In this document: one piece after another, positions 1 through 64,000 of the stretch
How the letters are laid out: each line of letters opens with the position of its first letter
Numbering within the stretch: the first letter of the stretch is position 1
From: Escherichia phage JK1
Sequence record: MZ436830.1
Direction: 5' to 3' (one strand)
DNA: 64,000 nt
The notes under the pieces: model-generated
Database searches by the model: none
What the model saw: the letters and a program-made list of their open reading frames with translations, nothing else
What the model was told of the DNA's origin: nothing
Made by a program: the position numbers and the translations under genes

Positions 1-11
1 AATTTTCCTTA

Positions 12-2189
12 TTAGGCCGCAAGGGCCTTCATAGTTTTAGCGATTTGGGAAACTTCATCATCACTTAAAGAGTTGCGATATCCGATGAAGTCGGAAACAA
101 TACGGAATTTCTTGGTAAACTCATCAACCATTTTATCACTGTTTTTTGAAGCATTATTTGATAATACATCAAAAAGATTAGTTACTGTCCAGATGTCATG
201 ACCGATGGTATCTTTTCCACCATTGAAATATACGCCCCGTAATGAACTAACTATATTAGCGAGTCGTGTATATTCTTCAGAAACTTCATCTGTACTGAAG
301 TACTTCATCATAAAATCTAGTTCAGGATACTTGATAATTTTATCAATATATCGTTGAGCTGAACTTGAATAACCTACATACTTATCATAATCTACATCAT
401 CAAAAGCATCTACATATAAATCACGCAAAGCTTCAAAAATACATTGGCACTGACCGAGCTCTTTTACCTTTTTCTGTAAAAGCGGACGAATAACATAAAA
501 TTCATTAATGCCAATAAGATTAGCCATACGAATCAAAATATTCATAGATGGATGACAAAGAGATGTAGTACCATCCATAGAGAAAATATCAGAACGATGC
601 ATATACGCTACATAACCAGTAATTTCATCTGCTTCTGATGTGAGCGTAAATAATTCCTCTTTTTCCCAACGCCCATCTTTAATTTCAAACTTAAACGCTG
701 TAGCAGCTTTAGGACGAGGAGCTTTACTTTTAACTACCTTTGGAATATAACTTTTTACTAAAGCTTCAATTTCTGACAAATAATGAATGTTAACTTCATC
801 ACTTTCAAACATCGCCATAATATCAGGAAGCAAATCAATCTGCGATTCTACTTCTGGATTAATAAACAGAAGACGCTCATTGTGATGAATATTCAAAGTG
901 TTATTAAATTCACTATCATCTAACGCATGTGCTAATCCACGGACAATATTAACACGATTTTTAATATTATCAATAACGATATTAATTTTTGTTGTATTAA
1001 TACCAAACAGACGATAACTTGATGCAACGGCTGAAGTTTCATGACTTTGCTTAATACGTTTCAGTCGAGGGTCAAGATTTACTTCATACACAACTCCTGC
1101 ATTGCATAACTTACTGTCAGGTTCAAACATGCTCTGCATCTTTTTATATGACAGATTTTTAGTCGTGAATTTGACTGAATTACTAATCATATAATCTCGA
1201 GCAGAATACCCCATCTTCATCAATTCACGATATGTGTGACGAGGAGATGTAGATTCTTTAAATCGTTTTACATCTTCATTAAATGCTTTCTCACTGAGTT
1301 CTTTAACTCGTTCAATGATATTTTTACGAGTGCGATCATCCAGTGAAAGAGCCTCGCGAGATGGAGCAATATCAAGTGAACCCATTGGAAACTTAATGTA
1401 ATTCACTTCATTGCGAATGCTTAGCCAGTTACGGTCTCTAATAACACCATCGATAGGATAAACAATACCGCCGTAGATAGCATATAATCCACCACGATCT
1501 GGCCAGTATCTTTCTGGATTTACACCGTAATAATCATCAAAATCCGGAAAATAATCAATTTCGCGGTCAAGACCATTAATGATAGCCAAATCTTTGAATG
1601 GTCGCATGATATAAGAAACTTCATAAGCAAAGTTTCTAAAGTCTTTTTCTTCAACTGGAACTACGATTTCAATACCAGTTTTATCATCTGGACCCATTTC
1701 TTTTACGAATGTAGGTTTAATCTGTGGACCATCACCATCCATATAAGCTACATAACCACGAATTTCACCTTTATGATACGAAGTAATACTAAACGTATCA
1801 GTATAACTAAATGGAGATTTAGAACCTAAACCAAATCCGCCAATAAAGTCATTAGATTCAGCTTTAGATGAACTGAAGTATGAATTATACAACCCAGGAG
1901 AATTATCATCACCTTGAATATCAAAATCACTCATACCCGGACCAAAATCTCGACAAACAAATCGTGGGTCTAAACGTCCAGGAACTTGTATGATAAATTT
2001 TTCAGGATTTCCATTAAGTGCATGAGCATCAATCATGTTAGTAATCAATTCACGGACTACTGCGCGAATCTTGTTTGTATACAAATCAGATGACAGAATT
2101 TTAAATACTTTAGGATTTGCTGCGATGCTAAATGCTTTTGATTTAGAACCATTACCAAGAATTGTTTCTTTTTCAGTGGTGATAATCAT
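12..2189 (-). CDS. rIIA: rIIA protein (725 aa)
   Basis: 725-aa ORF whose sequence and length I recognise as T-even rIIA. Confidence 0.9.
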
Positions 2190-2199
2190 AATTTCCTCA

Positions 2200-2403
2200 T
2201 TAATTCATATTACGCTTAATAACTTCAGCAACTTCTAGTAGTTCATCTTTAGTTGCAGTGTCGGATTGAATTTTATCTCTAATATCTTTAAAGCGGTTTT
2301 TAAATTCTTCGGCTTCTCCCATATCGAAAAAGCGTTGAATGATTCTATATTCTCGATGAACTGCTTTATCAAAAAGTTCTAAATTTACTTTATATGATTT
2401 CAT
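2200..2403 (-). CDS. small hypothetical protein (rIIA.1 position)
   Basis: 67-aa ORF directly upstream of rIIA, preceded by an early promoter. Confidence 0.55.
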
Positions 2404-2428
2404 TTCAATATCCTCATTTGCCCAATTA

Positions 2429-2458
2429 ATTATACCACATCCTTGTGGTAAAGTAAAC
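2429..2458 (-). promoter_or_regulatory. early promoter (GTTTAC-N18-TGGTATAAT)
   Basis: -35 at 2458..2453, extended -10 at 2434..2429. Confidence 0.6.
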
Positions 2459-4278
2459 TACTGGCTCATCCATTCTTTACGAAGGTCAGCGTTATCTCCC
2501 ATGAGCATTTCAAAAAGCTCTTTCCAGTTCTCAGGAAGTTTAACAACATCATATACTGGGTTTTGAATCATCTCACGATATTCAGATTTTTCCAAAGAGC
2601 CAAGTCCCTTAATATAACGGATGCTATGTTTAGGTAGAGCATCTTTGGCACTCTCATATTCAGCGACTGTATAAAACCATTCTTGTTTTTTACCGACCTG
2701 AGCGATGATTACAGGAGTTTTGACGAAGCGAATTCGTCCTTGCTCAAACAATTCTGGCCAATTACTAAAAAACCCGAGCAGAGAAGGATAAATGCTTCCT
2801 AGACCATCATGGTCAGCATCGGTCATAATAGCAATATTATGATAATTCAAGTTTTCAGCTTTTTCACCAAGAACTAATCCAGTGATTGCGCAAATATCAA
2901 ACAGTTCTTTGTTTTTAAGCATATCAGCATATGACATACCCCAACTGTTGAGAACTTTACCACGCAATGGATAACCACCATGAAGTTCTTTATCACGAAC
3001 ATCAATAAGATATCCGATAGCAGAATCACCCTCAGTCAAGAAAAGAGTAGTATCAGCATCTTTACCACAAAGATTCGCTTTGATATGTTTATGAACCTTA
3101 GCTTTAGAAGCCTTTTTAGCTGCTTTAGTTTCTGCTGCTTTTTCTGCTGCCAATTTACGGGCCAAGGCAGCTTCAATAATCGGCATTAAAATTGCTTCAT
3201 TATTTAGAATAGCGCGTGAAATCTTTTTAGCATCAAGTTGAATATGACTACGAATTTCACCAAAAGGAGAAGTAAGTCGTTCTTTAGTTTGAGAATCAAA
3301 TCGCATGTTTTTCATATCACGGACAAACATAACGATAGTCAAACATTCTTTAACGCGTGCTTTAGTTACATCAATTTTGAACTTACGTTTGATTTGTGGA
3401 ATAAGGTCTTCACAAATATCATCCATAACACAGTCAATGTGATGGCCACCATTCTTAGTGTGAATGTTATTCACATAAGTTAATTGGCGAAATCCATCCG
3501 GTGAACGACCAACCGCAATAGAACAATTTTCTTGTTCTTGAACAATAGCATGTTCATCATACTGTCGTGCATATTTCTTAAAATTGCCCTGAACCTTTTT
3601 ACCATTAAAGGTAAATTGAATATCAGGATAAACAACAGCAAGTGTCTGGAGACGATCTAGTGTAATGTCAAGATAAACTTGGGACAGCTCATTAGTTTCA
3701 AATGACATAAAATCAGGAATGAAAGTAACACGGGTTCCTTTCCATTTTCCTGGAATAGTTTCCCATGATTTATTTTCCATGCCATTTGAACAACGAACTA
3801 CAATATTATTTTGACCATCGCCAGTTTCACCGACAAACATCACAGAAAAAATGTTAGTTAAACTAGAACCAACACCATTCATACCACCGGTGACACGTTC
3901 TTTATCATCACCGAAGTTACCACCCGCTTTTGGAATAGTCCAAGCAGCAACTGGACCAGGAATTTCTTCACCGGTAGGTGTTTTAACCATCGCTTGTGGA
4001 ATACCGCGACCGTTATCTTCAACTGTTACCTGATTATTTTTAATGGTAACATTAATTTTATTCGCGAATTTAAACTTAGTACGAATACCTTCATCGACTG
4101 AGTTATCGATAATTTCATCAATAAGCTTAACAAGACCAGGTACATACTGAACACTTTCCCATTTACCAAACAGAAAGCGCTCATGCATTTCATTAGCAGA
4201 AGAGCCAATATACATGCCGCTACGCTTTTTGATATGTTCAATATCGCTCAGAATTTTAATTTCATTCTTAATCATCAC
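2458..4278 (-). CDS. 39: DNA topoisomerase II large (GyrB-like ATPase) subunit, uninterrupted 606-aa form
   Basis: N-terminal GHKL ATPase motifs (VEDNGRGIP) and TOPRIM-like C-terminal part in one ORF. Confidence 0.9.
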   Translation of the reverse strand: MMIKNEIKILSDIEHIKKRSGMYIGSSANEMHERFLFGKWESVQYVPGLVKLIDEIIDNSVDEGIRTKFKFANKINVTIKNNQVTVEDNGRGIPQAMVKTPTGEEIPGPVAAWTIPKAGGNFGDDKERVTGGMNGVGSSLTNIFSVMFVGETGDGQNNIVVRCSNGMENKSWETIPGKWKGTRVTFIPDFMSFETNELSQVYLDITLDRLQTLAVVYPDIQFTFNGKKVQGNFKKYARQYDEHAIVQEQENCSIAVGRSPDGFRQLTYVNNIHTKNGGHHIDCVMDDICEDLIPQIKRKFKIDVTKARVKECLTIVMFVRDMKNMRFDSQTKERLTSPFGEIRSHIQLDAKKISRAILNNEAILMPIIEAALARKLAAEKAAETKAAKKASKAKVHKHIKANLCGKDADTTLFLTEGDSAIGYLIDVRDKELHGGYPLRGKVLNSWGMSYADMLKNKELFDICAITGLVLGEKAENLNYHNIAIMTDADHDGLGSIYPSLLGFFSNWPELFEQGRIRFVKTPVIIAQVGKKQEWFYTVAEYESAKDALPKHSIRYIKGLGSLEKSEYREMIQNPVYDVVKLPENWKELFEMLMGDNADLRKEWMSQ

Positions 4279-4302
4279 TTATCCTCGTTTGGTTTCGGGA
4301 AT

Positions 4303-4330
4303 ATTATACTCCAGTAATCATAAAGCTAAA
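4303..4330 (-). promoter_or_regulatory. putative middle promoter for gene 39 (MotA-box-like AGCTTTA + TATAAT)
   Basis: box about 12 nt upstream of TATAAT. Confidence 0.35.
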
Positions 4331-4345
4331 GGCCCGAAGGCCTTT
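4328..4345 (-). terminator. GC hairpin with UUCG loop between lipoprotein gene and gene 39
   Basis: GGCC-UUCG-GGCC. Confidence 0.35.
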
Positions 4346-4615
4346 TTATTTAAAACGAATAGTTGAATCCTTAAAGAACAGCCCAGAACATACTGTTCCT
4401 TCTACTTTCTGCCCGGTAGGTCCAACAGCACGAAATCCAGTATGTTGGAAATCATTTTCAGAGCAACCGAACCAGTTATATCCAGTGATTTCAATATTCG
4501 TAAAACCACTTGATGATAAAATTTTAGTTGCATTATCAGCATCAGTACATCCTACTAAAGATACTGCTAATACTAATGCTGCGATAGAACGATTAATATA
4601 TTTCATAATTTTCAC
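4346..4615 (-). CDS. predicted lipoprotein
   Basis: signal peptide followed by lipobox LVGC. Confidence 0.55.
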   Translation of the reverse strand: MKIMKYINRSIAALVLAVSLVGCTDADNATKILSSSGFTNIEITGYNWFGCSENDFQHTGFRAVGPTGQKVEGTVCSGLFFKDSTIRFK

Positions 4616-4989
4616 TTAAATTTAATAGCTTGAAGAAGACTAATAATTCTCAAGCGACTTCTTTCATCTTTAACTGTAAAGGAAAGAGAGTCGCCAGATT
4701 TCATGGTAATAGTGCATTCAAAATCAAAATCTTCTGTGACTTCTTCGAAGAAGTCAAATTCTTCAGCATAAATTAGAACATTACTCTGCATACTGTGAAG
4801 AATTTTTCCGTTATTTCCAGACGCTGTACTAATCATCGTAACATTATGACCTTTCATATCTTCAACGATAAATTCGCTTGTAGATATTACAGCATTAATA
4901 GAACCATTCCTATAAATAGCAGACATTAGATATTTCTTTTCTTCGCCTTCGCGAATACGATATTTCTTACCGATTTTAAACATAATCAC
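4612..4989 (-). CDS. hypothetical protein
   Basis: 125-aa ORF, start overlaps stop of upstream gene. Confidence 0.5.
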   Translation of the reverse strand: MIMFKIGKKYRIREGEEKKYLMSAIYRNGSINAVISTSEFIVEDMKGHNVTMISTASGNNGKILHSMQSNVLIYAEEFDFFEEVTEDFDFECTITMKSGDSLSFTVKDERSRLRIISLLQAIKFK

Positions 4990-5015
4990 CCTTTAAGTAA
5001 ATCGTAAAAACCACC

Positions 5016-5162
5016 ATTCACATGCTTAGGAGCAGAAGGCCGACGAGTAGACAAACGATGACATTTAGGGCAAACATCATTTTCTCGTTCAGAAATCTTT
5101 TTAATTTTTTCATATTCATGCCCGCAATCTTCGGATTGGCATTTATAATCATACATTGGCAT
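5016..5162 (-). CDS. small zinc-ribbon protein (FmdB-like, MPxYxYxCxxCGH...CPxC)
   Basis: 48-codon ORF below the track cutoff; AAGGA SD 5 nt upstream of ATG; two CxxC pairs. Confidence 0.5.
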
Positions 5163-5164
5163 AA

Positions 5165-5584
5165 TTATTCCTTAAAGTGAGCTTTCAACATCTGATACAA
5201 GGACCATGCCTGTTCATTATTTTCAATAGTAACTTTCATGACTGGGAATTCTGTGAAATCTTCTATTTGTTCTTGCTCTTCCTGCTCTTGTTCTTCAGCT
5301 GCTTGGTATGGATTTTCCACTTCATCAAAGAATTCAGCTTCGCTAGTAGAAAGCCAAATAAAATCTTCATCCAAAATATCTTTACCGGAGGATAATGCCA
5401 ATCTTCCAGTAGATGTCACAATTTTAGTAGGACGACCAAGATAGTCAATATCTATAACTTTAAAAGGTTCCATACCTAAACGTCGTGCATAAATTCCGTT
5501 TTCAGTATGGTCTTTAATAAAAGCTTCTTGAGCTTGTTTATTTTTAAATTGATACCATTTATTGACTTCAAATCTAATAGCCAT
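5165..5584 (-). CDS. hypothetical protein with acidic [10 protein letters not shown] tract
   Basis: 139-aa ORF. Confidence 0.5.
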
Positions 5585-5799
5585 TAATAAATTTCCTTCC
5601 AGTAAGTTGTACCGTCTTCAGTGATTTCACGGAATACACCATAAATCGGTTGTTTATCACCAACCTTTTCATACACATAAACCGAAGTCAAGTGAGTAAA
5701 CTTGATGGTGTGTTCCTTTTGAACTACTACCAAATCTGGATCGAATAATACATCTTCAAATTCGTCATTAGTGCAGTTCTGAACAATTTTACGTTTCAT
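5584..5799 (-). CDS. hypothetical protein
   Basis: 71-aa ORF; stop/start overlap with neighbour. Confidence 0.45.
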
Positions 5800-5812
5800 T
5801 ACAATTTCCTCA

Positions 5813-6082
5813 TTAATTGAACAGTGGAGCGATGCGTTTCAGAAGAGTAGCAGCACCTTTGGCAAATTTTACATCATGAAAAACAGTTTCTTCTTCTGTA
5901 ACAACTCGAACTTTAATATTTTCACAATCCCAATTTTTACGAACAATCTTCAAAAGCTGCAGTAAATCTTTACATTCAGCAATATCGATAACACATCCAC
6001 GAGAATCTTCCATTATCGCACGATAACCGTAAGCCATACCATAATCGTTAAAAGATTGCTCGATGATAATTAAGTTTTCCAT
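5813..6082 (-). CDS. hypothetical protein
   Basis: ATG preceded by GGAG; track start is an upstream TTG extension. Confidence 0.5.
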   Translation of the reverse strand: MENLIIIEQSFNDYGMAYGYRAIMEDSRGCVIDIAECKDLLQLLKIVRKNWDCENIKVRVVTEEETVFHDVKFAKGAATLLKRIAPLFN

Positions 6083-6160
6083 TTTATTCTCCAAGTTGTT
6101 TTCTGTATCAGTAGTTGATATTGATATAGTACCATAATCAACTACTGATGTATATAGTTT
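6083..6160 (-). repeat. promoter/5'-UTR cassette, copy A (contains 13-bp perfect inverted repeat)
   Basis: shares ttttattctccaa...gtatcagtagttgata..tatagtacca with 25292-25380 and 51712-51790. Confidence 0.6.
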
Positions 6161-6181
6161 TATGAAAAAAAAATTTAAACT

Positions 6182-6673
6182 TTATGCATAGCGAGCTTTG
6201 CTGTAGTGTTTAATCCAACTTTCAGGAATGACTTTGTATGTTCCTAAAAATACCGTGTTGTACAGCTTAACACCGTCTTCTACCCACTGATCGGTAATGT
6301 ATGCGCACATAGCACGAGTACGGTTAACAACCCCTTCCTCACCTTCAGTAAATTCAAACTCATAAGGAGCAACGAACTTGATAGCTTGACCGAGTTTCCA
6401 CTTAAAATCTACACCTACATGCGAAGTATCAATCGTTTCAATTCCTTTAGCGGGAACAGCTTTCAAAAACGCAGGCTCAAGAAATTTCCATCGAACATAA
6501 CCAAACTGAGGTTTAGACATTCCATCTTTAGGAATGATACGCACTTTTACTTCAGAATCTTCATCTTTAACACCATGTTTAAGCTGAATGCTTACAACTT
6601 CAACCAATTTTCCTGCTGCCTTAGAACGGGATTTATCAGATACACGAGCAATTTCACCGATATTAATATTCAT
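6182..6673 (-). CDS. hypothetical protein (motB region), paralogue of 6747-7250
   Basis: 163-aa ORF; C-terminal ITDQWVEDGV segment shared with next ORF. Confidence 0.5.
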   Translation of the reverse strand: MNINIGEIARVSDKSRSKAAGKLVEVVSIQLKHGVKDEDSEVKVRIIPKDGMSKPQFGYVRWKFLEPAFLKAVPAKGIETIDTSHVGVDFKWKLGQAIKFVAPYEFEFTEGEEGVVNRTRAMCAYITDQWVEDGVKLYNTVFLGTYKVIPESWIKHYSKARYA

Positions 6674-6717
6674 AATTATCTCTCACTTGTTAAAAAGATT
6701 TTATACTCCGCAGGACC

Positions 6718-6747
6718 ATTATACTCTGGTCCCAAGAGTTTGTAAAC
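6718..6747 (-). promoter_or_regulatory. early promoter
   Basis: GTTTAC-N18-TATAAT. Confidence 0.5.
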
Positions 6748-7250
6748 TAGCTTACACGAACATTAATCACTGCGCTACGAGGAACTACGGAGTACTCTCC
6801 AGCATGAACTACATTAAGAAGTTCAACGCCATCTTCAATCCACTGGTCAGTTACCCAACCGCCGACCGGATTCGCGAATGGACGACGAATGTAAACTGCC
6901 TTACACAACAAATCAGTCGGGTCTTCAATTTTTTCAACTGGTGCCACATACATAGAAACTAAATCCATATCAATATGGGATTTTTCCTCTTCTTCTTTTT
7001 CAATTTCTGTCAATAGACTAAAATCTTTTTCATAAATAATAAGCGATGACACCATTCCATAATAGTTTCTAATTTCAATATACATCATGCCGATAAGAAT
7101 TCCGCTATTAACACTAATAACAGTAAAAGGATATCCGCCAGTTAAAGCAAGAAGTTCACAAAACTTATTATGAGATGTATTAGACAGTACCGGAAAATTC
7201 TTAATTTCATCAAATTTTTTCAATTGATAAACAGCATTATTTTTAATCAT
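6747..7250 (-). CDS. hypothetical protein, paralogue of 6182-6673
   Basis: 167-aa ORF; C-terminal VTDQWIEDGV segment. Confidence 0.5.
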   Translation of the reverse strand: MIKNNAVYQLKKFDEIKNFPVLSNTSHNKFCELLALTGGYPFTVISVNSGILIGMMYIEIRNYYGMVSSLIIYEKDFSLLTEIEKEEEEKSHIDMDLVSMYVAPVEKIEDPTDLLCKAVYIRRPFANPVGGWVTDQWIEDGVELLNVVHAGEYSVVPRSAVINVRVS

Positions 7251-7260
7251 AATTTTCTCT

Positions 7261-7812
7261 TTAATCTAAGGTAATAAAGCCTTTTAATTCGGCATGCGAT
7301 TTGCGGAACATTACTTGATGTCCGCCAATGATAACTTGGTCATCTGGCACTTCATAAATCGCAATGTACATTCCACGTTCTTTTAAGTCTTCACGCTCTT
7401 CTCGAGTGAACCATCTCATCATATCATATTCGCTAGCGAAAGCAAAATGATATAATGCAATAAACCACAATGGAATATAATTTTCAATTCGTGAATAATC
7501 TTTATTCCATTTAGTTTTAATAACATCATTAGCATTTTCAACTAATAACTTATCATCGTGTGGAATAGGAATACTTTCATGGCTTTCATAATTATCGCTA
7601 TGATGATGAAATGACGATGAATTAATACCGCAAAATTTTAGCCAAGTTCGAGTTTTCATAGAATCAAATCCACGATAAGGAGTTGATTGAACGCATAACT
7701 CTTGCCTAATTTTGACTATACCACTATCATCATTTAATGCGCTAAACGATGATTCAACACGATAAATTTTCATTTTATTATCCTCAGTAGCTATGGTGTT
7801 ATAATACCACAA
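7261..7812 (-). CDS. hypothetical protein
   Basis: 183-aa ORF downstream of an early promoter. Confidence 0.5.
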   Translation of the reverse strand: MWYYNTIATEDNKMKIYRVESSFSALNDDSGIVKIRQELCVQSTPYRGFDSMKTRTWLKFCGINSSSFHHHSDNYESHESIPIPHDDKLLVENANDVIKTKWNKDYSRIENYIPLWFIALYHFAFASEYDMMRWFTREEREDLKERGMYIAIYEVPDDQVIIGGHQVMFRKSHAELKGFITLD

Positions 7813-7830
7813 CTAACCGAGGAAGTAAAC
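7801..7830 (-). promoter_or_regulatory. early promoter
   Basis: GTTTAC-N18-TATTAT with upstream TGG. Confidence 0.45.
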
Positions 7831-7836
7831 AACTTT

Positions 7837-8520
7837 TTATCGTTTTGTTGGAAGAGACAGAGGATCGCAATCTTCCTCTGACGGAGCATCTTCAAGACCC
7901 ATAGCGTATCGCAAAGCATACTTCATCATCAGGATGTCTTTCGCACAGTCATGAATAGAATCATGTGCAACGAATCCATCTAAAGTTCCCTTTGGAAGAG
8001 GACACGTGGTCATATCACGAACAAGCAGAAGTGCTTCAATTCTGGTACGAATATCACGCTGATTCCAGAATTTACATGGTTCTAACTTAAATGTATCAAG
8101 CTCATTCTCGGAAACGCCATTAAGACGTTGAATATCGCGAATGAGATCGACTAAAATTGGAAAATCAAACGACATTCCACGGCACCAGCCTTGAGATTTC
8201 CAAGGATCGATATTATGTGCATTGATGTAATCGTTGAATTTTGCAATACCATCAATGGTGCTTACATCTTCATCGGATGGTGCAATATTTTTTCGAGCTT
8301 CAGGAGACTGATTTTTCCACCATTCGATAGTGCTTTTAGTAAAAAGACGATGTCCTTTTTGGCTTTTTAAATCAAATTTGATTTTAATGCCACGTGAAAC
8401 TAGTTCATCGAATGATTCAACTACTTCTGGGTTAGGGTCAAAAGCAATTACAGCCAAATCAATAACAGCTGCTTTTTCACCGCTTCCCATTGTTTCAAAA
8501 TCTATAATAAAATCAAACAT
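7837..8520 (-). CDS. dexA: exonuclease A (DnaQ-like 3'-5' exonuclease)
   Basis: 227 aa; N-terminal FDFETMG exonuclease motif. Confidence 0.8.
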   Translation of the reverse strand: MFDFIIDFETMGSGEKAAVIDLAVIAFDPNPEVVESFDELVSRGIKIKFDLKSQKGHRLFTKSTIEWWKNQSPEARKNIAPSDEDVSTIDGIAKFNDYINAHNIDPWKSQGWCRGMSFDFPILVDLIRDIQRLNGVSENELDTFKLEPCKFWNQRDIRTRIEALLLVRDMTTCPLPKGTLDGFVAHDSIHDCAKDILMMKYALRYAMGLEDAPSEEDCDPLSLPTKR

Positions 8521-8777
8521 TAAATTTTCCTCGCTAAATCACGAATTTGGCCTACAGTATAGTCTTGAATATAAACTTTATTAATAGGCTCATCAATAAA
8601 TTTTGCCATAGATTCAATATCTTTTTGTATCTCTTCAAGACTGTATACTATCTTTAAAGCTTTTTCGCGAATAGTAACATTATCAGGTCCTGAATTTTCT
8701 TGAATGACAGCTTTAACATTTGCCATAAGAGATTTAAACTGGTACCAACTTAATTCAATCATTAATAATCGCCTCAT
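8520..8777 (-). CDS. small hypothetical protein (tandem paralogue family)
   Basis: 85 aa; LEEIQKDI / DYTVGQI motifs shared with next ORF. Confidence 0.5.
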   Translation of the reverse strand: MRRLLMIELSWYQFKSLMANVKAVIQENSGPDNVTIREKALKIVYSLEEIQKDIESMAKFIDEPINKVYIQDYTVGQIRDLARKI

Positions 8778-9015
8778 AAAGATAGCTAATTTCGCCTAAA
8801 ACGTAATCATTGATTGTAACAGTTTTCACTTCACCACAAAAGAATTCTAACGCAATTAAATCTCGTTCAATTTCTTCTAATTGAAGCATCAACTTACTAG
8901 ATTCAATTTTTACAGTTTCACGATTTTTACCATGAGCAATTTCATAAATTTCGCTAACTTTATCCTGAAGAAGATAAAACTGATCTTTAGTTATTTCCAC
9001 GAATAGCTTCCTCAA
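8755..9015 (-). CDS. small hypothetical protein (tandem paralogue family)
   Basis: 86 aa; LEEIERDL / DYVLGEI motifs. Confidence 0.5.
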   Translation of the reverse strand: MRKLFVEITKDQFYLLQDKVSEIYEIAHGKNRETVKIESSKLMLQLEEIERDLIALEFFCGEVKTVTINDYVLGEISYLYEAIIND

Positions 9016-9247
9016 ATTTAATTAGTAATTTACAGACACTTTCATCTAGTGTAATTACCGTATCTGTATTACTGTGATATGATTGTTTTTCAATTCGTTT
9101 AATTGCTAATATAGTATCACTTATAAGATAAAGCTTATGAAGGAGCTCAGCTCCTGTTACCATAACATTAAGATTATCTTGCTTATTAGTATGCTTCCTT
9201 ATACCATCTATTAGACGATTTAAATATTTTGAATTGATGTTAATCAT
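8987..9247 (-). CDS. small hypothetical protein
   Basis: 86-aa ORF. Confidence 0.45.
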   Translation of the reverse strand: MININSKYLNRLIDGIRKHTNKQDNLNVMVTGAELLHKLYLISDTILAIKRIEKQSYHSNTDTVITLDESVCKLLIKFEEAIRGNN

Positions 9248-9253
9248 ATAACC

Positions 9254-10573
9254 TCACACATAAAACACATCATAACGACCACGGGTAACACCAACATAAA
9301 GAAGTTGTTGGGCCAATTCAGCATCTGCATAATGAATACAAGGCGTATAAATGAAAGCACGGTCTACAGACATACCCTGAGCTTTATGGAATGTTGATGC
9401 AGGAAGTGCTTTCACTTTACTAAACTGTGATTTAGCATCCCAAAAATCACTCCACGGAGCTTTTCCGCCTTTGTTCCAATTTTTATAAGTTTCTGCAGTT
9501 TTACCTAAAAATAGGTTAAACTTATATAGCTCTTCATCAGATGAAATTATTTTAATCTTTTCACGATAATATTCATCATCGCCGTAAGTTTCTACTGTTA
9601 AATCCCAATGACGAATTAAGTATTCTCCAGGAACACCACGGGCTTTAACAAACGTTGATGTATACTCTGCTTCTATAATACGAACTAATTGTCCGTTATT
9701 AAAAATAATTTCTGACACAGGCTTTCCATCAATTTTATATGTTTTAATTAATGGTTCCTGCATTACAATAATTTCACCTACAATAAAATCTTTATCAGTT
9801 TCAAAAATCTTTTTACGAATAATGCTATTTAACTTGTCAACAGATTTATTCGTAAATGCCATTACGCGATTTTCAAACAAATCATCTAGAGATTTGACGA
9901 TTGAAAAATAATTTACCATAAAATCGCGTAAAGCGGTATCACCTGTAAATCCACGTACTCCATGCCCGTCAACAACTTTATCATAAATCCACTTACCGTT
10001 GCGAACATCAGTAGCTACATCAATAATAGGAGCATTACTGCGTTTAACTTCAGTAAGTTCACACTGATAAAAATCTTTGTGTATAAAGAATGGACTGATA
10101 TAAGCAGTATTTTCTCCTGGATCAACAGGTCTAATTTGCTTATTATCCCCTATTCCAATTATGGTACACCATGGCGGGATAGTTGAAAGCAGAATTTTAA
10201 ATAGCTTTCTATCATACATTGACACTTCGTCGCAGATTAATACCCTGCATTTAGCTAAATCTGGTACTTCTTTTTGTTCAAAAAGAACGTTTTCTTCATA
10301 TGTTACTGGGTTAATTTTAAGAATACTATGAATAGTACTCGCTTCTTTCCCTGATAGTTTTGAAAGAATCTTTTTAGCCGCATGCGTAGGAGCTGCTAAA
10401 ATAATACCAGTTTCACCCGTAGATATTAAAGCTTCAATGATGAATTTAGTAAGAGTAGTCTTACCGGTACCAGCAGGTCCATTAATAGTTACATGATGTT
10501 TCTTTTCTTTAATAGCCTTCATAACAATGTTAAAGGCATTTTTCTGGCCTTCGGTCAAATCATCAAATGTCAT
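9254..10573 (-). CDS. dda: Dda DNA helicase (SF1B)
   Basis: 439 aa; Walker A GPAGTGKT. Confidence 0.9.
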   Translation of the reverse strand: MTFDDLTEGQKNAFNIVMKAIKEKKHHVTINGPAGTGKTTLTKFIIEALISTGETGIILAAPTHAAKKILSKLSGKEASTIHSILKINPVTYEENVLFEQKEVPDLAKCRVLICDEVSMYDRKLFKILLSTIPPWCTIIGIGDNKQIRPVDPGENTAYISPFFIHKDFYQCELTEVKRSNAPIIDVATDVRNGKWIYDKVVDGHGVRGFTGDTALRDFMVNYFSIVKSLDDLFENRVMAFTNKSVDKLNSIIRKKIFETDKDFIVGEIIVMQEPLIKTYKIDGKPVSEIIFNNGQLVRIIEAEYTSTFVKARGVPGEYLIRHWDLTVETYGDDEYYREKIKIISSDEELYKFNLFLGKTAETYKNWNKGGKAPWSDFWDAKSQFSKVKALPASTFHKAQGMSVDRAFIYTPCIHYADAELAQQLLYVGVTRGRYDVFYV

Positions 10574-10881
10574 CGGAAAGTCCCTGCAATTGGAATACTA
10601 ACAATACGCCCAGTATCTAAAATTCGCTGATATAATCTTTGTGTATCTACATCAGGCTTAACATGTTTAACTTCTATTTTATTAAACCAAAACTTGCGTG
10701 GAGTCTCAACTAATCTTGGAATTCCCTTACCTAAAGCTAATCGATACTGCTCTTTAAGAGTAGTAAATACTTTATCAGCAATATTCCATTCAAAAAATAC
10801 AGCAGGACGATGTTCATCAAGTGGAACTGGCGCTGTAAATCCGTCTTTGTCTCGGTAAACTATCGCATATACATAAACCAT
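10570..10881 (-). CDS. hypothetical protein
   Basis: 103-aa ORF; ATGA overlap with dda. Confidence 0.5.
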   Translation of the reverse strand: MVYVYAIVYRDKDGFTAPVPLDEHRPAVFFEWNIADKVFTTLKEQYRLALGKGIPRLVETPRKFWFNKIEVKHVKPDVDTQRLYQRILDTGRIVSIPIAGTFR

Positions 10882-10882
10882 A

Positions 10883-11629
10883 TTATCCTCGGATAAGTTT
10901 AAAAATTGAACAATTTAGCGGGTATCCTCTTTTCAGTTTAAGTTTATCAATAAAAGACAAGTTTTGATACCGCTCTACACCTTGAATAATTTTATCACAC
11001 ATATCATATTGCATTTCTGCTTCTGACAACTTTTTCACAATTTTCCAATCCGAGCCTTTAAGAAGAACGTTCAGTTTAACAACTTCAGCGCCTTCTGCTA
11101 TGCGAGAACCATCAATACGAGCTTTAAGTGCTATAATTCTTAGCTTAATGTCAGAGGTCTGTTTTGATTTAGAAAGCTGAGAAATGTGTTCAATTCGGTT
11201 TTCACGTTTTTTCTGTATAGCTTTAATTTGATTATAAGTCTTTTTGATTTTAGCCCATTTCTTTTCATCTAAATTTAGTTTATGAACTTTTTTCGCAGAT
11301 GAACGACCAATTCGCAAAGCAAATAAATCACGCTTTTCAATTAACTCTTCTAAAGTATAATCAGAACGAAATGTATTATACTTTTTCTTTACTGCAATAA
11401 CATTTCCTTTAATGTATCCAACGTTATTATCAAAACGTTCTAATGATAATTTCTCTCCTTCAATACGATTATCAAAAGGTTCTCCCGAGTAAGCACAAAC
11501 TTTTTGATCTAAAATGTTCTTAATGTAATTGAAGTCTAAGTTAAAATCTTTAGAACGTCTTTTTGCAGATGCCTGAGTATGCTCTAAACGACGTTTAATT
11601 TTACGAATTTGGTTATTAGACAGCTTCAT
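10883..11629 (-). CDS. lysine-rich basic protein (srd position, possibly Srd-like)
   Basis: 248-aa ORF between dda and modA; identity by position only. Confidence 0.4.
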   Translation of the reverse strand: MKLSNNQIRKIKRRLEHTQASAKRRSKDFNLDFNYIKNILDQKVCAYSGEPFDNRIEGEKLSLERFDNNVGYIKGNVIAVKKKYNTFRSDYTLEELIEKRDLFALRIGRSSAKKVHKLNLDEKKWAKIKKTYNQIKAIQKKRENRIEHISQLSKSKQTSDIKLRIIALKARIDGSRIAEGAEVVKLNVLLKGSDWKIVKKLSEAEMQYDMCDKIIQGVERYQNLSFIDKLKLKRGYPLNCSIFKLIRG

Positions 11630-11750
11630 ATTTTTCTCACATCTTACGGACGGTTAACTACTTATACTATAACATTTTTACTTCAGCTTGTAAACAACTT
11701 TATGAAAATGCTTTAAAACTTTCATGGTATAATGAATCTAAGTCCTTCCA

Positions 11751-12353
11751 TTATAGATTAAATCCTTCAAAGTCAAGAGTATAGATAGTGTATGTTGAAT
11801 ACTTTTTATACTCGTATCTATCCGCAATTCTAAATACACTTCCAGCTGGTATCATTACTTCTTGTTCATCTGAAACTAATTCCATATTACGATAGCGATG
11901 GCTATCTGGAAACTTAAAACTTGGGCTATATTCTTTACAACGTAAAGCTTTTATAGCATACTCCTGGAAATTAAACACCATAGGAGCTTTGAATTCAAAA
12001 ATAACTTGTGTGTTGTATTCTAATCCAGAAGCAAAATGTAGAGCTATATTTTTATCATATGAAGCTGATACTACTTTATCAAATGTAATAATATCAATTC
12101 CTTGATTTAACACCTGTTTAGTCTCAACTGGAACACCTCTCCAAAGAGGTTTATCGTTTGGAACCAAACGAGATTTGATTATTTCATTTAACCAAGAATG
12201 ATCGTCTGGCTTATTAGTAATACAATGAATTAAAAGTTCAATTTCGGATAAATTAAATCCTTCAGAAAGTAATTCTTCACGAATAGAAGCACGCACCGAT
12301 GCATCCATTGATTTTATTTTAAAATCTTTTAGTTGCATTACTGAGTATTTCAT
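11751..12353 (-). CDS. modA: ADP-ribosyltransferase ModA
   Basis: 200 aa; R (LWRG), S-x-S (VVSASY) and E-x-E (EQEVMIP) ART motifs. Confidence 0.8.
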   Translation of the reverse strand: MKYSVMQLKDFKIKSMDASVRASIREELLSEGFNLSEIELLIHCITNKPDDHSWLNEIIKSRLVPNDKPLWRGVPVETKQVLNQGIDIITFDKVVSASYDKNIALHFASGLEYNTQVIFEFKAPMVFNFQEYAIKALRCKEYSPSFKFPDSHRYRNMELVSDEQEVMIPAGSVFRIADRYEYKKYSTYTIYTLDFEGFNL

Positions 12354-12985
12354 TCAACTACCTCAATATCATACACTTTAAATGTTCCAAACGAATCGTG
12401 TAATTTTTCTTTTGAAATAGAAGTTATTTTATACTTTCCAATTGGAATCATCCATTCTTGTTCACGTACAATCATCATTAAGTTATCAGTACGTTCTGAA
12501 TCTAATCCATCAGTATCTTCATATGTATACTTAAACTCAGTATTAGGAGAAGAAAGTATAATATCGCTGATATGGTCAGAATAATTAAAAGCTTTATCAG
12601 TTTTTAAGCGAAGTATTGTGTCAGTGAAATATTCGGCATAAGAAAAAGAACATGCTGTATGCAAACTAGTAGTAAATGAATCTACTCTGTTCGTTGAAAA
12701 CACTTCTCCGACTTGTAAATCTTTAATGAGTTCTTTTGTCGATTTTGATATACCACGATATAGCTGATAAGGCGATTTAGTTAAATGCTTTTTAACGATT
12801 TTATTCAACTGCTGATGAAGAGCTTCATTCTTTTTGGCTTCCATACATTGCCAAAGAATTGATTGTTCAAAGTCAGTAAATTTTTCACAGACCTTTTTAT
12901 ACATATCATATTGAAAATCGACACTTTCAGCTTTTATAGATAACTGTTCAACATCTGCAAGATTAATAATCATGATAGCCTCCAT
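12350..12985 (-). CDS. modB: ADP-ribosyltransferase ModB
   Basis: 211 aa; YRG, STN and EQEWMIP ART motifs. Confidence 0.8.
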   Translation of the reverse strand: MEAIMIINLADVEQLSIKAESVDFQYDMYKKVCEKFTDFEQSILWQCMEAKKNEALHQQLNKIVKKHLTKSPYQLYRGISKSTKELIKDLQVGEVFSTNRVDSFTTSLHTACSFSYAEYFTDTILRLKTDKAFNYSDHISDIILSSPNTEFKYTYEDTDGLDSERTDNLMMIVREQEWMIPIGKYKITSISKEKLHDSFGTFKVYDIEVVE

Positions 12986-13040
12986 ATACTTCAGAAGCTA
13001 TCATATCATTGTTAGGAAGGAAAGTAAACAACTTTTTGAA

Positions 13041-13223
13041 TTATTTTGCCCAGGGAGCCCAGGGCGGAGGGTCAAGATAGTATGAAGCTAGTTCTTCTAG
13101 AAGAGCATCTGGGGCTTCAATTCCATAATTCTGTAATACTATACGGTACTCTTTCTTATAATCACTAGAATCATTCTGGATATTCGTAGAATGATTATCT
13201 TCTAACATCTCAAATAAATCCAT
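13041..13223 (-). CDS. small hypothetical protein
   Basis: 60-aa ORF. Confidence 0.4.
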   Translation of the reverse strand: MDLFEMLEDNHSTNIQNDSSDYKKEYRIVLQNYGIEAPDALLEELASYYLDPPPWAPWAK

Positions 13224-13231
13224 ATTAATTC

Positions 13232-13702
13232 CTAGCGATAAAAACCAAATTGACGATTAGCTTCAATAATCTTTCTTTCTTCTTCGGACATTCTCCAGCG
13301 TAGTCCAACATCAAAATGAGCCCAGACCATCTTAACAAATGCATTTATATCTTTAATATCTTCAATAATGAATGTTTTACTTTTAGAAGGTTGACTAGCT
13401 AATTTAACTTTATCGTCTTCAAACAGGTCAAAAAGACCATATTCATGAGCTCTTTTATAGCCTTTAATAGTTAAAGCTTCAGAAGAAGAAAACGGTGAAT
13501 CAGTATTCTGTAAAATATCTTCAGTATGCTTTATAATTAGAATAACATTTTCTGGATATTTTCTTTCTTTTATATCTTTAATTAAAATATCCGGATTTTC
13601 TGCTAAAGGAATAATTAATGAACAATTTTTATCAAGCGTATTTACTGATTTACCTTCTTTAGACATAAATTCTATTGAATAATGTTTTGCTACTTCAATC
13701 AT
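13232..13702 (-). CDS. hypothetical protein
   Basis: 156-aa ORF. Confidence 0.5.
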
Positions 13703-13855
13703 GTGATTTCCTTTTGCCTACTAATGGACCGTCAGGAATTTTGTTTTCCTGAATGTATTTCTCATTTTCTTCCATCATTTTACTGCCAATTTTAAGAAGC
13801 AAATCCATTGCTTCATTTGCTTTAGCTTTAGCCTCTTCTAACGCCATATTCTTGT

Positions 13856-14059
13856 TCATGATTTATCCCCATAGATGTCTCTCATTAATTTAAGCGCTGA
13901 GCGTTCTAATTTCTTTTCTTTCTCAGCACTAATCATTGATTTCATCCATTCTTCTGATTCGTTCTGCATTTCTTTATTTGCTTGTTCAACCCAACCATCG
14001 TCAATATACATTGAGTTTGGTCTACTGAACCATTCAAGCATTTTCTTCAGAACTTTCAT
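13856..14059 (-). CDS. small hypothetical protein
   Basis: 67-aa ORF. Confidence 0.45.
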
Positions 14060-14519
14060 CTGTTTTACCTAAAACAACAGTAGGAGCATCATCAAATTCA
14101 TGAATTTTTAGCAAATTTGGATGTAAACTATTCCATACAGAAGAAATAAAGTATGATAAAGCATCTTCGTCCACAATTATAAATTTATTTCCTTTATCTA
14201 TTTTCCAACTATATACTGAATCGTACGAATAAAAAGATAAAGGTTCATCATTATATTTTTCTGTGTTAACATTAATGTATTCTGATTTAGTAAATGCTTC
14301 AATTGCTCTAAATGGAATATTTGGCACAGTTTCAATAATACCAATCTTTTTAAGTTTTATTTCAGCATCTTCTGGAACTGGCATTGAAACGAAATTTTCT
14401 ACGAGATACATTGGGTCACAATAACCCTTATCAATCATTACCGCTACGGTAATTGGAACATCTTTAGCAAACGACAAACTATTACTGCTAATATACATTT
14501 CAAACAAAATCGCTTCCAT
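14034..14519 (-). CDS. hypothetical protein
   Basis: start trimmed to ATG with GAGGA SD. Confidence 0.5.
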
Positions 14520-14527
14520 AATTTTCC

Positions 14528-14866
14528 TCAATCACAAGATGTAGATGAACAACTAGAATCACAAGAACTTCCGCATGAATCGCCCGTCCATACATGAACA
14601 GGAACATTAGTATCATATGAATCAGAACTAGACTGTGTATTCTGCGTATTAGATGATGTAGGTGTTGACCAACGCCAAGGATTTTTATAATATTCCTGGG
14701 CTTCTTCATAAGTCATAGTAACTGCTTCTACTGTTCCATCTCCCATATAAACATATTCAACTACAGTTAAAGGAAGGTAGTCATTTGAAATAGGAACTAC
14801 ACCTTCTCCGGGAGTTGTAGAGAAAAAATCCGTAAAGAAACTTTTAAACCAATTAAAGATAAACAT
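14528..14866 (-). CDS. hypothetical protein with Cys/Ser-rich C-terminal tail
   Basis: 112 aa; tail [18 protein letters not shown]. Confidence 0.5.
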
Positions 14867-15072
14867 TACAAAAAGCCTCTTTTGAATTCGACTTGCTTTT
14901 CGCCATAATCATATCGAATCTCTGCATTAAATTCGACAGAACCATCTGCGTACATCATAAATGAATGCACAACAACTTCTGTAGACCATGGCTGTAGTTC
15001 ATATTTCTTCATTACATGCCGTGAAATGATAATATCTAAATCTTCATTTGGTTTAATCCAGCGATTTAACAT
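14866..15072 (-). CDS. small hypothetical protein
   Basis: 68-aa ORF downstream of early promoter. Confidence 0.45.
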   Translation of the reverse strand: MLNRWIKPNEDLDIIISRHVMKKYELQPWSTEVVVHSFMMYADGSVEFNAEIRYDYGEKQVEFKRGFL

Positions 15073-15098
15073 AGTGCTCTCCTCTATAAGATAATTCT

Positions 15099-15128
15099 AT
15101 TATACCATACTCATTTTGGAAAGTAAAC
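15099..15128 (-). promoter_or_regulatory. early promoter
   Basis: GTTTAC-N18-TGGTATAAT. Confidence 0.55.
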
Positions 15129-15138
15129 CATTTAAATG

Positions 15139-15161
15139 AAAAAGGACTCCCGAAGGAGTCC
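15139..15161 (-). terminator. rho-independent terminator after soc
   Basis: GGACUCC-UUCG-GGAGUCC followed by UUUUU. Confidence 0.6.
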
Positions 15162-15169
15162 TTGAATTA

Positions 15170-15406
15170 TTAACCACCTATTTCTGTAGGTGTAAACATT
15201 GCAGCATTCTTAGTTTTCCAAGTTGCTGCATCGGAAACTACATCAGAATAAGCTGCTTTTTCTGACGGAAAGATTTGATAATGAGAATCTGCAATACGGT
15301 GTTCATTTGAATATACATCAAATGCTACAGAAACTTCCATACCTTTAACTTCTTTGCCTTCACCTGCTGGATGAGTAAAGGTCTTGATGTTAACGAAACC
15401 ACCCAT
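15170..15406 (-). CDS. soc: small outer capsid protein Soc
   Basis: 78 aa; VNIKTF...HYQxFPSEKAAYS matches Soc; late promoter upstream, terminator downstream. Confidence 0.85.
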   Translation of the reverse strand: MGGFVNIKTFTHPAGEGKEVKGMEVSVAFDVYSNEHRIADSHYQIFPSEKAAYSDVVSDAATWKTKNAAMFTPTEIGG

Positions 15407-15437
15407 AATAAACTCCTTTATTGTTTAATTACAGGTG

Positions 15438-15445
15438 TATTTATA
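15438..15445 (-). promoter_or_regulatory. late promoter TATAAATA upstream of soc
   Basis: exact TATAAATA about 30 nt before soc ATG, AGGAG SD between. Confidence 0.6.
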
Positions 15446-15590
15446 TCAGTCTTCAATGAAAACTTGTGCCAGGAATTCGTGTTCATCTTGAATTTGTTTA
15501 TATAAAGCCATTACAGCATTTATATTAGAGCTATCTACTTTAAGTTGATAGGCATACCACTCGTGTAAATTAATTAAAGCTTTTTGTCGT

Positions 15591-15815
15591 CTAATAAATT
15601 CTTCTTTGGATATTTTCATTTGAATGCTCTATAATTAATTTTAAGGCTTCTTTACTGACAAAAATTTCATCAAGACCTTCTTCTACACCCCAATCAACTG
15701 CACGAAGCTGATTAGATAAGAGCTCGTATGTGAGCTCTTTGTCATAATTTTTAAATAGCTGGTCAATACGTTTCTTGTGGGCTTTCTTAAGCTGGCGTTT
15801 ATTTAAACGAGCCAT
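15591..15815 (-). CDS. small hypothetical protein
   Basis: 74 aa; TAATG overlap with gene 56. Confidence 0.45.
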   Translation of the reverse strand: MARLNKRQLKKAHKKRIDQLFKNYDKELTYELLSNQLRAVDWGVEEGLDEIFVSKEALKLIIEHSNENIQRRIY

Positions 15816-16333
15816 TAATAACCTCGGTCTTGACGAGCGAAGTTTTCAGCATTTTTCAAATAATAAAGTTTAAAGATTTCTTCAGCCGTAAGACCGAGAC
15901 CTTGGAACATGTTCAGAACGAAATGAAGAATATCAATCATTTCGAATTTAATTTCCAACTGGTCTTGTGGAGACAAATCAGTAATCAGAGTTTCACGTCG
16001 TTCACCATGTTGAGCTTTCCAAGGCTTCCATACAGCAGATGCATCTTTTTCACCATTGCTCATACCACCAAGAGAAGTCAATAGTTCGCGGAATTCATCA
16101 TCAATATAATCTTTCTGATTACGCAACCAATCAACAACTTCGCCTGCGGTAGCCAAATCATCAGGATGACGGTTATATTCAGGTTTATCTTTAGCTAAAC
16201 GAACCTGAAGAGATTTCTGCATATCAAGCATAACTTGCAGCGGGTCTTTTTCATCACCGAGAATATCCCAGTATTCATTTTGAGCTTTATCAGCGCCTTC
16301 AATCAGTTGTGAACATTCATTAAAGTATGCCAT
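15815..16333 (-). CDS. 56: dCTPase/dCDPase (dCTP pyrophosphatase)
   Basis: MAYFNECSQLIEG...; start trimmed to internal ATG to match the ~171-aa protein. Confidence 0.85.
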   Translation of the reverse strand: MAYFNECSQLIEGADKAQNEYWDILGDEKDPLQVMLDMQKSLQVRLAKDKPEYNRHPDDLATAGEVVDWLRNQKDYIDDEFRELLTSLGGMSNGEKDASAVWKPWKAQHGERRETLITDLSPQDQLEIKFEMIDILHFVLNMFQGLGLTAEEIFKLYYLKNAENFARQDRGY

Positions 16334-16367
16334 TATTTTTCCTTTCAATTCATGGGTTAGTAGATTA

Positions 16368-16392
16368 ATTATACAATAAATATATAAAGCAA
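16368..16392 (-). promoter_or_regulatory. middle promoter for gene 56 (MotA box TGCTTTA + TATAAT)
   Basis: TGCTTTA, 11-nt spacer, TATAAT. Confidence 0.5.
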
Positions 16393-16404
16393 TAAGGAGG
16401 ACAT

Positions 16405-16605
16405 ATGGTACAAAAATTAATGGCACTTGTTAATGCCATAAAAGGTAATAAAAAACGTATAGCTTTTACTATTTCTGCTACGGTAGGAATTTTACTCTGG
16501 AATTTTGTTTTATCACCAATTGCTATTGCTCATGGTGTTAATATTCCAGTAATTACTCTTGATACATTCGTAGATTTATCATTTGCTTTGGTTGGGTTAA
16601 TTTAA
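16405..16605 (+). CDS. small hydrophobic membrane protein (plus strand)
   Basis: 66 aa; perfect SD AAGGAGG 6 nt before ATG; convergent with gene 61. Confidence 0.45.
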   Translation: MVQKLMALVNAIKGNKKRIAFTISATVGILLWNFVLSPIAIAHGVNIPVITLDTFVDLSFALVGLI

Positions 16606-17630
16606 ATCTTAGCATATTTAGATAGCCGCATTTTAGCCATCAACCCTTGGGCAATATTATTTTTCATATATTCCATAATTTGTTCAGGGGTTGCACCTTC
16701 CTTTCTAATCATATCATTAACATCTTTTGATTTCCAGGGAGATTTATCCCAAAACATAACCCTTTCTCCTGCATCAACTAATTTAGTCATTCGCTTAATA
16801 GTGTCAGGATGACGAGGTTCATTATCTAAAACCCACACTCGTCTATCTTTAAATGGAACAACTTCTAGGTCTAATTGACCACCCGTAATAGCTATACCAT
16901 TTTCAATAAAAAGTGAATCTATAGGTCCTTCTAGAACATATACATCACCATCTTTAACTCGTTCGACTCCATAGATTTTTGTTGCTTCAGGATAAGCTTT
17001 GATGGTGATATATTTTTGAGGAGCATCTTTCTTTAATGCACGTCCTTGAAAAGACTCAGCTTTTCCATTAGCATTATAAATTGGAATAACAAGACGAGGC
17101 TCAGGTATTTCCTTTTTATATGTTCCCGGTGCTATGCTATTAACTAATTTAGGCCATTCGGTTGTAAACCAAAGATATTTCCATTTATCCTTTGGAATAC
17201 AACGAGCTTTTACATATTTTATAATTGGATGGTCTTCCGCCAATTTATCTAATCTAACACATGACGGAAGAGATTTAATTATTTTCTTTTCAGGTTGTTT
17301 AGGAAGTTCTTTAGGTTTTTCTACTGGACGACTTTTACCTTTTTCTTTTCTTATTTCAAAGATATACTCACGATATAAATCAGGTTCAAACTCCTTTAAA
17401 TATATTCCTATCGGTGCATGATAGTTACAGTTATAACAATGAATATTTCCTTCATTATTATCACCATAATACCATCCACGGGCTTTATTCTGGTCGGTTT
17501 TTGAATCTCCGCAAACAGGGCATCTAAACCGCAATTTAAAAGTTGAACTATTATTTACTTGTGTGAATTTAGGTAAATGAGCTAATGCACGGTATGCAAA
17601 CTCATTATCAATCCAAGGTATTGATGACAT
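16602..17630 (-). CDS. 61: DNA primase
   Basis: 342 aa; N-terminal zinc ribbon CPVCGD...CYNC and TOPRIM-type core. Confidence 0.9.
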   Translation of the reverse strand: MSSIPWIDNEFAYRALAHLPKFTQVNNSSTFKLRFRCPVCGDSKTDQNKARGWYYGDNNEGNIHCYNCNYHAPIGIYLKEFEPDLYREYIFEIRKEKGKSRPVEKPKELPKQPEKKIIKSLPSCVRLDKLAEDHPIIKYVKARCIPKDKWKYLWFTTEWPKLVNSIAPGTYKKEIPEPRLVIPIYNANGKAESFQGRALKKDAPQKYITIKAYPEATKIYGVERVKDGDVYVLEGPIDSLFIENGIAITGGQLDLEVVPFKDRRVWVLDNEPRHPDTIKRMTKLVDAGERVMFWDKSPWKSKDVNDMIRKEGATPEQIMEYMKNNIAQGLMAKMRLSKYAKI

Positions 17631-17632
17631 TT

Positions 17633-17797
17633 TTACTCTTCTTTTTCTTTAGATTCCTCTTTTTTCTTTTTAGGAATCTGTTCAGGACCTTTATTTACTA
17701 CAGCACCTGACGTTGTTCCAGTAGAGATATTTTCAGGATTACCACCTGAATCTCCAGCGACCATATCTTCTTTAATAAATTCTTTATATGTTTTCAT
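17633..17797 (-). CDS. small protein with CTS-like N-terminus MKTYKEFI
   Basis: 54-codon ORF below track cutoff; TAAtATG coupling with upstream gene. Confidence 0.35.
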   Translation of the reverse strand: MKTYKEFIKEDMVAGDSGGNPENISTGTTSGAVVNKGPEQIPKKKKEESKEKEE

Positions 17798-17842
17798 ATT
17801 AACCTCTATTCATAAAAGCATTAAAAATTTGGTCATCAATAG
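17795..17842 (-). repeat. 48-bp direct repeat spanning a gene junction (copy 1)
   Basis: 45/48 identical to 18153-18200. Confidence 0.6.
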
Positions 17843-18155
17843 ATGGCGCAGTAATATTTTCTGCATCATTTAGCAAATCATTAATTTCATCAGATAGCAT
17901 AACACATGTACCTTTATTTCCTGTAATTGTTACTGCACAATTACGAACGTTTTCTTTATCAAATTTTAGGTTAATATTTTCGTAGTGAAAATCCTTTAAT
18001 GCCGAATATATCTTTAAAATGAAATTGTCTTTTACTACAATAAACCCAACCTCACTATTAAAACGCGGTTCATGGAAACTGTAATAAACCTTTTCATCTA
18101 TAAAATCGTATGAAATTTTTTCCATTTTTAAATATGAAAATTCAGAACTATACAT
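17799..18155 (-). CDS. hypothetical protein (C-terminal IDDQIFNAFMNRG tail)
   Basis: 118-aa ORF. Confidence 0.5.
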   Translation of the reverse strand: MYSSEFSYLKMEKISYDFIDEKVYYSFHEPRFNSEVGFIVVKDNFILKIYSALKDFHYENINLKFDKENVRNCAVTITGNKGTCVMLSDEINDLLNDAENITAPSIDDQIFNAFMNRG

Positions 18156-18200
18156 ATTAACCTTTATTCATAAAAGCATTAAAAATTTGATCGTCAATAG
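18153..18200 (-). repeat. 48-bp direct repeat spanning a gene junction (copy 2)
   Basis: 45/48 identical to 17795-17842. Confidence 0.6.
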
Positions 18201-18789
18201 AAACTTTTACTTTAGGCTGTTCTTCAAACGGTAATTCATATCCACATATTACAATTTTGTGATCGATACCAAAATACACAGAAGCAATATTATTAATATT
18301 ATTTTCAGTGAAATCTAAATCAACATCAATATCTTTTTGACTAACGCTCAAAGGATAATTAATACGAATAATTCGATTATCTTTAACAAAGATTCCACCG
18401 ACATACTCTGTGCTGCGTTTAAAGTTTACACGTTTCCTAAATGAAAAATATTCAGGTTCTTTATGGGCTCGACTCATAGGGCTTAAAGTGTATTCCGAAT
18501 ATGAAATATCAAATCCTACACCTTCAATATGAGCCAAAGTATCATGATTAAACCAATTATAATCGTATGCCAAATCCATTAAATTGTAATATGTGAAAGG
18601 CACCGGATTAACATCATATGTTGTACCTTTAAAATCTGCCCAGGCAACGATTTCGTTATCTTTAACAATTACAAAAATTGTGCCAATAAGATATCCACGG
18701 TTATTTTCATCAGGTGTTATATTATAACATTGTGCATCAGGAAATTTACCGTATTTAAACGGTGGATTTTTGTGCATATAATAAATCAT
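18157..18789 (-). CDS. hypothetical protein (C-terminal IDDQIFNAFMNKG tail)
   Basis: 210-aa ORF. Confidence 0.5.
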   Translation of the reverse strand: MIYYMHKNPPFKYGKFPDAQCYNITPDENNRGYLIGTIFVIVKDNEIVAWADFKGTTYDVNPVPFTYYNLMDLAYDYNWFNHDTLAHIEGVGFDISYSEYTLSPMSRAHKEPEYFSFRKRVNFKRSTEYVGGIFVKDNRIIRINYPLSVSQKDIDVDLDFTENNINNIASVYFGIDHKIVICGYELPFEEQPKVKVSIDDQIFNAFMNKG

Positions 18790-18790
18790 A

Positions 18791-19084
18791 TTATTCGCCT
18801 GTGATTTCGGTTACGATATTTTTGTTATTAAAGTTTTTATCGCAATACAGAACATAATTATACTGCATTACACCACCAGACTTAAGCTGTTTTTGCACTT
18901 CAGCTTTCATTTCAGGACGATCGCGCTCAACGATATTCATAATATCTGCTTCAATTTGAGTTTCAACTTCAGTCTGATCCGCAGTCATAGACCATTCACA
19001 CAAATCTTTATCATAACCTGCCATAGCAGGCTGAGCAGCACAAGAAGCTAAAGCAAAAATTGTAGCAAAGATAAATTTTTTCAT
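18791..19084 (-). CDS. secreted 97-aa protein (spackle/Sp-like by size, signal peptide and position)
   Basis: cleavable signal peptide ...AQPAMA; 97 aa. Confidence 0.5.
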   Translation of the reverse strand: MKKFIFATIFALASCAAQPAMAGYDKDLCEWSMTADQTEVETQIEADIMNIVERDRPEMKAEVQKQLKSGGVMQYNYVLYCDKNFNNKNIVTEITGE

Positions 19085-19144
19085 GATAATCTCCTCAGTA
19101 GTTTATGTTTATATAGTATCTCAATTTCCAACAAAAGTAAACAG

Positions 19145-19402
19145 TTATTTTAAAACTTCTGCGTAATCACATGTTACAAACTGTTTCTCTAGCTTAACGA
19201 TCTTACGAAAATACCTTTTACACTGACGAATCTGTCGCTTCGTAGGACGTACAGCAAACTTAATAAATTCCACTCGACCAAATGGAGGACTTTCTTCTGC
19301 TGGAATATCTAACACCAATTCCCATGTATCTGCAATAAGTGCTTTGAATTGCGTATTTTTCCTGACGTTATACGGAGTAGGTTTAAATAAAACAATATGC
19401 AT
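19145..19402 (-). CDS. hypothetical protein
   Basis: start trimmed to ATG with GAGGA SD. Confidence 0.45.
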   Translation of the reverse strand: MHIVLFKPTPYNVRKNTQFKALIADTWELVLDIPAEESPPFGRVEFIKFAVRPTKRQIRQCKRYFRKIVKLEKQFVTCDYAEVLK

Positions 19403-19403
19403 A

Positions 19404-19586
19404 TTATCCTCGGCAATCCACTTCACATACTTTCTTGTCATCAATGAAAGCTTTAACTAATGCTTTATTAACTTCAGCATACTGAGTAGTAGCCCATTGA
19501 ACGTCATCTTTCATCATTGTGGTTTCTTTAGTAAACATGCTTTCATTCTTAAACCACCCCATAAAAACTACCTTTACCAATTCCAT
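19404..19586 (-). CDS. dmd: Dmd-like antitoxin (discriminator of mRNA degradation)
   Basis: 60-aa ORF immediately downstream of gene 41 with its own early promoter; sequence matches my recollection of Dmd. Confidence 0.6.
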   Translation of the reverse strand: MELVKVVFMGWFKNESMFTKETTMMKDDVQWATTQYAEVNKALVKAFIDDKKVCEVDCRG

Positions 19587-19615
19587 AACAATCTCCTCAT
19601 TTAACCAACAAGACT

Positions 19616-19645
19616 ACTATACCATAGTCTCGTCAGCTTGTAAAC
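19616..19645 (-). promoter_or_regulatory. early promoter upstream of dmd
   Basis: GTTTAC-N18-TGGTATAGT. Confidence 0.55.
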
Positions 19646-21072
19646 TAAAATTTTAATTCATTCGCCAAAGCATCTAACTGAGCTCGAGTGGATTCATTTC
19701 TTTGATAGCGATTCTGCTCAGCCTGAATCTGTTGTGAACCTGCTACTTCACTCACTTCAGTTGGAGTAGAATCTTGTTCGATTTCTACCCATTTCTGATT
19801 TCCCTTTTGAACACCCATCAAAAACTTATTCCATTTATTTTTATCACCATATCGTGATTTGATTTGCTTAATGAGTTGTTGTTCAGCAGCTGCTAACTCC
19901 TCGGTTTCAATGACCGCAAGCATAAAATCGGCTGTTGCTGGAAGACCGGCAGATTCTGCAATATCGCTCATGTTAACATCGGAAGAGTCCCAAGCTTGTT
20001 TACCAACCTGTGCTGCAGTCCAAAGAACAGTTTCGGTTTCAACAGCAAGAGCACGCAATTCCTCTGCAATAGCTTTAACAGTTGTGTAACTATTTTCTGA
20101 ATAAACTCTAATGCGGCAAGATTTACAAATACCCAGATAGTCGACAATAATGATTGTTGGAACAAAATTCTTCTTAAGCTTCAATTCGTTTAAAAGTGAT
20201 CGAAATGTATTAGCATCTGCTCCACCAGTAGGATACTGTTTAACGATTAAACGACCGAGAGTAGATTTCTCGCGCCATTTTTCCATTTTTCCTTTATACT
20301 CAGCGTAAGAAATATGCCCATCATCAATGTCATCAAGAGAAACATCAAGCATATTAGCATCAATACGTTTAGCACAGACTTCTTCTGCCATTTCCATGGA
20401 AATGTAAAGAACATTATGTCCGAGCTGTAAATAATCTGCTGCTAATGAACACAATCCTAATGACTTACCAACGTTAACGCCAGCCATTAAAACGTTCAGT
20501 GTTCCAGTCTCAGCTCCGCCTTTAGTAATTTTATTTAGAATTCTGAGTTTAAATGGAACTTTACGAGCTTTATTCATATAAGATAGCCAGCGTGCTTCGT
20601 AGTCATCCATCCAATCATGACCAACGTAGCTATCAAATGAAATTGATAATGCTTGGCGCATGATGTCAGGAATAGCACCAACATCCGGCATTTTCTTATT
20701 TCGTTTTTCCGGAGGAAGCTCAGCATTAGTTTGAATTTCGATTATTTTAGACGTAGCATTAAACATCGCCCTTTGCTGAACATATTTTTCTGTTTCTTTT
20801 ACTAACCAGCTGTGGTCTTCTGGAGAATCAGCCAGTTTTGAAATAAGTGTTTTTACACCAGAATATTCTGTTTCAGTAAATGAACTATTTTCTAATGCAA
20901 CATTTAACGCATTAATAGATGGAACGCTATGGTACTCATTAACATGAGATTTAATTAATTTGAATGTATTTTTAGCTGGACCACTTTCAAAATATTCTGA
21001 ATCCATATATGGCCAAACTTTTGAAAAATAAGCTTGATCAAATATAAGATGAGAAAGAATAATTTCTACCAC
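19645..21072 (-). CDS. 41: replicative DNA helicase (DnaB-like)
   Basis: 475 aa; Walker A GVNVGKS. Confidence 0.9.
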   Translation of the reverse strand: MVEIILSHLIFDQAYFSKVWPYMDSEYFESGPAKNTFKLIKSHVNEYHSVPSINALNVALENSSFTETEYSGVKTLISKLADSPEDHSWLVKETEKYVQQRAMFNATSKIIEIQTNAELPPEKRNKKMPDVGAIPDIMRQALSISFDSYVGHDWMDDYEARWLSYMNKARKVPFKLRILNKITKGGAETGTLNVLMAGVNVGKSLGLCSLAADYLQLGHNVLYISMEMAEEVCAKRIDANMLDVSLDDIDDGHISYAEYKGKMEKWREKSTLGRLIVKQYPTGGADANTFRSLLNELKLKKNFVPTIIIVDYLGICKSCRIRVYSENSYTTVKAIAEELRALAVETETVLWTAAQVGKQAWDSSDVNMSDIAESAGLPATADFMLAVIETEELAAAEQQLIKQIKSRYGDKNKWNKFLMGVQKGNQKWVEIEQDSTPTEVSEVAGSQQIQAEQNRYQRNESTRAQLDALANELKF

Positions 21073-21081
21073 ACTTACTCC

Positions 21082-21438
21082 TTAAAAGAATTTAAATTTT
21101 TTCTTTGACCTTTTATTAAATGCATCTTGCAGTTGCATTGTAATACATTTTTCTACATGAGGAGCTAACTCAGCTTTTCTTTCTTGGTCAAGAACAGCAA
21201 AGTCCATTACGACTTTTCCATCAACCCAATCTAATTTTGTCACATACACAATGTGTGTAGAACCATCTTCTAGTTTAATGACAATCTCCTGGATAACATT
21301 TTCCATGGCAGATTTAATTATCTTAAGAGATTCATTAAAAAGACGTTCTTTTCTTTCTTCTTCCCCCTCCGAAGAGGGGGATTCATCGATAATTTCTAGA
21401 TCTAAATCATCTTTATTCATTAAATTCTTCCATATCAC
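21082..21438 (-). CDS. 40: gp40-like protein (head vertex assembly chaperone position)
   Basis: 118 aa between uvsX and 41. Confidence 0.55.
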   Translation of the reverse strand: MIWKNLMNKDDLDLEIIDESPSSEGEEERKERLFNESLKIIKSAMENVIQEIVIKLEDGSTHIVYVTKLDWVDGKVVMDFAVLDQERKAELAPHVEKCITMQLQDAFNKRSKKKFKFF

Positions 21439-22594
21439 TTAACTGTTCGAGGTCAGTTTCTAAATCAGCAGCTGATTTACTTTTACTTTCTGGAGATTTA
21501 AATTTTTCAACCTTTGAGTTAATCAATTCATCAACTTCAGCTTCAACAATTTCATTACTATCAATAGCACCTAACTGATAAGCACGTTTAATAGCATCTC
21601 GGAATGGTTGATGCTTAAATAAAGGACCCCAGAATGTAGTGCAGTTGGTATCTTTTGCACGCCAAGATTTTTCTTCGCGAATCATCTCGCCGGTTTCTTC
21701 GTCAAGAAATTCACGAGCATACCAACCATTCTTAGGTTTTACTACAAATCCTAATTCTAGAGCCATATCTAACAATCCAGAATAAGGATCGATACCACCG
21801 TCAAATTTAACATCAATAAAGAATTTACTTTTTTCTTTAACGGTACGAGATTTTTCTACATTTAGAACAAATTGATACCCTTGAAGATCAGAACCATCTT
21901 TAATCTGACGCTTACCGATAATGAATACGGTATCAGCCGAATACATTACGCCTGTACCACCTGTCATCACGGTTTTACTAAACATTTCAATTGTTTCAAT
22001 TGTATGGTTAACCGCAACACATGGAATATTTTTAATGCTAAAGTAAGGAGTAACAATACGGAATAATGACTTCAGTGATTTAGCACGAGTCATATCTGCC
22101 ACAGATTTTTCATTCAAGGCATCTTCCGTTTCTTTCTTAGAAGCCATATTACCAATTGAGTCGATGAATACTATAACCTTTTCACCACGCTCAATAGCTT
22201 CAAGCTGATTCACCATATCAATTTTCAGCTGTTCAACTGATTGAATTGGCGTATGAATTACACGTTCCGGGTCAACTCCCATGGATCGCAAATAAGCTGG
22301 AGTAATACCAAATTCGCTATCATAGAATAGACAAACTGCGTCAGGATATTTGTTCAAATATGCCGCAACCATAGTCAAAGACATATTTGATTTAAAGTGT
22401 TTAGAAGGCCCTGCGAAAATAGTTAAACCAGACTGCATACCGCCATCAATCGCACCAGAAATAGCAATATTAAGCATTGGGATTTTTGTACGGATTACAT
22501 CCTTTTCATTAAAGAATTTAGATGTAGTCAGTTCAGCAGTCATTTTAGAAGTGGAAGCTTTAATCAAACGGGATTTTAAATCTGCAATAGACAT
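21413..22594 (-). CDS. uvsX: UvsX recombinase (RecA-like)
   Basis: 393 aa; Walker A GPSKHFKS; strong match to T4 UvsX. Confidence 0.9.
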   Translation of the reverse strand: MSIADLKSRLIKASTSKMTAELTTSKFFNEKDVIRTKIPMLNIAISGAIDGGMQSGLTIFAGPSKHFKSNMSLTMVAAYLNKYPDAVCLFYDSEFGITPAYLRSMGVDPERVIHTPIQSVEQLKIDMVNQLEAIERGEKVIVFIDSIGNMASKKETEDALNEKSVADMTRAKSLKSLFRIVTPYFSIKNIPCVAVNHTIETIEMFSKTVMTGGTGVMYSADTVFIIGKRQIKDGSDLQGYQFVLNVEKSRTVKEKSKFFIDVKFDGGIDPYSGLLDMALELGFVVKPKNGWYAREFLDEETGEMIREEKSWRAKDTNCTTFWGPLFKHQPFRDAIKRAYQLGAIDSNEIVEAEVDELINSKVEKFKSPESKSKSAADLETDLEQLSDMEEFNE

Positions 22595-22671
22595 TCATTT
22601 TTTCCATAGGCATCATTATATTTTCCTCACTGGTTAAAGATAGAGTAATTATAACACAATAAATTTAGGCA

Positions 22672-23520
22672 TTAATCAACTGCTATTGGATGAATAGCAT
22701 TAAACTTATGAAATGCTTCTGATTTTTCTTTACGAGAAACACACATGCGAAGAACCTTTAATGGCTCGTCTTCTTCACCCAACGATTTTCGTTTTTCAAT
22801 ATTAGAAGTTTTCCAACGAGCTTGCTCTGGAAACTCTCTATTGATTTGCTCAAGCGCTCTATTATGTTTAGAATTACTACGAATTGAACTGCACCCGCCA
22901 GGAGCTTGTGCTTTTCCAGATACAACCAGATATTTGAACAAGGCCAAATGCGGATAACCTTGATTAATTAAATTGAGAAATGCATACATATCTTCGCACA
23001 AATCAATTTTTCCATACCCAATTTGTTCTGTCGTAAGTTTTCCGAGGTCATACCATGTATTCGTGAATCCATATGAATTTTCACGATAATTACCCCAAGA
23101 TGAAGTAATTTTAAAAATAGGTAGACGAGCATGACCGTGATAATACCCGCAATCCATGGCATCTTCAACGTATTGAATCAATTCATAGAACTGTTCACGG
23201 GTTAATTGATTGACTTTATCTACACAACGACGGTCATCTCTTTTTCGCATTGAACTCATACGAATAGTAGTATCATCGTCAATCATCCAGATTCGTTGAC
23301 CTGCATACATATCAGTAATTGCTTTACGAGTACCGGCAATTCCGTTTACATCATCAGGAATAGTTATAATTTTAGCTCTAGACCCATAGGCATCATAATA
23401 AGCTTTTTCTTCATGTTCACGCACTACAATATGGGGTTCATAATCAGTCGGAAACATATCAAGGGCAGAAACTGCCCCGACACGCTGATAACTTGGAATT
23501 ACGAATTGAATCATTTCCAC
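22672..23520 (-). CDS. GT-A fold glycosyltransferase (DxD), probable HMC-DNA glucosyltransferase at the beta-gt locus
   Basis: 282 aa; IWMIDDDTTI DxD motif; between uvsX and 42. Confidence 0.55.
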   Translation of the reverse strand: MEMIQFVIPSYQRVGAVSALDMFPTDYEPHIVVREHEEKAYYDAYGSRAKIITIPDDVNGIAGTRKAITDMYAGQRIWMIDDDTTIRMSSMRKRDDRRCVDKVNQLTREQFYELIQYVEDAMDCGYYHGHARLPIFKITSSWGNYRENSYGFTNTWYDLGKLTTEQIGYGKIDLCEDMYAFLNLINQGYPHLALFKYLVVSGKAQAPGGCSSIRSNSKHNRALEQINREFPEQARWKTSNIEKRKSLGEEDEPLKVLRMCVSRKEKSEAFHKFNAIHPIAVD

Positions 23521-24251
23521 TCACCTTTATAGTCTTTTTTCACAATATGAGTTTCGCCAGTATTCCACCAATGATCAACCAAGTAAAAATGACGAGAATA
23601 TACATGAAGACTTCCGACATTCCATATAATAGAACCTGCTTTATACTGACGAGTTAAATCGCCGGCATTCAAATCAGATACTAATTTATCTAATACGTAT
23701 TTTTGCCATGCATAATCATTACGGAATCCGAAGACCACGTCATTTGAGCGCATGCTTACTACTGCATTGACTTTCTTATCACGAATCAGGTACTGTACTG
23801 TATTAGTACACATGAAATCTGACATACCATCTTTATTGTAGTCAAATTGCATGGATGGACGAGTATAAATCATGATACCACGTCGAGAATCAGGATTTTG
23901 ACCAAGTTCAGCTAAACACATATCATACTGGGCATAGTTATCTTCTGACCAAATAGCCCAACCATAATTCGAGTTAATTTCGCCTTTAGAAGATGCTACC
24001 TGCTGCCAAATCTTTGGTGTTTCACCTGGAATATCTTTAACAAACAAGCTCTTAGATTTATACCATTCAAGTTCACGCTGAATGTATTCATCATTAAGAG
24101 CGCCAAAAATAAACGGTTCATCTGCTACAAATGATGCGCCAATAATTTCAATAGTTTTAACACCGGTTTTATCAACTACGAAATCTTTTTCTTTTAATGC
24201 AAGCCCCAAATGAAGACGGATTTCTTCAACTGTCATAGAGTCACTAATCAT
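23511..24251 (-). CDS. 42: dCMP hydroxymethylase
   Basis: 246 aa; thymidylate-synthase-like fold, recognised sequence. Confidence 0.9.
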   Translation of the reverse strand: MISDSMTVEEIRLHLGLALKEKDFVVDKTGVKTIEIIGASFVADEPFIFGALNDEYIQRELEWYKSKSLFVKDIPGETPKIWQQVASSKGEINSNYGWAIWSEDNYAQYDMCLAELGQNPDSRRGIMIYTRPSMQFDYNKDGMSDFMCTNTVQYLIRDKKVNAVVSMRSNDVVFGFRNDYAWQKYVLDKLVSDLNAGDLTRQYKAGSIIWNVGSLHVYSRHFYLVDHWWNTGETHIVKKDYKGEWK

Positions 24252-24258
24252 TTAAACC

Positions 24259-24408
24259 TCAATTGATACATTCATATTTAACTTGTAACAGTAATAAACC
24301 CCAACCTAAAATAATAGTTGGAATCATAAGAGGAACCGTTACACTATAGTATATACTTATTATAATCATCAAGATTAAAAGCAACACTGCTATAATTTTG
24401 CTTTTCAT
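24259..24408 (-). CDS. small membrane protein
   Basis: 49-codon hydrophobic ORF; ATGA overlap with imm stop. Confidence 0.35.
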   Translation of the reverse strand: MKSKIIAVLLLILMIIISIYYSVTVPLMIPTIILGWGLLLLQVKYECIN

Positions 24409-24656
24409 TCCTTCTCTCTGATGATAATTACCTGATTTGGTTGTGCAGACTTTTTAGTTTCACCCGCAATTGACCAAATAAATGTAATAAACCAACCAAT
24501 AATTGACCAGTTAAACAGTAAAGATGTGAAAAAGATTCCTACTGTCGATTTTGACCCACGCATCAAGGCGATAAACCATGGAAGCATGTATATAATAATA
24601 GCCAACACACCTGAAACTAAAACCATAAAAATTGAACCTGCTACTAAAGTTTCCAT
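24405..24656 (-). CDS. imm: immunity (superinfection exclusion) membrane protein
   Basis: 83 aa, two TM segments, directly upstream of 42. Confidence 0.75.
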   Translation of the reverse strand: METLVAGSIFMVLVSGVLAIIIYMLPWFIALMRGSKSTVGIFFTSLLFNWSIIGWFITFIWSIAGETKKSAQPNQVIIIREKE

Positions 24657-24663
24657 GTTTTCC

Positions 24664-25044
24664 TCACTTAGTCAAATTTTTTACACATGAATTATAAGAA
24701 TTCACTACATACTCCATCGGAGCATTTTTACCAGTACGCCATTGGTAATTATTAGCCCAATTAGCCCAAAGCTCGGCGCAGTAGTTTTCAATTTTTTCTT
24801 CGCGTGTAATTACATCCGAATTACGATATGCTTGAGCAGATTCATCTGGACGAATAGCTTCGTCAAAATTCGCCTGCATTTGTTCTACTGTTTGCTTTGG
24901 AGCTTCTTTATAACACTTGACATTAGGATTATAAAATTTGCTTGAACAGTTTACAATTTTTCCTACATCAGACTGATTTACTACCGGTCCTTGAGCTACA
25001 CAACCAGTAAGACCTAATGCAATAACCAAAATAGCGATTTTCAT
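24664..25044 (-). CDS. predicted lipoprotein
   Basis: signal peptide with lipobox LTGC. Confidence 0.55.
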   Translation of the reverse strand: MKIAILVIALGLTGCVAQGPVVNQSDVGKIVNCSSKFYNPNVKCYKEAPKQTVEQMQANFDEAIRPDESAQAYRNSDVITREEKIENYCAELWANWANNYQWRTGKNAPMEYVVNSYNSCVKNLTK

Positions 25045-25054
25045 AATAATTTCC

Positions 25055-25291
25055 TCAAATGCAAGTAGTAATTACTCCAGTAGTGCTTATGCAGGTATTA
25101 CCCATTTGCACACCTAAAGATCCATTTGTATTCACATGAAGATTATCATCAATTTTAACTGATATTTTACCATTAGTGTGAATAACGGTGCTAGATTCAA
25201 TCACAGGTTGAGTATCATTTTCAACACTAACAAATGGAACTGCTGCTAATGCAACTAAACAAACTGCTAAGCATCCCATAACAATTTTCAT
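25055..25291 (-). CDS. small secreted protein
   Basis: signal peptide; ATG with GGAG SD (track start is TTG extension). Confidence 0.5.
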   Translation of the reverse strand: MKIVMGCLAVCLVALAAVPFVSVENDTQPVIESSTVIHTNGKISVKIDDNLHVNTNGSLGVQMGNTCISTTGVITTCI

Positions 25292-25380
25292 TTTATTCTC
25301 CAAATCTGTATCAGTAGTTGATAGTTGTATAGTACCATGGAAGAACAGTCTTGTAAACAGTTTTGTGAAAATTTTTTAGG
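25292..25380 (-). repeat. promoter/5'-UTR cassette, copy B
   Basis: near-identical to copy C apart from a 14-bp variable core; includes GTTTAC and TACTAT. Confidence 0.6.
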
Positions 25381-25440
25381 GAATTCTAAAGGTCCAGAAT
25401 CATCTGTTTTTCATAAGTATAGATTTATATTACTTGTATG

Positions 25441-25461
25441 AAAAAGGGACCCGGAGGTCCC
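25441..25461 (-). terminator. rho-independent terminator after gene 43
   Basis: GGGACC-UCCG-GGUCCC followed by UUUUU. Confidence 0.55.
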
Positions 25462-25474
25462 TAGATTTATTCTA

Positions 25475-28171
25475 TCAGCCAAACAGGAAGTCTAACGAAG
25501 CTTTTTCTTCATAGTCCATACCAGCCGATTCACACATGCCTGCAAGCGGTTTAACAAACGATTTTTGGAACAAAGTTGAGTAGTCAATCCAAGACAGTAC
25601 GTCAGAACGAATTTCTTTTGGAAGTTCTGTACCCGACGGCCAAGCAATGCATTTGTCACCAAATGGATTTCCTTCACGCAATGGAAGAACCATTACTTTA
25701 TTTCCATCCAAAATTGGAGCTACACCTAAACCGCTAACAGCTCGACGATAAGTTAGCACACCACGAATATGGAACGGACATTTAAATCCTGGCCAACCTT
25801 TATCATCATATTTCGCTATATCGTTCGCAGTTTTTACTTCAGCAATAACTTTATAGTCAAGTTGACGATATTCTTTCTCGAAGTTCTTGTAATATTCTTG
25901 GACAGACTCTTCACCTTCCTGAAGAATACGACGAATACTTTCTTCGAGAGCTTCTTGGACCGCTTTAGGCGTTGAACTCTGCTGAGTTTCCATACCCATG
26001 ATTTTTAGATGCGGTTCAGCAAATCGCTTATCTTCCATATCATAAACGTTCAGAGCATAACGCTTTTTCGCTTTCCAAAATCCACCAACGCCCTTTGAAC
26101 CAAGTGGAGGGCAAGAAATAGCTTCACGGTCCATATGCATCAGATGCTCGCGGTTATTCATATAATCACATAACTCACGATATGCAACATCAATCATAGG
26201 TTCCATCTTTTTCTTACCGAACTGATTCATGAATTCAACTAAATCGTTCTGCTCTTTGAATCGGTCAAGACCAACTTTTTCAATAACTTTATCTACACAA
26301 ACATATACCGAATCAGTATCACCTGCTGCGATGAAATCTTCGCCATTAGTTCCGCATACTTTATTCAGATATTCATTAATTTTACGAGCAATCCACTGAA
26401 TACCAACTTGGCCGAAAATTGTGATAGCAGTAGCATTTCGCAAATCATAGTAACGGAAATGAATATTACCAAGAGCACCGTAAAGGCTGTTAATAAGAAT
26501 TTTACGGTTCAGCTGATTTGTATTAGCAAGTGTAGCCGCTTTTTCACATTCTTCAATCAAACTATTGAGAACAGATTCAGTATAATTCGATAGTTCATTT
26601 AAGAAATCATCACTGAACTTAACATATCGTTCAACTTCAGGTTTAGTTGAACAAGACCCTGCGCCTTTCATAATAATCTTTTTAATAGCTTCGGCATTCA
26701 TTTCTTCAGCGAACATTTTCTTTTTCCAATCTTTACGCTGGAAAAATACTTTAGCGATTTCCTTTGGAATGATACCTTCTTGATGCTTATCATACATCCA
26801 TCCATTCGGAGAACAAGAATATTCATCACTCGGTTTAGGAGCTGTTCCTGCGATATATTCATGAATTGGATGAACTTTAAACTGACCACGAATAGTCTCA
26901 GGACTAATGTTAACCTGACGAATAATGCTCGGATACAGAGACGTCAAGTCAAAACTCATAATATATCGACGAGCAATTGGTTTAGGTTCAAATACGAATG
27001 CACCCGGAAAACTCTGTTTAACGTGCGAACCTTGTTGAGGAATAACCTTATGTTCACCTTTCAATGAGTTAAAAATAATGGCATCCCAGGTTTTAATAGG
27101 ACTCATTACACCAGAAAAAGGCATTTTAGCGTAATAAGACATACTTAAAACTAGATCGATAAACCCGCGAATTTTATCAATTGCTTGAACTGATTCTACG
27201 TCAATGATGTTATAACTAATGTATCGTTGATGATTAGTCTCACGAAGTTTATTAATAGGACCGTCGTATGGTAATTTACCTTTTTTGGTTTCATGTTGAG
27301 CAACTGATTCCAAAGAGAATGACGGCAAATTAGTAAAAGCGAATTTCTTGTACAAATCTAAATAATCAAGAATAGATACGCCATCAATAGAATAAATTTC
27401 TTTGCTGCCGTACATATTTTGAATTAGTTTGGATTTTACCCGACCGATTGGAGAGAAACGTTTCATACTGCGTTCACCTAGAATCATTTTAACACGATTC
27501 ATGATATATGGAACGTCAAACCCCTCAATATTCCAACCAGTAAAAATAGCAGGTCGTTTCTGTTCCCAGAGATTGATATATTCCATGAGCATATCACGCT
27601 CATTATCGAATGGCATATAAATTACTCGGTCAAGAATTTCTTGAGGAACTTCATCACCACCTTCACAGTCAAGCTTAGCAGCTAACTTTGCATCCCATTT
27701 TGATACTGAACCATACATTGAATTCAAAAGGTCGAAAACATAAAAACGATCATCAATTGAATCGTAATGAGTGATAGCATCAATTTCATATTCAGCTTTC
27801 ATTGGGTCAGGAAATTTATCACCAGTAACCTCAATGTCACAGTTAGCTACACGAACAAATTTTCGGTCATAAACAATTTCTGAACCGTATGTATCACTGA
27901 TATAAGCGAGTTTAAAATCGTTCATACCGAGAGCTTCGAGACCGATGTCTTCCATTCGTTTCATCCAATCTCGAGCATCTTTCATTGATGGAAATTTTTG
28001 AGGAGCACAATTTTTACCATAGATGTCTTTGTACTTTGACTCTTCCTTACAATGCCTAAACATAGTTGGAAGATATTCTACTTCACGAGTACGTTCCTTT
28101 CCATTTTCATCAATATAACGTTCAACAATATTATTTCCGACTGTTTCAATAGAGATATAAAATTCTTTCAT
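25475..28171 (-). CDS. 43: DNA polymerase (family B)
   Basis: 898 aa; exonuclease and polymerase motifs incl. YGDTDS. Confidence 0.95.
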   Translation of the reverse strand: MKEFYISIETVGNNIVERYIDENGKERTREVEYLPTMFRHCKEESKYKDIYGKNCAPQKFPSMKDARDWMKRMEDIGLEALGMNDFKLAYISDTYGSEIVYDRKFVRVANCDIEVTGDKFPDPMKAEYEIDAITHYDSIDDRFYVFDLLNSMYGSVSKWDAKLAAKLDCEGGDEVPQEILDRVIYMPFDNERDMLMEYINLWEQKRPAIFTGWNIEGFDVPYIMNRVKMILGERSMKRFSPIGRVKSKLIQNMYGSKEIYSIDGVSILDYLDLYKKFAFTNLPSFSLESVAQHETKKGKLPYDGPINKLRETNHQRYISYNIIDVESVQAIDKIRGFIDLVLSMSYYAKMPFSGVMSPIKTWDAIIFNSLKGEHKVIPQQGSHVKQSFPGAFVFEPKPIARRYIMSFDLTSLYPSIIRQVNISPETIRGQFKVHPIHEYIAGTAPKPSDEYSCSPNGWMYDKHQEGIIPKEIAKVFFQRKDWKKKMFAEEMNAEAIKKIIMKGAGSCSTKPEVERYVKFSDDFLNELSNYTESVLNSLIEECEKAATLANTNQLNRKILINSLYGALGNIHFRYYDLRNATAITIFGQVGIQWIARKINEYLNKVCGTNGEDFIAAGDTDSVYVCVDKVIEKVGLDRFKEQNDLVEFMNQFGKKKMEPMIDVAYRELCDYMNNREHLMHMDREAISCPPLGSKGVGGFWKAKKRYALNVYDMEDKRFAEPHLKIMGMETQQSSTPKAVQEALEESIRRILQEGEESVQEYYKNFEKEYRQLDYKVIAEVKTANDIAKYDDKGWPGFKCPFHIRGVLTYRRAVSGLGVAPILDGNKVMVLPLREGNPFGDKCIAWPSGTELPKEIRSDVLSWIDYSTLFQKSFVKPLAGMCESAGMDYEEKASLDFLFG

Positions 28172-28229
28172 AGATATTCCTTAGTTTATAGCCCGAGTTA
28201 TTAGGCTCTTGATATATTATACTCCAAAT

Positions 28230-28247
28230 AAGGGGCCGAAGCCCCTT
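28230..28247 (-). promoter_or_regulatory. C(UUCG)G RNA hairpin in gene 43 leader (candidate translational operator)
   Basis: GGGGC-UUCG-GCCCC on transcript, about 60 nt upstream of gene 43 ATG. Confidence 0.4.
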
Positions 28248-28251
28248 TGCT

Positions 28252-28488
28252 TTAAATTTCTATTGTACGACGCGATATAACGGACTTGCCATCTGTATTT
28301 GTGGTTTTGATAATCGCATGAAATGCGCGTTGGCGTGGGTAAACTAATCGTTGGAATTCTTTTTGGAATTCTATTTGTTTATCTTCCGGGAGGTCAAAAA
28401 CCAGTTGGGTAGAAGACAGACCATATGTTTGTTTTAGATTTTCGAATATTAGAAAAGCTTCGGTAAACTGAATTTCTGATTGTGTCAT
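28252..28488 (-). CDS. small hypothetical protein
   Basis: start trimmed to MTQSEIQF. Confidence 0.4.
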   Translation of the reverse strand: MTQSEIQFTEAFLIFENLKQTYGLSSTQLVFDLPEDKQIEFQKEFQRLVYPRQRAFHAIIKTTNTDGKSVISRRTIEI

Positions 28489-28498
28489 ATAATTTACC

Positions 28499-28867
28499 TT
28501 AATTACCAATCGTATATTTAGGAACGAGTTTCCATTCATGTTTTTGTTTAAAAGAAATAACTCGGAAGTTATTAGTTAAATCTTTCATAAAAGTTCTTTG
28601 ACCAGGAACGATTTCAATCAGTCCCCAATCTTCTAACAACCATGCTATTGAATCACGACGAACTTCATCTTCTTCTGTCATTTCAACTTGGCGACCATCC
28701 ATACGAAGCATTTCTTTAAAATGAACGATATAGTATAGTCCTTTTTTCTGAAGAATATGACAGGACTGATACAGAACTTTATCTTTATTATTAGCAATTC
28801 CCATACGAGTCAAAGTTTCTTTTACTTTCAGAAAATCTTCAGGTTTTTTAAGAGTAATTTCAATCAT
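28499..28867 (-). CDS. regA: RegA translational repressor
   Basis: 122 aa between 62 and 43. Confidence 0.8.
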   Translation of the reverse strand: MIEITLKKPEDFLKVKETLTRMGIANNKDKVLYQSCHILQKKGLYYIVHFKEMLRMDGRQVEMTEEDEVRRDSIAWLLEDWGLIEIVPGQRTFMKDLTNNFRVISFKQKHEWKLVPKYTIGN

Positions 28868-28868
28868 T

Positions 28869-29432
28869 TTACCATTCCAATGCTAGTTTTTTGAGTTGTT
28901 TCTGTTCTTTTACGTTCTTAGTCACTTCTTTCAAAAAATCATCCGTGACTAATCCTTTAAGTTCTTTTAATACTAAAGGTAGTTTTCCATTTTTAGTAAG
29001 AATTGATTTATAGTTAATTGCATCATTTGTATTAACTTGATACCGCTTAGCAAGTAACTTAATAATCAATACTTCGGTGGAATCTTCAACCAGTTTTGCC
29101 CATTTACCATATCTTTTACCACGAGGAACTGCAGCCATTAGATAATTAAAATGAGCTTCATCACTTAAGCCTGATCCAATTAAATTCATAGCATATACAG
29201 CTGGCATGCACTCTGGAAATTGTGACAATGCATTTTCAACCATGAATTTTGAATAATCTTTTTGAACAATAGAGCATTTAGTTTTATTATTAATAGCTCC
29301 AATTATTTCAAAAAATTCATTTTCAGCTTTTTCTTTAAAAGAATCAGCAGCGGATTGGACAGCTGTCCAATCTTTTGAATACCAAGCAACTTGATGCTCG
29401 TTTAATTGAATATCATCTTCAAATAAGCTCAT
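28869..29432 (-). CDS. 62: clamp loader small subunit
   Basis: 187 aa, adjacent to gene 44. Confidence 0.85.
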
Positions 29433-29433
29433 A

Positions 29434-30408
29434 TCACTTCCACTGCATTTCGCATGCTAATTGAATGAAAAGATAAGCTAAATGCAATTCAGTATTAGCT
29501 GCAATACCATGATACTGATTATTTTCGCCGACAATTTCGTACATACGAATAATACTCTGTGGAGTTACACGTGAATAGATTTCTTCGGCAAGTTTACCTA
29601 CGAACCACGAATAATCAGCTGCATATTTTGGTGCTAAAGCTCTGAGTTGTTTAACATCTTTATTTTTGAGAGACTCAAGAACATCATCAATAGCACCACG
29701 ATCGTTAGTAACCAGTGATAAAATACCAGCATCCAAAACACCTTTAGATGAATAACTATCGAGCTCGCCAATAGTTTTACGAAAATCAGGAAAATTCTTT
29801 TTAACCAAAGCTGCTACAACTTTCATATCAGCTATAGCAATTCCTTCATGCTTACAGATTTCGGTCAACCGACGAATCATCTGCTTCATCATTTCAATTT
29901 TATCTTCATCGGTCGGTTGACCGAATGTGATAACTCGACAGCGTGACTGAAGCGGTTTAATAATACCATCAATATTGTTAGCAGTAATAATAATACTGCA
30001 GTTTGAACTATAAGCTTCCATAAAGGAACGAAGATGTCGCTGAGATTCTGCTAAACCTGAACGGTCAAATTCATCAATAACAATTACCTTTTGACGACCA
30101 TCAAATGAAGCTGCACTCGCAAAATTAGTTAAAGGACCACGAACGAAATCAATTTTACAGTCTGATCCATTTACAAACATCATATCAGCATTTACATCAT
30201 GACACAATGCTTTTGCTACAGTTGTTTTACCTGTTCCTGGAGAAGGAGAATGAAGAATAATATGTGGAATCTTACCTTTACTTGTAATAGATTTAAAGGT
30301 TTCTTTATCAAAGGCGGGAAGAATACATTCATCGATAGTAGATGGACGATATTTCTGTTCAAGAATGTGTTCTTTTTCATTTACGGTAATCATAATTTCC
30401 TCATTCAA
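29434..30408 (-). CDS. 44: clamp loader large subunit (AAA+)
   Basis: Walker A SPGTGKTT, Walker B VIVIDEFD. Confidence 0.9.
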
Positions 30409-30427
30409 GTTTTAGTGTAAATTATAA

Positions 30428-30441
30428 AGGGCCGAAGCCCT
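30428..30441 (-). terminator. C(UUCG)G hairpin between genes 45 and 44
   Basis: AGGGC-UUCG-GCCCU. Confidence 0.35.
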
Positions 30442-30444
30442 CTA

Positions 30445-31131
30445 TTAAAAATCATGGGTAGAATCAGCTTCAAGAGCTACTACATAATTCGCGTGTTCAC
30501 CTTCAAATTTAGCAGCACCTTGTTTACCTTTTGCCCAGAGCAGAAGTTTATAATTTCCTGGTTGCATTTTCATATTTGCCATATTGATAATGAAATTAAA
30601 TGTATTTTCACCATCATAATCACCAAGAGTCAAAGAATATTTAACACGGGTCAGAGCAGAATCTTCTACTTTATTAAAACCGTTAATTACGATTTTACCT
30701 TCTTTTACCGTGATAGCAATTGTATCAATTTGCAGACCACGAGATACACGCAACAATTGTTGAAGGTCTTCAGCTTTAATTTCAGTAACAACAGATGCTA
30801 CCGGGAATGGAATTGGTTTATTAGGAGCAACTACTGTACTCGGATCGGCTGCTGGCCAAAAAATTGTTGAACGGGCATCAGCAATTTTAATATTTCCATC
30901 TTCTGACTGGGAAATTTCTGCATCATCATTAACTAGAGACAGAATACCGAGAAAACCGTTCAAATCGTAAATTGCTACATCAAAATCAATAACGTCAGAA
31001 ATATTTGCTTCAGCATAAGTTGTACCATTAACTGCACGAGTCATAATAAATTGACCAGATTTAAGCATAATGCCAGAGTTAATAGTAGCGAAATTTTTAA
31101 GCAGAGCAGTAGTATCTTTAGACAGTTTCAT
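30445..31131 (-). CDS. 45: sliding clamp
   Basis: 228 aa, recognised sequence. Confidence 0.9.
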   Translation of the reverse strand: MKLSKDTTALLKNFATINSGIMLKSGQFIMTRAVNGTTYAEANISDVIDFDVAIYDLNGFLGILSLVNDDAEISQSEDGNIKIADARSTIFWPAADPSTVVAPNKPIPFPVASVVTEIKAEDLQQLLRVSRGLQIDTIAITVKEGKIVINGFNKVEDSALTRVKYSLTLGDYDGENTFNFIINMANMKMQPGNYKLLLWAKGKQGAAKFEGEHANYVVALEADSTHDF

Positions 31132-31186
31132 GTAATTTCCTTCAATTCAAATGAGATTTAATTTTATAACTAATTTAATAAAGCAA

Positions 31187-31576
31187 TTAACGATTAAAAT
31201 CAGCCGCAATTGTTTCCGCAACAATTTGAGCAGCAACAATTAGACGTTCATCTGCATTACCGCAATAATCATCTTCAAGACGTTCACCACATGAAGTCAT
31301 AATAAATTTAGCACCGGCGTTTAGGGATTCTGTAGTATGTTTGCGCATTAGTTCAATCCATTTATTACTTACTTCACGATCGATAGCTTCATAATACGCA
31401 TGACGAGCAGGTGCAGATTTAATTTTGTTCTGAATAACTTCCATTGCGTTATCAGAAAGAGACAAAACCCATGCTCGACGAATTTTATTTTGGTTTTGTG
31501 GATTTGATTCAGAACGCACGTGTTTTGGCTGAATATCTTTTACATCAACAGTATAATTCACAGTAATTTTAGTCAT
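31187..31576 (-). CDS. rpbA: RNA polymerase-binding protein RpbA
   Basis: 129 aa between 46 and 45. Confidence 0.6.
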
Positions 31577-31585
31577 AATACACCT

Positions 31586-31774
31586 TTAGTCATAATAATC
31601 AGTAACAGTCCAAGCTTCATTTCTATTGGACATTATTTTTGTATATTCTGCTTTAAATGCATTCCTAAGCATAGATTCAGTAACTATATGCTCTTCATTA
31701 GAAAAATTATTTCTCAGAATATATCGTTTTATTTCAGGAATAGTTAATAGATGCTGTCCAGTTGAATATTCCAT
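31586..31774 (-). CDS. small hypothetical protein
   Basis: 62-aa ORF after middle promoter. Confidence 0.45.
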   Translation of the reverse strand: MEYSTGQHLLTIPEIKRYILRNNFSNEEHIVTESMLRNAFKAEYTKIMSNRNEAWTVTDYYD

Positions 31775-31791
31775 GTTTTTCCTCCATAGAG

Positions 31792-31815
31792 ATTATACTC
31801 TAATAAATTAAAGCA
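31792..31815 (-). promoter_or_regulatory. middle promoter (MotA box TGCTTTA + TATAAT)
   Basis: box then 11 nt then TATAAT. Confidence 0.5.
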
Positions 31816-31829
31816 TAATCTCTTATAAA

Positions 31830-33512
31830 TTAAACCATTACAGTAAATCGACCAACTTTCTTCATTTGAAGATGCTGACCATATGCTTGTGGGTCATGGT
31901 CTCTATGCGAAATAACAAAAACATTAGTATTTTTTAAACTATCTAAAATAGTTGAAATAGCTTTTACACCTTCAACGTCGGTCGCTGAATCAAAAACTTC
32001 ATCAAGAATTAGTGTGTTTATTTTAACACCTGAAACTTTTTCAGCAATATCACGCCAAGTAAATAAAAGAGCAATATCAATTCGTGCTTTTTCACCTTGA
32101 CTGAATGAAGCATAACTAAAATCTTCACGACCACGGGATTTAATTGTCTCATTAAATTCTTCATCTAATGTAAACACATAATCCGCTTCCATTATTTTAA
32201 GATAATGGTTAATCTGCTTATTAAATAATGGAATGTACTTTTTAATAATAGCACCTTTAATACCAGAATCTTTGAGCATATCAGTCAAAATTCCTCGGTG
32301 GTATTTTTCCATTACTAAATTAGTTTTTGTCTTAACAATTTTATCAAGTTCTTCTTGAAGCAGTGCTATTTCATCAGCATGGTCAATAAACTCAGAAGAT
32401 GCTTTTTCTATAGCTGCTTTAACTTTTTTAGCTTTATCTACTGTCGTGATTAGAGATTGCTTTTTATTGCGAATATCATTTGCCAACGACTGTTGGGTTT
32501 TAATATTATCTCGGTATTCATCAACAAGAACTTTTAAATTATCACGGTGTGTTGAAAGCTGTTCAAACGAATGCGTACATTCAGAAACTTTATCTTTAAT
32601 TTTAGAAACAACTTTATCACCGGAACTCAATTGTGACAAACAGGTTGGACATAATCCACCTTCGTGATACATATTAATGACTTTATTATACGAGTCAATT
32701 TTTGATTTAATTAAAACTGCTTCTTGACCGATTTTATTAAATGCATCAGTCGGGTCTTCGTCTAAAACAATATTAACTAATCTTTCATTAGCTTCTTCTA
32801 TTTCCGATTTTAGCGTTCTAGCTTCTTTTGCCAAATCATCATACATATTTTGCAGACGAGTAAGATTGTCACCCGTTAATTTTTTCTGGCGTTCAACGTT
32901 ATCATTATATATTTTAATTTGTTGGATAATACTATCTTTTTTAACATCAAGCACTTGGTTTTGTGAATTTAATTCACGTATTAGTGCTTTATTAAGCTTA
33001 TCCATTTCAGCTAATGTTCCTACCTCGAGCAGGTCTTCCACAAGCTTTCTTCGCGCAGGGGTCGACAAACCCATGAAAGGGGTATACCCTGCTGTACCAA
33101 GGACAACAATCTGCTTGAAACTGGCATATGACATTCCGATAAGCTGTTCAAATTCTGCTTGGAAATCTTTACTGCTGGCAGATTCATTAAGACGTGTACC
33201 GTTAACGGTGATTTCGAAAACGTTTGGTTTTTGTCCTCTTTTGATATAGTACTTTTTCTCATCATATTCCATCCACAGTTCAACTAAAAGTTCTTTCTTA
33301 TTTGTGCTGTTTATTAATTGACCTTTCTTTACATCACGAAATGGTTTGCCAAAAAGCCCAAATGTGATGGCTTCTAACATAGTAGACTTACCACCGCCAT
33401 TTCGGCCAGTAATAAGAGTTTTTTGAACCTTATCTAGTTGAATGTCAATAGGATTTCCACCTACTGACATTATATTTTGATACCTAACTCGGTTTAGTTT
33501 AAAATTCTTCAC
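31830..33512 (-). CDS. 46: recombination nuclease subunit (Rad50/SbcC-like ATPase)
   Basis: 560 aa; Walker A GRNGGGKST, zinc hook CPTC, coiled coil. Confidence 0.9.
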   Translation of the reverse strand: MKNFKLNRVRYQNIMSVGGNPIDIQLDKVQKTLITGRNGGGKSTMLEAITFGLFGKPFRDVKKGQLINSTNKKELLVELWMEYDEKKYYIKRGQKPNVFEITVNGTRLNESASSKDFQAEFEQLIGMSYASFKQIVVLGTAGYTPFMGLSTPARRKLVEDLLEVGTLAEMDKLNKALIRELNSQNQVLDVKKDSIIQQIKIYNDNVERQKKLTGDNLTRLQNMYDDLAKEARTLKSEIEEANERLVNIVLDEDPTDAFNKIGQEAVLIKSKIDSYNKVINMYHEGGLCPTCLSQLSSGDKVVSKIKDKVSECTHSFEQLSTHRDNLKVLVDEYRDNIKTQQSLANDIRNKKQSLITTVDKAKKVKAAIEKASSEFIDHADEIALLQEELDKIVKTKTNLVMEKYHRGILTDMLKDSGIKGAIIKKYIPLFNKQINHYLKIMEADYVFTLDEEFNETIKSRGREDFSYASFSQGEKARIDIALLFTWRDIAEKVSGVKINTLILDEVFDSATDVEGVKAISTILDSLKNTNVFVISHRDHDPQAYGQHLQMKKVGRFTVMV

Positions 33513-33772
33513 AAAAGATTCCTTTTAATGTATCTTTTAGACCATTCTATCATATCATCATAATCTAAAAAGTATTCATCAAATTCAGCCATGCAAACAA
33601 CACCTTGTGCTGCTTTTGATGTGATATAAATTATTCCAACATATCTAGAATCTTCTTCGGTATAATCAATATTTGCTATGAATTCATCATTAATGTCAAA
33701 TGTCGAAAACTTCACAGTATGCATCCTTAATACAAGATACAGCCATATCTTGTAATGATTTAGGTGTGTCAT
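33509..33772 (-). CDS. small hypothetical protein
   Basis: 87-aa ORF; start uncertain. Confidence 0.4.
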   Translation of the reverse strand: MTHLNHYKIWLYLVLRMHTVKFSTFDINDEFIANIDYTEEDSRYVGIIYITSKAAQGVVCMAEFDEYFLDYDDMIEWSKRYIKRNLL

Positions 33773-33959
33773 TATCTAAAATGTTGAAGTTAAAAGATAC
33801 AGCCCAGTCAGTGCAGACTGTAACCTTTTTAATACAATTATCTTCAACCTCTAACGGTTCAAACCAATATTCAATAATTTCTTTATGCCCAATATCATCT
33901 TTTACTTCGCATTCAAAATGCTGACTCATCATAACATTTTTAAATTCATCAAAAGTCAT
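33696..33959 (-). CDS. small hypothetical protein
   Basis: 87-aa ORF. Confidence 0.4.
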   Translation of the reverse strand: MTFDEFKNVMMSQHFECEVKDDIGHKEIIEYWFEPLEVEDNCIKKVTVCTDWAVSFNFNILDNDTPKSLQDMAVSCIKDAYCEVFDI

Positions 33960-34975
33960 TGTGTTGCCTCTACATATAGCTGATTCGCATATTGAATAAG
34001 TGCTTCACGGTCAGAATCAGTGATGTCTGGAATTGCATTAATGTATTCTTCCATCAACGTCTGAAGAGATTGAACTTCAACTTCTTCACTTTCATCTGAC
34101 TCGACAGAGTTATCAATTTTTGACACAACTCGTAATGAATGCACAACTTTTTCTAGTTCAGATTCGAACTTCGTTAGATTTTTGTCTACTTCAGTTACTA
34201 TAACACGTACTGATAGATTTGTAAAATCTTTATAGTCAATTTTTCCTTTAAATGGATAATGAATTCTACGATGCCAGGTAGTATTGTTTGGAATAAATTC
34301 CATTCGTTCTGTTTCTGTATCAAACATCCAGAACCCACGAGGGTCATTCTCGTCACCTGCAGTTAGTGTCCATGGTGTCCCAATATATCTGACGTTAGCA
34401 GCCTCAGAGATAGTATGGAAGTGACCAGACCACACTTCCTTATAAGTCTTAAGGAAATCAGGTTCAAGACCGTGAGATTTCATTCCTTTATAAAAATAAA
34501 ATCCGTTCAGTTCCCAGTGACCAACGCAAAAAGAAGCAGATGAAGTTTTGATGTGTTCAAGAATTTCACCAGTATTTTCTTCACACATCCAAGGAATTAA
34601 ATCAATTAAACATCCGTCAAAATCTACTGTAGTAGGCTTATCATATACTTTAACATTAGGATATTTAGCCAAAAGCTCAGTAGAGGCATTTGGAGTTAAA
34701 GTATTTTTAAAGTGCATATCATGGTTTCCTACAACAGTATGTAGGGTAATACCAGCATCATCAAGCATTTGAACTATTTCACGAGCAAACTCCATAGTTT
34801 TATGCGTGATTGCTTTTCGCACATCAAAAATATCGCCGTATTGAATCCATGTAGTAATTCCATTTTTCTTAGAATATTCTATTGCTTGTTTAATTCCATC
34901 CAACTGAATGGATTGAACCCACTCATCATCGGCTTTAACGCCTAAATGCCAATCACCTAAATTTAAAATTTTCAT
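33956..34975 (-). CDS. 47: recombination nuclease subunit (Mre11/SbcD-like phosphoesterase)
   Basis: 339 aa; metallophosphatase motifs DWHLG, GDIFD, GNHD. Confidence 0.9.
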   Translation of the reverse strand: MKILNLGDWHLGVKADDEWVQSIQLDGIKQAIEYSKKNGITTWIQYGDIFDVRKAITHKTMEFAREIVQMLDDAGITLHTVVGNHDMHFKNTLTPNASTELLAKYPNVKVYDKPTTVDFDGCLIDLIPWMCEENTGEILEHIKTSSASFCVGHWELNGFYFYKGMKSHGLEPDFLKTYKEVWSGHFHTISEAANVRYIGTPWTLTAGDENDPRGFWMFDTETERMEFIPNNTTWHRRIHYPFKGKIDYKDFTNLSVRVIVTEVDKNLTKFESELEKVVHSLRVVSKIDNSVESDESEEVEVQSLQTLMEEYINAIPDITDSDREALIQYANQLYVEATQ

Positions 34976-35135
34976 ATATCAAGAACCGTCATTGAAATGC
35001 AAAATAAAATTATTGAAATAAACCCATCTGGTGTGCTAAAGAACCCAATCCAACATGCTTTAGTGAATAGATAAAATGCAAGAAAAAGTATCACATATTC
35101 AAGAAATATCATTATATCAAACTCCGTATAAAGCT

Positions 35136-35153
35136 AAAGGGCCGAAGCCCTTT
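35136..35153 (-). terminator. C(UUCG)G hairpin at 3' end of alpha-gt
   Basis: AAAGGGC-UUCG-GCCCUUU. Confidence 0.4.
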
Positions 35154-36354
35154 ATTTTGTAATAATGTCAAACTGTTCTTTAAAGCAGAAGCTTGAATCT
35201 TGATGCTGATACAAAAATTCATAAGCTTTTTCGCGTTCGCGGTCATAAAGAGTTCGGTCAGATGACAGTTCTTTAATACGTTCAAATGTTGATTCCATGT
35301 CATTTTCATCAAACCAAATGATACCGCTATCATGCGAGGTCAAAGGAGTATTATCAACACGGAATTTTAAATTTTCGCCAGTAGATTTCCAAAATACCGG
35401 AATTGTTCCACATGCACCAAGCTCGAGATGAGTATATTCTAAAGAACGTTGTAGATATTTTTTATCCAACTTACTCAACTGATAACCAAAACCGGATTTA
35501 CTCATACGTTCAAGCATTTCGCTATTTACATAACGGTCAAGAATTTGCGTTGGCAAATTAGGAGCAATTTTAATTTGGTCTACTTGATGAAGACGATAAT
35601 ACTCGTATGGAATTCCTTTTTCTTTAATAGGAATGAACGCTGGAGAACGTTCCAGACCTTCCATAATAGTACTTAGTCCTGCAGGTTTAAGATGTTTTTC
35701 ATGAAAATCAAACATCTGATAAAAACCTTTCCATGTAGTCGTACGACCAATCCAACGGTTGATATTCATGTTAATTTCAGAAACATCTTTCCAGTAGGTT
35801 GACCGAACCTTCGCAATATCCATAGGAGGCTGAAAGTTATATACTGTCGGTGCTTCTTCAATATCATCAAACAGAGAAACTGTTTCAGGATACCATTCTT
35901 TCATCAGAACTTTATTAAAATCACCATTATCAGAATGGCTAAAAATAACATCAGCTCGACGAACAGTTTCTTCTAATCCCAAATTTCGGCGCAAAGAAAG
36001 AGAAGAATGGTCATGTTGATAAACTACAACACGAACAGAAGGTTTAATGTTATCAATAATTTTTTTATAGTTATTAATAGTGTCTTCTTCAACCGAAGTA
36101 GCAGGAACTGAATTGATAATTAGAATATCACAATCATTTACCAGCTTAAGTGTTTTATCATATTCTTTTGCCAATAAAACCGGAATTGAAAATGATTTAT
36201 AATCATGCGCGCAATTACGAGTAAATGATTTATCTTTAGCATAAACCAAAGTTACTTCATGACCATTCTTAATAAACCAATCACGTTGCTCAAGAGAAAA
36301 TTTAGTTACACCACAACCTTCAAGACCTCGAGCCATAAAAATACATACTTTCAT
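35152..36354 (-). CDS. agt: DNA alpha-glucosyltransferase
   Basis: 400 aa, recognised sequence. Confidence 0.9.
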   Translation of the reverse strand: MKVCIFMARGLEGCGVTKFSLEQRDWFIKNGHEVTLVYAKDKSFTRNCAHDYKSFSIPVLLAKEYDKTLKLVNDCDILIINSVPATSVEEDTINNYKKIIDNIKPSVRVVVYQHDHSSLSLRRNLGLEETVRRADVIFSHSDNGDFNKVLMKEWYPETVSLFDDIEEAPTVYNFQPPMDIAKVRSTYWKDVSEINMNINRWIGRTTTWKGFYQMFDFHEKHLKPAGLSTIMEGLERSPAFIPIKEKGIPYEYYRLHQVDQIKIAPNLPTQILDRYVNSEMLERMSKSGFGYQLSKLDKKYLQRSLEYTHLELGACGTIPVFWKSTGENLKFRVDNTPLTSHDSGIIWFDENDMESTFERIKELSSDRTLYDREREKAYEFLYQHQDSSFCFKEQFDIITK

Positions 36355-36403
36355 TTAATATCCTCTTTGTTTTGGTTTATTTTACCAAAAATTTATAAAG
36401 CAA

Positions 36404-36423
36404 TATAGGAGCCGAAGCTCCTA
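36404..36423 (-). terminator. C(UUCG)G hairpin upstream of alpha-gt
   Basis: AUAGGAGC-UUCG-GCUCCUAU. Confidence 0.35.
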
Positions 36424-36594
36424 TCTACATAATACGCCATACAGAGGCTCGTTAGAACTTTTAAATTTTATGCGCTTATATTTTATAGTTCCTTCTGCTT
36501 TAGCTTTATCATGAGACGCTTTAAAGAGTCTCATCATTTCCTCTTTAGAGGAACGAATTTTATTATAATCTATTTCAGAAGTCTGGGTGTTCAT
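36421..36594 (-). CDS. small hypothetical protein
   Basis: 57-codon ORF below cutoff; coupled to upstream stop. Confidence 0.35.
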   Translation of the reverse strand: MNTQTSEIDYNKIRSSKEEMMRLFKASHDKAKAEGTIKYKRIKFKSSNEPLYGVLCR

Positions 36595-36597
36595 CTT

Positions 36598-36804
36598 TCA
36601 TAACTGCCACCATTTTTTGACTTGATAAGAATCAACCCACACTTTCATATTAGGGTCTGCTCTTACAATAGGAGGATTAACTTCTTTAATTGAACTATCA
36701 TGGTATTCTTTTTCAGAAATTTTCACACAAAGATGACCATTCAAAGATTCAGTAAATCCTGCATTAATTTTAAGACGCTTGAATTTTACGTGTGTAAGCA
36801 TCAA
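36598..36804 (-). CDS. small hypothetical protein
   Basis: 68-aa ORF. Confidence 0.4.
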   Translation of the reverse strand: MMLTHVKFKRLKINAGFTESLNGHLCVKISEKEYHDSSIKEVNPPIVRADPNMKVWVDSYQVKKWWQL

Positions 36805-37087
36805 TCATATCCTCAATCTGCGATCTAGTAGTCTTCCAAAGAATACTAATGAGTTCATCGTTATATGGCTGTTTTAGAATATCCCGACTTTTCTTGATAG
36901 CATATTCGTATTGAGCAAAATTATTGTTTTCAGCTGCAATCTGAGCGTGCTTATAAAGACGATTCAGTTCGCGTTTGTTTTTAGACAATAACTTATTTGC
37001 TTTTCTTTCTGCTTCAAGACGGTTCTTTTCTTCAATAGAAGAAATAAGCTTTTCCACTTCATCATTAATTTCGGGTTTATCAGTCAT
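36770..37087 (-). CDS. hypothetical protein
   Basis: 105-aa ORF. Confidence 0.45.
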   Translation of the reverse strand: MTDKPEINDEVEKLISSIEEKNRLEAERKANKLLSKNKRELNRLYKHAQIAAENNNFAQYEYAIKKSRDILKQPYNDELISILWKTTRSQIEDMIDAYTRKIQAS

Positions 37088-37088
37088 A

Positions 37089-37307
37089 TTATTTCTCTAA
37101 TATAAAATAAAAATCATCATCTGTCAAATGATACCTGTAATTTAATTCTACACCATTAGATTTAAAAGCGGTATCATACGGATTTTCTGGATCAATATCA
37201 ATGTCAAGAGCTAAAACTTCCCTGAGATACATTTTAAGTAAATAGGGAATAGCTTCAACTTCAGGTATTTCTTCCAAGAATCCGGAGAGGTTAATCGTTA
37301 GCCTCAT
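37089..37307 (-). CDS. small hypothetical protein
   Basis: 72-aa ORF. Confidence 0.45.
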
Positions 37308-37854
37308 ATAAAAAATCCAAACTAGGAGAATCGTCTACAACACTTTTCTTTTCAGCCCCCGGTGTTCTATAGGTTGATTCTTCGTAATGCGTCATTTTAT
37401 CGTAGATGTCTTGAATAAAAGTTTCATCTACTAACGCAACCATATCGTCGTCACGACTGTCATAGACATTGTGAACGAAGTAACTATATTTCTTTGCAAC
37501 TTCCTTACGTTCTTTTTTAATACGCTGGACGAATGCATTAAAACAAGCTTGAGTTATATACGCATGTGGGTTTTTATATTTCGTTTCATCAAAATTATGA
37601 AGCCCCTTAATAGAAGCTTCTATACCATCTGCAATCATTTCTTGTTTCCAAGACTGGGTGTATCCTGAAAAGTTGAAACGTTTAGATAAGCCTTCTGCAA
37701 TAAGCATAATGGCTAATCCGATAGTATCATTTTGACGAACTACTTTATTTGGGTCTTTATTATTTGCTAATTCTGTTTTCCAATCAATAATAGCTTGTAA
37801 AAGCTCTTTATTGTTTACGTAATTATATTTAGGCTTAGTTTCTGACATTTTCAC
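37291..37854 (-). CDS. 55: late-transcription sigma factor
   Basis: 187 aa, recognised sequence. Confidence 0.85.
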
Positions 37855-37926
37855 CTCTTAGCTCAATTCATAGATCTATTATATCATAATATTTGAAGAT
37901 CTATCTTAAAGCATAGAGAATATCAG

Positions 37927-38196
37927 TTATCTAAGTAAACAGTATGCTTGGAATACTTTCTCCATCATCTTTTTAAATTCATGAATATCTATATAATGAC
38001 TAGTTAGATCAGCATGATATAAAAAGTCTAAAAACTTTTCATGTGTACTAACATATTCACTTTCATTTAATTCAGAAACATGGCTTTCCCAATATCCAAC
38101 ACCAGTCTTATTTGGGAAAAATGAAATTTTCATGTATTGGTCAACATAGAAAATGCCATAATTTTCAATAGTAATAGAAATATTAATAAATTTCAT
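37927..38196 (-). CDS. hypothetical protein
   Basis: 89-aa ORF. Confidence 0.45.
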   Translation of the reverse strand: MKFINISITIENYGIFYVDQYMKISFFPNKTGVGYWESHVSELNESEYVSTHEKFLDFLYHADLTSHYIDIHEFKKMMEKVFQAYCLLR

Positions 38197-38408
38197 ACAT
38201 TCATCAACTTAGCCGCTTCAAGAGCTGCATCTAGTGAATCAAATTGGTCAACGTATTCAATCAATTCGCCATAATTGGCATATAACCACCATTGGCTAAA
38301 TTCATACTCAAGGATGAATCCGTTTCCTTCAATTTGAGTTAAACCAATGCCATTTGTATTTACTTCATATCCAGCAAGACGCAAATCGTTAATAAGAGCT
38401 TCGTTCAT
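38193..38408 (-). CDS. small hypothetical protein
   Basis: 71-aa ORF. Confidence 0.45.
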   Translation of the reverse strand: MNEALINDLRLAGYEVNTNGIGLTQIEGNGFILEYEFSQWWLYANYGELIEYVDQFDSLDAALEAAKLMNV

Positions 38409-38410
38409 AA

Positions 38411-38737
38411 TTATACCTTAGTAATTTTCAGGTCTGCAAATTTTTTCTTGCGTTGATTTTTCATGCGACGAATAGTTTTATCGGAAATTTCATGCTTTTG
38501 ATAAGCTTTAGATTCTACACCAAAAGCTTTAACATCAAATTCTGACAAGATATATTGAACCAACAATTCACGGACAGTATTGCGTCCAATCTTCTGATCA
38601 TTCTGTTTCATCGTTTGATGAAGCTCTTTTTCCCATTTATCCAAACTTTGAGGAGTTACAATATCGCCTTTTTCTAGCAAAGAAACTACTTTATCATATG
38701 CGTAAGAATTGATGGCGTTTTTAATTTGAATAGTCAT
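38411..38737 (-). CDS. hypothetical protein
   Basis: 108-aa ORF. Confidence 0.45.
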   Translation of the reverse strand: MTIQIKNAINSYAYDKVVSLLEKGDIVTPQSLDKWEKELHQTMKQNDQKIGRNTVRELLVQYILSEFDVKAFGVESKAYQKHEISDKTIRRMKNQRKKKFADLKITKV

Positions 38738-38774
38738 ACATTATCCTCAATTGCGTTAAAATTTTATTATCCAA

Positions 38775-38790
38775 AAAGGGCCGAAGCCCT
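38775..38790 (-). terminator. C(UUCG)G hairpin
   Basis: AAGGGC-UUCG-GCCCUU. Confidence 0.35.
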
Positions 38791-38990
38791 TAGCTAAACT
38801 TTTTGGCACCCTTCCAGCCTTCATACATCATTGCGGCTGATATTAATATTGCTCCTGAGCAACTTGAATATTTGTGATTCCAAAACCAGTTTAGAAAAAC
38901 TTCGTCATCAATACCTTGTGCTATCATATTTTCAAAGAACTGACGACGAGCTTCGGCAATTCGCTGCGATAATTTAGATTCAGGATTCAT
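38790..38990 (-). CDS. small hypothetical protein
   Basis: 66-aa ORF. Confidence 0.4.
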   Translation of the reverse strand: MNPESKLSQRIAEARRQFFENMIAQGIDDEVFLNWFWNHKYSSCSGAILISAAMMYEGWKGAKKFS

Positions 38991-39129
38991 TTAAATTTTC
39001 CAATTACCGTTTTCATCAATGAATTTAATCCAGTCATTTACTGACCACTTAGTTGTATCGCCTTTTGGAGTAACATTTAAAGTATATAGCCCTTGCTTAA
39101 AAAGCATTCGTTTGATATTCATAATTTCC

Positions 39130-39423
39130 TCAGCTGTAACGATAGCACTCGTTTGATTTACGTTTAGCAACTCGTTGAGAAGTATTATAATCAAAATCAT
39201 CGTCAATGTAAACTGATTTTTTCAACTTTCTTACTTCACCACGTAATTGGCGATTTAGCTCATCTTTAACTTCTGAATCAATACCTTTCATTCTACGCCA
39301 TTTATCTGAGCGAAAAATGTTTTCAACCATATCTTTATGACTTACACCATCAGGAGCTTTACGCTTTCCGAAATAGTCATAATCACGTACTTTTAAATCT
39401 TTACGACGATACGTTTTACCCAT
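39130..39423 (-). CDS. highly basic hypothetical protein
   Basis: start trimmed to ATG with AAGGAA SD. Confidence 0.45.
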   Translation of the reverse strand: MGKTYRRKDLKVRDYDYFGKRKAPDGVSHKDMVENIFRSDKWRRMKGIDSEVKDELNRQLRGEVRKLKKSVYIDDDFDYNTSQRVAKRKSNECYRYS

Positions 39424-39629
39424 GGAGTTTAATTTCCTTAGCAACTGAACTAAATGCAGCACGATCGCAAATCATGCGTTTATGTAACTTGAGTATAATA
39501 TAGCAAACTTCAAAACTATTTACATGAGTAACGCGAACAGCATTACCATTAATAAGATAATACTGTCCCTTTTTAATTTCTTTATCAATCATAACCATAT
39601 CAATTCCTCAAAGGCAATTCATATGTTAA

Positions 39630-39658
39630 TAATACCACGGTTTGAACTTGTTGTAAAC
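39630..39658 (-). promoter_or_regulatory. early promoter
   Basis: GTTTAC-N17-TGGTATTAT. Confidence 0.45.
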
Positions 39659-39738
39659 AACTTTGTGAAAAATATTTTAGGGAATGATAAGAAAGGAACG
39701 ATAGCTTAGAATGGTAATATACAGAATGTGAGAAAGAA

Positions 39739-39751
39739 AGGCCCAGAGGGC
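39739..39751 (-). terminator. GC-rich hairpin after nrdH
   Basis: 5-bp GC stem with 3-nt loop followed by U-rich tract. Confidence 0.35.
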
Positions 39752-39756
39752 CCGTC

Positions 39757-40065
39757 TTAATCTTCTATGATATCTCTATCATATCCAAGTGAAATGAGAG
39801 TTTCTTTGAAGTGTTTAATGTTCTTTTGTCTAGAATCATTAATGAAAATGACTGGATAACGAATGTTAAGAGATGTGAATCCAGCGCGTTTAGCAAGAGA
39901 TACAATCAGTGGACGATCATACTCAATCTTACCATTATTTGTAAGAACTTTATAGAAAGTAAAAGGAGCATTGAGCTCCTTTAGAAGTTTTGTAACTGAT
40001 TGACATCCAGGACAACGACCTACTTCATCTGGAATTCCATAGACTTCAATCTTATTTTGTTTCAC
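39757..40065 (-). CDS. nrdH: glutaredoxin-like protein NrdH
   Basis: 102 aa; CPGC redox motif. Confidence 0.7.
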   Translation of the reverse strand: MKQNKIEVYGIPDEVGRCPGCQSVTKLLKELNAPFTFYKVLTNNGKIEYDRPLIVSLAKRAGFTSLNIRYPVIFINDSRQKNIKHFKETLISLGYDRDIIED

Positions 40066-40067
40066 AA

Positions 40068-40280
40068 CTATTCCTTACTAAGAGCAGCATTCAGCTTGTT
40101 AGTAATTTTATCCAGACGCTCATTGAACTCACTAGAAGATAAGCCCTTTTCTGGAGAAATTAAACTAATCACGAAAAATACAACAATAAAAGGAATAAGA
40201 AAAATAGCTCCAACTGCCATAAACAGAAAGAACGTTACAGTTGTAAGAAAATCAGCTAAACCTTTACGAAATTTATACAT
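40068..40280 (-). CDS. small membrane protein
   Basis: 70 aa, one long TM segment. Confidence 0.45.
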   Translation of the reverse strand: MYKFRKGLADFLTTVTFFLFMAVGAIFLIPFIVVFFVISLISPEKGLSSSEFNERLDKITNKLNAALSKE

Positions 40281-40395
40281 ATTTTACCCTTAATTGATTA
40301 ACCAAGCATTGATAAGCACTAAACTATATTGCGAATAAAATTCTGGACCAAAATGAAAAATCATATCATTTATAGTGTCCATAATATAATTCAAT

Positions 40396-40866
40396 TTAAT
40401 CATGTTTCCACACCCCATCGGTATTTGACCAAAGTCGCTGATTATCTGATCCTCGCCACAGCTTTTTAGTCGGAAGATTTTTCTCATACTTCCCATCAAT
40501 AATAACATCAACATATTTAAGCATTTCTAGTTGTTTAATATCTTCAAACTTATATCCTGTCCACAACCAAATGCTTTTATTGGGATAAAGATTTTTTACT
40601 GTTTGAACCACAGAGTGAATCACGTCTCTGTTATCAGGATAAAGAGGGTCACCTCCGGTTATAGTTAATCCTTCTATATAATCATTATTCAAACATTCAA
40701 TCAATTGTTCTAGTGTTTCACCAGTAAATGGAATACCATTTCTAGCATTCCATGTTGATTTATTATAACACCCTTCGCATTTATGCAAACAACCTGTAAC
40801 GAAAAGAACGACCCTGCAACCAGGGCCATTAACAAAATCGCAAGGATAAAATCTATCATAATTCAT
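40396..40866 (-). CDS. nrdG: anaerobic ribonucleotide reductase activating protein (radical SAM)
   Basis: 156 aa; CLHKCEGCYN cluster motif. Confidence 0.85.
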   Translation of the reverse strand: MNYDRFYPCDFVNGPGCRVVLFVTGCLHKCEGCYNKSTWNARNGIPFTGETLEQLIECLNNDYIEGLTITGGDPLYPDNRDVIHSVVQTVKNLYPNKSIWLWTGYKFEDIKQLEMLKYVDVIIDGKYEKNLPTKKLWRGSDNQRLWSNTDGVWKHD

Positions 40867-42680
40867 TGGTGTTTAACCCTATGCATGATTTCTTTATTTT
40901 TACCGAGATTAAATCCGCGTTCGTTTGGATTTCCCAAATAACCACATGTTCTTCTTATGGTGTTCATCTTTTTAGGATCAGTTTCTCCACAAATAGAACA
41001 AACAAATCCGTTTTCAGTAGGAGTCATTTCATGGGTACTTCCACATGTAAAACATTTATCTACTGGCATATTAACACCAAAATAATCTAAATGTTGTGCA
41101 GCATAATCCCATACGGCCTCAAGACCTTTCAAGTTATTTTTCATATCAGGAAGTTCAACATAAGAAATGTGACCACCTGTCGCAATGAAATGATATGGCG
41201 CTTCACGAGAAATCTTTTCAAACGGAGTAATATTTTCTTCTACTGAAACGTGGAAACTGTTAGTGTACCAGCCTTTATCGGTAACATCTTTTACACTTCC
41301 ATATTTTTCTGTATCAAGTTTACAGAAGCGATAACAAAGGTTTTCAGCAGGAGTCGAATATAAACTAAAAGCAAATCCAGTTCTTTCAGTCCACTGTTTA
41401 AGATGAGCATTCATTTTAGTTAAAATTTCTTGTCCAATATCACGACCGACAAGAATATTCAATTCGTGAATACCAATGTATCCTAGGGACACTGAACTTC
41501 TACCGTTTTTAAATAACTCAATTATGTCGTCATCAGGTTTAAGACGAACCCCGAATGCACCTTCTTGGTAAAGAATAGGAGCAACAGTAGCTTTAACTCC
41601 TTTTAAGGAACTAATTCTACACATCAATGCTTCAAAACACAGATCCATTCGTTCATTGAACAATTCAACAAATTTCTGTTCATTGAATTGTGTTCCAATA
41701 TAAGAATCTAACGCGATGCGAGGAAGATTCAATGTTACAACACCAAGATTATTACGTCCATCAAGAATTTCATTACCGGTCGAATCTTTCCATACGCTCA
41801 AGAAACTACGGCATCCCATCGGAGAAACAGGAACAGATGAACCAGTGATAGCTTTATTGTTCTTAGCCGAAATGATGTCAGGATACATTCTTTTGCTTGC
41901 GCACTCTAAAGCAAGCTGCTTAATATCATAGTTCGGGTCGTCTTTATAAAGATTAACACCTTCTTCAACGAACATAACAAGCTTAGGGAAAATAGGAGTT
42001 ATCCCATCACGACCAAGACCTTTAATACGATTTTTCAGAATTGCTTTCTGAATCATTCGTTCAGTCCAGTCAGTTCCCGTACCAAATGTAATTGTTACAA
42101 AAGGCGTTTGTCCGTTTGAACTAAAGAGAGTATTTACTTCATATTCATAAGCTTGGAATGCATCGTATACGTCTTTTTCTGTTTTAGATTGAGCATAATT
42201 CAATGCATCAGCGATTTGCCATTTTTCTGCATCCTCAATATGTTTTGCATAGGTGCGTTTAACATAAGGAGAAAGTACTTTATCTACATTAGCAAAAGTC
42301 GTTCCGCCGTATTGGTGAGAAGCAACCTGTGCAGTAATTTGTGCCATAATTGCAGTAGCAACACCGATTGATTTAGGAGTTTCAATCTGTGCATTACCAA
42401 GCTTAAATCCGTTCTCAAGCATTCCTTTTAAATCTACTAAACAGCAATTAGTAAATGGAAGAGCAGGGGAATAATCAATATCATGGAAATGGATAATTCC
42501 GCTTTCATGAGCTTTCATAATAAAAGACGGGACCATATTTTTGGCAATGTGTTTAGACACAATACCAGCCATAAGGTCCCGTTGAGTTGGAAAAACACGA
42601 GAATCTTTATTAGCATTCTCGTTTAAAAGGTCTTTATTAGTTTTATGAATCAATCCTTCAATTTCTTTTTCAATTGTCAT
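40863..42680 (-). CDS. nrdD: anaerobic ribonucleotide reductase, uninterrupted
   Basis: 605 aa; C-terminal Zn ribbon CFTCG...CSICG and glycyl radical region. Confidence 0.9.
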   Translation of the reverse strand: MTIEKEIEGLIHKTNKDLLNENANKDSRVFPTQRDLMAGIVSKHIAKNMVPSFIMKAHESGIIHFHDIDYSPALPFTNCCLVDLKGMLENGFKLGNAQIETPKSIGVATAIMAQITAQVASHQYGGTTFANVDKVLSPYVKRTYAKHIEDAEKWQIADALNYAQSKTEKDVYDAFQAYEYEVNTLFSSNGQTPFVTITFGTGTDWTERMIQKAILKNRIKGLGRDGITPIFPKLVMFVEEGVNLYKDDPNYDIKQLALECASKRMYPDIISAKNNKAITGSSVPVSPMGCRSFLSVWKDSTGNEILDGRNNLGVVTLNLPRIALDSYIGTQFNEQKFVELFNERMDLCFEALMCRISSLKGVKATVAPILYQEGAFGVRLKPDDDIIELFKNGRSSVSLGYIGIHELNILVGRDIGQEILTKMNAHLKQWTERTGFAFSLYSTPAENLCYRFCKLDTEKYGSVKDVTDKGWYTNSFHVSVEENITPFEKISREAPYHFIATGGHISYVELPDMKNNLKGLEAVWDYAAQHLDYFGVNMPVDKCFTCGSTHEMTPTENGFVCSICGETDPKKMNTIRRTCGYLGNPNERGFNLGKNKEIMHRVKHQ

Positions 42681-43150
42681 TTTAAACTCTTTCTAAGCTG
42701 CTTCTTAAATGAAGCTATTAACTGTGTTTTGGTGTCAGATTCATTATATTCAAATCCTCTTTGAAGCATCTCGGCCATCATTTCCTCTTTTCCTAAACGA
42801 GAAAATTCCTTTGATTTATCTCCAACAAAGTTAGGGTGAATATTATTTTGGGTGTAATCGGATTTTAAGTAAGTAAGTAAATTTTCTAACCATTCAAGAT
42901 AATCAACACCTTGTCCCTTTAAGCCAGAACGATTAAATTTATGCTTCATTTGACCTTCTGCGGCATTACAGAGATTACAAAGCAATCCACGTACCTTTCC
43001 TGCTTTTGGTCCATTTAATTCATGGTCATGGTCGAGGTGATTAGCTTGAACATCAGGATTTAGTTCTCGTTGGCAAATTAAGCATTTACCGTTTTGTGCA
43101 TCATAAAATTTCTGTTTTTCTTCTTTATATAATTTGCCAGTCAATAACAT
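42677..43150 (-). CDS. 49: endonuclease VII (Holliday junction resolvase)
   Basis: 157 aa; CLICQ...HLDHDH...CNLCN. Confidence 0.85.
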   Translation of the reverse strand: MLLTGKLYKEEKQKFYDAQNGKCLICQRELNPDVQANHLDHDHELNGPKAGKVRGLLCNLCNAAEGQMKHKFNRSGLKGQGVDYLEWLENLLTYLKSDYTQNNIHPNFVGDKSKEFSRLGKEEMMAEMLQRGFEYNESDTKTQLIASFKKQLRKSLK

Positions 43151-43192
43151 AATAAAACCCTTACCTTAAATAGATAAGGGTATTTATTATTT

Positions 43193-43696
43193 TCAAGTAT
43201 TGTAAAACATTTGATTCAATCGCTTATATTGCCGAATCTTTTGGTCAGAAAAAGAAATTTGGGTTTCAAGCCATTCAATATATTCTGCCGCAGCTTGCAT
43301 CAAATTTCCTTCATAGCCATCGTTATTTTCTTGTGCAGCTAATTTAGCTAATGCATATGAAATACGTTCACCTTGAAAATCGGCTTTAGGCTTCTGAACA
43401 ACTTGATTAGTTCGCTCTACAACTTCTTCAATTTCGCCATTTTCGACTGATTCAGTATTCCACAAGCACCAATACGTAATTGGCTTATCGTAGATGTTAA
43501 TAATCTTTCCATCAGAAAGTTCAATTTCAATAATTCCAGTGTCAGGCTCTATATCATCTTCACATTCTTTTGCAAGTTCACGAACTTTAAAGACAGTACC
43601 TGCACTAAGTTCCGGCCAGTAATTACACAGCCCTGTATCAGCACGATTAATTCTAAACCACTTATCTACTGTAATCATGTCCCATCTCCATATCAA
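43193..43696 (-). CDS. hypothetical protein (pin position)
   Basis: 167-aa ORF; identity by position only. Confidence 0.4.
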   Translation of the reverse strand: MIWRWDMITVDKWFRINRADTGLCNYWPELSAGTVFKVRELAKECEDDIEPDTGIIEIELSDGKIINIYDKPITYWCLWNTESVENGEIEEVVERTNQVVQKPKADFQGERISYALAKLAAQENNDGYEGNLMQAAAEYIEWLETQISFSDQKIRQYKRLNQMFYNT

Positions 43697-43801
43697 TTAA
43701 GTCATTTATCGTTGGTTCATTATATACTGTTTCTTCATCAGTGTAAACCGGTTCTTCCAGCTCTGGCTCTACAGTTTCCCATCTAGCCGCCCACCAAGGT
43801 T

Positions 43802-44122
43802 TTATAGCGTAATCCATTCTCGTACTGTCTGAGTTACTACACGTTCATGGGGCTCGACTAGTTCAACAGTCGGAACTGCATAATACCAGTCAGAATGATA
43901 AGAACCTGACCGAGATTCATTTACAGCCACATGTACATTATGTTTTGGACTAAAGTAAACACACTGACGATATTGACATTTACCATCTTGCACCCAGTCT
44001 TCTATTTCGACAGGTTTAAGATAATCGGAAAAATCGAAATCATAGTTTTCCGAAAATGCATCATGGTCTTCAATGATTTCGCTCAGAACTGCATCAACAT
44101 CTAATTTATTTTCAATAGTCAT
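43802..44122 (-). CDS. hypothetical protein
   Basis: 106-aa ORF. Confidence 0.45.
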   Translation of the reverse strand: MTIENKLDVDAVLSEIIEDHDAFSENYDFDFSDYLKPVEIEDWVQDGKCQYRQCVYFSPKHNVHVAVNESRSGSYHSDWYYAVPTVELVEPHERVVTQTVREWITL

Positions 44123-44305
44123 TTTTCACCAATTAATTTCGCAATTTATTAAGTTCTTCATCATCAATCCAGGATTCTAGTCCTGATGGCAGGTCACATT
44201 CAATTTCCCAAAGAAGTTCTTCAATTTTCTGAAGACGATCTAGTTCTTCAGCTGGAATAGTAACCATTGACGGAGCTCGTGATACATTAATATCGTAAAT
44301 CATAT

Positions 44306-44521
44306 TTACCCCAATTTAACCATACAATCGCCGTATTTCCACTTAGAAATAGACTTTTCACCGTTAGAATAATAAACTTCGAGTTTAGCACGATTATTTT
44401 TAATTTGAATAACCTTGGCTGTCATCAAAGTTCCATACCCATAGTAAACTGCAACTTCATCACCTACATATACCGCGCTTCCGCGGTAATCATGGATATA
44501 ATCAGTTCCTTCGAGAATCAT
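44306..44521 (-). CDS. small hypothetical protein
   Basis: 71-aa ORF. Confidence 0.45.
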   Translation of the reverse strand: MILEGTDYIHDYRGSAVYVGDEVAVYYGYGTLMTAKVIQIKNNRAKLEVYYSNGEKSISKWKYGDCMVKLG

Positions 44522-44781
44522 TTAAAGTATTCTCGCAATTGGTCAAATCCACCAATATGACTTCCATCAGGAGCAAATACCTGAGGCATTGTTAAGCCGA
44601 TTTGAGTATCACGACCTAGTTTAGTCAGAAGCTCAGCAATTTTCTCATCATCAAAAACACCTTTTTCCGGCATAATGTTGATAAATTCAAACGGCTGTTT
44701 CTTCACGGTCAAAAGACGTTTTGCATTATCACAATACACGCATTTATGAATGCTGCTATCATAACCATATACTTTAAACAT
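44518..44781 (-). CDS. nrdC: thioredoxin/glutaredoxin NrdC
   Basis: 87 aa; CVYC active site. Confidence 0.8.
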   Translation of the reverse strand: MFKVYGYDSSIHKCVYCDNAKRLLTVKKQPFEFINIMPEKGVFDDEKIAELLTKLGRDTQIGLTMPQVFAPDGSHIGGFDQLREYFK

Positions 44782-44782
44782 A

Positions 44783-45025
44783 TTATTCCTTAATTCCTAG
44801 TACTTGTTTAAAAGTCTCGTCGTAATCAAGACTTTGGCCCGTTTGTTCTTTATGTTTGTATATAATATCACTTACTTCTGATAGCATATTTTTATATGAA
44901 CGAGTTAAAGCAGATTTAAGCACGCTGTATCTATCAGGAAATTTACCATGTTCATTATAATACGCTATTGCTAATTCACGGACTGCCTTTTCAGCAGTCT
45001 CCATATATTCTTTACGCTTTGTCAT
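44783..45025 (-). CDS. hypothetical protein
   Basis: start trimmed to MTKRKEY. Confidence 0.4.
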
Positions 45026-45326
45026 TTTCTTCTCGGTCAAATCGGTGTTTACAATGGCGGCATTTATAACGAAGATTACTAGTCTGCCAATGAACCAATT
45101 GCACCTGTTCAGTTCCGCATTCAGGGCAATTAGGAACGTTTTTAGAAGCACGTTCGCGGCGTTCAACCATGACCATTACAGAATCCCAATTAATAGGGCT
45201 GCTATAATCATCACAACCATGAATCTTTCCACGCATTTCCAAATCGTCTTCTTCACCAGCCATAATAATTTTAATTAGACTGGAATTACTAGAAGCTGCA
45301 ATATCTTCTAATAGACGCTTTTTCAT
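45012..45326 (-). CDS. zinc-finger protein
   Basis: 104 aa; CPECG...CRHC. Confidence 0.45.
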
Positions 45327-46249
45327 TTCAATACCTCAATAGCATTACGTAAACCATTTGCTTTTGCATTAAGAGCTTTTAACAATTTGGTGTGTTCTGC
45401 AATTTGGGCTTCAACTTCAATCAAACGAGTATTGAGATATTCGCGTTCTTCTTTCATAGTATCATTCCCATGATTGGGTTTTGACGTAGGTTTAAATTCA
45501 CTAGGGTCCTTTAACTTAATAACAACTTTAGTTTCAAACAACGAAAGACCATAATTTGTATTATCATCAAAGGATTCAACTACATCCATTTTAGATAATA
45601 ACATACGCAAATTATAAGTCAAAGAACGAATTGTTTCATTGTGTTTATTAGCTTCACGCGGTTTCATATACGGAAGATTTTTATATATCTCGTGCGGAGC
45701 ACAGATAATAACTGATAATTCAGATGATTTATTCTGGGATGATGGAATGAATTTAGCCGTAACCCAGTCTTTTACATTCACATTAATAGTACGATCATCG
45801 CCATGACAAAACAGTCTACGAGAATGCTTAAAAAGCATATTCACGTTATTATTGAATTCGTGTGAAAACTCACTAGTAAATTTTTCTTTACTATTTTTAG
45901 AAAACCATTCTTCTAAATAAGTTCTTTTCACGTCGTTAATAATATTAAATGTAACAACACTAGCATTTGATACATTAGTCTCAATGTAGCTTGGATACAT
46001 AAATTTTTTAATGTTCTCACGAGCTACAGTAGAAGATAACACACGAGAACGCTTGAACCACTCAAGTAAAGAACCAAGAGATTGTGAATACGCATTCTGA
46101 GTATCCTTACAGATATGATTTTCCTGTCCAGTATAATCTAAAAAATCACGAAGAATATTATTGATTACTGCTCTGTGTCCGATTTGATAATTACGGTGTT
46201 TAGTAATAAGACTGTCAAAATAATCAATATAATGTTTACGAGTTTTCAT
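45323..46249 (-). CDS. hypothetical protein with C-terminal coiled coil (tandem family member 1)
   Basis: 308-aa ORF. Confidence 0.5.
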   Translation of the reverse strand: MKTRKHYIDYFDSLITKHRNYQIGHRAVINNILRDFLDYTGQENHICKDTQNAYSQSLGSLLEWFKRSRVLSSTVARENIKKFMYPSYIETNVSNASVVTFNIINDVKRTYLEEWFSKNSKEKFTSEFSHEFNNNVNMLFKHSRRLFCHGDDRTINVNVKDWVTAKFIPSSQNKSSELSVIICAPHEIYKNLPYMKPREANKHNETIRSLTYNLRMLLSKMDVVESFDDNTNYGLSLFETKVVIKLKDPSEFKPTSKPNHGNDTMKEEREYLNTRLIEVEAQIAEHTKLLKALNAKANGLRNAIEVLK

Positions 46250-46301
46250 GTTCTTCTCACTTGGTTAATGATTTATACTCCGAGCCATCCTTGGCTTTAA
46301 A

Positions 46302-47303
46302 TTACTTAATTAACTGTAAAGCTTGTTCCAGACGATCAAGACGATTAACGGATTCTTCCCAAATCTTTTTAGCCTGCTCATATTCTTTGTGCGCTTTATT
46401 AGAAATTTCTAGAACTTCTTTATAAGCTTTTTCTAGTGCAATAACTTCTGGACGAATTTCTATCGGTTCAGGTGAATCGTCAAGACATTCCATTAGTTCC
46501 TCAAGGGTAGTTTCTTCTTTAGGAGTATTCACAATTTCATCACATTTTTGTTGGTAAATTTCTTTATCAGTCGGTGAGTACGCACACTTTACTTCACGAA
46601 GACTAATTACAATTTTATATCCTTCCCATCCGCATATATTCTTAAAAGGATATGTATGAATACTTTTTACAGTTTCCATACAGCCCAAAGCCATCTCTAA
46701 TTGATGAGTTATAGTGCTAGCAATTGAGAAAAATTTATTAATGTTCTTTTGATTAGCTGCTGGTGTAAAAAATCCATAATTCACAAAAATAGCTACTTTA
46801 TTTTTATCAAGCTCATATTCTTTTACGATAATCATATCAGAAGCCAAAGGATGAATTTGACGATAATCGCCATAACATAATTTAGAAGCTGATTTTAGAA
46901 TTTGTCCTTTGAAAAGTCTGAAATTACTAATCCAACGACGAGTAAAAATATTCTCAGGGTCTTCTTTGATATTAAGATGATAAGAATTAACATCACCGAA
47001 CCAATTATATCCTACTACATCTTTAGTTCGTTTAATTTCTTTCCCAAAATTACCAAGAATATCCCTATTAACCAAATATGAAAGAAGACGAGACCCTTTA
47101 AAGGTTTTCTTAATGGCATCTTTATCTGTACGACTAGAAATTTCACGAACTTCATGAATAAATTTGCCGGAAGAAACAATACTTGCATCAGTATTATTGA
47201 GCCATTGATTGATAATAGAAAGAACACTATTTTGGCCAAACAGCGGTATAACTTTATCATCAATAACGCTATTGAATGATTTGATATATTCGTTACGAGT
47301 CAT
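46302..47303 (-). CDS. hypothetical protein with C-terminal coiled coil (family member 2)
   Basis: start trimmed to ATG with GAGGAG SD. Confidence 0.5.
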   Translation of the reverse strand: MTRNEYIKSFNSVIDDKVIPLFGQNSVLSIINQWLNNTDASIVSSGKFIHEVREISSRTDKDAIKKTFKGSRLLSYLVNRDILGNFGKEIKRTKDVVGYNWFGDVNSYHLNIKEDPENIFTRRWISNFRLFKGQILKSASKLCYGDYRQIHPLASDMIIVKEYELDKNKVAIFVNYGFFTPAANQKNINKFFSIASTITHQLEMALGCMETVKSIHTYPFKNICGWEGYKIVISLREVKCAYSPTDKEIYQQKCDEIVNTPKEETTLEELMECLDDSPEPIEIRPEVIALEKAYKEVLEISNKAHKEYEQAKKIWEESVNRLDRLEQALQLIK

Positions 47304-47331
47304 AATAATCTCCTCAGTAGAAAGTAAGAAC

Positions 47332-47361
47332 ATTATACCACATCCTTGTGGCAAAGTAAAC
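47332..47361 (-). promoter_or_regulatory. early promoter, near-identical copy of the 2429-2458 promoter
   Basis: GTTTAC-N18-TGGTATAAT. Confidence 0.55.
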
Positions 47362-48383
47362 TAGTTCAGTGCATTTAGTGCATTGTTCAGTTTAGAACGT
47401 TGCTTCGTGAGATTTTTGACTTTTTCTTGAGCTTTTTCTAGCATCTTTTCAGCTTCTAACACTTCATTAGTTGCTTTAACGAGTTCATCATCTACTGCCT
47501 TGATAGACTTCTCAATCGCATGTGCATGCCATTTTTCAACAGGTTTAAGACTCGGATTTTCAATAGGAAGAAAATTCACTTTATTGAATTTCCATGCATC
47601 CTTATTACCTGAACTATACATCCAAAATTTAGGATCGTTTGATAAGTAATTAGATAAATTTAAGTTATCTTGCACTTCTTGCTTTTTCTCTTGCGTAACT
47701 TCGTCCTTTCTCAAAAAATCGTATTTAAATGAAACGATCATATCAAGTTCATATGTTGTTGTGTCTAATTTAAATCGTTCGAAATGCTGTGAAATCTTAG
47801 ACTGAACTGCAGCAACAACATCCATATACTTAAATGCTTCTGTCAACTGCGATTTAAGGCATTCGCAAATTGAAAGAGAATTTTTTGTATTAGGTTTAAA
47901 GCTAATTCGTGCAGTTCTATTATTTTCTTTTAATGGTCTTACTTCCATCTGAAGAGTATAACCATCAAATTTCAGGTTCTTTAAGTTAATGTCAGAACCT
48001 TTTAATCGACTAGCCGTCGACAAAATTTGCTTTAATTGTTTACGGAATAGAGCAATAAATCTCCATTCAATACGATAATGATTTGGATTGAAAAATCCAG
48101 ATGATAAATCAACCTTACTCTGACCAACACCTTGAACAAATAGAGGATTTTTATAATCAATAGTTTTACAGAAATCGGTGAGCTGCTCACGAGCAGTCAT
48201 TTGTGTAATATACCCCGCTTTACTAAAATGACGTAACCATTCACTGCTATTCAGATGTTTAAAGGCGTGAATGGAACAATTAACTTTACCAAGGTCTAAA
48301 TTATTTTCGCACAAAAATGTCATAGCATCACGAGTATAGCTGGCATTACGAACCATATCTTCAATTTGAGAACGAGTTTTCAT
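47361..48383 (-). CDS. hypothetical protein with C-terminal coiled coil (family member 3)
   Basis: 340-aa ORF. Confidence 0.5.
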   Translation of the reverse strand: MKTRSQIEDMVRNASYTRDAMTFLCENNLDLGKVNCSIHAFKHLNSSEWLRHFSKAGYITQMTAREQLTDFCKTIDYKNPLFVQGVGQSKVDLSSGFFNPNHYRIEWRFIALFRKQLKQILSTASRLKGSDINLKNLKFDGYTLQMEVRPLKENNRTARISFKPNTKNSLSICECLKSQLTEAFKYMDVVAAVQSKISQHFERFKLDTTTYELDMIVSFKYDFLRKDEVTQEKKQEVQDNLNLSNYLSNDPKFWMYSSGNKDAWKFNKVNFLPIENPSLKPVEKWHAHAIEKSIKAVDDELVKATNEVLEAEKMLEKAQEKVKNLTKQRSKLNNALNALN

Positions 48384-48391
48384 GGTGTTCC

Positions 48392-49294
48392 TTAAGATTT
48401 AAGTAAATCAACAATTTTAATTAATTTTTCACGCTCAGATTTAGCTTTACTACTCAATCCAGATAGTCTGAAAATTTCATCGTCATATTGTTGAATAGAA
48501 ATATTCAGCTCTTCAATCTGTTTATTAAAATAATCAATTTGTTCAGAATGTTTTTCGTTACTACGAACTGGTACAGGTTTTGTAGGCAATTTAGTTAAAC
48601 TGGATTCATCCGGGCGATAAATTAAAATACAATTTGAACCAATCGGGCATTTAGCACCAGACACATATTCTAATGTTCCAGCTTCTTTTAAAACTTCAAA
48701 AGCTAAACAGAGATGATGCCCCATATTGACATAATCTGTAGAGTGAGCTCTGACGTAATAATCATCTCCACGAGTGCTAAATTTAAAGCATTTAAGGTCT
48801 TCTGTATTATTAGTTTTAAAAATCATTTGTTTATCTAGACCTTTAGCCAATCGAGCACCTAATGCTAATAATCGTCGTTGATTTTCCCACAAATCCTCAA
48901 TCATTTGATCAAATGATAATTTCGGCATTAGTCGACCATAAAGGTCATATCCTTTATTATAATTACGAAGGATTTCACTCGCATTAATACGAGACAACGC
49001 TCCAATTTTATTAAGGGCTTTCATGATGCGATTAGATAAACTCATTCCAGACCCGTTTGTTCGCTGTAAATGTTTTTCTAATCCAAATCCAATATCAACT
49101 TTAAACTTATCTAAAATTTCTGCATGAACATCTCTGTCAATAACATTCAAATCCAAAGTTGGGTTAAATCTATGAAAAAATTTATCTGGCTCTCCACGAC
49201 GAAGTACAGTCCATTCATTCAATTTTTTATTAACTAAAGATTTAATTACTGCATTGACATTATTAATTACTACTGACATATTTTTCTCACTCAA
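48392..49294 (-). CDS. hypothetical protein with C-terminal coiled coil (family member 4)
   Basis: 300-aa ORF. Confidence 0.5.
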   Translation of the reverse strand: MSEKNMSVVINNVNAVIKSLVNKKLNEWTVLRRGEPDKFFHRFNPTLDLNVIDRDVHAEILDKFKVDIGFGLEKHLQRTNGSGMSLSNRIMKALNKIGALSRINASEILRNYNKGYDLYGRLMPKLSFDQMIEDLWENQRRLLALGARLAKGLDKQMIFKTNNTEDLKCFKFSTRGDDYYVRAHSTDYVNMGHHLCLAFEVLKEAGTLEYVSGAKCPIGSNCILIYRPDESSLTKLPTKPVPVRSNEKHSEQIDYFNKQIEELNISIQQYDDEIFRLSGLSSKAKSEREKLIKIVDLLKS

Positions 49295-49695
49295 TTTTCA
49301 ATTTTACTAAATACACAGAATATGATGGAAAAGACTATATAAGCACCACACACAGATTGAACTAATACCATTCCAAAGAACCAAACAATATTATCAAACA
49401 ATGTCTGTTTTACGTCGAAAGGACGTAAACTTACAGTAATATTATCGCCTTTTTCTATTGATGAATACATCTCTGGAGAAATATATTCACTAAATCTATA
49501 ACCGTCTTTGAGTTCATATACAGCAATAAACGATAAACTAGACCCCTTTCCTTGAGTTCCTGTAAGGGTATTAACTACAGTAACATCATAATCTTTATAA
49601 TGCATATAATCATTAATTGCGTAATAACCATATGCAACTACTACACATAAACAACATATCAATAAATTCAATCTTTTAATTATCAACTGTTTCAT
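49291..49695 (-). CDS. membrane protein (2 TM)
   Basis: 134 aa, N- and C-terminal hydrophobic segments. Confidence 0.5.
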   Translation of the reverse strand: MKQLIIKRLNLLICCLCVVVAYGYYAINDYMHYKDYDVTVVNTLTGTQGKGSSLSFIAVYELKDGYRFSEYISPEMYSSIEKGDNITVSLRPFDVKQTLFDNIVWFFGMVLVQSVCGAYIVFSIIFCVFSKIEN

Positions 49696-49750
49696 AATAA
49701 TCTCAGTTAAAAGGGCTTAGAACCATTATACCATCCTTGGTATAAAGCGG

Positions 49751-50278
49751 TTATGCGAGTACCGTCTTTAACCGTTCTTCAAACTTCCGAAGAGTATTTT
49801 GGCGTTCAGCTCTTTGCTTTTTGTAAGTTTCAATACGCTCTGAAATGAGAGTGTATCGTTCATTTACTGATTCTTTCATAAAATCAGGAATTTCACGAGA
49901 AGCTTTAATCTCGTCAAATTTATCAATAACAGCTTGCTCTTCAGCAATTAAGTTATCATACATCAAAATATCTTTCTTGATGAACTCAATATCTTCTTGA
50001 GTTACGCGAGATAATTTAGATGCTTTATCCTTTTTGTACTGTTCGTTAGTATCACGAGACCAGTGTAATGTACGATTTTTATTCGTATTCTTATAAATTT
50101 CTACAATACCAATCTCATCAATAATAACGATCCAATTCCAACGGGATTTGTAAATTTGTCCTCCATCAACTGTGATTTCACCTCCGATTGAGATGTCATT
50201 AAAGAACTTGCTTTGTGCTTCAGATTTAAATTTACCATCGTTGTAATTTACCAAGTTGAAAATATCTTTAGCGTTCAT
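49751..50278 (-). CDS. hypothetical protein
   Basis: 175-aa ORF. Confidence 0.5.
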   Translation of the reverse strand: MNAKDIFNLVNYNDGKFKSEAQSKFFNDISIGGEITVDGGQIYKSRWNWIVIIDEIGIVEIYKNTNKNRTLHWSRDTNEQYKKDKASKLSRVTQEDIEFIKKDILMYDNLIAEEQAVIDKFDEIKASREIPDFMKESVNERYTLISERIETYKKQRAERQNTLRKFEERLKTVLA

Positions 50279-50338
50279 TTTCTGTTCCTCCGTAGTTGAT
50301 AGTTGTATAATACCACAGAGGAACAGTCTTGTAAACCA

Positions 50339-50641
50339 CTAAAAGAAACTTCTTTCACAATTTTTTCCACTGAACCAAGCGCTCACTGCTTTCTTAGTCT
50401 CAGGAGCAGTGTTATCCATAAACCATTCAAAGGCAGCCTTTTTATGATTCTGGAGGGCTTCTCGGGCTTTAATCTGTTCACGGTCTATTAACACTAACAT
50501 ATGAGCCTTTCTTGTCACCAAGGGCTTCTTATGATTTTTTGAATACTCCCAATCATTTGTCCATCGCATCGTTGTTGCGAACTGAAATACTGCTTCTTTA
50601 ATTTTAGTTTCGTAAATTTCACGAGCCTTTGAGTATAACAT
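50339..50641 (-). CDS. hypothetical protein
   Basis: start trimmed to ATG with GGAGG SD. Confidence 0.45.
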   Translation of the reverse strand: MLYSKAREIYETKIKEAVFQFATTMRWTNDWEYSKNHKKPLVTRKAHMLVLIDREQIKAREALQNHKKAAFEWFMDNTAPETKKAVSAWFSGKNCERSFF

Positions 50642-50742
50642 CACTACCTCCATTTACCAGTTTAATTCTAATCATCTTTTTGATGGCAGTCCATATAATC
50701 TATTTCTGAACTGCCTTTTTATCTTAGAAGGCCTCTTATGAA

Positions 50743-51711
50743 TTATTTCAGAAGAGTAACCTCAGCGATTTCTTCCCAACCGTTTTTGTCGGTCATAATA
50801 AAGTCAGCAAGATAAAGAGCAGTACGCAGTGAAACATTACGTAAACGATTAACATTGACTTTCATCCATGATAATGCTTTATAAGTTTCTTCATCAGAAA
50901 GACCGCGCTTTTGCATCATGTCAGTTGAAAGAATAACATCTTCAACCCTGACCATAATTTCTTCATTAGTGTGAACACCCAAATCCAAATAAACTGAGCG
51001 GGACACTAATGCTTGTAAATGTGGAGCAAGTTTAGTACCACGGTCTAATTCGCGGTCAATGTCAACGTTTGTGATAAAAACAATCGTTCCTTTAAATTCA
51101 AACTCACGCTCAATGCCTTTTTCTTCTAAGTAAGAAGATGCAGTGCTCCAGCAGACTTTACGGGTCTCTCCAGTGTCCAGAGCAGCTTTTAGAAGATTAA
51201 GAATGTCCATATCAGAGAAAACATCCACATCATCAATCAAAAGGACAGAATTCTCTTCACGATTATTCCAAAGCTGTTCATAAAGACCGATACCGGAGAT
51301 TTTACCGTTAATGCTTTTATATTCAATGTATCCAATATCATTTGCTTTATTTAAAGCTTTATCTAAAGAATACGTTTTACCAATACCTGCCGCACCAGAG
51401 ATAATTAATGAACGAATGTTTCCGTTAATAATACCATTCGTCATCATTCCCATAACATTAAATCTTTTATTAATGCGGGTTTTCATATCTTCATACGATT
51501 CTTTAACTTCTTCAACTTTTACACCATCATATGAAATGTCTGATTTGTAAACCCAAACACCGCGACGTTTACCGTCAATTTCAACAAAAACTTTACCATC
51601 TCCTTGTGCATCTACCGGAGCATTATCTGGGAACCATTCGCCTAAGAGCTCAAAAGTTCCAGAGATTTCTTTACCGAAGTAGATACCCTTATTGATAGTT
51701 ACAGTTTTCAT
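50743..51711 (-). CDS. AAA+/P-loop ATPase
   Basis: Walker A GAAGIGKTYS, Walker B VLLIDDVD. Confidence 0.6.
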   Translation of the reverse strand: MKTVTINKGIYFGKEISGTFELLGEWFPDNAPVDAQGDGKVFVEIDGKRRGVWVYKSDISYDGVKVEEVKESYEDMKTRINKRFNVMGMMTNGIINGNIRSLIISGAAGIGKTYSLDKALNKANDIGYIEYKSINGKISGIGLYEQLWNNREENSVLLIDDVDVFSDMDILNLLKAALDTGETRKVCWSTASSYLEEKGIEREFEFKGTIVFITNVDIDRELDRGTKLAPHLQALVSRSVYLDLGVHTNEEIMVRVEDVILSTDMMQKRGLSDEETYKALSWMKVNVNRLRNVSLRTALYLADFIMTDKNGWEEIAEVTLLK

Positions 51712-51790
51712 TTTATTCTCCAAATCCGTATCAGTTGATAGTTGTATAGTACCATAAAGCTTTATGCTTGTAAACAGTTTTGTGAAAAAT
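51712..51790 (-). repeat. promoter/5'-UTR cassette, copy C
   Basis: near-identical to copy B. Confidence 0.6.
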
Positions 51791-51799
51791 TTTTGAAAT

Positions 51800-51823
51800 A
51801 AAAAAGGGAGCCCGAAGGCTCCC
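51800..51823 (-). terminator. rho-independent terminator between NTase-like gene and ATPase gene
   Basis: GGGAGCC-UUCG-GGCUCCC followed by UUUUUU. Confidence 0.55.
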
Positions 51824-51825
51824 TA

Positions 51826-52839
51826 TCATTTATAATAACTTTGGTGGTTTTCAAGATAGACCTTCTCAAGGAAGTCATCCCAGAAACTCATGTCTACTGT
51901 TTTAGGCATACCATTCTTAGAAGCTTCAGTAGATGCTGCTTCTACTTGATCGACCACATCTTCCAAAAACTCTTGAACTGTTTTAAATGGATGTTTACCC
52001 AACTTCACGTCGAGAATAAATGGAGCATCTTGGAGTGGATAAATCAAGTCGCCAGTTTTGTAAATTTCCAATAGTTGAAGTCCACCACGACAAGCATGAC
52101 TTAGTGCTTTCCAATCAATACCTTCATTAGCTTCGGCTTTACGAGCACGTTCACCATATTCAGCATCTAATTTGTTCAGTGACTGCTTAAGCTCAATAAG
52201 AGAAAGCGTTGTCTGATATTTACGACCCAGCACTGTATAGAACGTTTGTGGACCTGTTTTCTCATGATTATGGAACACCCATTCACAGAATTCGTTTTCT
52301 GGAAGACGATGCTTAATATCTTCAACTTTAGTACGACGCTGCTTAATGGAACCGTCTTCTTGGTAATCAACCCATTGCTCAGGGATTTGATTAACTACTT
52401 TCAATACATCGCGTAATGCAGCCAAACGAGAACCCTTGACACCGTATTTAGAAGCTTGCTTGCGGACATATCCTAAATAGGATTTCATGTTAGTCGTATA
52501 AAAACGAGAACGGTTGTCTTGAATAAACTTCCACACATCAGGCAAATCAGATTTAACCACTAGTTTAGGTGGAGTATGAAGCATATCCAATGCTACAGTT
52601 TCACCATCTGCTGCTAATTTAAAGAAATATTTAAGACTGTATAGTTCATGGTCAATATCATCTTTAGTGTTTTTAGATGATGTATTGTTAGTATTTTTAC
52701 TCATATGCTCTTTAACATTTCCGACAAGAATATCGCGAGCAGGAGGAACAAAGATTTCTTTAAAATCTACATCAGATTCTGGGGTAGAAGTTCCATAAAG
52801 ATGACTACCAAAATAGCTTTTCATTACTGTTTTCATCAT
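51826..52839 (-). CDS. nucleotidyltransferase-fold protein (Pol-beta-like minimal NTase motif)
   Basis: 337 aa; N-terminal FGSHLYGTSTPESDVDF = hG[GS]x10DhD. Confidence 0.5.
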   Translation of the reverse strand: MMKTVMKSYFGSHLYGTSTPESDVDFKEIFVPPARDILVGNVKEHMSKNTNNTSSKNTKDDIDHELYSLKYFFKLAADGETVALDMLHTPPKLVVKSDLPDVWKFIQDNRSRFYTTNMKSYLGYVRKQASKYGVKGSRLAALRDVLKVVNQIPEQWVDYQEDGSIKQRRTKVEDIKHRLPENEFCEWVFHNHEKTGPQTFYTVLGRKYQTTLSLIELKQSLNKLDAEYGERARKAEANEGIDWKALSHACRGGLQLLEIYKTGDLIYPLQDAPFILDVKLGKHPFKTVQEFLEDVVDQVEAASTEASKNGMPKTVDMSFWDDFLEKVYLENHQSYYK

Positions 52840-53297
52840 TCAGCCTTATATTCAATAACAGGACATACTTTAGCTTTACGAGCTTTTAAAAATTCAACGA
52901 TAATCGATTTCTTGGGTTGAATAGGAGGTAAACCTTTATACGCCCTATCAATATTTTCTACGTGTAAAGCATAATCCTTTTTCCATTTATAATCTTTATA
53001 TTTTTCACGCAAATGTGCAGGAATAACAAATGAACCGATAATAAGTAAAACAACCAAAAGCGCAAGTATAAATGCCGATGGAAGAAGAGTCCATAAACTA
53101 CCGAAAATAAGCCAACGTTGTAGGCTTTCTGCACAAATAATTGTTAGCCCTACGAGTATAGCACACCCAAAAATAGAAACGAAAAATGTAGGAATGGCAA
53201 TAGACCAAAAATATGCGCATAGTGTCTTAGGTCGTTGCCATTCATCGTTAAACAATTTGAATAATTTATAGTGCCAAGAGTTTTCATTAATAATCAT
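52836..53297 (-). CDS. membrane protein (3 TM)
   Basis: 153-aa hydrophobic ORF. Confidence 0.5.
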   Translation of the reverse strand: MIINENSWHYKLFKLFNDEWQRPKTLCAYFWSIAIPTFFVSIFGCAILVGLTIICAESLQRWLIFGSLWTLLPSAFILALLVVLLIIGSFVIPAHLREKYKDYKWKKDYALHVENIDRAYKGLPPIQPKKSIIVEFLKARKAKVCPVIEYKAE

Positions 53298-53299
53298 AA

Positions 53300-53821
53300 T
53301 TATCCTTTCATTGAAGGCGTAACGGTTGTTAAATACTTAATCATAGCTTCAGCTTCTGATTTTGATAATGAAATTTCTCCATTGTTTTGACGAATAGAAA
53401 TAAAATCCGGATGACGGTCACCACCAGCTTTTAAAACACACATATAAGTATCAGTTTCACCTTCAATATTTGAAATGATTGAAGCAGTTCCACATGAATG
53501 TGGTTTTTGATAAATCAATGCAGCTTTTCTTCCGCCATTTGACTGCTCATAGGCTTTTAATACATCAAGCAAATCAGTTCTTTTATCAATAGCTAAAATG
53601 TTATTTTCATCTTCAATGTTAAATCCTTCGGATACTTCATAAAGCGTTACCCATAAATCACCAATGTCAATAACAGCATTTACTTTTCCACGGCTTTCAA
53701 GAGTATGACAAATTTTCTTGATTTCGTCATAACTCATTTTAATAATATCATCTCCTTGAATAAGGAAGATGTCATTTTTAAATTCAACACGAATTAAACC
53801 ACTTTCACTTGAAATAAACAT
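53300..53821 (-). CDS. hypothetical protein (paralogue of 53828-54382)
   Basis: C-terminal SKSEAEAMIKYLTTVTP. Confidence 0.5.
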   Translation of the reverse strand: MFISSESGLIRVEFKNDIFLIQGDDIIKMSYDEIKKICHTLESRGKVNAVIDIGDLWVTLYEVSEGFNIEDENNILAIDKRTDLLDVLKAYEQSNGGRKAALIYQKPHSCGTASIISNIEGETDTYMCVLKAGGDRHPDFISIRQNNGEISLSKSEAEAMIKYLTTVTPSMKG

Positions 53822-53827
53822 ATTTCC

Positions 53828-54382
53828 TCACTTTGAAATCATAGTTGGAATAACAGAATCAAGATAAGTCTTTAGTGCAATAGCTTCGTCTTTGGTAAAT
53901 GTGACAATATGTGCTCGAGAATCATCAATTTGGCGAACAAGTACGACATCGCCATCTTCATAAGAAGTCTTGACATCCAAAGTCGTAGTATAATTTGCAG
54001 CTACTGGATTAATAATGCTAGCACCACGATCTTTAGCCCATTGAAGTTTAGCCTTTTCGGGTGTTTCGACTGTTTCAGATTCCAAGAATTCTTTCACCTT
54101 GGCAACGAATGTTGCCCAATTGTTGATAGAAAGACACATAAATTCAGTTTCAATATTACCGCCGTAAAGGCCACGATAAAAACGAACTTGGAGGTCGCCT
54201 GTAATATTAGTTACACCGGTAACTCCTGAGGGAGCATAAGATAAAATCGCAGCCAGTTCCATAGGAAGAATAGTAATACTATCGTCTTCCTGCGTCAGAA
54301 CGTATACATTATCACGTTTTTCGATAACCAGGTCACCGAACAAATCAGTTGTTTCAATTACAGCTTTCATATTATTTACCAA
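53828..54382 (-). CDS. hypothetical protein (paralogue of 53300-53821)
   Basis: C-terminal TKDEAIALKTYLDSVIP. Confidence 0.5.
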   Translation of the reverse strand: MVNNMKAVIETTDLFGDLVIEKRDNVYVLTQEDDSITILPMELAAILSYAPSGVTGVTNITGDLQVRFYRGLYGGNIETEFMCLSINNWATFVAKVKEFLESETVETPEKAKLQWAKDRGASIINPVAANYTTTLDVKTSYEDGDVVLVRQIDDSRAHIVTFTKDEAIALKTYLDSVIPTMISK

Positions 54383-54557
54383 TTAAAGTTTCAATATAAG
54401 AATCAAGATTTACTTTAGCTTCTTCCATAAGAGTTTTGTATTTAATCTTGTTAGCATGTCCGGAGAAAGCTGATTCATCAATAATTGTTGATGTATGAAC
54501 AGCTTTACTATACGTCTCAATTAATTCTCTTAATTTAAAAGCCTGCTCACTTGTCAT
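54372..54557 (-). CDS. small hypothetical protein
   Basis: 61-aa ORF. Confidence 0.4.
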   Translation of the reverse strand: MTSEQAFKLRELIETYSKAVHTSTIIDESAFSGHANKIKYKTLMEEAKVNLDSYIETLIGK

Positions 54558-54689
54558 TACATACTCCTTTGAATCATATCAATAATATTGTTCACCAGAT
54601 TATAGGTAAACAAAGGATAATTATATTGAATCATCACATACACAACAAACAAAACTTTCATTCTCTTCTCCTTGGCAGTTGACAAGATT

Positions 54690-54719
54690 ACTATACCATA
54701 ACCTTGCCAACTTGTAAAC
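54690..54719 (-). promoter_or_regulatory. early promoter
   Basis: GTTTAC-N18-TGGTATAGT. Confidence 0.5.
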
Positions 54720-54884
54720 CATTAAATGACGTTTTCGATAAAATTCTGAAGCTTTGTATGAGCATCAACCATGATTTTCATTTCTTCCTTTGCGAAAGCT
54801 GTACCTCTTTCACGAGAAGAACATTCATAGTCAGAAACTGCATTAGCATATTCTTCAATTAGCTTCATTAAAAACATCTGCTTT

Positions 54885-55079
54885 TCAGTTTTCATTATTC
54901 CACCTAATCATTTCAAGATATTGAACTAACTTAGCTTTGGATTTATCCAAATCCTTTTTAGCTGCTTCTATACCGTCGTATGAATATCCTTCACAATGCT
55001 CAACTGCCAATTGATATGAATCTATTTCAATATCACGTGCTAATTTAATGATTTTTTCAAACTGTTCGCGTGTTAGCAT
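54885..55079 (-). CDS. small hypothetical protein
   Basis: 64-aa ORF. Confidence 0.4.
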   Translation of the reverse strand: MLTREQFEKIIKLARDIEIDSYQLAVEHCEGYSYDGIEAAKKDLDKSKAKLVQYLEMIRWNNEN

Positions 55080-55081
55080 AA

Positions 55082-55285
55082 TTAAACTCTCGTATTATGA
55101 TCGATAATTTCATCAAGAAACATATCTAACGCTTCTAAAGCATTATCAACTTTAGTTTCAAAGTCTTTAATGCCTTTATTCGAAATACCCGATGAATACC
55201 AAGCAAAGTCAATCAGCTCTTCATCTGCTTTACGAATTGAAGCCACTAATTCCTTGATTTTATCTGCTTGCTCTATACTAATCAT
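55082..55285 (-). CDS. small hypothetical protein
   Basis: start trimmed to MISIEQ. Confidence 0.4.
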   Translation of the reverse strand: MISIEQADKIKELVASIRKADEELIDFAWYSSGISNKGIKDFETKVDNALEALDMFLDEIIDHNTRV

Positions 55286-55518
55286 TATTCCACCACATAT
55301 GACAGAGAGAATATTGCACACGCCATGTGAGTTGCAACTTCATCACACATATTATAACGTTTCTTAAGAAATTCTACAAGTTCTTCACTAGTAACTTCAT
55401 CCATGTCGACGAAAAAATCACCATTAATGATGACGTAGATATTTCCTTCTTGATTGAGTGCTTCAATTTTCATGATGTTCTCCTCTTTATCCGATAGTTG
55501 TATAGTATCACAGCTCAA
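55285..55518 (-). CDS. small hypothetical protein
   Basis: 77-aa ORF. Confidence 0.4.
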
Positions 55519-55541
55519 ACGGAAAGTAAACCGGTAAAATG

Positions 55542-55563
55542 AAAAAAGTCTCCCGAAGGAGAC
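55542..55563 (-). terminator. rho-independent terminator after rI.-1
   Basis: GUCUCC-UUCG-GGAGAC followed by UUUUUU. Confidence 0.55.
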
Positions 55564-55568
55564 TAATG

Positions 55569-55955
55569 TTATTCGAGGGAAAGAAGATACTTACTCTGGT
55601 AAAACATCCCAGTAATATCATCTATCGTGCTTTGGATGGCTGGAGGCATTTCTTTATAAATGCTGTTAGATTGGTCTAGTATGCGATCAATCATTTTAAT
55701 TGTGTCGGTAGGAAGTTTACTGGCATCTGGAATTGAAGGTGTGTATTTTCTACCAGAATACCCCAAATATTGCTCACCAAATTTATCAATCAAATCTGGC
55801 AACTCGGAGAAAATAAAATCGTATGCTTTGTGTCTAGCATAACTTTTAGTTTCAAAATGTGCAGAATGAAAATAAGCTTGTGCAGCCATTAATAAACCTA
55901 AGTATTCATCTGCCTTTGAAGGTTTTCCACTTTGTGAAAAGTCGCTGAATTTCAT
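55569..55955 (-). CDS. hypothetical protein (rI.-1 position)
   Basis: 128 aa directly downstream of rI. Confidence 0.5.
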
Positions 55956-56245
55956 TCAGTCTCCAATTTAATGTTCATAATTCTAGCGTATGATTGTGCC
56001 ATCTCCGCGCCTCGTTCTATACATTCAAAATCAGAAGAGCACGGGTCATTTTTATAGGTCGTTCTCATAAAACTATAGAATTGTTCAGACGATTCTACGC
56101 TTTTATTTTCAAAAAGTGTATAAACGTGCCTAATACCAGATTCCATAAATTTATCAAAATGAGGATCGACATTCGCTTCAATCGATGGAGATAAAACAAA
56201 TGACAATCCTAGCATGGCAAATAGTGCCGTTGCTTTTAAGGCCAT
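55952..56245 (-). CDS. rI: lysis inhibition regulator RI
   Basis: 97 aa; MALKATALFAMLGLSFVLSPSIEA signal-anchor, recognised sequence. Confidence 0.85.
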   Translation of the reverse strand: MALKATALFAMLGLSFVLSPSIEANVDPHFDKFMESGIRHVYTLFENKSVESSEQFYSFMRTTYKNDPCSSDFECIERGAEMAQSYARIMNIKLETE

Positions 56246-56257
56246 AAAGGCCTCCTA

Positions 56258-56470
56258 TCATTTTTGTCCTGTATTTACTTTATGCCGATGCACGGCCTTA
56301 ACTTTATCAAGGTATTTTTCAAAATTTCGCAATCTAGTATAGTCTGCCGGAGATTGGTTGAGTGATACTTCTCGACGCAAAGCTGAAATAACATTTCCAA
56401 CTTCCCTACGAATTTCATCTAATTGAAGCACAGTAAGATTGCGAAGTTGCTTTTCAGTTAATTGTAGCAT
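56258..56470 (-). CDS. small hypothetical protein (rI.1 position)
   Basis: 70-aa ORF. Confidence 0.45.
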
Positions 56471-56512
56471 ATATACCCCTTTAGTTAGATAAACCTATTT
56501 ATAACTTTTGCA

Positions 56513-57094
56513 CTAACCGAGCTTTTTAGTTAATTCATTCCAATGTTTTCTACACAAAGAAACATAAATTTCATCACCAATACAGATTTGATTACCTTCT
56601 TTAACTGGTGTTCCATCTTCCATTAATCGAGCTGTCATAATCGCTTTTTTACCACAATGACAAACTGCTTTTAGTTCAATAAGTTTATCTGCAATCGCTA
56701 AAAGTTCTTTAGAACCTTCAAACAATTTTCCAGCGAAATCAGTCCTTAATCCATAAGCCATAACAGGAACATTATATGTATCAACAATTCGGCTCAATTG
56801 ATGCACTTGTTCAGTTTTTAAAAACTGAGCTTCATCTACAAATACGCAATGAATATCTTTTTGTGCTTCAGCCCATTTATAGAACTCGAAAATATCCATA
56901 TCATCTGTAATAATATTCGCTTCCTGTTTAATTCCAATGCGAGAAACAACTTCACAGACAGAATCGCGAGTATCAATAGCAGGCTTAAGAACTAATACAC
57001 TCATTCCACGTTCTTTATAATTATGTGCAGCAGTCAAAAGAGAAGCAGATTTTCCAGCATTCATTGCTGCATAAGTAAAAATTAAACTCGCCAT
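56513..57094 (-). CDS. tk: thymidine kinase
   Basis: 193 aa; Walker A AMNAGKS, C-terminal zinc cluster CHCG...C. Confidence 0.85.
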   Translation of the reverse strand: MASLIFTYAAMNAGKSASLLTAAHNYKERGMSVLVLKPAIDTRDSVCEVVSRIGIKQEANIITDDMDIFEFYKWAEAQKDIHCVFVDEAQFLKTEQVHQLSRIVDTYNVPVMAYGLRTDFAGKLFEGSKELLAIADKLIELKAVCHCGKKAIMTARLMEDGTPVKEGNQICIGDEIYVSLCRKHWNELTKKLG

Positions 57095-57103
57095 ATCACC
57101 TTC

Positions 57104-57289
57104 TTAAAGCGTATTCACATAAGCTATTAATTCATTTTCTTTCTTATCAAACAGATCAGCAAATTCTTCCTGCTGTTCAGGAGATAGCGGGCCGTATTCA
57201 TCATAAAAGGTGTTTGCTTCTGTATGCTCATCTAGAAGTTCATGGATAAGCTCAAACAATTTATCTTTTTGTTCTTTACTCAGACTCAT
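57104..57289 (-). CDS. small acidic hypothetical protein
   Basis: 61-aa ORF. Confidence 0.4.
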   Translation of the reverse strand: MSLSKEQKDKLFELIHELLDEHTEANTFYDEYGPLSPEQQEEFADLFDKKENELIAYVNTL

Positions 57290-57455
57290 ATATTAATTTC
57301 CAGGAGTTTTAAGATAATTCGCTTTTGCTTAAATATTTCCATCGTTAAATGATCAATATCTTTTTGACCAATTCCAATAGCAAAACCCTTATTTACGGCA
57401 AGTTCAATTAAATTATCAATATTGCGTAAAACTTCATAACGTAACTCAAAATTAT

Positions 57456-57683
57456 TCATTTTGGTTCACCTTCTTTAACGAAATCAGGATAAGGATAAAA
57501 TCCTGAATAAAATCCTTCACCTTTATGATTGATGCATCCTTTATTAGAACAATAGCACCAATAATCGAAATCACAAGCCATTTCATCGTTGCATAAAGCA
57601 AAAACAACCGGCCACTTACACTTTTCACAGTGGGCATTTTTAAGAATACTAGTTTGGCTCATAACCATGTAACCTTTAAGCAA
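57456..57683 (-). CDS. Cys-rich small protein (putative zinc-binding)
   Basis: 75 aa with about 10 Cys. Confidence 0.45.
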   Translation of the reverse strand: MLKGYMVMSQTSILKNAHCEKCKWPVVFALCNDEMACDFDYWCYCSNKGCINHKGEGFYSGFYPYPDFVKEGEPK

Positions 57684-57871
57684 TATTCTTCTACATGTTG
57701 TTTACGACCTTTCTTATCAATAAAGGTATATTCAACGAATGTTCCAATGTAGTCTTTATCTACATCATGTGGACTATTAATTGGACATTTAGTACGGCAA
57801 ATGCGTTCCCATTGACGAATAATTACTGCTTTGTTTTTAGGATCAAACGGATGTGGGTAATGCACTTTCAT
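57659..57871 (-). CDS. small hypothetical protein
   Basis: 70-aa ORF. Confidence 0.45.
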   Translation of the reverse strand: MKVHYPHPFDPKNKAVIIRQWERICRTKCPINSPHDVDKDYIGTFVEYTFIDKKGRKQHVEEYCLKVTWL

Positions 57872-58322
57872 AATCCACCACTATTAAATCAATATCAGGA
57901 GTAAACATGTCGATTAATTTAGAAACCTTATCCCAATCGCCGCCAGCAATACCACAACCTATGCGTGGAATGTAAATTACCGGTTTAAACAAAAGGGTTT
58001 CTGCCTGTAGATTTAATTCTATCATGCAGTTTACTAAAGCACCATAATCAAGATTAGGACCTGGTTCGTATTGCGTATACAGGTTATAGCATATACCAAA
58101 TCCCGTAGGACTATGTTTAAAAACAATAGACATATCGCCTAATTTATCACGAGAACCGTACTCAGTAGTGGTTTTATCTATTTCTAAAATTTTGGGATAG
58201 GCTCTGGCTAATTGACCCGCTACACCTGAACCCATAGTATGAAAACAATTGCACCCGTGCGCAATAATATTACCTTGAAGAAATAGGGCGACAATATCGC
58301 CCTTGATATATTTTACAATCAT
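57843..58322 (-). CDS. macro-domain protein (ADP-ribose binding/processing fold)
   Basis: 159 aa; GDIV...IIAHGCNCFHTMGSGVAGQ and IPRIGCGIAGG resemble macro-domain signatures. Confidence 0.5.
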   Translation of the reverse strand: MIVKYIKGDIVALFLQGNIIAHGCNCFHTMGSGVAGQLARAYPKILEIDKTTTEYGSRDKLGDMSIVFKHSPTGFGICYNLYTQYEPGPNLDYGALVNCMIELNLQAETLLFKPVIYIPRIGCGIAGGDWDKVSKLIDMFTPDIDLIVVDYESALPTSV

Positions 58323-58660
58323 CTAGTACTCAATCCTCGATTATAAGAATCTACCAAACGGTCAACCATTGAATGACAAGCGGCTTTATCTTTCTCCTCC
58401 GCAACTGAACATTCTAAGGTATTCCACTTTTTAGCATATCGTTTTAACAATGTATCATTTTTGTATCTGCTTGATTTATCTCTTTCTCCGTCTTTATATG
58501 CATATATTAATTTCTGCGCAAATTCAGCTTGGCATGCTTTATTTTTCCCGCAATAATCCGCTGCAGTACGGTTTACATACTCTCTAATTTCAGTATATGA
58601 TGTATCTGCTAACGCAGAAAATGAAATTAATCCTATACATAAAACCAAAATTTTAGTCAT
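58319..58660 (-). CDS. secreted protein
   Basis: 113 aa with signal peptide ...SALA. Confidence 0.5.
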   Translation of the reverse strand: MTKILVLCIGLISFSALADTSYTEIREYVNRTAADYCGKNKACQAEFAQKLIYAYKDGERDKSSRYKNDTLLKRYAKKWNTLECSVAEEKDKAACHSMVDRLVDSYNRGLSTR

Positions 58661-59198
58661 TTACTATTTCCAAAAGTTTATTATTTTTAAGGTAATTAGC
58701 CTTTTCTAGGACTTCAGAAGCATATTTAGAACCTGCTTTAACATTCCATCCCGAATTATAAGAGGATATTGCTTTTCTTATATCGCCCTTATGTATATTT
58801 AACCAATAAGAAAGTTCAATGTACGCCCAGGAAGCTGAATTGGACCGTTTATTCAACATTCTTTTTATTTCAGCATCGGTCATATTATAACCAAGTTCCT
58901 TAACTCTTGCTCGCATAGTAGGCAAATAATTTTGGAACATTCCATAAGCGTGATGCTTTGGTTTAGATTTTAAATTAACTCCGCCAGAGCTTTCTTGCCA
59001 TAAAATAGCAGCCATTATATGACCTAATCCGCTCTTGTGGATATTTTTGTGTGTTTTATATTTTCCATCCTTAGAAAATTGTTCCCCGAATTGATACGCG
59101 TAACGCATGTTATCGAGTTGGACATTACTGAAAGTATGCTCGGAGCTATGTGCCATCATTGAAATGGCCAATAGACCAGCGAGTAGTGCTTTTCTCAT
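58653..59198 (-). CDS. secreted lytic-transglycosylase-like protein (vs.1 position)
   Basis: signal peptide; AILWQESSGG catalytic-Glu-type motif. Confidence 0.5.
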   Translation of the reverse strand: MRKALLAGLLAISMMAHSSEHTFSNVQLDNMRYAYQFGEQFSKDGKYKTHKNIHKSGLGHIMAAILWQESSGGVNLKSKPKHHAYGMFQNYLPTMRARVKELGYNMTDAEIKRMLNKRSNSASWAYIELSYWLNIHKGDIRKAISSYNSGWNVKAGSKYASEVLEKANYLKNNKLLEIVND

Positions 59199-59205
59199 GC
59201 TTACC

Positions 59206-59667
59206 TCATTGAGTTTTAATTACTGCTTTAGAAGCCTTTCCTGGTAAACGACGACTGTTGATAATTGCCATCCTGCATTGAAGTGACGGGTTTTTGAACT
59301 TCTCATTAGGCTTACAAACCGTAAATCCAAGCCAAAGATTTCCATCTGTGATTTCTAAACGTCCAGGACGATATTCAACCCCATCAATAAAATCCTCGTC
59401 AATGTCAGGACGCGGAGGCATACTCAGGAATTCATTAACTTCTAAAACATGGTCTTTTATTTTATGGAATAATTCAAAAACATATGTCTCATCAATCTCC
59501 CGTTGAATTGCACGATCAAGAAGATGTTGAGAATATTTTAGATGAAACGATGAGACTCCTGCTGCTTTTGATGCCTCACGAATCTCATTGTTAATTTGAC
59601 GAAACTCCGACTCAAAGTGACGACGAAGCTTATTTCGACGGATAAAAACTTCTGTATTGATAGTCAT
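59206..59667 (-). CDS. regB: RegB site-specific endoribonuclease
   Basis: 153 aa, early promoter upstream. Confidence 0.8.
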   Translation of the reverse strand: MTINTEVFIRRNKLRRHFESEFRQINNEIREASKAAGVSSFHLKYSQHLLDRAIQREIDETYVFELFHKIKDHVLEVNEFLSMPPRPDIDEDFIDGVEYRPGRLEITDGNLWLGFTVCKPNEKFKNPSLQCRMAIINSRRLPGKASKAVIKTQ

Positions 59668-59694
59668 GTTATTCTCCTCTTAACTGATAGAAAA

Positions 59695-59724
59695 ATTATA
59701 CCACAGTCAAGAGGAAAAGTAAAC
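59695..59724 (-). promoter_or_regulatory. early promoter upstream of regB
   Basis: GTTTAC-N18-TGGTATAAT. Confidence 0.55.
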
Positions 59725-59726
59725 AG

Positions 59727-60047
59727 TTATTCTTTAAATCTAATCAATTTATTCATAGACTTTGAAACTTCTGCACGAACCTCATGTAAGTTTTTAAGCT
59801 GTTCAAGACGCTGCTCATAGTAAGCAATTTCATCTTCTTCGAGACAGTCCTGTGAATCTTCTTTAAGATAACGTGCATAGTCCTGGAAAGCTTTACGGAC
59901 TACTTCCTGGAAGTCATCAAGACTTTGAATTTTCTTAGGAGCGACAGATACACGACGAGGTGCAGTATAATACTCATAACCAAACCCTGCACTTAATTGA
60001 GCCATTAGTATTTTTCCTCTGGTTGGAACACTGCACGACAAGCCCAC
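59727..60047 (-). CDS. hypothetical protein
   Basis: 106-aa ORF. Confidence 0.45.
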
Positions 60048-60307
60048 ATACTGGCTTCTTTGAGTTTCGTTTTAGCAATAGTTAACTGATCGAGGCTTTC
60101 GGCGTAATTCTTCGCGAGTTCATCATCTTCACAGCTATCAAATGCTTCCCAAAATTCATCGTATAAAGCATCAAAGATAAGTCCTAAACGAACTTCAGCG
60201 TCTTTAATAGCATTTACTTTACCGATTTTTTCGTCGGTATGTGGCTTATAACCTTTAATATCTTCAATCATATTTGACTTCCTCACCAGTACATAAATCG
60301 TATTCAA
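60005..60307 (-). CDS. hypothetical protein
   Basis: 100-aa ORF. Confidence 0.45.
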
Positions 60308-60485
60308 CTAAACGAATAGGTTCATGAATGCCATATCCCTGAACAGAAATTTCTGTAGTAGGATAAATTCCATCAATATCACCCATATTCCACGCTTCGT
60401 TAAATTGCTGTTCGCCTGAATTACTAAACCACTCGGCGAAAGCATTTAGCACATCTTTAGAACCTTCAATAATTATCTTTGCCAT
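60264..60485 (-). CDS. small hypothetical protein
   Basis: 73-aa ORF. Confidence 0.45.
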   Translation of the reverse strand: MAKIIIEGSKDVLNAFAEWFSNSGEQQFNEAWNMGDIDGIYPTTEISVQGYGIHEPIRLVEYDLCTGEEVKYD

Positions 60486-60847
60486 TACAAACTCTCGGTG
60501 AAGGTACGAGCGATAACGTCGCGCTGCTGTTCCGGAGTCAGAGAGTTAAAGCGAACTGCATAACCGGATACACGGATGGTCAGCTGCGGATATTTTTCCG
60601 GATGCTTAACTGCATCTTCCAGAGTTTCACGACGCAGAACGTTAACGTTCAGGTGTTGACCACCTTCAATTTTAACTGTAGGCTGTGGCTCAATTTCAAT
60701 TTCACGGGCATGCAAACCGTAGAAAATTTCTGGGTCTACAAAAGAGTCCTCTTTAAAGGTTTTAGAGACAATAATTCGTGCTTGAATACCATCTTCAAAA
60801 TAAATAGTGCCTTTATGTGTGCCTTCAAGAATTTGATATGCTTTCAT
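60485..60847 (-). CDS. autonomous glycyl radical cofactor (GrcA/YfiD-like)
   Basis: C-terminal ...[27 protein letters not shown] glycyl-radical motif; 3' half GC-rich. Confidence 0.8.
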
Positions 60848-60854
60848 ATAAACC

Positions 60855-61235
60855 TCAATTAGAAAATAAATTTATCCAAGATTGTTCTTTAATTAAAAAT
60901 GGCTCAGAATCATATGCCATTAAACTTTGGGTAATTAATCCTTTAAAAGGTCCATCAATAAATTCCATGGTAAAATATGGAATTTTATTCATTAGCCGTG
61001 CATTAGGAGCAGTGCACAAAACTCTGCATCCTTTGAATATACCTTTTTGTAATTTGTATTGCTTGGGATAAAATTCGCTCAAAGTGTTATTATTTGCCAA
61101 AATTTCAAAATGATTCACCAATTTATTTTTAATAGTTTTTGGCGAAAAATAAAGATATTCGAAAAGCTGAGTGTCTGTCATCATTGCATTCCAATCACAA
61201 AAAATTGAGGACGAGTAATACCACCAATGCAACAT
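60855..61235 (-). CDS. hypothetical protein
   Basis: 126-aa ORF, start uncertain. Confidence 0.4.
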
Positions 61236-61723
61236 TTACTATTACAGCAGTAGTGTACAGTGTCAATATGGACGCTATAAATCTTATCCATATCAGGAGA
61301 TTTGACAGGCTCATCAATTATATACAAAATTCGCGAAAGCGATAAACCTCTGAACTTACTTCCTTTATTACCAATAAAACTGCGCACAGAATCAGTAAAT
61401 AAACGAAAACGTATATCATCATTAGAATAACGCGAAAATTCCTTTTTAATGTTATTTGCAGAAATTTTAGCGTAAGCTGAAGTATTAGAAAGAACAATAA
61501 CTGTTCCGCCATCATACAGCCAATTAGCAGCAAAGTTAGTCACAGCAATTGATTTACCAGATTGACGTCCACCATCTAGTCGAAGTGTACAATATTCTTT
61601 AAATAAATGCGACGAATCAGGTACATAAAATCCACTATTACAAATTTCTTCTACTCTAGCATCAGAATGGTGTGTAAAAGCATTCATCAGGGATAGATAA
61701 GGACCAGTTAAAAATGTTCTCAT
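61181..61723 (-). CDS. small P-loop NTPase
   Basis: Walker A GGRQSGKS, Walker B ILYIIDEP; start trimmed to MRTFL. Confidence 0.5.
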   Translation of the reverse strand: MRTFLTGPYLSLMNAFTHHSDARVEEICNSGFYVPDSSHLFKEYCTLRLDGGRQSGKSIAVTNFAANWLYDGGTVIVLSNTSAYAKISANNIKKEFSRYSNDDIRFRLFTDSVRSFIGNKGSKFRGLSLSRILYIIDEPVKSPDMDKIYSVHIDTVHYCCNSKCCIGGITRPQFFVIGMQ

Positions 61724-61864
61724 TTTATTCTCTCTAAATTTGGGCCATTCCGTGGCGCATGAATTGTCCATTTCTGTATTTACCCATTACCGCACTCAGG
61801 CTCGACCTTATCACAGGTTGGCGGGAATCCCTCACAGAATCATGAGGTCCAGCTTGTTCCCATA

Positions 61865-62338
61865 TTATTTGAACGATTTAACGTACTGAATAGAACCTTT
61901 ACTATTCACAAAGGCAATTTTACCATTTTTATTATACATGGTAGCAGTACGTTGATAACCATAAGTTTGTTTACCAGATTGATAACCAACTAATGCGAAA
62001 TTATCTTCGCCCATTTTATTCTGTTTAGCGCGAATGCGTTCATGACCATGTGCCATAAGAACCTTAGCATCACCGGTTGCAATGGATCGACGAGTTTTTT
62101 CATCTTCAACTGTATTAACAAAGTCGTCAAATGAATCAAATTTAGCATGAGATTTATTATACAGTTTTCCATCTACTGCATAATTATATCCCTGTACATC
62201 CATCTCAACTTCTGTACCATCATCCAATACAGCAGTGATTTTTTGACCTTTTTTAAATTTCAAAAGATCAGTAAAAGATTCAGCAATAATTTGAGAATTA
62301 ATAGCTGCTTCAGTGATAAATTCTTGATATGTTTTCAT
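61865..62338 (-). CDS. internal protein with capsid-targeting sequence
   Basis: N-terminus MKTYQEFITEA typical of T-even internal protein CTS. Confidence 0.6.
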   Translation of the reverse strand: MKTYQEFITEAAINSQIIAESFTDLLKFKKGQKITAVLDDGTEVEMDVQGYNYAVDGKLYNKSHAKFDSFDDFVNTVEDEKTRRSIATGDAKVLMAHGHERIRAKQNKMGEDNFALVGYQSGKQTYGYQRTATMYNKNGKIAFVNSKGSIQYVKSFK

Positions 62339-62347
62339 ATGTTTCCT

Positions 62348-62764
62348 TTAAATGTAAATATTTTTACCGTAATACTTATACCAATGTGGTTTCATTAAAA
62401 TTTTTTCATCAAGTCGTTGTTGACTCAATTTAATAGCTGATTTGCATGGATTATAATCATTTTTCCATTCTATTGGAATATCGCTGATGTCAGGAACTTC
62501 AGTATCTTTTATACTGAACCCGCGTTTTAAGCATTCCGTTATAATGTCTAATTGACGCTTTCGCAAAAATTCTAACTTATCGTAAAAGAACGTAACATGA
62601 CCAGAACCTAAAATAAACTCGGAAGATATTTTAAAATCTTTAACGCGCTTACCGTTTGCCACATGCTTACGAACTATACCAAAAACACGTGGCAATTCAC
62701 GATATTCTGCAATTAAATGCTGATCAGTAAGTTCAGATACTAAAGTCAAATTAATACGAGTCAT
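62348..62764 (-). CDS. denV: endonuclease V (pyrimidine dimer DNA glycosylase)
   Basis: 138 aa; [12 protein letters not shown]...WYKYYGK. Confidence 0.9.
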
Positions 62765-62789
62765 TTTATCCCTCCAAGTAACTGTGAAT

Positions 62790-62819
62790 ATACTATCACA
62801 ATTCTAGGAGAAAGTAAAC
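62790..62819 (-). promoter_or_regulatory. early promoter upstream of denV
   Basis: GTTTAC-N18-TAGTAT. Confidence 0.4.
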
Positions 62820-62823
62820 AACT

Positions 62824-63794
<971 letters not shown>

Positions 63795-63811
<17 letters not shown>

Positions 63812-64000
63812 TCAGTGATAAAGCTATTTAAATTTTGGGTATATTTCTTTTCATCAAAAATCTTTTGTTGTCTGCGTAAACGCCATGGCATTTCAATGAA
63901 CGTGTACCATATCCCAGATAATATTGCTGCTGTAAAAATATTAACAAGTATGGTTAAAATAATCCAATCTCCCGTTCTGTCTACTGGACTTTCTCCAAAG
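63795..64000 (-). CDS. C-terminal fragment of a membrane protein (5' end beyond window)
   Basis: open frame to window edge; stop overlaps nudE ATG (ATGA). Confidence 0.4.

What the first reader, a model, noticed from the sequence alone, without database searches (positions are those of the whole stretch)
61772..61864. GC-rich ORF-free spacer between internal-protein gene and P-loop gene
About 95 nt with clearly higher GC than the surroundings (cgtggcgcatgaattg...caggttggcgggaatccctcacagaatcatgaggtccagc) and no ORF over 10 codons on either strand. It contains a possible hairpin (cctca...tgagg). It could be a small RNA, a structured terminator/processing site, or a decayed remnant of a mobile element.
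Basis: seen in the sequence. Interest (0 to 1): 0.45.

Follow-up and report, generated by a model that had tools for sequence, protein, structure and literature searches.

The report
Conserved structured RNA in phage leader
The GC-rich "spacer" is one copy of an apparently undescribed, strongly conserved three-way-junction RNA element found in over a thousand virulent phage genomes (T4 included), often inside tRNA gene arrays; its function is unknown.

Summary
The GC-rich stretch is real (49.5% GC against 34.4% for the window). It is the centre of a 141-nt untranslated region, 61724-61864 on the minus strand, between an internal-protein gene and the true start of the vs.8 P-loop gene (ATG at 61723). 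It contains a hairpin (H0), a 41-nt core, and a second hairpin (H4). The 40-nt core occurs in 1,085 of 50,697 phage records: T4-likes, rV5-likes, Phapecoctavirus, about 47-kb Klebsiella siphophages, Kagunavirus-like and Vibrio phages. It is almost never annotated. It is absent from 185,579 bacterial and archaeal species genomes and from E. coli, and matches no Rfam family. Across 59 distinct copies the core fits a three-way junction. P1 covaries (95-97% paired, up to 5 pair types) and carries a conserved bulged G. P3 is always paired despite C-G to U-A, G-C and A-U changes. P2, both junction strands and one loop are nearly invariant. Outside T4-likes it lies on the tRNA strand, next to or inside tRNA arrays, or ahead of a terminator. 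No reading frame is conserved. It is not a terminator, a PeSL cassette or a decayed remnant. Best reading: a new phage-specific structured RNA module that binds some factor. That function is inferred, not shown.

The parts
61724..61864 (-). Complete untranslated interval (141 nt) between the stop codon of the internal-protein (ipIV-like, DUF7412) gene (TAA 61865-61867) and the true ATG of vs.8.
   Evidence: ORF list. phrog_1488 (177 positions) aligns from residue 3 of the protein that starts at 61723. The CF1, RB69 and Klebsiella homologues start at the aligned ATG. T4 and this window read the upstream part in different frames.
61824..61850 (-). H0: 5' hairpin CCUCAU-GAUUCU-GUGAGG (61847-61830), possibly extended by GGA (61850-61848) pairing with UCC (61826-61824).
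   Evidence: Kept with changes in Tequatrovirus relatives: CCUCAU/AUGAGG in T4, CCUUAU/AUAAGG in L066 (C-G to U-A), CCUCGC/GUGAGG in L052, and shortened forms CCUU-AUUU-GAGG and CCUCA-AUAC-UGAGG. Every other class also has a hairpin directly 5' of the core: GAAUG/CAUUC vs GAGUG/CACUC vs GUGUAU/AUACAC.
61782..61822 (-). Three-way-junction core. The covariance-model hit spans 61778-61826.
- P1: G61822, C61821, C61820, A61819 paired with U61786, G61784, G61783, U61782. G61785 is bulged.
- P2: ACCU 61818-61815 paired with AGGU 61808-61805; loop GUGAUA 61814-61809.
- J2/3: CGA 61804-61802.
- P3: GCC 61801-61799 paired with G61795 and GC 61793-61792; loop UGA 61798-61796; bulged U61794.
- J3/1: GGUAA 61791-61787.
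   Evidence: Covariance model R1 gives 66.2 bits, E about 2e-19, and this is the only hit in the 64-kb window. Pair counts on 59 distinct cores: P3 is 100% paired with C-G/U-A, C-G/A-U/G-C/G.U and G-C/G.U pair types. The first three P1 pairs are 95/97/95% paired with 5/5/3 pair types. The +2 position is G in 56 of 59. Formal counts on alignments A3 and A6: 88-89% of cells paired against 16-46% for slid registers, and a covariation score that 0 of 500 shuffles reach.
61744..61756 (-). H4: 3' hairpin GCCA-CGGAA-UGGC, with GGA in the loop. Specific to the T4-like class.
   Evidence: Present in all 40 distinct T4-like leaders as GCC-A(N)GGAA(U/C)-GGC. The Gelderlandvirus variant is GCCG-ACGUAA-CGGGC. 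It is read in different frames in Tequatro- and Mosig-type phages, so it is not coding.
61721..61735 (-). Shine-Dalgarno-like AGAGAG (61735-61730) and the true start codon ATG (61723-61721) of the vs.8-like P-loop gene (61181-61723).
   Evidence: Sequence. Start supported by phrog_1488 coverage and by tblastn alignments that begin at residues 1-5.

Best explanation
The spacer is the core of a 141-nt untranslated RNA segment on the minus strand. It carries one copy of an apparently undescribed, phage-restricted structured RNA module.

The module is a compact three-way junction:
- a short closing helix P1 with a conserved bulged G;
- an almost invariant hairpin P2 (ACCU-GUNNNA-AGGU);
- a junction strand, mostly CGA;
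- a 3-bp hairpin P3 with a free loop;
- an invariant junction strand GGUAA.

A variable hairpin (H0) always precedes it.

SHOWN: the sequence family, its distribution, the helices, the strand, the absence of a conserved ORF, and the genomic contexts.

INFERRED: helix sequences drift while the junction strands and the P2 loop do not, so the junction most likely forms a specific binding surface or pocket for a factor common to infections of enteric and Vibrio hosts. That factor could be a host protein, a host RNA or a small ligand.

The module works as an autonomous RNA unit. In rV5-like, Phapecoctavirus and Klebsiella siphophages it is transcribed with the tRNA array. There it is probably released as a stable RNA of about 50-130 nt, because it is enclosed by long stems or followed by a terminator. 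In T4-likes, including this window, the same unit has been fixed in the leader of vs.8 together with hairpin H4. There it may additionally affect processing or translation of the vs.8-to-regB transcript.
For: 1. Conservation far beyond relatedness. The 40-nt core is at least 80% identical (mostly at least 95%) in 1,085 of 50,697 phage records from unrelated families, while the flanks are unalignable.
2. Non-coding everywhere. Annotation under the match is almost always 'none'. 30 of 73 copies lack a start codon before the core, several have a stop directly before it, and the frames differ between classes.
3. Structure.
   - P1 is 95/97/95% paired with 5/5/3 pair types.
   - P3 is 100% paired, with C-G to U-A changes in five distinct sequence types from Vibrio, jumbo-size, small-contig and Karam/Kanagawa phages. 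It also shows C-G to G-C (L098) and pairing shifts that recruit the former bulge (L092/94/95, L101/103/104).
   - The two tandem 'b' copies differ at exactly four core positions, which form two Watson-Crick to Watson-Crick swaps.
   - Formal counts.
4. Strand. Many G.U pairs would be A-C mismatches on the other strand. The orientation always equals that of neighbouring genes and tRNAs.
5. RNA-gene context. The element is on the same strand as tRNA genes and within about 50-1,200 nt of them in 20 non-T4 loci. It is inside the array in L061 and phiWec188. Intrinsic terminators follow it in L032, L078 and L045.
6. Autonomy. No shared downstream gene. vs.8 homologues were found only in Tevenvirinae-sized genomes.
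7. Phage-specific. 0 hits in 185,579 bacterial and archaeal species genomes and none in E. coli.
8. No known family. No Rfam match at E up to 10, no tRNA, and no covariance-model hit in T4 rnaC/rnaD.
Against: - No transcript data were available. Release as a stable RNA, and any binding partner, are inferences.
- Nearest-neighbour energetics do not favour the junction in this window: -20.7 kcal/mol for the best structure containing it, against an MFE of -31.8. Fold z-scores are about 0.
- P2 is essentially invariant, with one G-C variant, so it is supported mainly by conservation.
- Part of the invariance was imposed by the search patterns I used.
- The P1 register is ambiguous because of G-runs. 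A +1 slide gives a similar covariation score.
- The P3 parse chose the better of a bulged and an unbulged register for each sequence.
- In T4-likes the fixed position about 55-90 nt before vs.8, together with H4, fits a cis-regulatory leader at least as well as a trans-acting RNA.
- Many sequences are closely related, so cell counts overstate the number of independent events.
Confidence: 0.5

Rival explanations
1. Cis-acting regulatory leader of vs.8, riboswitch-like or protein-operated. The three-way junction senses a ligand or protein and, through H4 or an alternative long-range pairing, controls translation or stability of the vs.8-vs.7-vs.6...regB message.
For: In every Tevenvirinae genus examined the element sits directly upstream of the vs.8 homologue, whatever the upstream gene is: Tequatro-, Mosig-, Moon-, Dhaka-, Gapriver-, Karam-, Jiaoda-, Teguna-, Gelderland- and Kanagawavirus (denV, ipIV-like, ipIII and others). 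H4 is conserved in all 40 T4-like leaders. RNAalifold finds an alternative pairing of GUGCG (the P3 3' strand) with UGYGC (the H4 5' strand), as expected for a two-state switch. The invariant junction resembles an aptamer.
Against: Outside T4-likes there is no vs.8 and no common downstream gene. The element lies inside tRNA arrays, before a promoter (rV5, EcoPhCCP1) or before a terminator. H4 does not overlap the Shine-Dalgarno sequence. The alternative pairing shows only one-sided changes. No Rfam riboswitch matches.
Confidence: 0.22
2. RNA-processing element or self-cleaving ribozyme that helps cut polycistronic early or tRNA transcripts. Equally, it could be a recognition site for a host RNase.
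For: It is embedded in tRNA arrays that need processing. It is a small three-way junction with an invariant junction, like small ribozymes. In the Klebsiella and Phapecoctavirus phages the unit is enclosed by long stems (GUUGUGAC...GUCACAAC) that look like RNase III-type sites.
Against: No match to any Rfam ribozyme family at E up to 10. The hammerhead core strands CUGANGA and GAAA are absent (read from the sequence). tRNA arrays are normally processed without such an element. There is only one copy per genome, not one per junction. Catalysis cannot be tested here.
Confidence: 0.1
3. DNA-level element: a recombination or homing target, a PeSL-type promoter-terminator cassette, or a relic of a mobile element.
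For: It is spread across unrelated phages, which implies horizontal transfer. Homing-endonuclease genes lie within 0.2-0.5 kb in two loci, and tRNA regions are homing hot spots. Strong sigma-70 promoters follow the element in rV5-like and Kagunavirus-like phages.
Against: Compensatory changes and G.U pairs point to a single-stranded, strand-specific structure. There are no promoter hexamers or terminator in the interval. PeSLs are multi-copy simple stem-loops plus TTTACW-N17-TAYWAT (PMC4122927), whereas this element is single-copy. Most loci have no endonuclease gene nearby. The core is conserved while the flanks are not, which is the opposite of a decaying insertion.
Confidence: 0.06
4. Protein-coding: the N-terminal extension of vs.8 as annotated in T4 (219 aa), or a separate peptide of about 33 aa (PVIRSS.SAVMG...).
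For: The frame is open across the core in all copies. T4 RefSeq annotates it as part of vs.8, and some records call a 33-aa 'phage protein'. A few variable positions fall on third codon positions.
Against: - 30 of 73 copies have no start codon before the core.
- Class-c and rV5-like copies have UAA or UGA immediately upstream.
- Sequence downstream of the core is unrelated between classes, and H4 is read in different frames.
- T4's in-frame fusion depends on an 11-nt insertion that is absent here.
- phrog_1488 starts at MRTF.
- The 33-aa product hits no PHROG family.
- About 90% nucleotide identity between T4 and rV5 is not how a peptide is conserved.
Confidence: 0.02
5. Intrinsic terminator at the end of the internal-protein gene, or a chance GC fluctuation.
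For: It lies directly after a stop codon and contains a stable hairpin (H0).
Against: No U-run after any stem. The terminator scan finds nothing in the interval. The core is conserved in 1,085 phage records.
Confidence: 0.02

Closest known systems
T4 stable RNAs rnaC and rnaD (species 1 and 2 RNAs) in the T4 tRNA cluster
   Same: Small non-coding RNAs of T4-type phages, encoded on the tRNA strand and co-located with tRNA genes, with function still unknown. The non-T4 copies of this element occupy just such positions.
   Different: The covariance model finds no hit in T4's rnaC/rnaD/tRNA region. There is no BLAST similarity: only one place per T4 record. In T4-likes the element lies about 6 kb from the tRNA cluster, in an mRNA leader.
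Three-way-junction riboswitch aptamers (e.g. the purine class) and other 5'-leader aptamers
   Same: A compact junction with drifting helices and invariant junction and loop nucleotides. In T4-likes it sits in a 5' untranslated leader, followed by a second hairpin.
   Different: No Rfam riboswitch matches at E up to 10. There is no functionally coherent downstream gene set. It occurs inside tRNA arrays and before promoters. It is absent from all bacterial genomes scanned. No ligand is known.
GOLLD and ROOL large ornate RNAs (phage- or prophage-borne, often near tRNAs)
   Same: Phage-associated structured RNAs of unknown function that tend to lie next to tRNA genes.
   Different: Those are 500-800 nt and are present in Rfam. 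This core is 41-49 nt (units of about 110-130 nt) and matches no Rfam model.
Hammerhead and other small self-cleaving ribozymes
   Same: Small three-helix junction with a conserved core, and an association with phage sequence.
   Different: The conserved strands here are CGA and GGUAA plus a GUNNNA loop, not CUGANGA/GAAA. No Rfam ribozyme family is hit. Cleavage is untested.
PeSL promoter-early stem-loop cassettes of T4-type phages (PMC2839356, PMC4122927)
   Same: Conserved intergenic motifs in the plastic early regions of T4-like genomes.
   Different: PeSLs are many-copy simple stem-loops fused to an early promoter. This element is single-copy, has no promoter, forms a junction, and is shared with non-T4 phages.

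Membership tests
Any Rfam 15 family | Covariance-model match at or near the gathering score | tested here: not met
   No hit overlapping 61724-61864 even at E up to 10. None over the rV5 copy. Only tRNA and one group I intron were found at gathering score in eight other loci.
tRNA / tmRNA | Cloverleaf detectable by ARAGORN | tested here: not met
   0 tRNA or tmRNA genes in the whole window. The element is never called as a tRNA in loci where neighbouring tRNAs are found.
Intrinsic terminator | G+C-rich stem immediately followed by a U-run | tested here: not met
   The terminator scan finds none in the interval. No U-run follows H0, P2, P3 or H4 (sequence).
PeSL cassette | Stem-loop plus early promoter (TTTACW-N17-TAYWAT), in many copies per genome | tested here: not met
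   No promoter-like site in the interval. One copy in the 64-kb window and one place per record in almost all genomes. PeSL definition from PMC4122927.
T4 rnaC / rnaD stable RNAs | Sequence or structure homology to T4 species 1 and 2 RNAs | tested here: not met
   Model R1 gives no hit in NC_000866 66400-74500, which contains rnaC, rnaD and the 8 tRNAs.
Riboswitch (generic) | Conserved aptamer-like structured domain in a 5' leader | tested here: met
   Junction with an invariant core and covarying helices, in the vs.8 leader in T4-likes.
Riboswitch (generic) | Consistent association with a functionally coherent set of downstream genes | tested here: not met
   The downstream feature differs by class: vs.8, tRNAs, promoters, terminators or a 629-aa gene. 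vs.8 is restricted to Tevenvirinae-sized genomes.
Riboswitch (generic) | Specific ligand binding that switches an expression platform | not testable with these tools
   Needs in-line probing or reporter assays.
Hammerhead ribozyme | Core strands CUGANGA and GAAA around a three-way junction, plus self-cleavage | tested here: not met
   The junction strands are CGA and GGUAA. No Rfam hammerhead hit. Cleavage is not testable here.
Protein-coding gene (vs.8 N-terminus or a small ORF) | Conserved open frame with a start codon, and codon-like conservation | tested here: not met
   30 of 73 copies lack a start, stops lie directly upstream in two classes, and frames are inconsistent. The PHROG profile starts at MRTF, and the 33-aa product has no family.
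Conserved structured RNA (new family proposed here) | Base-paired helices kept through compensatory substitutions on one strand | tested here: met
   P1 and P3 covary. 88-89% of cells are paired against 16-46% for slid registers, and 0 of 500 shuffles reach the covariation score. The rival hairpin fold is broken by the C28 to G/A variants.
Conserved structured RNA (new family proposed here) | Expression as RNA (a transcript, stable species or defined ends) | not testable with these tools
   No transcriptome data at hand. The T4 omics paper examined does not mention this locus.

The most novel reading that the evidence does not exclude
The three-way junction is a new class of functional RNA core carried by virulent phages of enteric and Vibrio hosts. 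It could be a new small self-cleaving ribozyme used to process tRNA-array or early transcripts. Or it could be an aptamer or decoy that binds a host factor, for example a tRNA-directed defence nuclease, an RNase, or an immune signalling molecule. On this reading phage T4 itself has carried an unrecognised functional RNA inside what is annotated as the vs.8 coding sequence.
Probability: 0.2. Interest if true: 0.9.

Novelty: new variant of a known kind. Interest (0 to 1): 0.66.

Why it matters
T4 is one of the most closely studied genomes in biology, yet this element is unannotated there. In the reference record it is swallowed by an over-extended vs.8 ORF.

A 41-nt RNA core that stays at least 90% identical across at least five unrelated groups of virulent phages, but is absent from bacterial genomes, points to a strong shared selective pressure during infection of gamma-proteobacteria. 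It travels with tRNA arrays, which have recently been linked to escape from tRNA-targeting defences. That makes a role in RNA processing or counter-defence a concrete hypothesis, testable in T4, rV5 or Klebsiella phages.

Practically:
- It supplies a covariance-model-ready family definition.
- It corrects the vs.8 start codon in many phage annotations.
- It flags spurious small ORF calls over the element.

Tried and rejected
- Rfam at permissive thresholds on the window and the rV5 copies: only noise (snoRNA/miRNA hits at E of 1-9).
- ARAGORN: no tRNA.
- Single-sequence folding of both strands: z about 0.
- Host origin: no E. coli match and none in GTDB species genomes.
- RNAalifold on the long T4-like alignment: recovered only P2 plus a speculative long-range pairing, because indel-rich flanks misalign.
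- Rival fold for the core (one irregular hairpin ACC/GGU, GUG/UGC, AGGU/GCCU, preferred by RNAfold): it fits the near-invariant alignment as well as the junction does. I rejected it because 30 of 33 sequences mismatch at its A19-N29 pair, 8 of 33 mismatch at pair 15-33, and variants with G or A at position 28 break its G20-C28 pair while keeping P3.
- P1 without a bulge: the third and fourth pairs are only 68% and 34% paired. The register with a bulged G at +2 is much better.
- Small-ORF reading. PeSL. Homology to rnaC/rnaD.
- vs.8 as a co-occurring partner: not found outside Tevenvirinae.
- A scan that left P2 free found no new members, so P2 could not be tested by covariation.
- Literature searches for the sequence, for vs.8/denV, and for phage tRNA-cluster non-coding RNAs found no description.
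- Ideas from memory that I did not test and do not rely on:
  - The P2 loop fits the UGUNR pattern of SRP Alu domains. No Rfam family of any kind, SRP included, was hit.
  - The H4 loop resembles a CsrA GGA site.
  - J2/3 and J3/1 could form an S-turn.

Full report
**Setting.** The window is a Tequatrovirus (T4-like) genome segment. Positions 61100-62400 are 100% identical to Escherichia phage vB_Eco_TB37. All genes here run on the minus strand:
- nudE
- lysozyme e
- denV (62348-62764)
- an internal-protein gene of the DUF7412 / phrog_3155 family (61865-62338)
- the finding
- a vs.8-like P-loop gene
- vs.7
- vs.6 (GrcA-like)
- ... regB

**The observation.** The GC enrichment is real. 61772-61864 is 49.5% GC against 34.4% for the window, the 99.6th percentile for 93-nt windows. 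The statement that no ORF exceeds 10 codons is wrong, and the boundaries need correcting:
- T4's reference annotation runs vs.8 (219 aa) right across the element.
- The mechanical ORF call in this window also runs into it, but in a different frame.
- The vs.8 family profile phrog_1488 (177 positions) aligns from residue 3 of the protein beginning at ATG 61723.
- Distant homologues start at the aligned ATG.

The untranslated interval is therefore 61724-61864, 141 nt.

**What known things it is not.**
- No Rfam family matches at E up to 10.
- There is no tRNA, and no promoter or terminator in the interval.
- Fold energy is no better than shuffles on either strand.
- There is no similarity to E. 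coli genomes.

**Unexpected conservation.** BLAST of 201 nt against 50,697 phage records shows the expected Tequatrovirus matches. It also shows a core of about 43 nt that is about 90% identical in unrelated phages such as rV5 (Vequintavirus) and Citrobacter phage CF1 (Moonvirus), always in unannotated DNA.
- The 40-nt core alone hits 1,085 records, with 'none' as the usual annotation.
- Carriers identified: many Tevenvirinae genera, Vequintavirinae, Phapecoctavirus, Klebsiella siphophages of about 46-48 kb, Kagunavirus-like phages of about 44 kb, a Vibrio phage of 136 kb, and a contig of 360 kb.
- A pattern relaxed at known variable positions finds 0 matches in 185,579 bacterial and archaeal species genomes, and 28 in metagenome contigs whose sizes and contents look like phage.

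**Context.** In all T4-likes the element lies directly upstream of the vs.8 homologue, whatever the upstream gene is. Some Karam- and Kanagawa-type phages carry two tandem copies.

Elsewhere it is on the same strand as tRNA genes and close to them:
- inside the array in L061 and phiWec188 (tRNA-Thr ... element ... tRNA-Gly);
- about 45 nt after a tRNA in L080;
- about 200-600 nt upstream of the array in rV5-likes and Klebsiella siphophages.

In L032, L078 and L045/L058 an intrinsic terminator follows it. In rV5-likes and EcoPhCCP1 a strong sigma-70 promoter follows. There is no shared neighbouring protein gene. tblastn finds vs.8 only in Tevenvirinae-sized genomes.

**Coding potential.** One frame (PVIRSS.SAV...) is open across the core in all copies, simply because the conserved bases contain no stop in that frame. 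However:
- 30 of 73 distinct copies have no start codon before the core.
- Klebsiella-phage and rV5-type copies have UAA or UGA immediately upstream.
- Everything after the core differs between classes.
- The homologous H4 hairpin is read in different frames in Tequatro- and Mosig-type leaders.
- The 33-aa product matches no PHROG family.

The element is non-coding.

**Structure.** The core has a fixed length and fits a three-way junction: P1 / P2 (ACCU-GUNNNA-AGGU) / J2/3 (CGA; rarely CUA, CAA, CGG, CA) / P3 (GCC-NNN-G(N)GC) / J3/1 (GGUAA) / P1'.

Formal counts:
- On 46 and 49 distinct cores, 88-89% of cells are paired against 16-46% for slid registers. The covariation score is 0.15 against 0.06 in shuffles, and 0 of 500 shuffles reach it.
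- The +1 slide scores similarly on covariation, because P1's G-runs make its register ambiguous.
- My search patterns had fixed much of the core, so I ran scans that left one hairpin free. Leaving P2 free found nothing new, so P2 is effectively invariant. Leaving P3 free found informative variants.

P3 variants found:
- GUC...GAC in five distinct sequence types;
- GCG-CAA-CGC;
- GCG-CAAG-UGC;
- GCA-AGAG-UGC.

A tabulation of 59 distinct cores gives:
- P3 100% paired, with pair types G-C/G.U, C-G/U-A and C-G/A-U/G.U/G-C.
- P1 first three pairs 95/97/95% paired with 5/5/3 pair types, using a register with a bulged nucleotide at +2. That nucleotide is G in 56 of 59 and A in 3.

The two tandem 'b' copies differ at exactly four core positions, which are two Watson-Crick to Watson-Crick swaps, one in P2 and one in P3. 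The many G.U pairs fix the functional strand as the gene and tRNA sense strand.

**Caveats on structure.**
- RNAfold prefers other folds. In this window the best structure containing the junction is -20.7 kcal/mol against an MFE of -31.8. For the isolated core it predicts one irregular hairpin.
- That rival fold fits the near-invariant alignment as well as the junction does. It is contradicted by mismatches at its 19-29 pair (30 of 33) and its 15-33 pair (8 of 33), and by the position-28 variants that break its G20-C28 pair but keep P3.
- P2 rests on conservation plus one G-C variant.
- Many sequences are close relatives, so counts of cells are not counts of independent events.

**Flanking modules.**
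- A hairpin (H0) always lies directly 5' of P1, and it covaries within and between classes. Examples: CCUCAU/GUGAGG, CCUUAU/AUAAGG and CCUCGC/GUGAGG; GAAUG/CAUUC against GAGUG/CACUC; GUGUAU/AUACAC.
- T4-likes add H4 (GCC-A(N)GGAA(U)-GGC) in all 40 distinct leaders, 12-25 nt before the Shine-Dalgarno sequence.
- In Klebsiella siphophages and Phapecoctavirus the whole unit of about 125 nt is enclosed by a long stem (GUUGUGAC...GUCACAAC), as are neighbouring units in the tRNA region.

**Copies and relation to known T4 RNAs.** The covariance model (R1) finds exactly one copy in the window (61778-61826, minus strand, 66 bits). It finds none in T4's rnaC/rnaD/tRNA region.

**Comparison with known elements.**
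- It is not a PeSL. Those are multi-copy stem-loop-plus-promoter cassettes.
- It is not a terminator, a tRNA or any Rfam family.
- It resembles riboswitch aptamers in architecture but lacks a coherent regulon.
- It resembles T4 rnaC/rnaD and GOLLD/ROOL in its association with tRNAs, but it is unrelated in sequence and size.
- Literature searches found no description.

**Interpretation.**
- Shown: a phage-restricted, strand-specific, structured, non-coding sequence family with an invariant junction.
- Inferred: it acts as RNA, as an autonomous factor-binding module. It is likely released as a stable small RNA where it sits in tRNA arrays or before terminators. In T4-likes it is built into the vs.8 leader, where it may also influence that message.
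- Main rival: a purely cis-regulatory role in T4-likes.
- Not excluded: a processing or ribozyme role.
- Effectively excluded: DNA-level, coding, terminator and chance explanations.

Noticed in passing
window 61181-61771; T4 NC_000866 64253-64912 (L025 1754-2413): The vs.8 start codon is probably mis-annotated in the T4 reference (219 aa) and in many relatives. The N-terminal extension covers the RNA element, and different phages read it in different frames. The family profile and the distant homologues support the start at MRTF (window 61723), which gives 180 aa.
   Followed up: yes
L035 5092-5251; L038 9020-9180; L076 362-522; L085 582-742; L086 696-880: Karamvirus- and Kanagawavirus-type T4-likes carry two tandem copies of the element, about 115-140 nt apart. 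The second copy is more divergent: J2/3 is CA and P3 has no bulge.
   Followed up: partly
L026, L028, L029, L037, L042, L053, L057, L061, L084 (tRNA regions of Klebsiella ~47-kb siphophages and Phapecoctavirus): The ORF-poor tRNA region is built of successive units, each enclosed by similar long stems (...CCGUUGUGAC ... GUCACAAC...). In L028 one unit right after the element holds a tRNA-like fragment with a T-arm (GCGGTTCGATTCCGC) that ARAGORN does not call.
   Followed up: no
L028 9535-9610: A phage tRNA with a CUA anticodon (ARAGORN labels it 'Pyl'), i.e. a possible amber-suppressor tRNA in a 70-kb viral contig.
   Followed up: no
L087 (EcoPhCCP1) about 760-900; L071: Directly after the element there is a near-consensus sigma-70 promoter (TTGACA-N17-GATACT). 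It would drive a C/U-rich transcript of about 70 nt that ends in a strong intrinsic terminator. This could be a second small RNA gene.
   Followed up: no
window 60485-60847: The vs.6 homologue is annotated as an autonomous glycyl-radical cofactor (GrcA-like) in T4 and TB37. It lies in the same transcription unit, downstream of the element.
   Followed up: no
L002 (phage Solly) 1747-2064, and other records with a two-piece match: A subset of Tequatroviruses carries an extra small gene of about 325 bp between denV and the ipIV-like gene. This shows how plastic the region just upstream of the element is.
   Followed up: no
L045 2195-2731; L081 1-188; L032 12784-13079: Homing-type HNH endonuclease genes lie 0.2-0.5 kb from the element in two unrelated phages. 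A group I intron lies about 5 kb away in a third. Most loci have none.
   Followed up: partly
window 61744-61756 and all T4-like leaders: The H4 loop (A-N-GGA-A-U in a short hairpin, 12-25 nt before the ribosome-binding site) looks like a CsrA-type GGA-in-loop site. This is a resemblance from memory only and was not tested.
   Followed up: no
L047 (Klebsiella phage W15-2, 'UNVERIFIED') and L086 first copy: Two copies look chimeric or damaged. W15-2 has a C-to-A change that breaks P2, and a P1 3' strand of another class. The first KLB31 copy has mismatched P1 strands. These may be decaying copies or recombination products.
   Followed up: no
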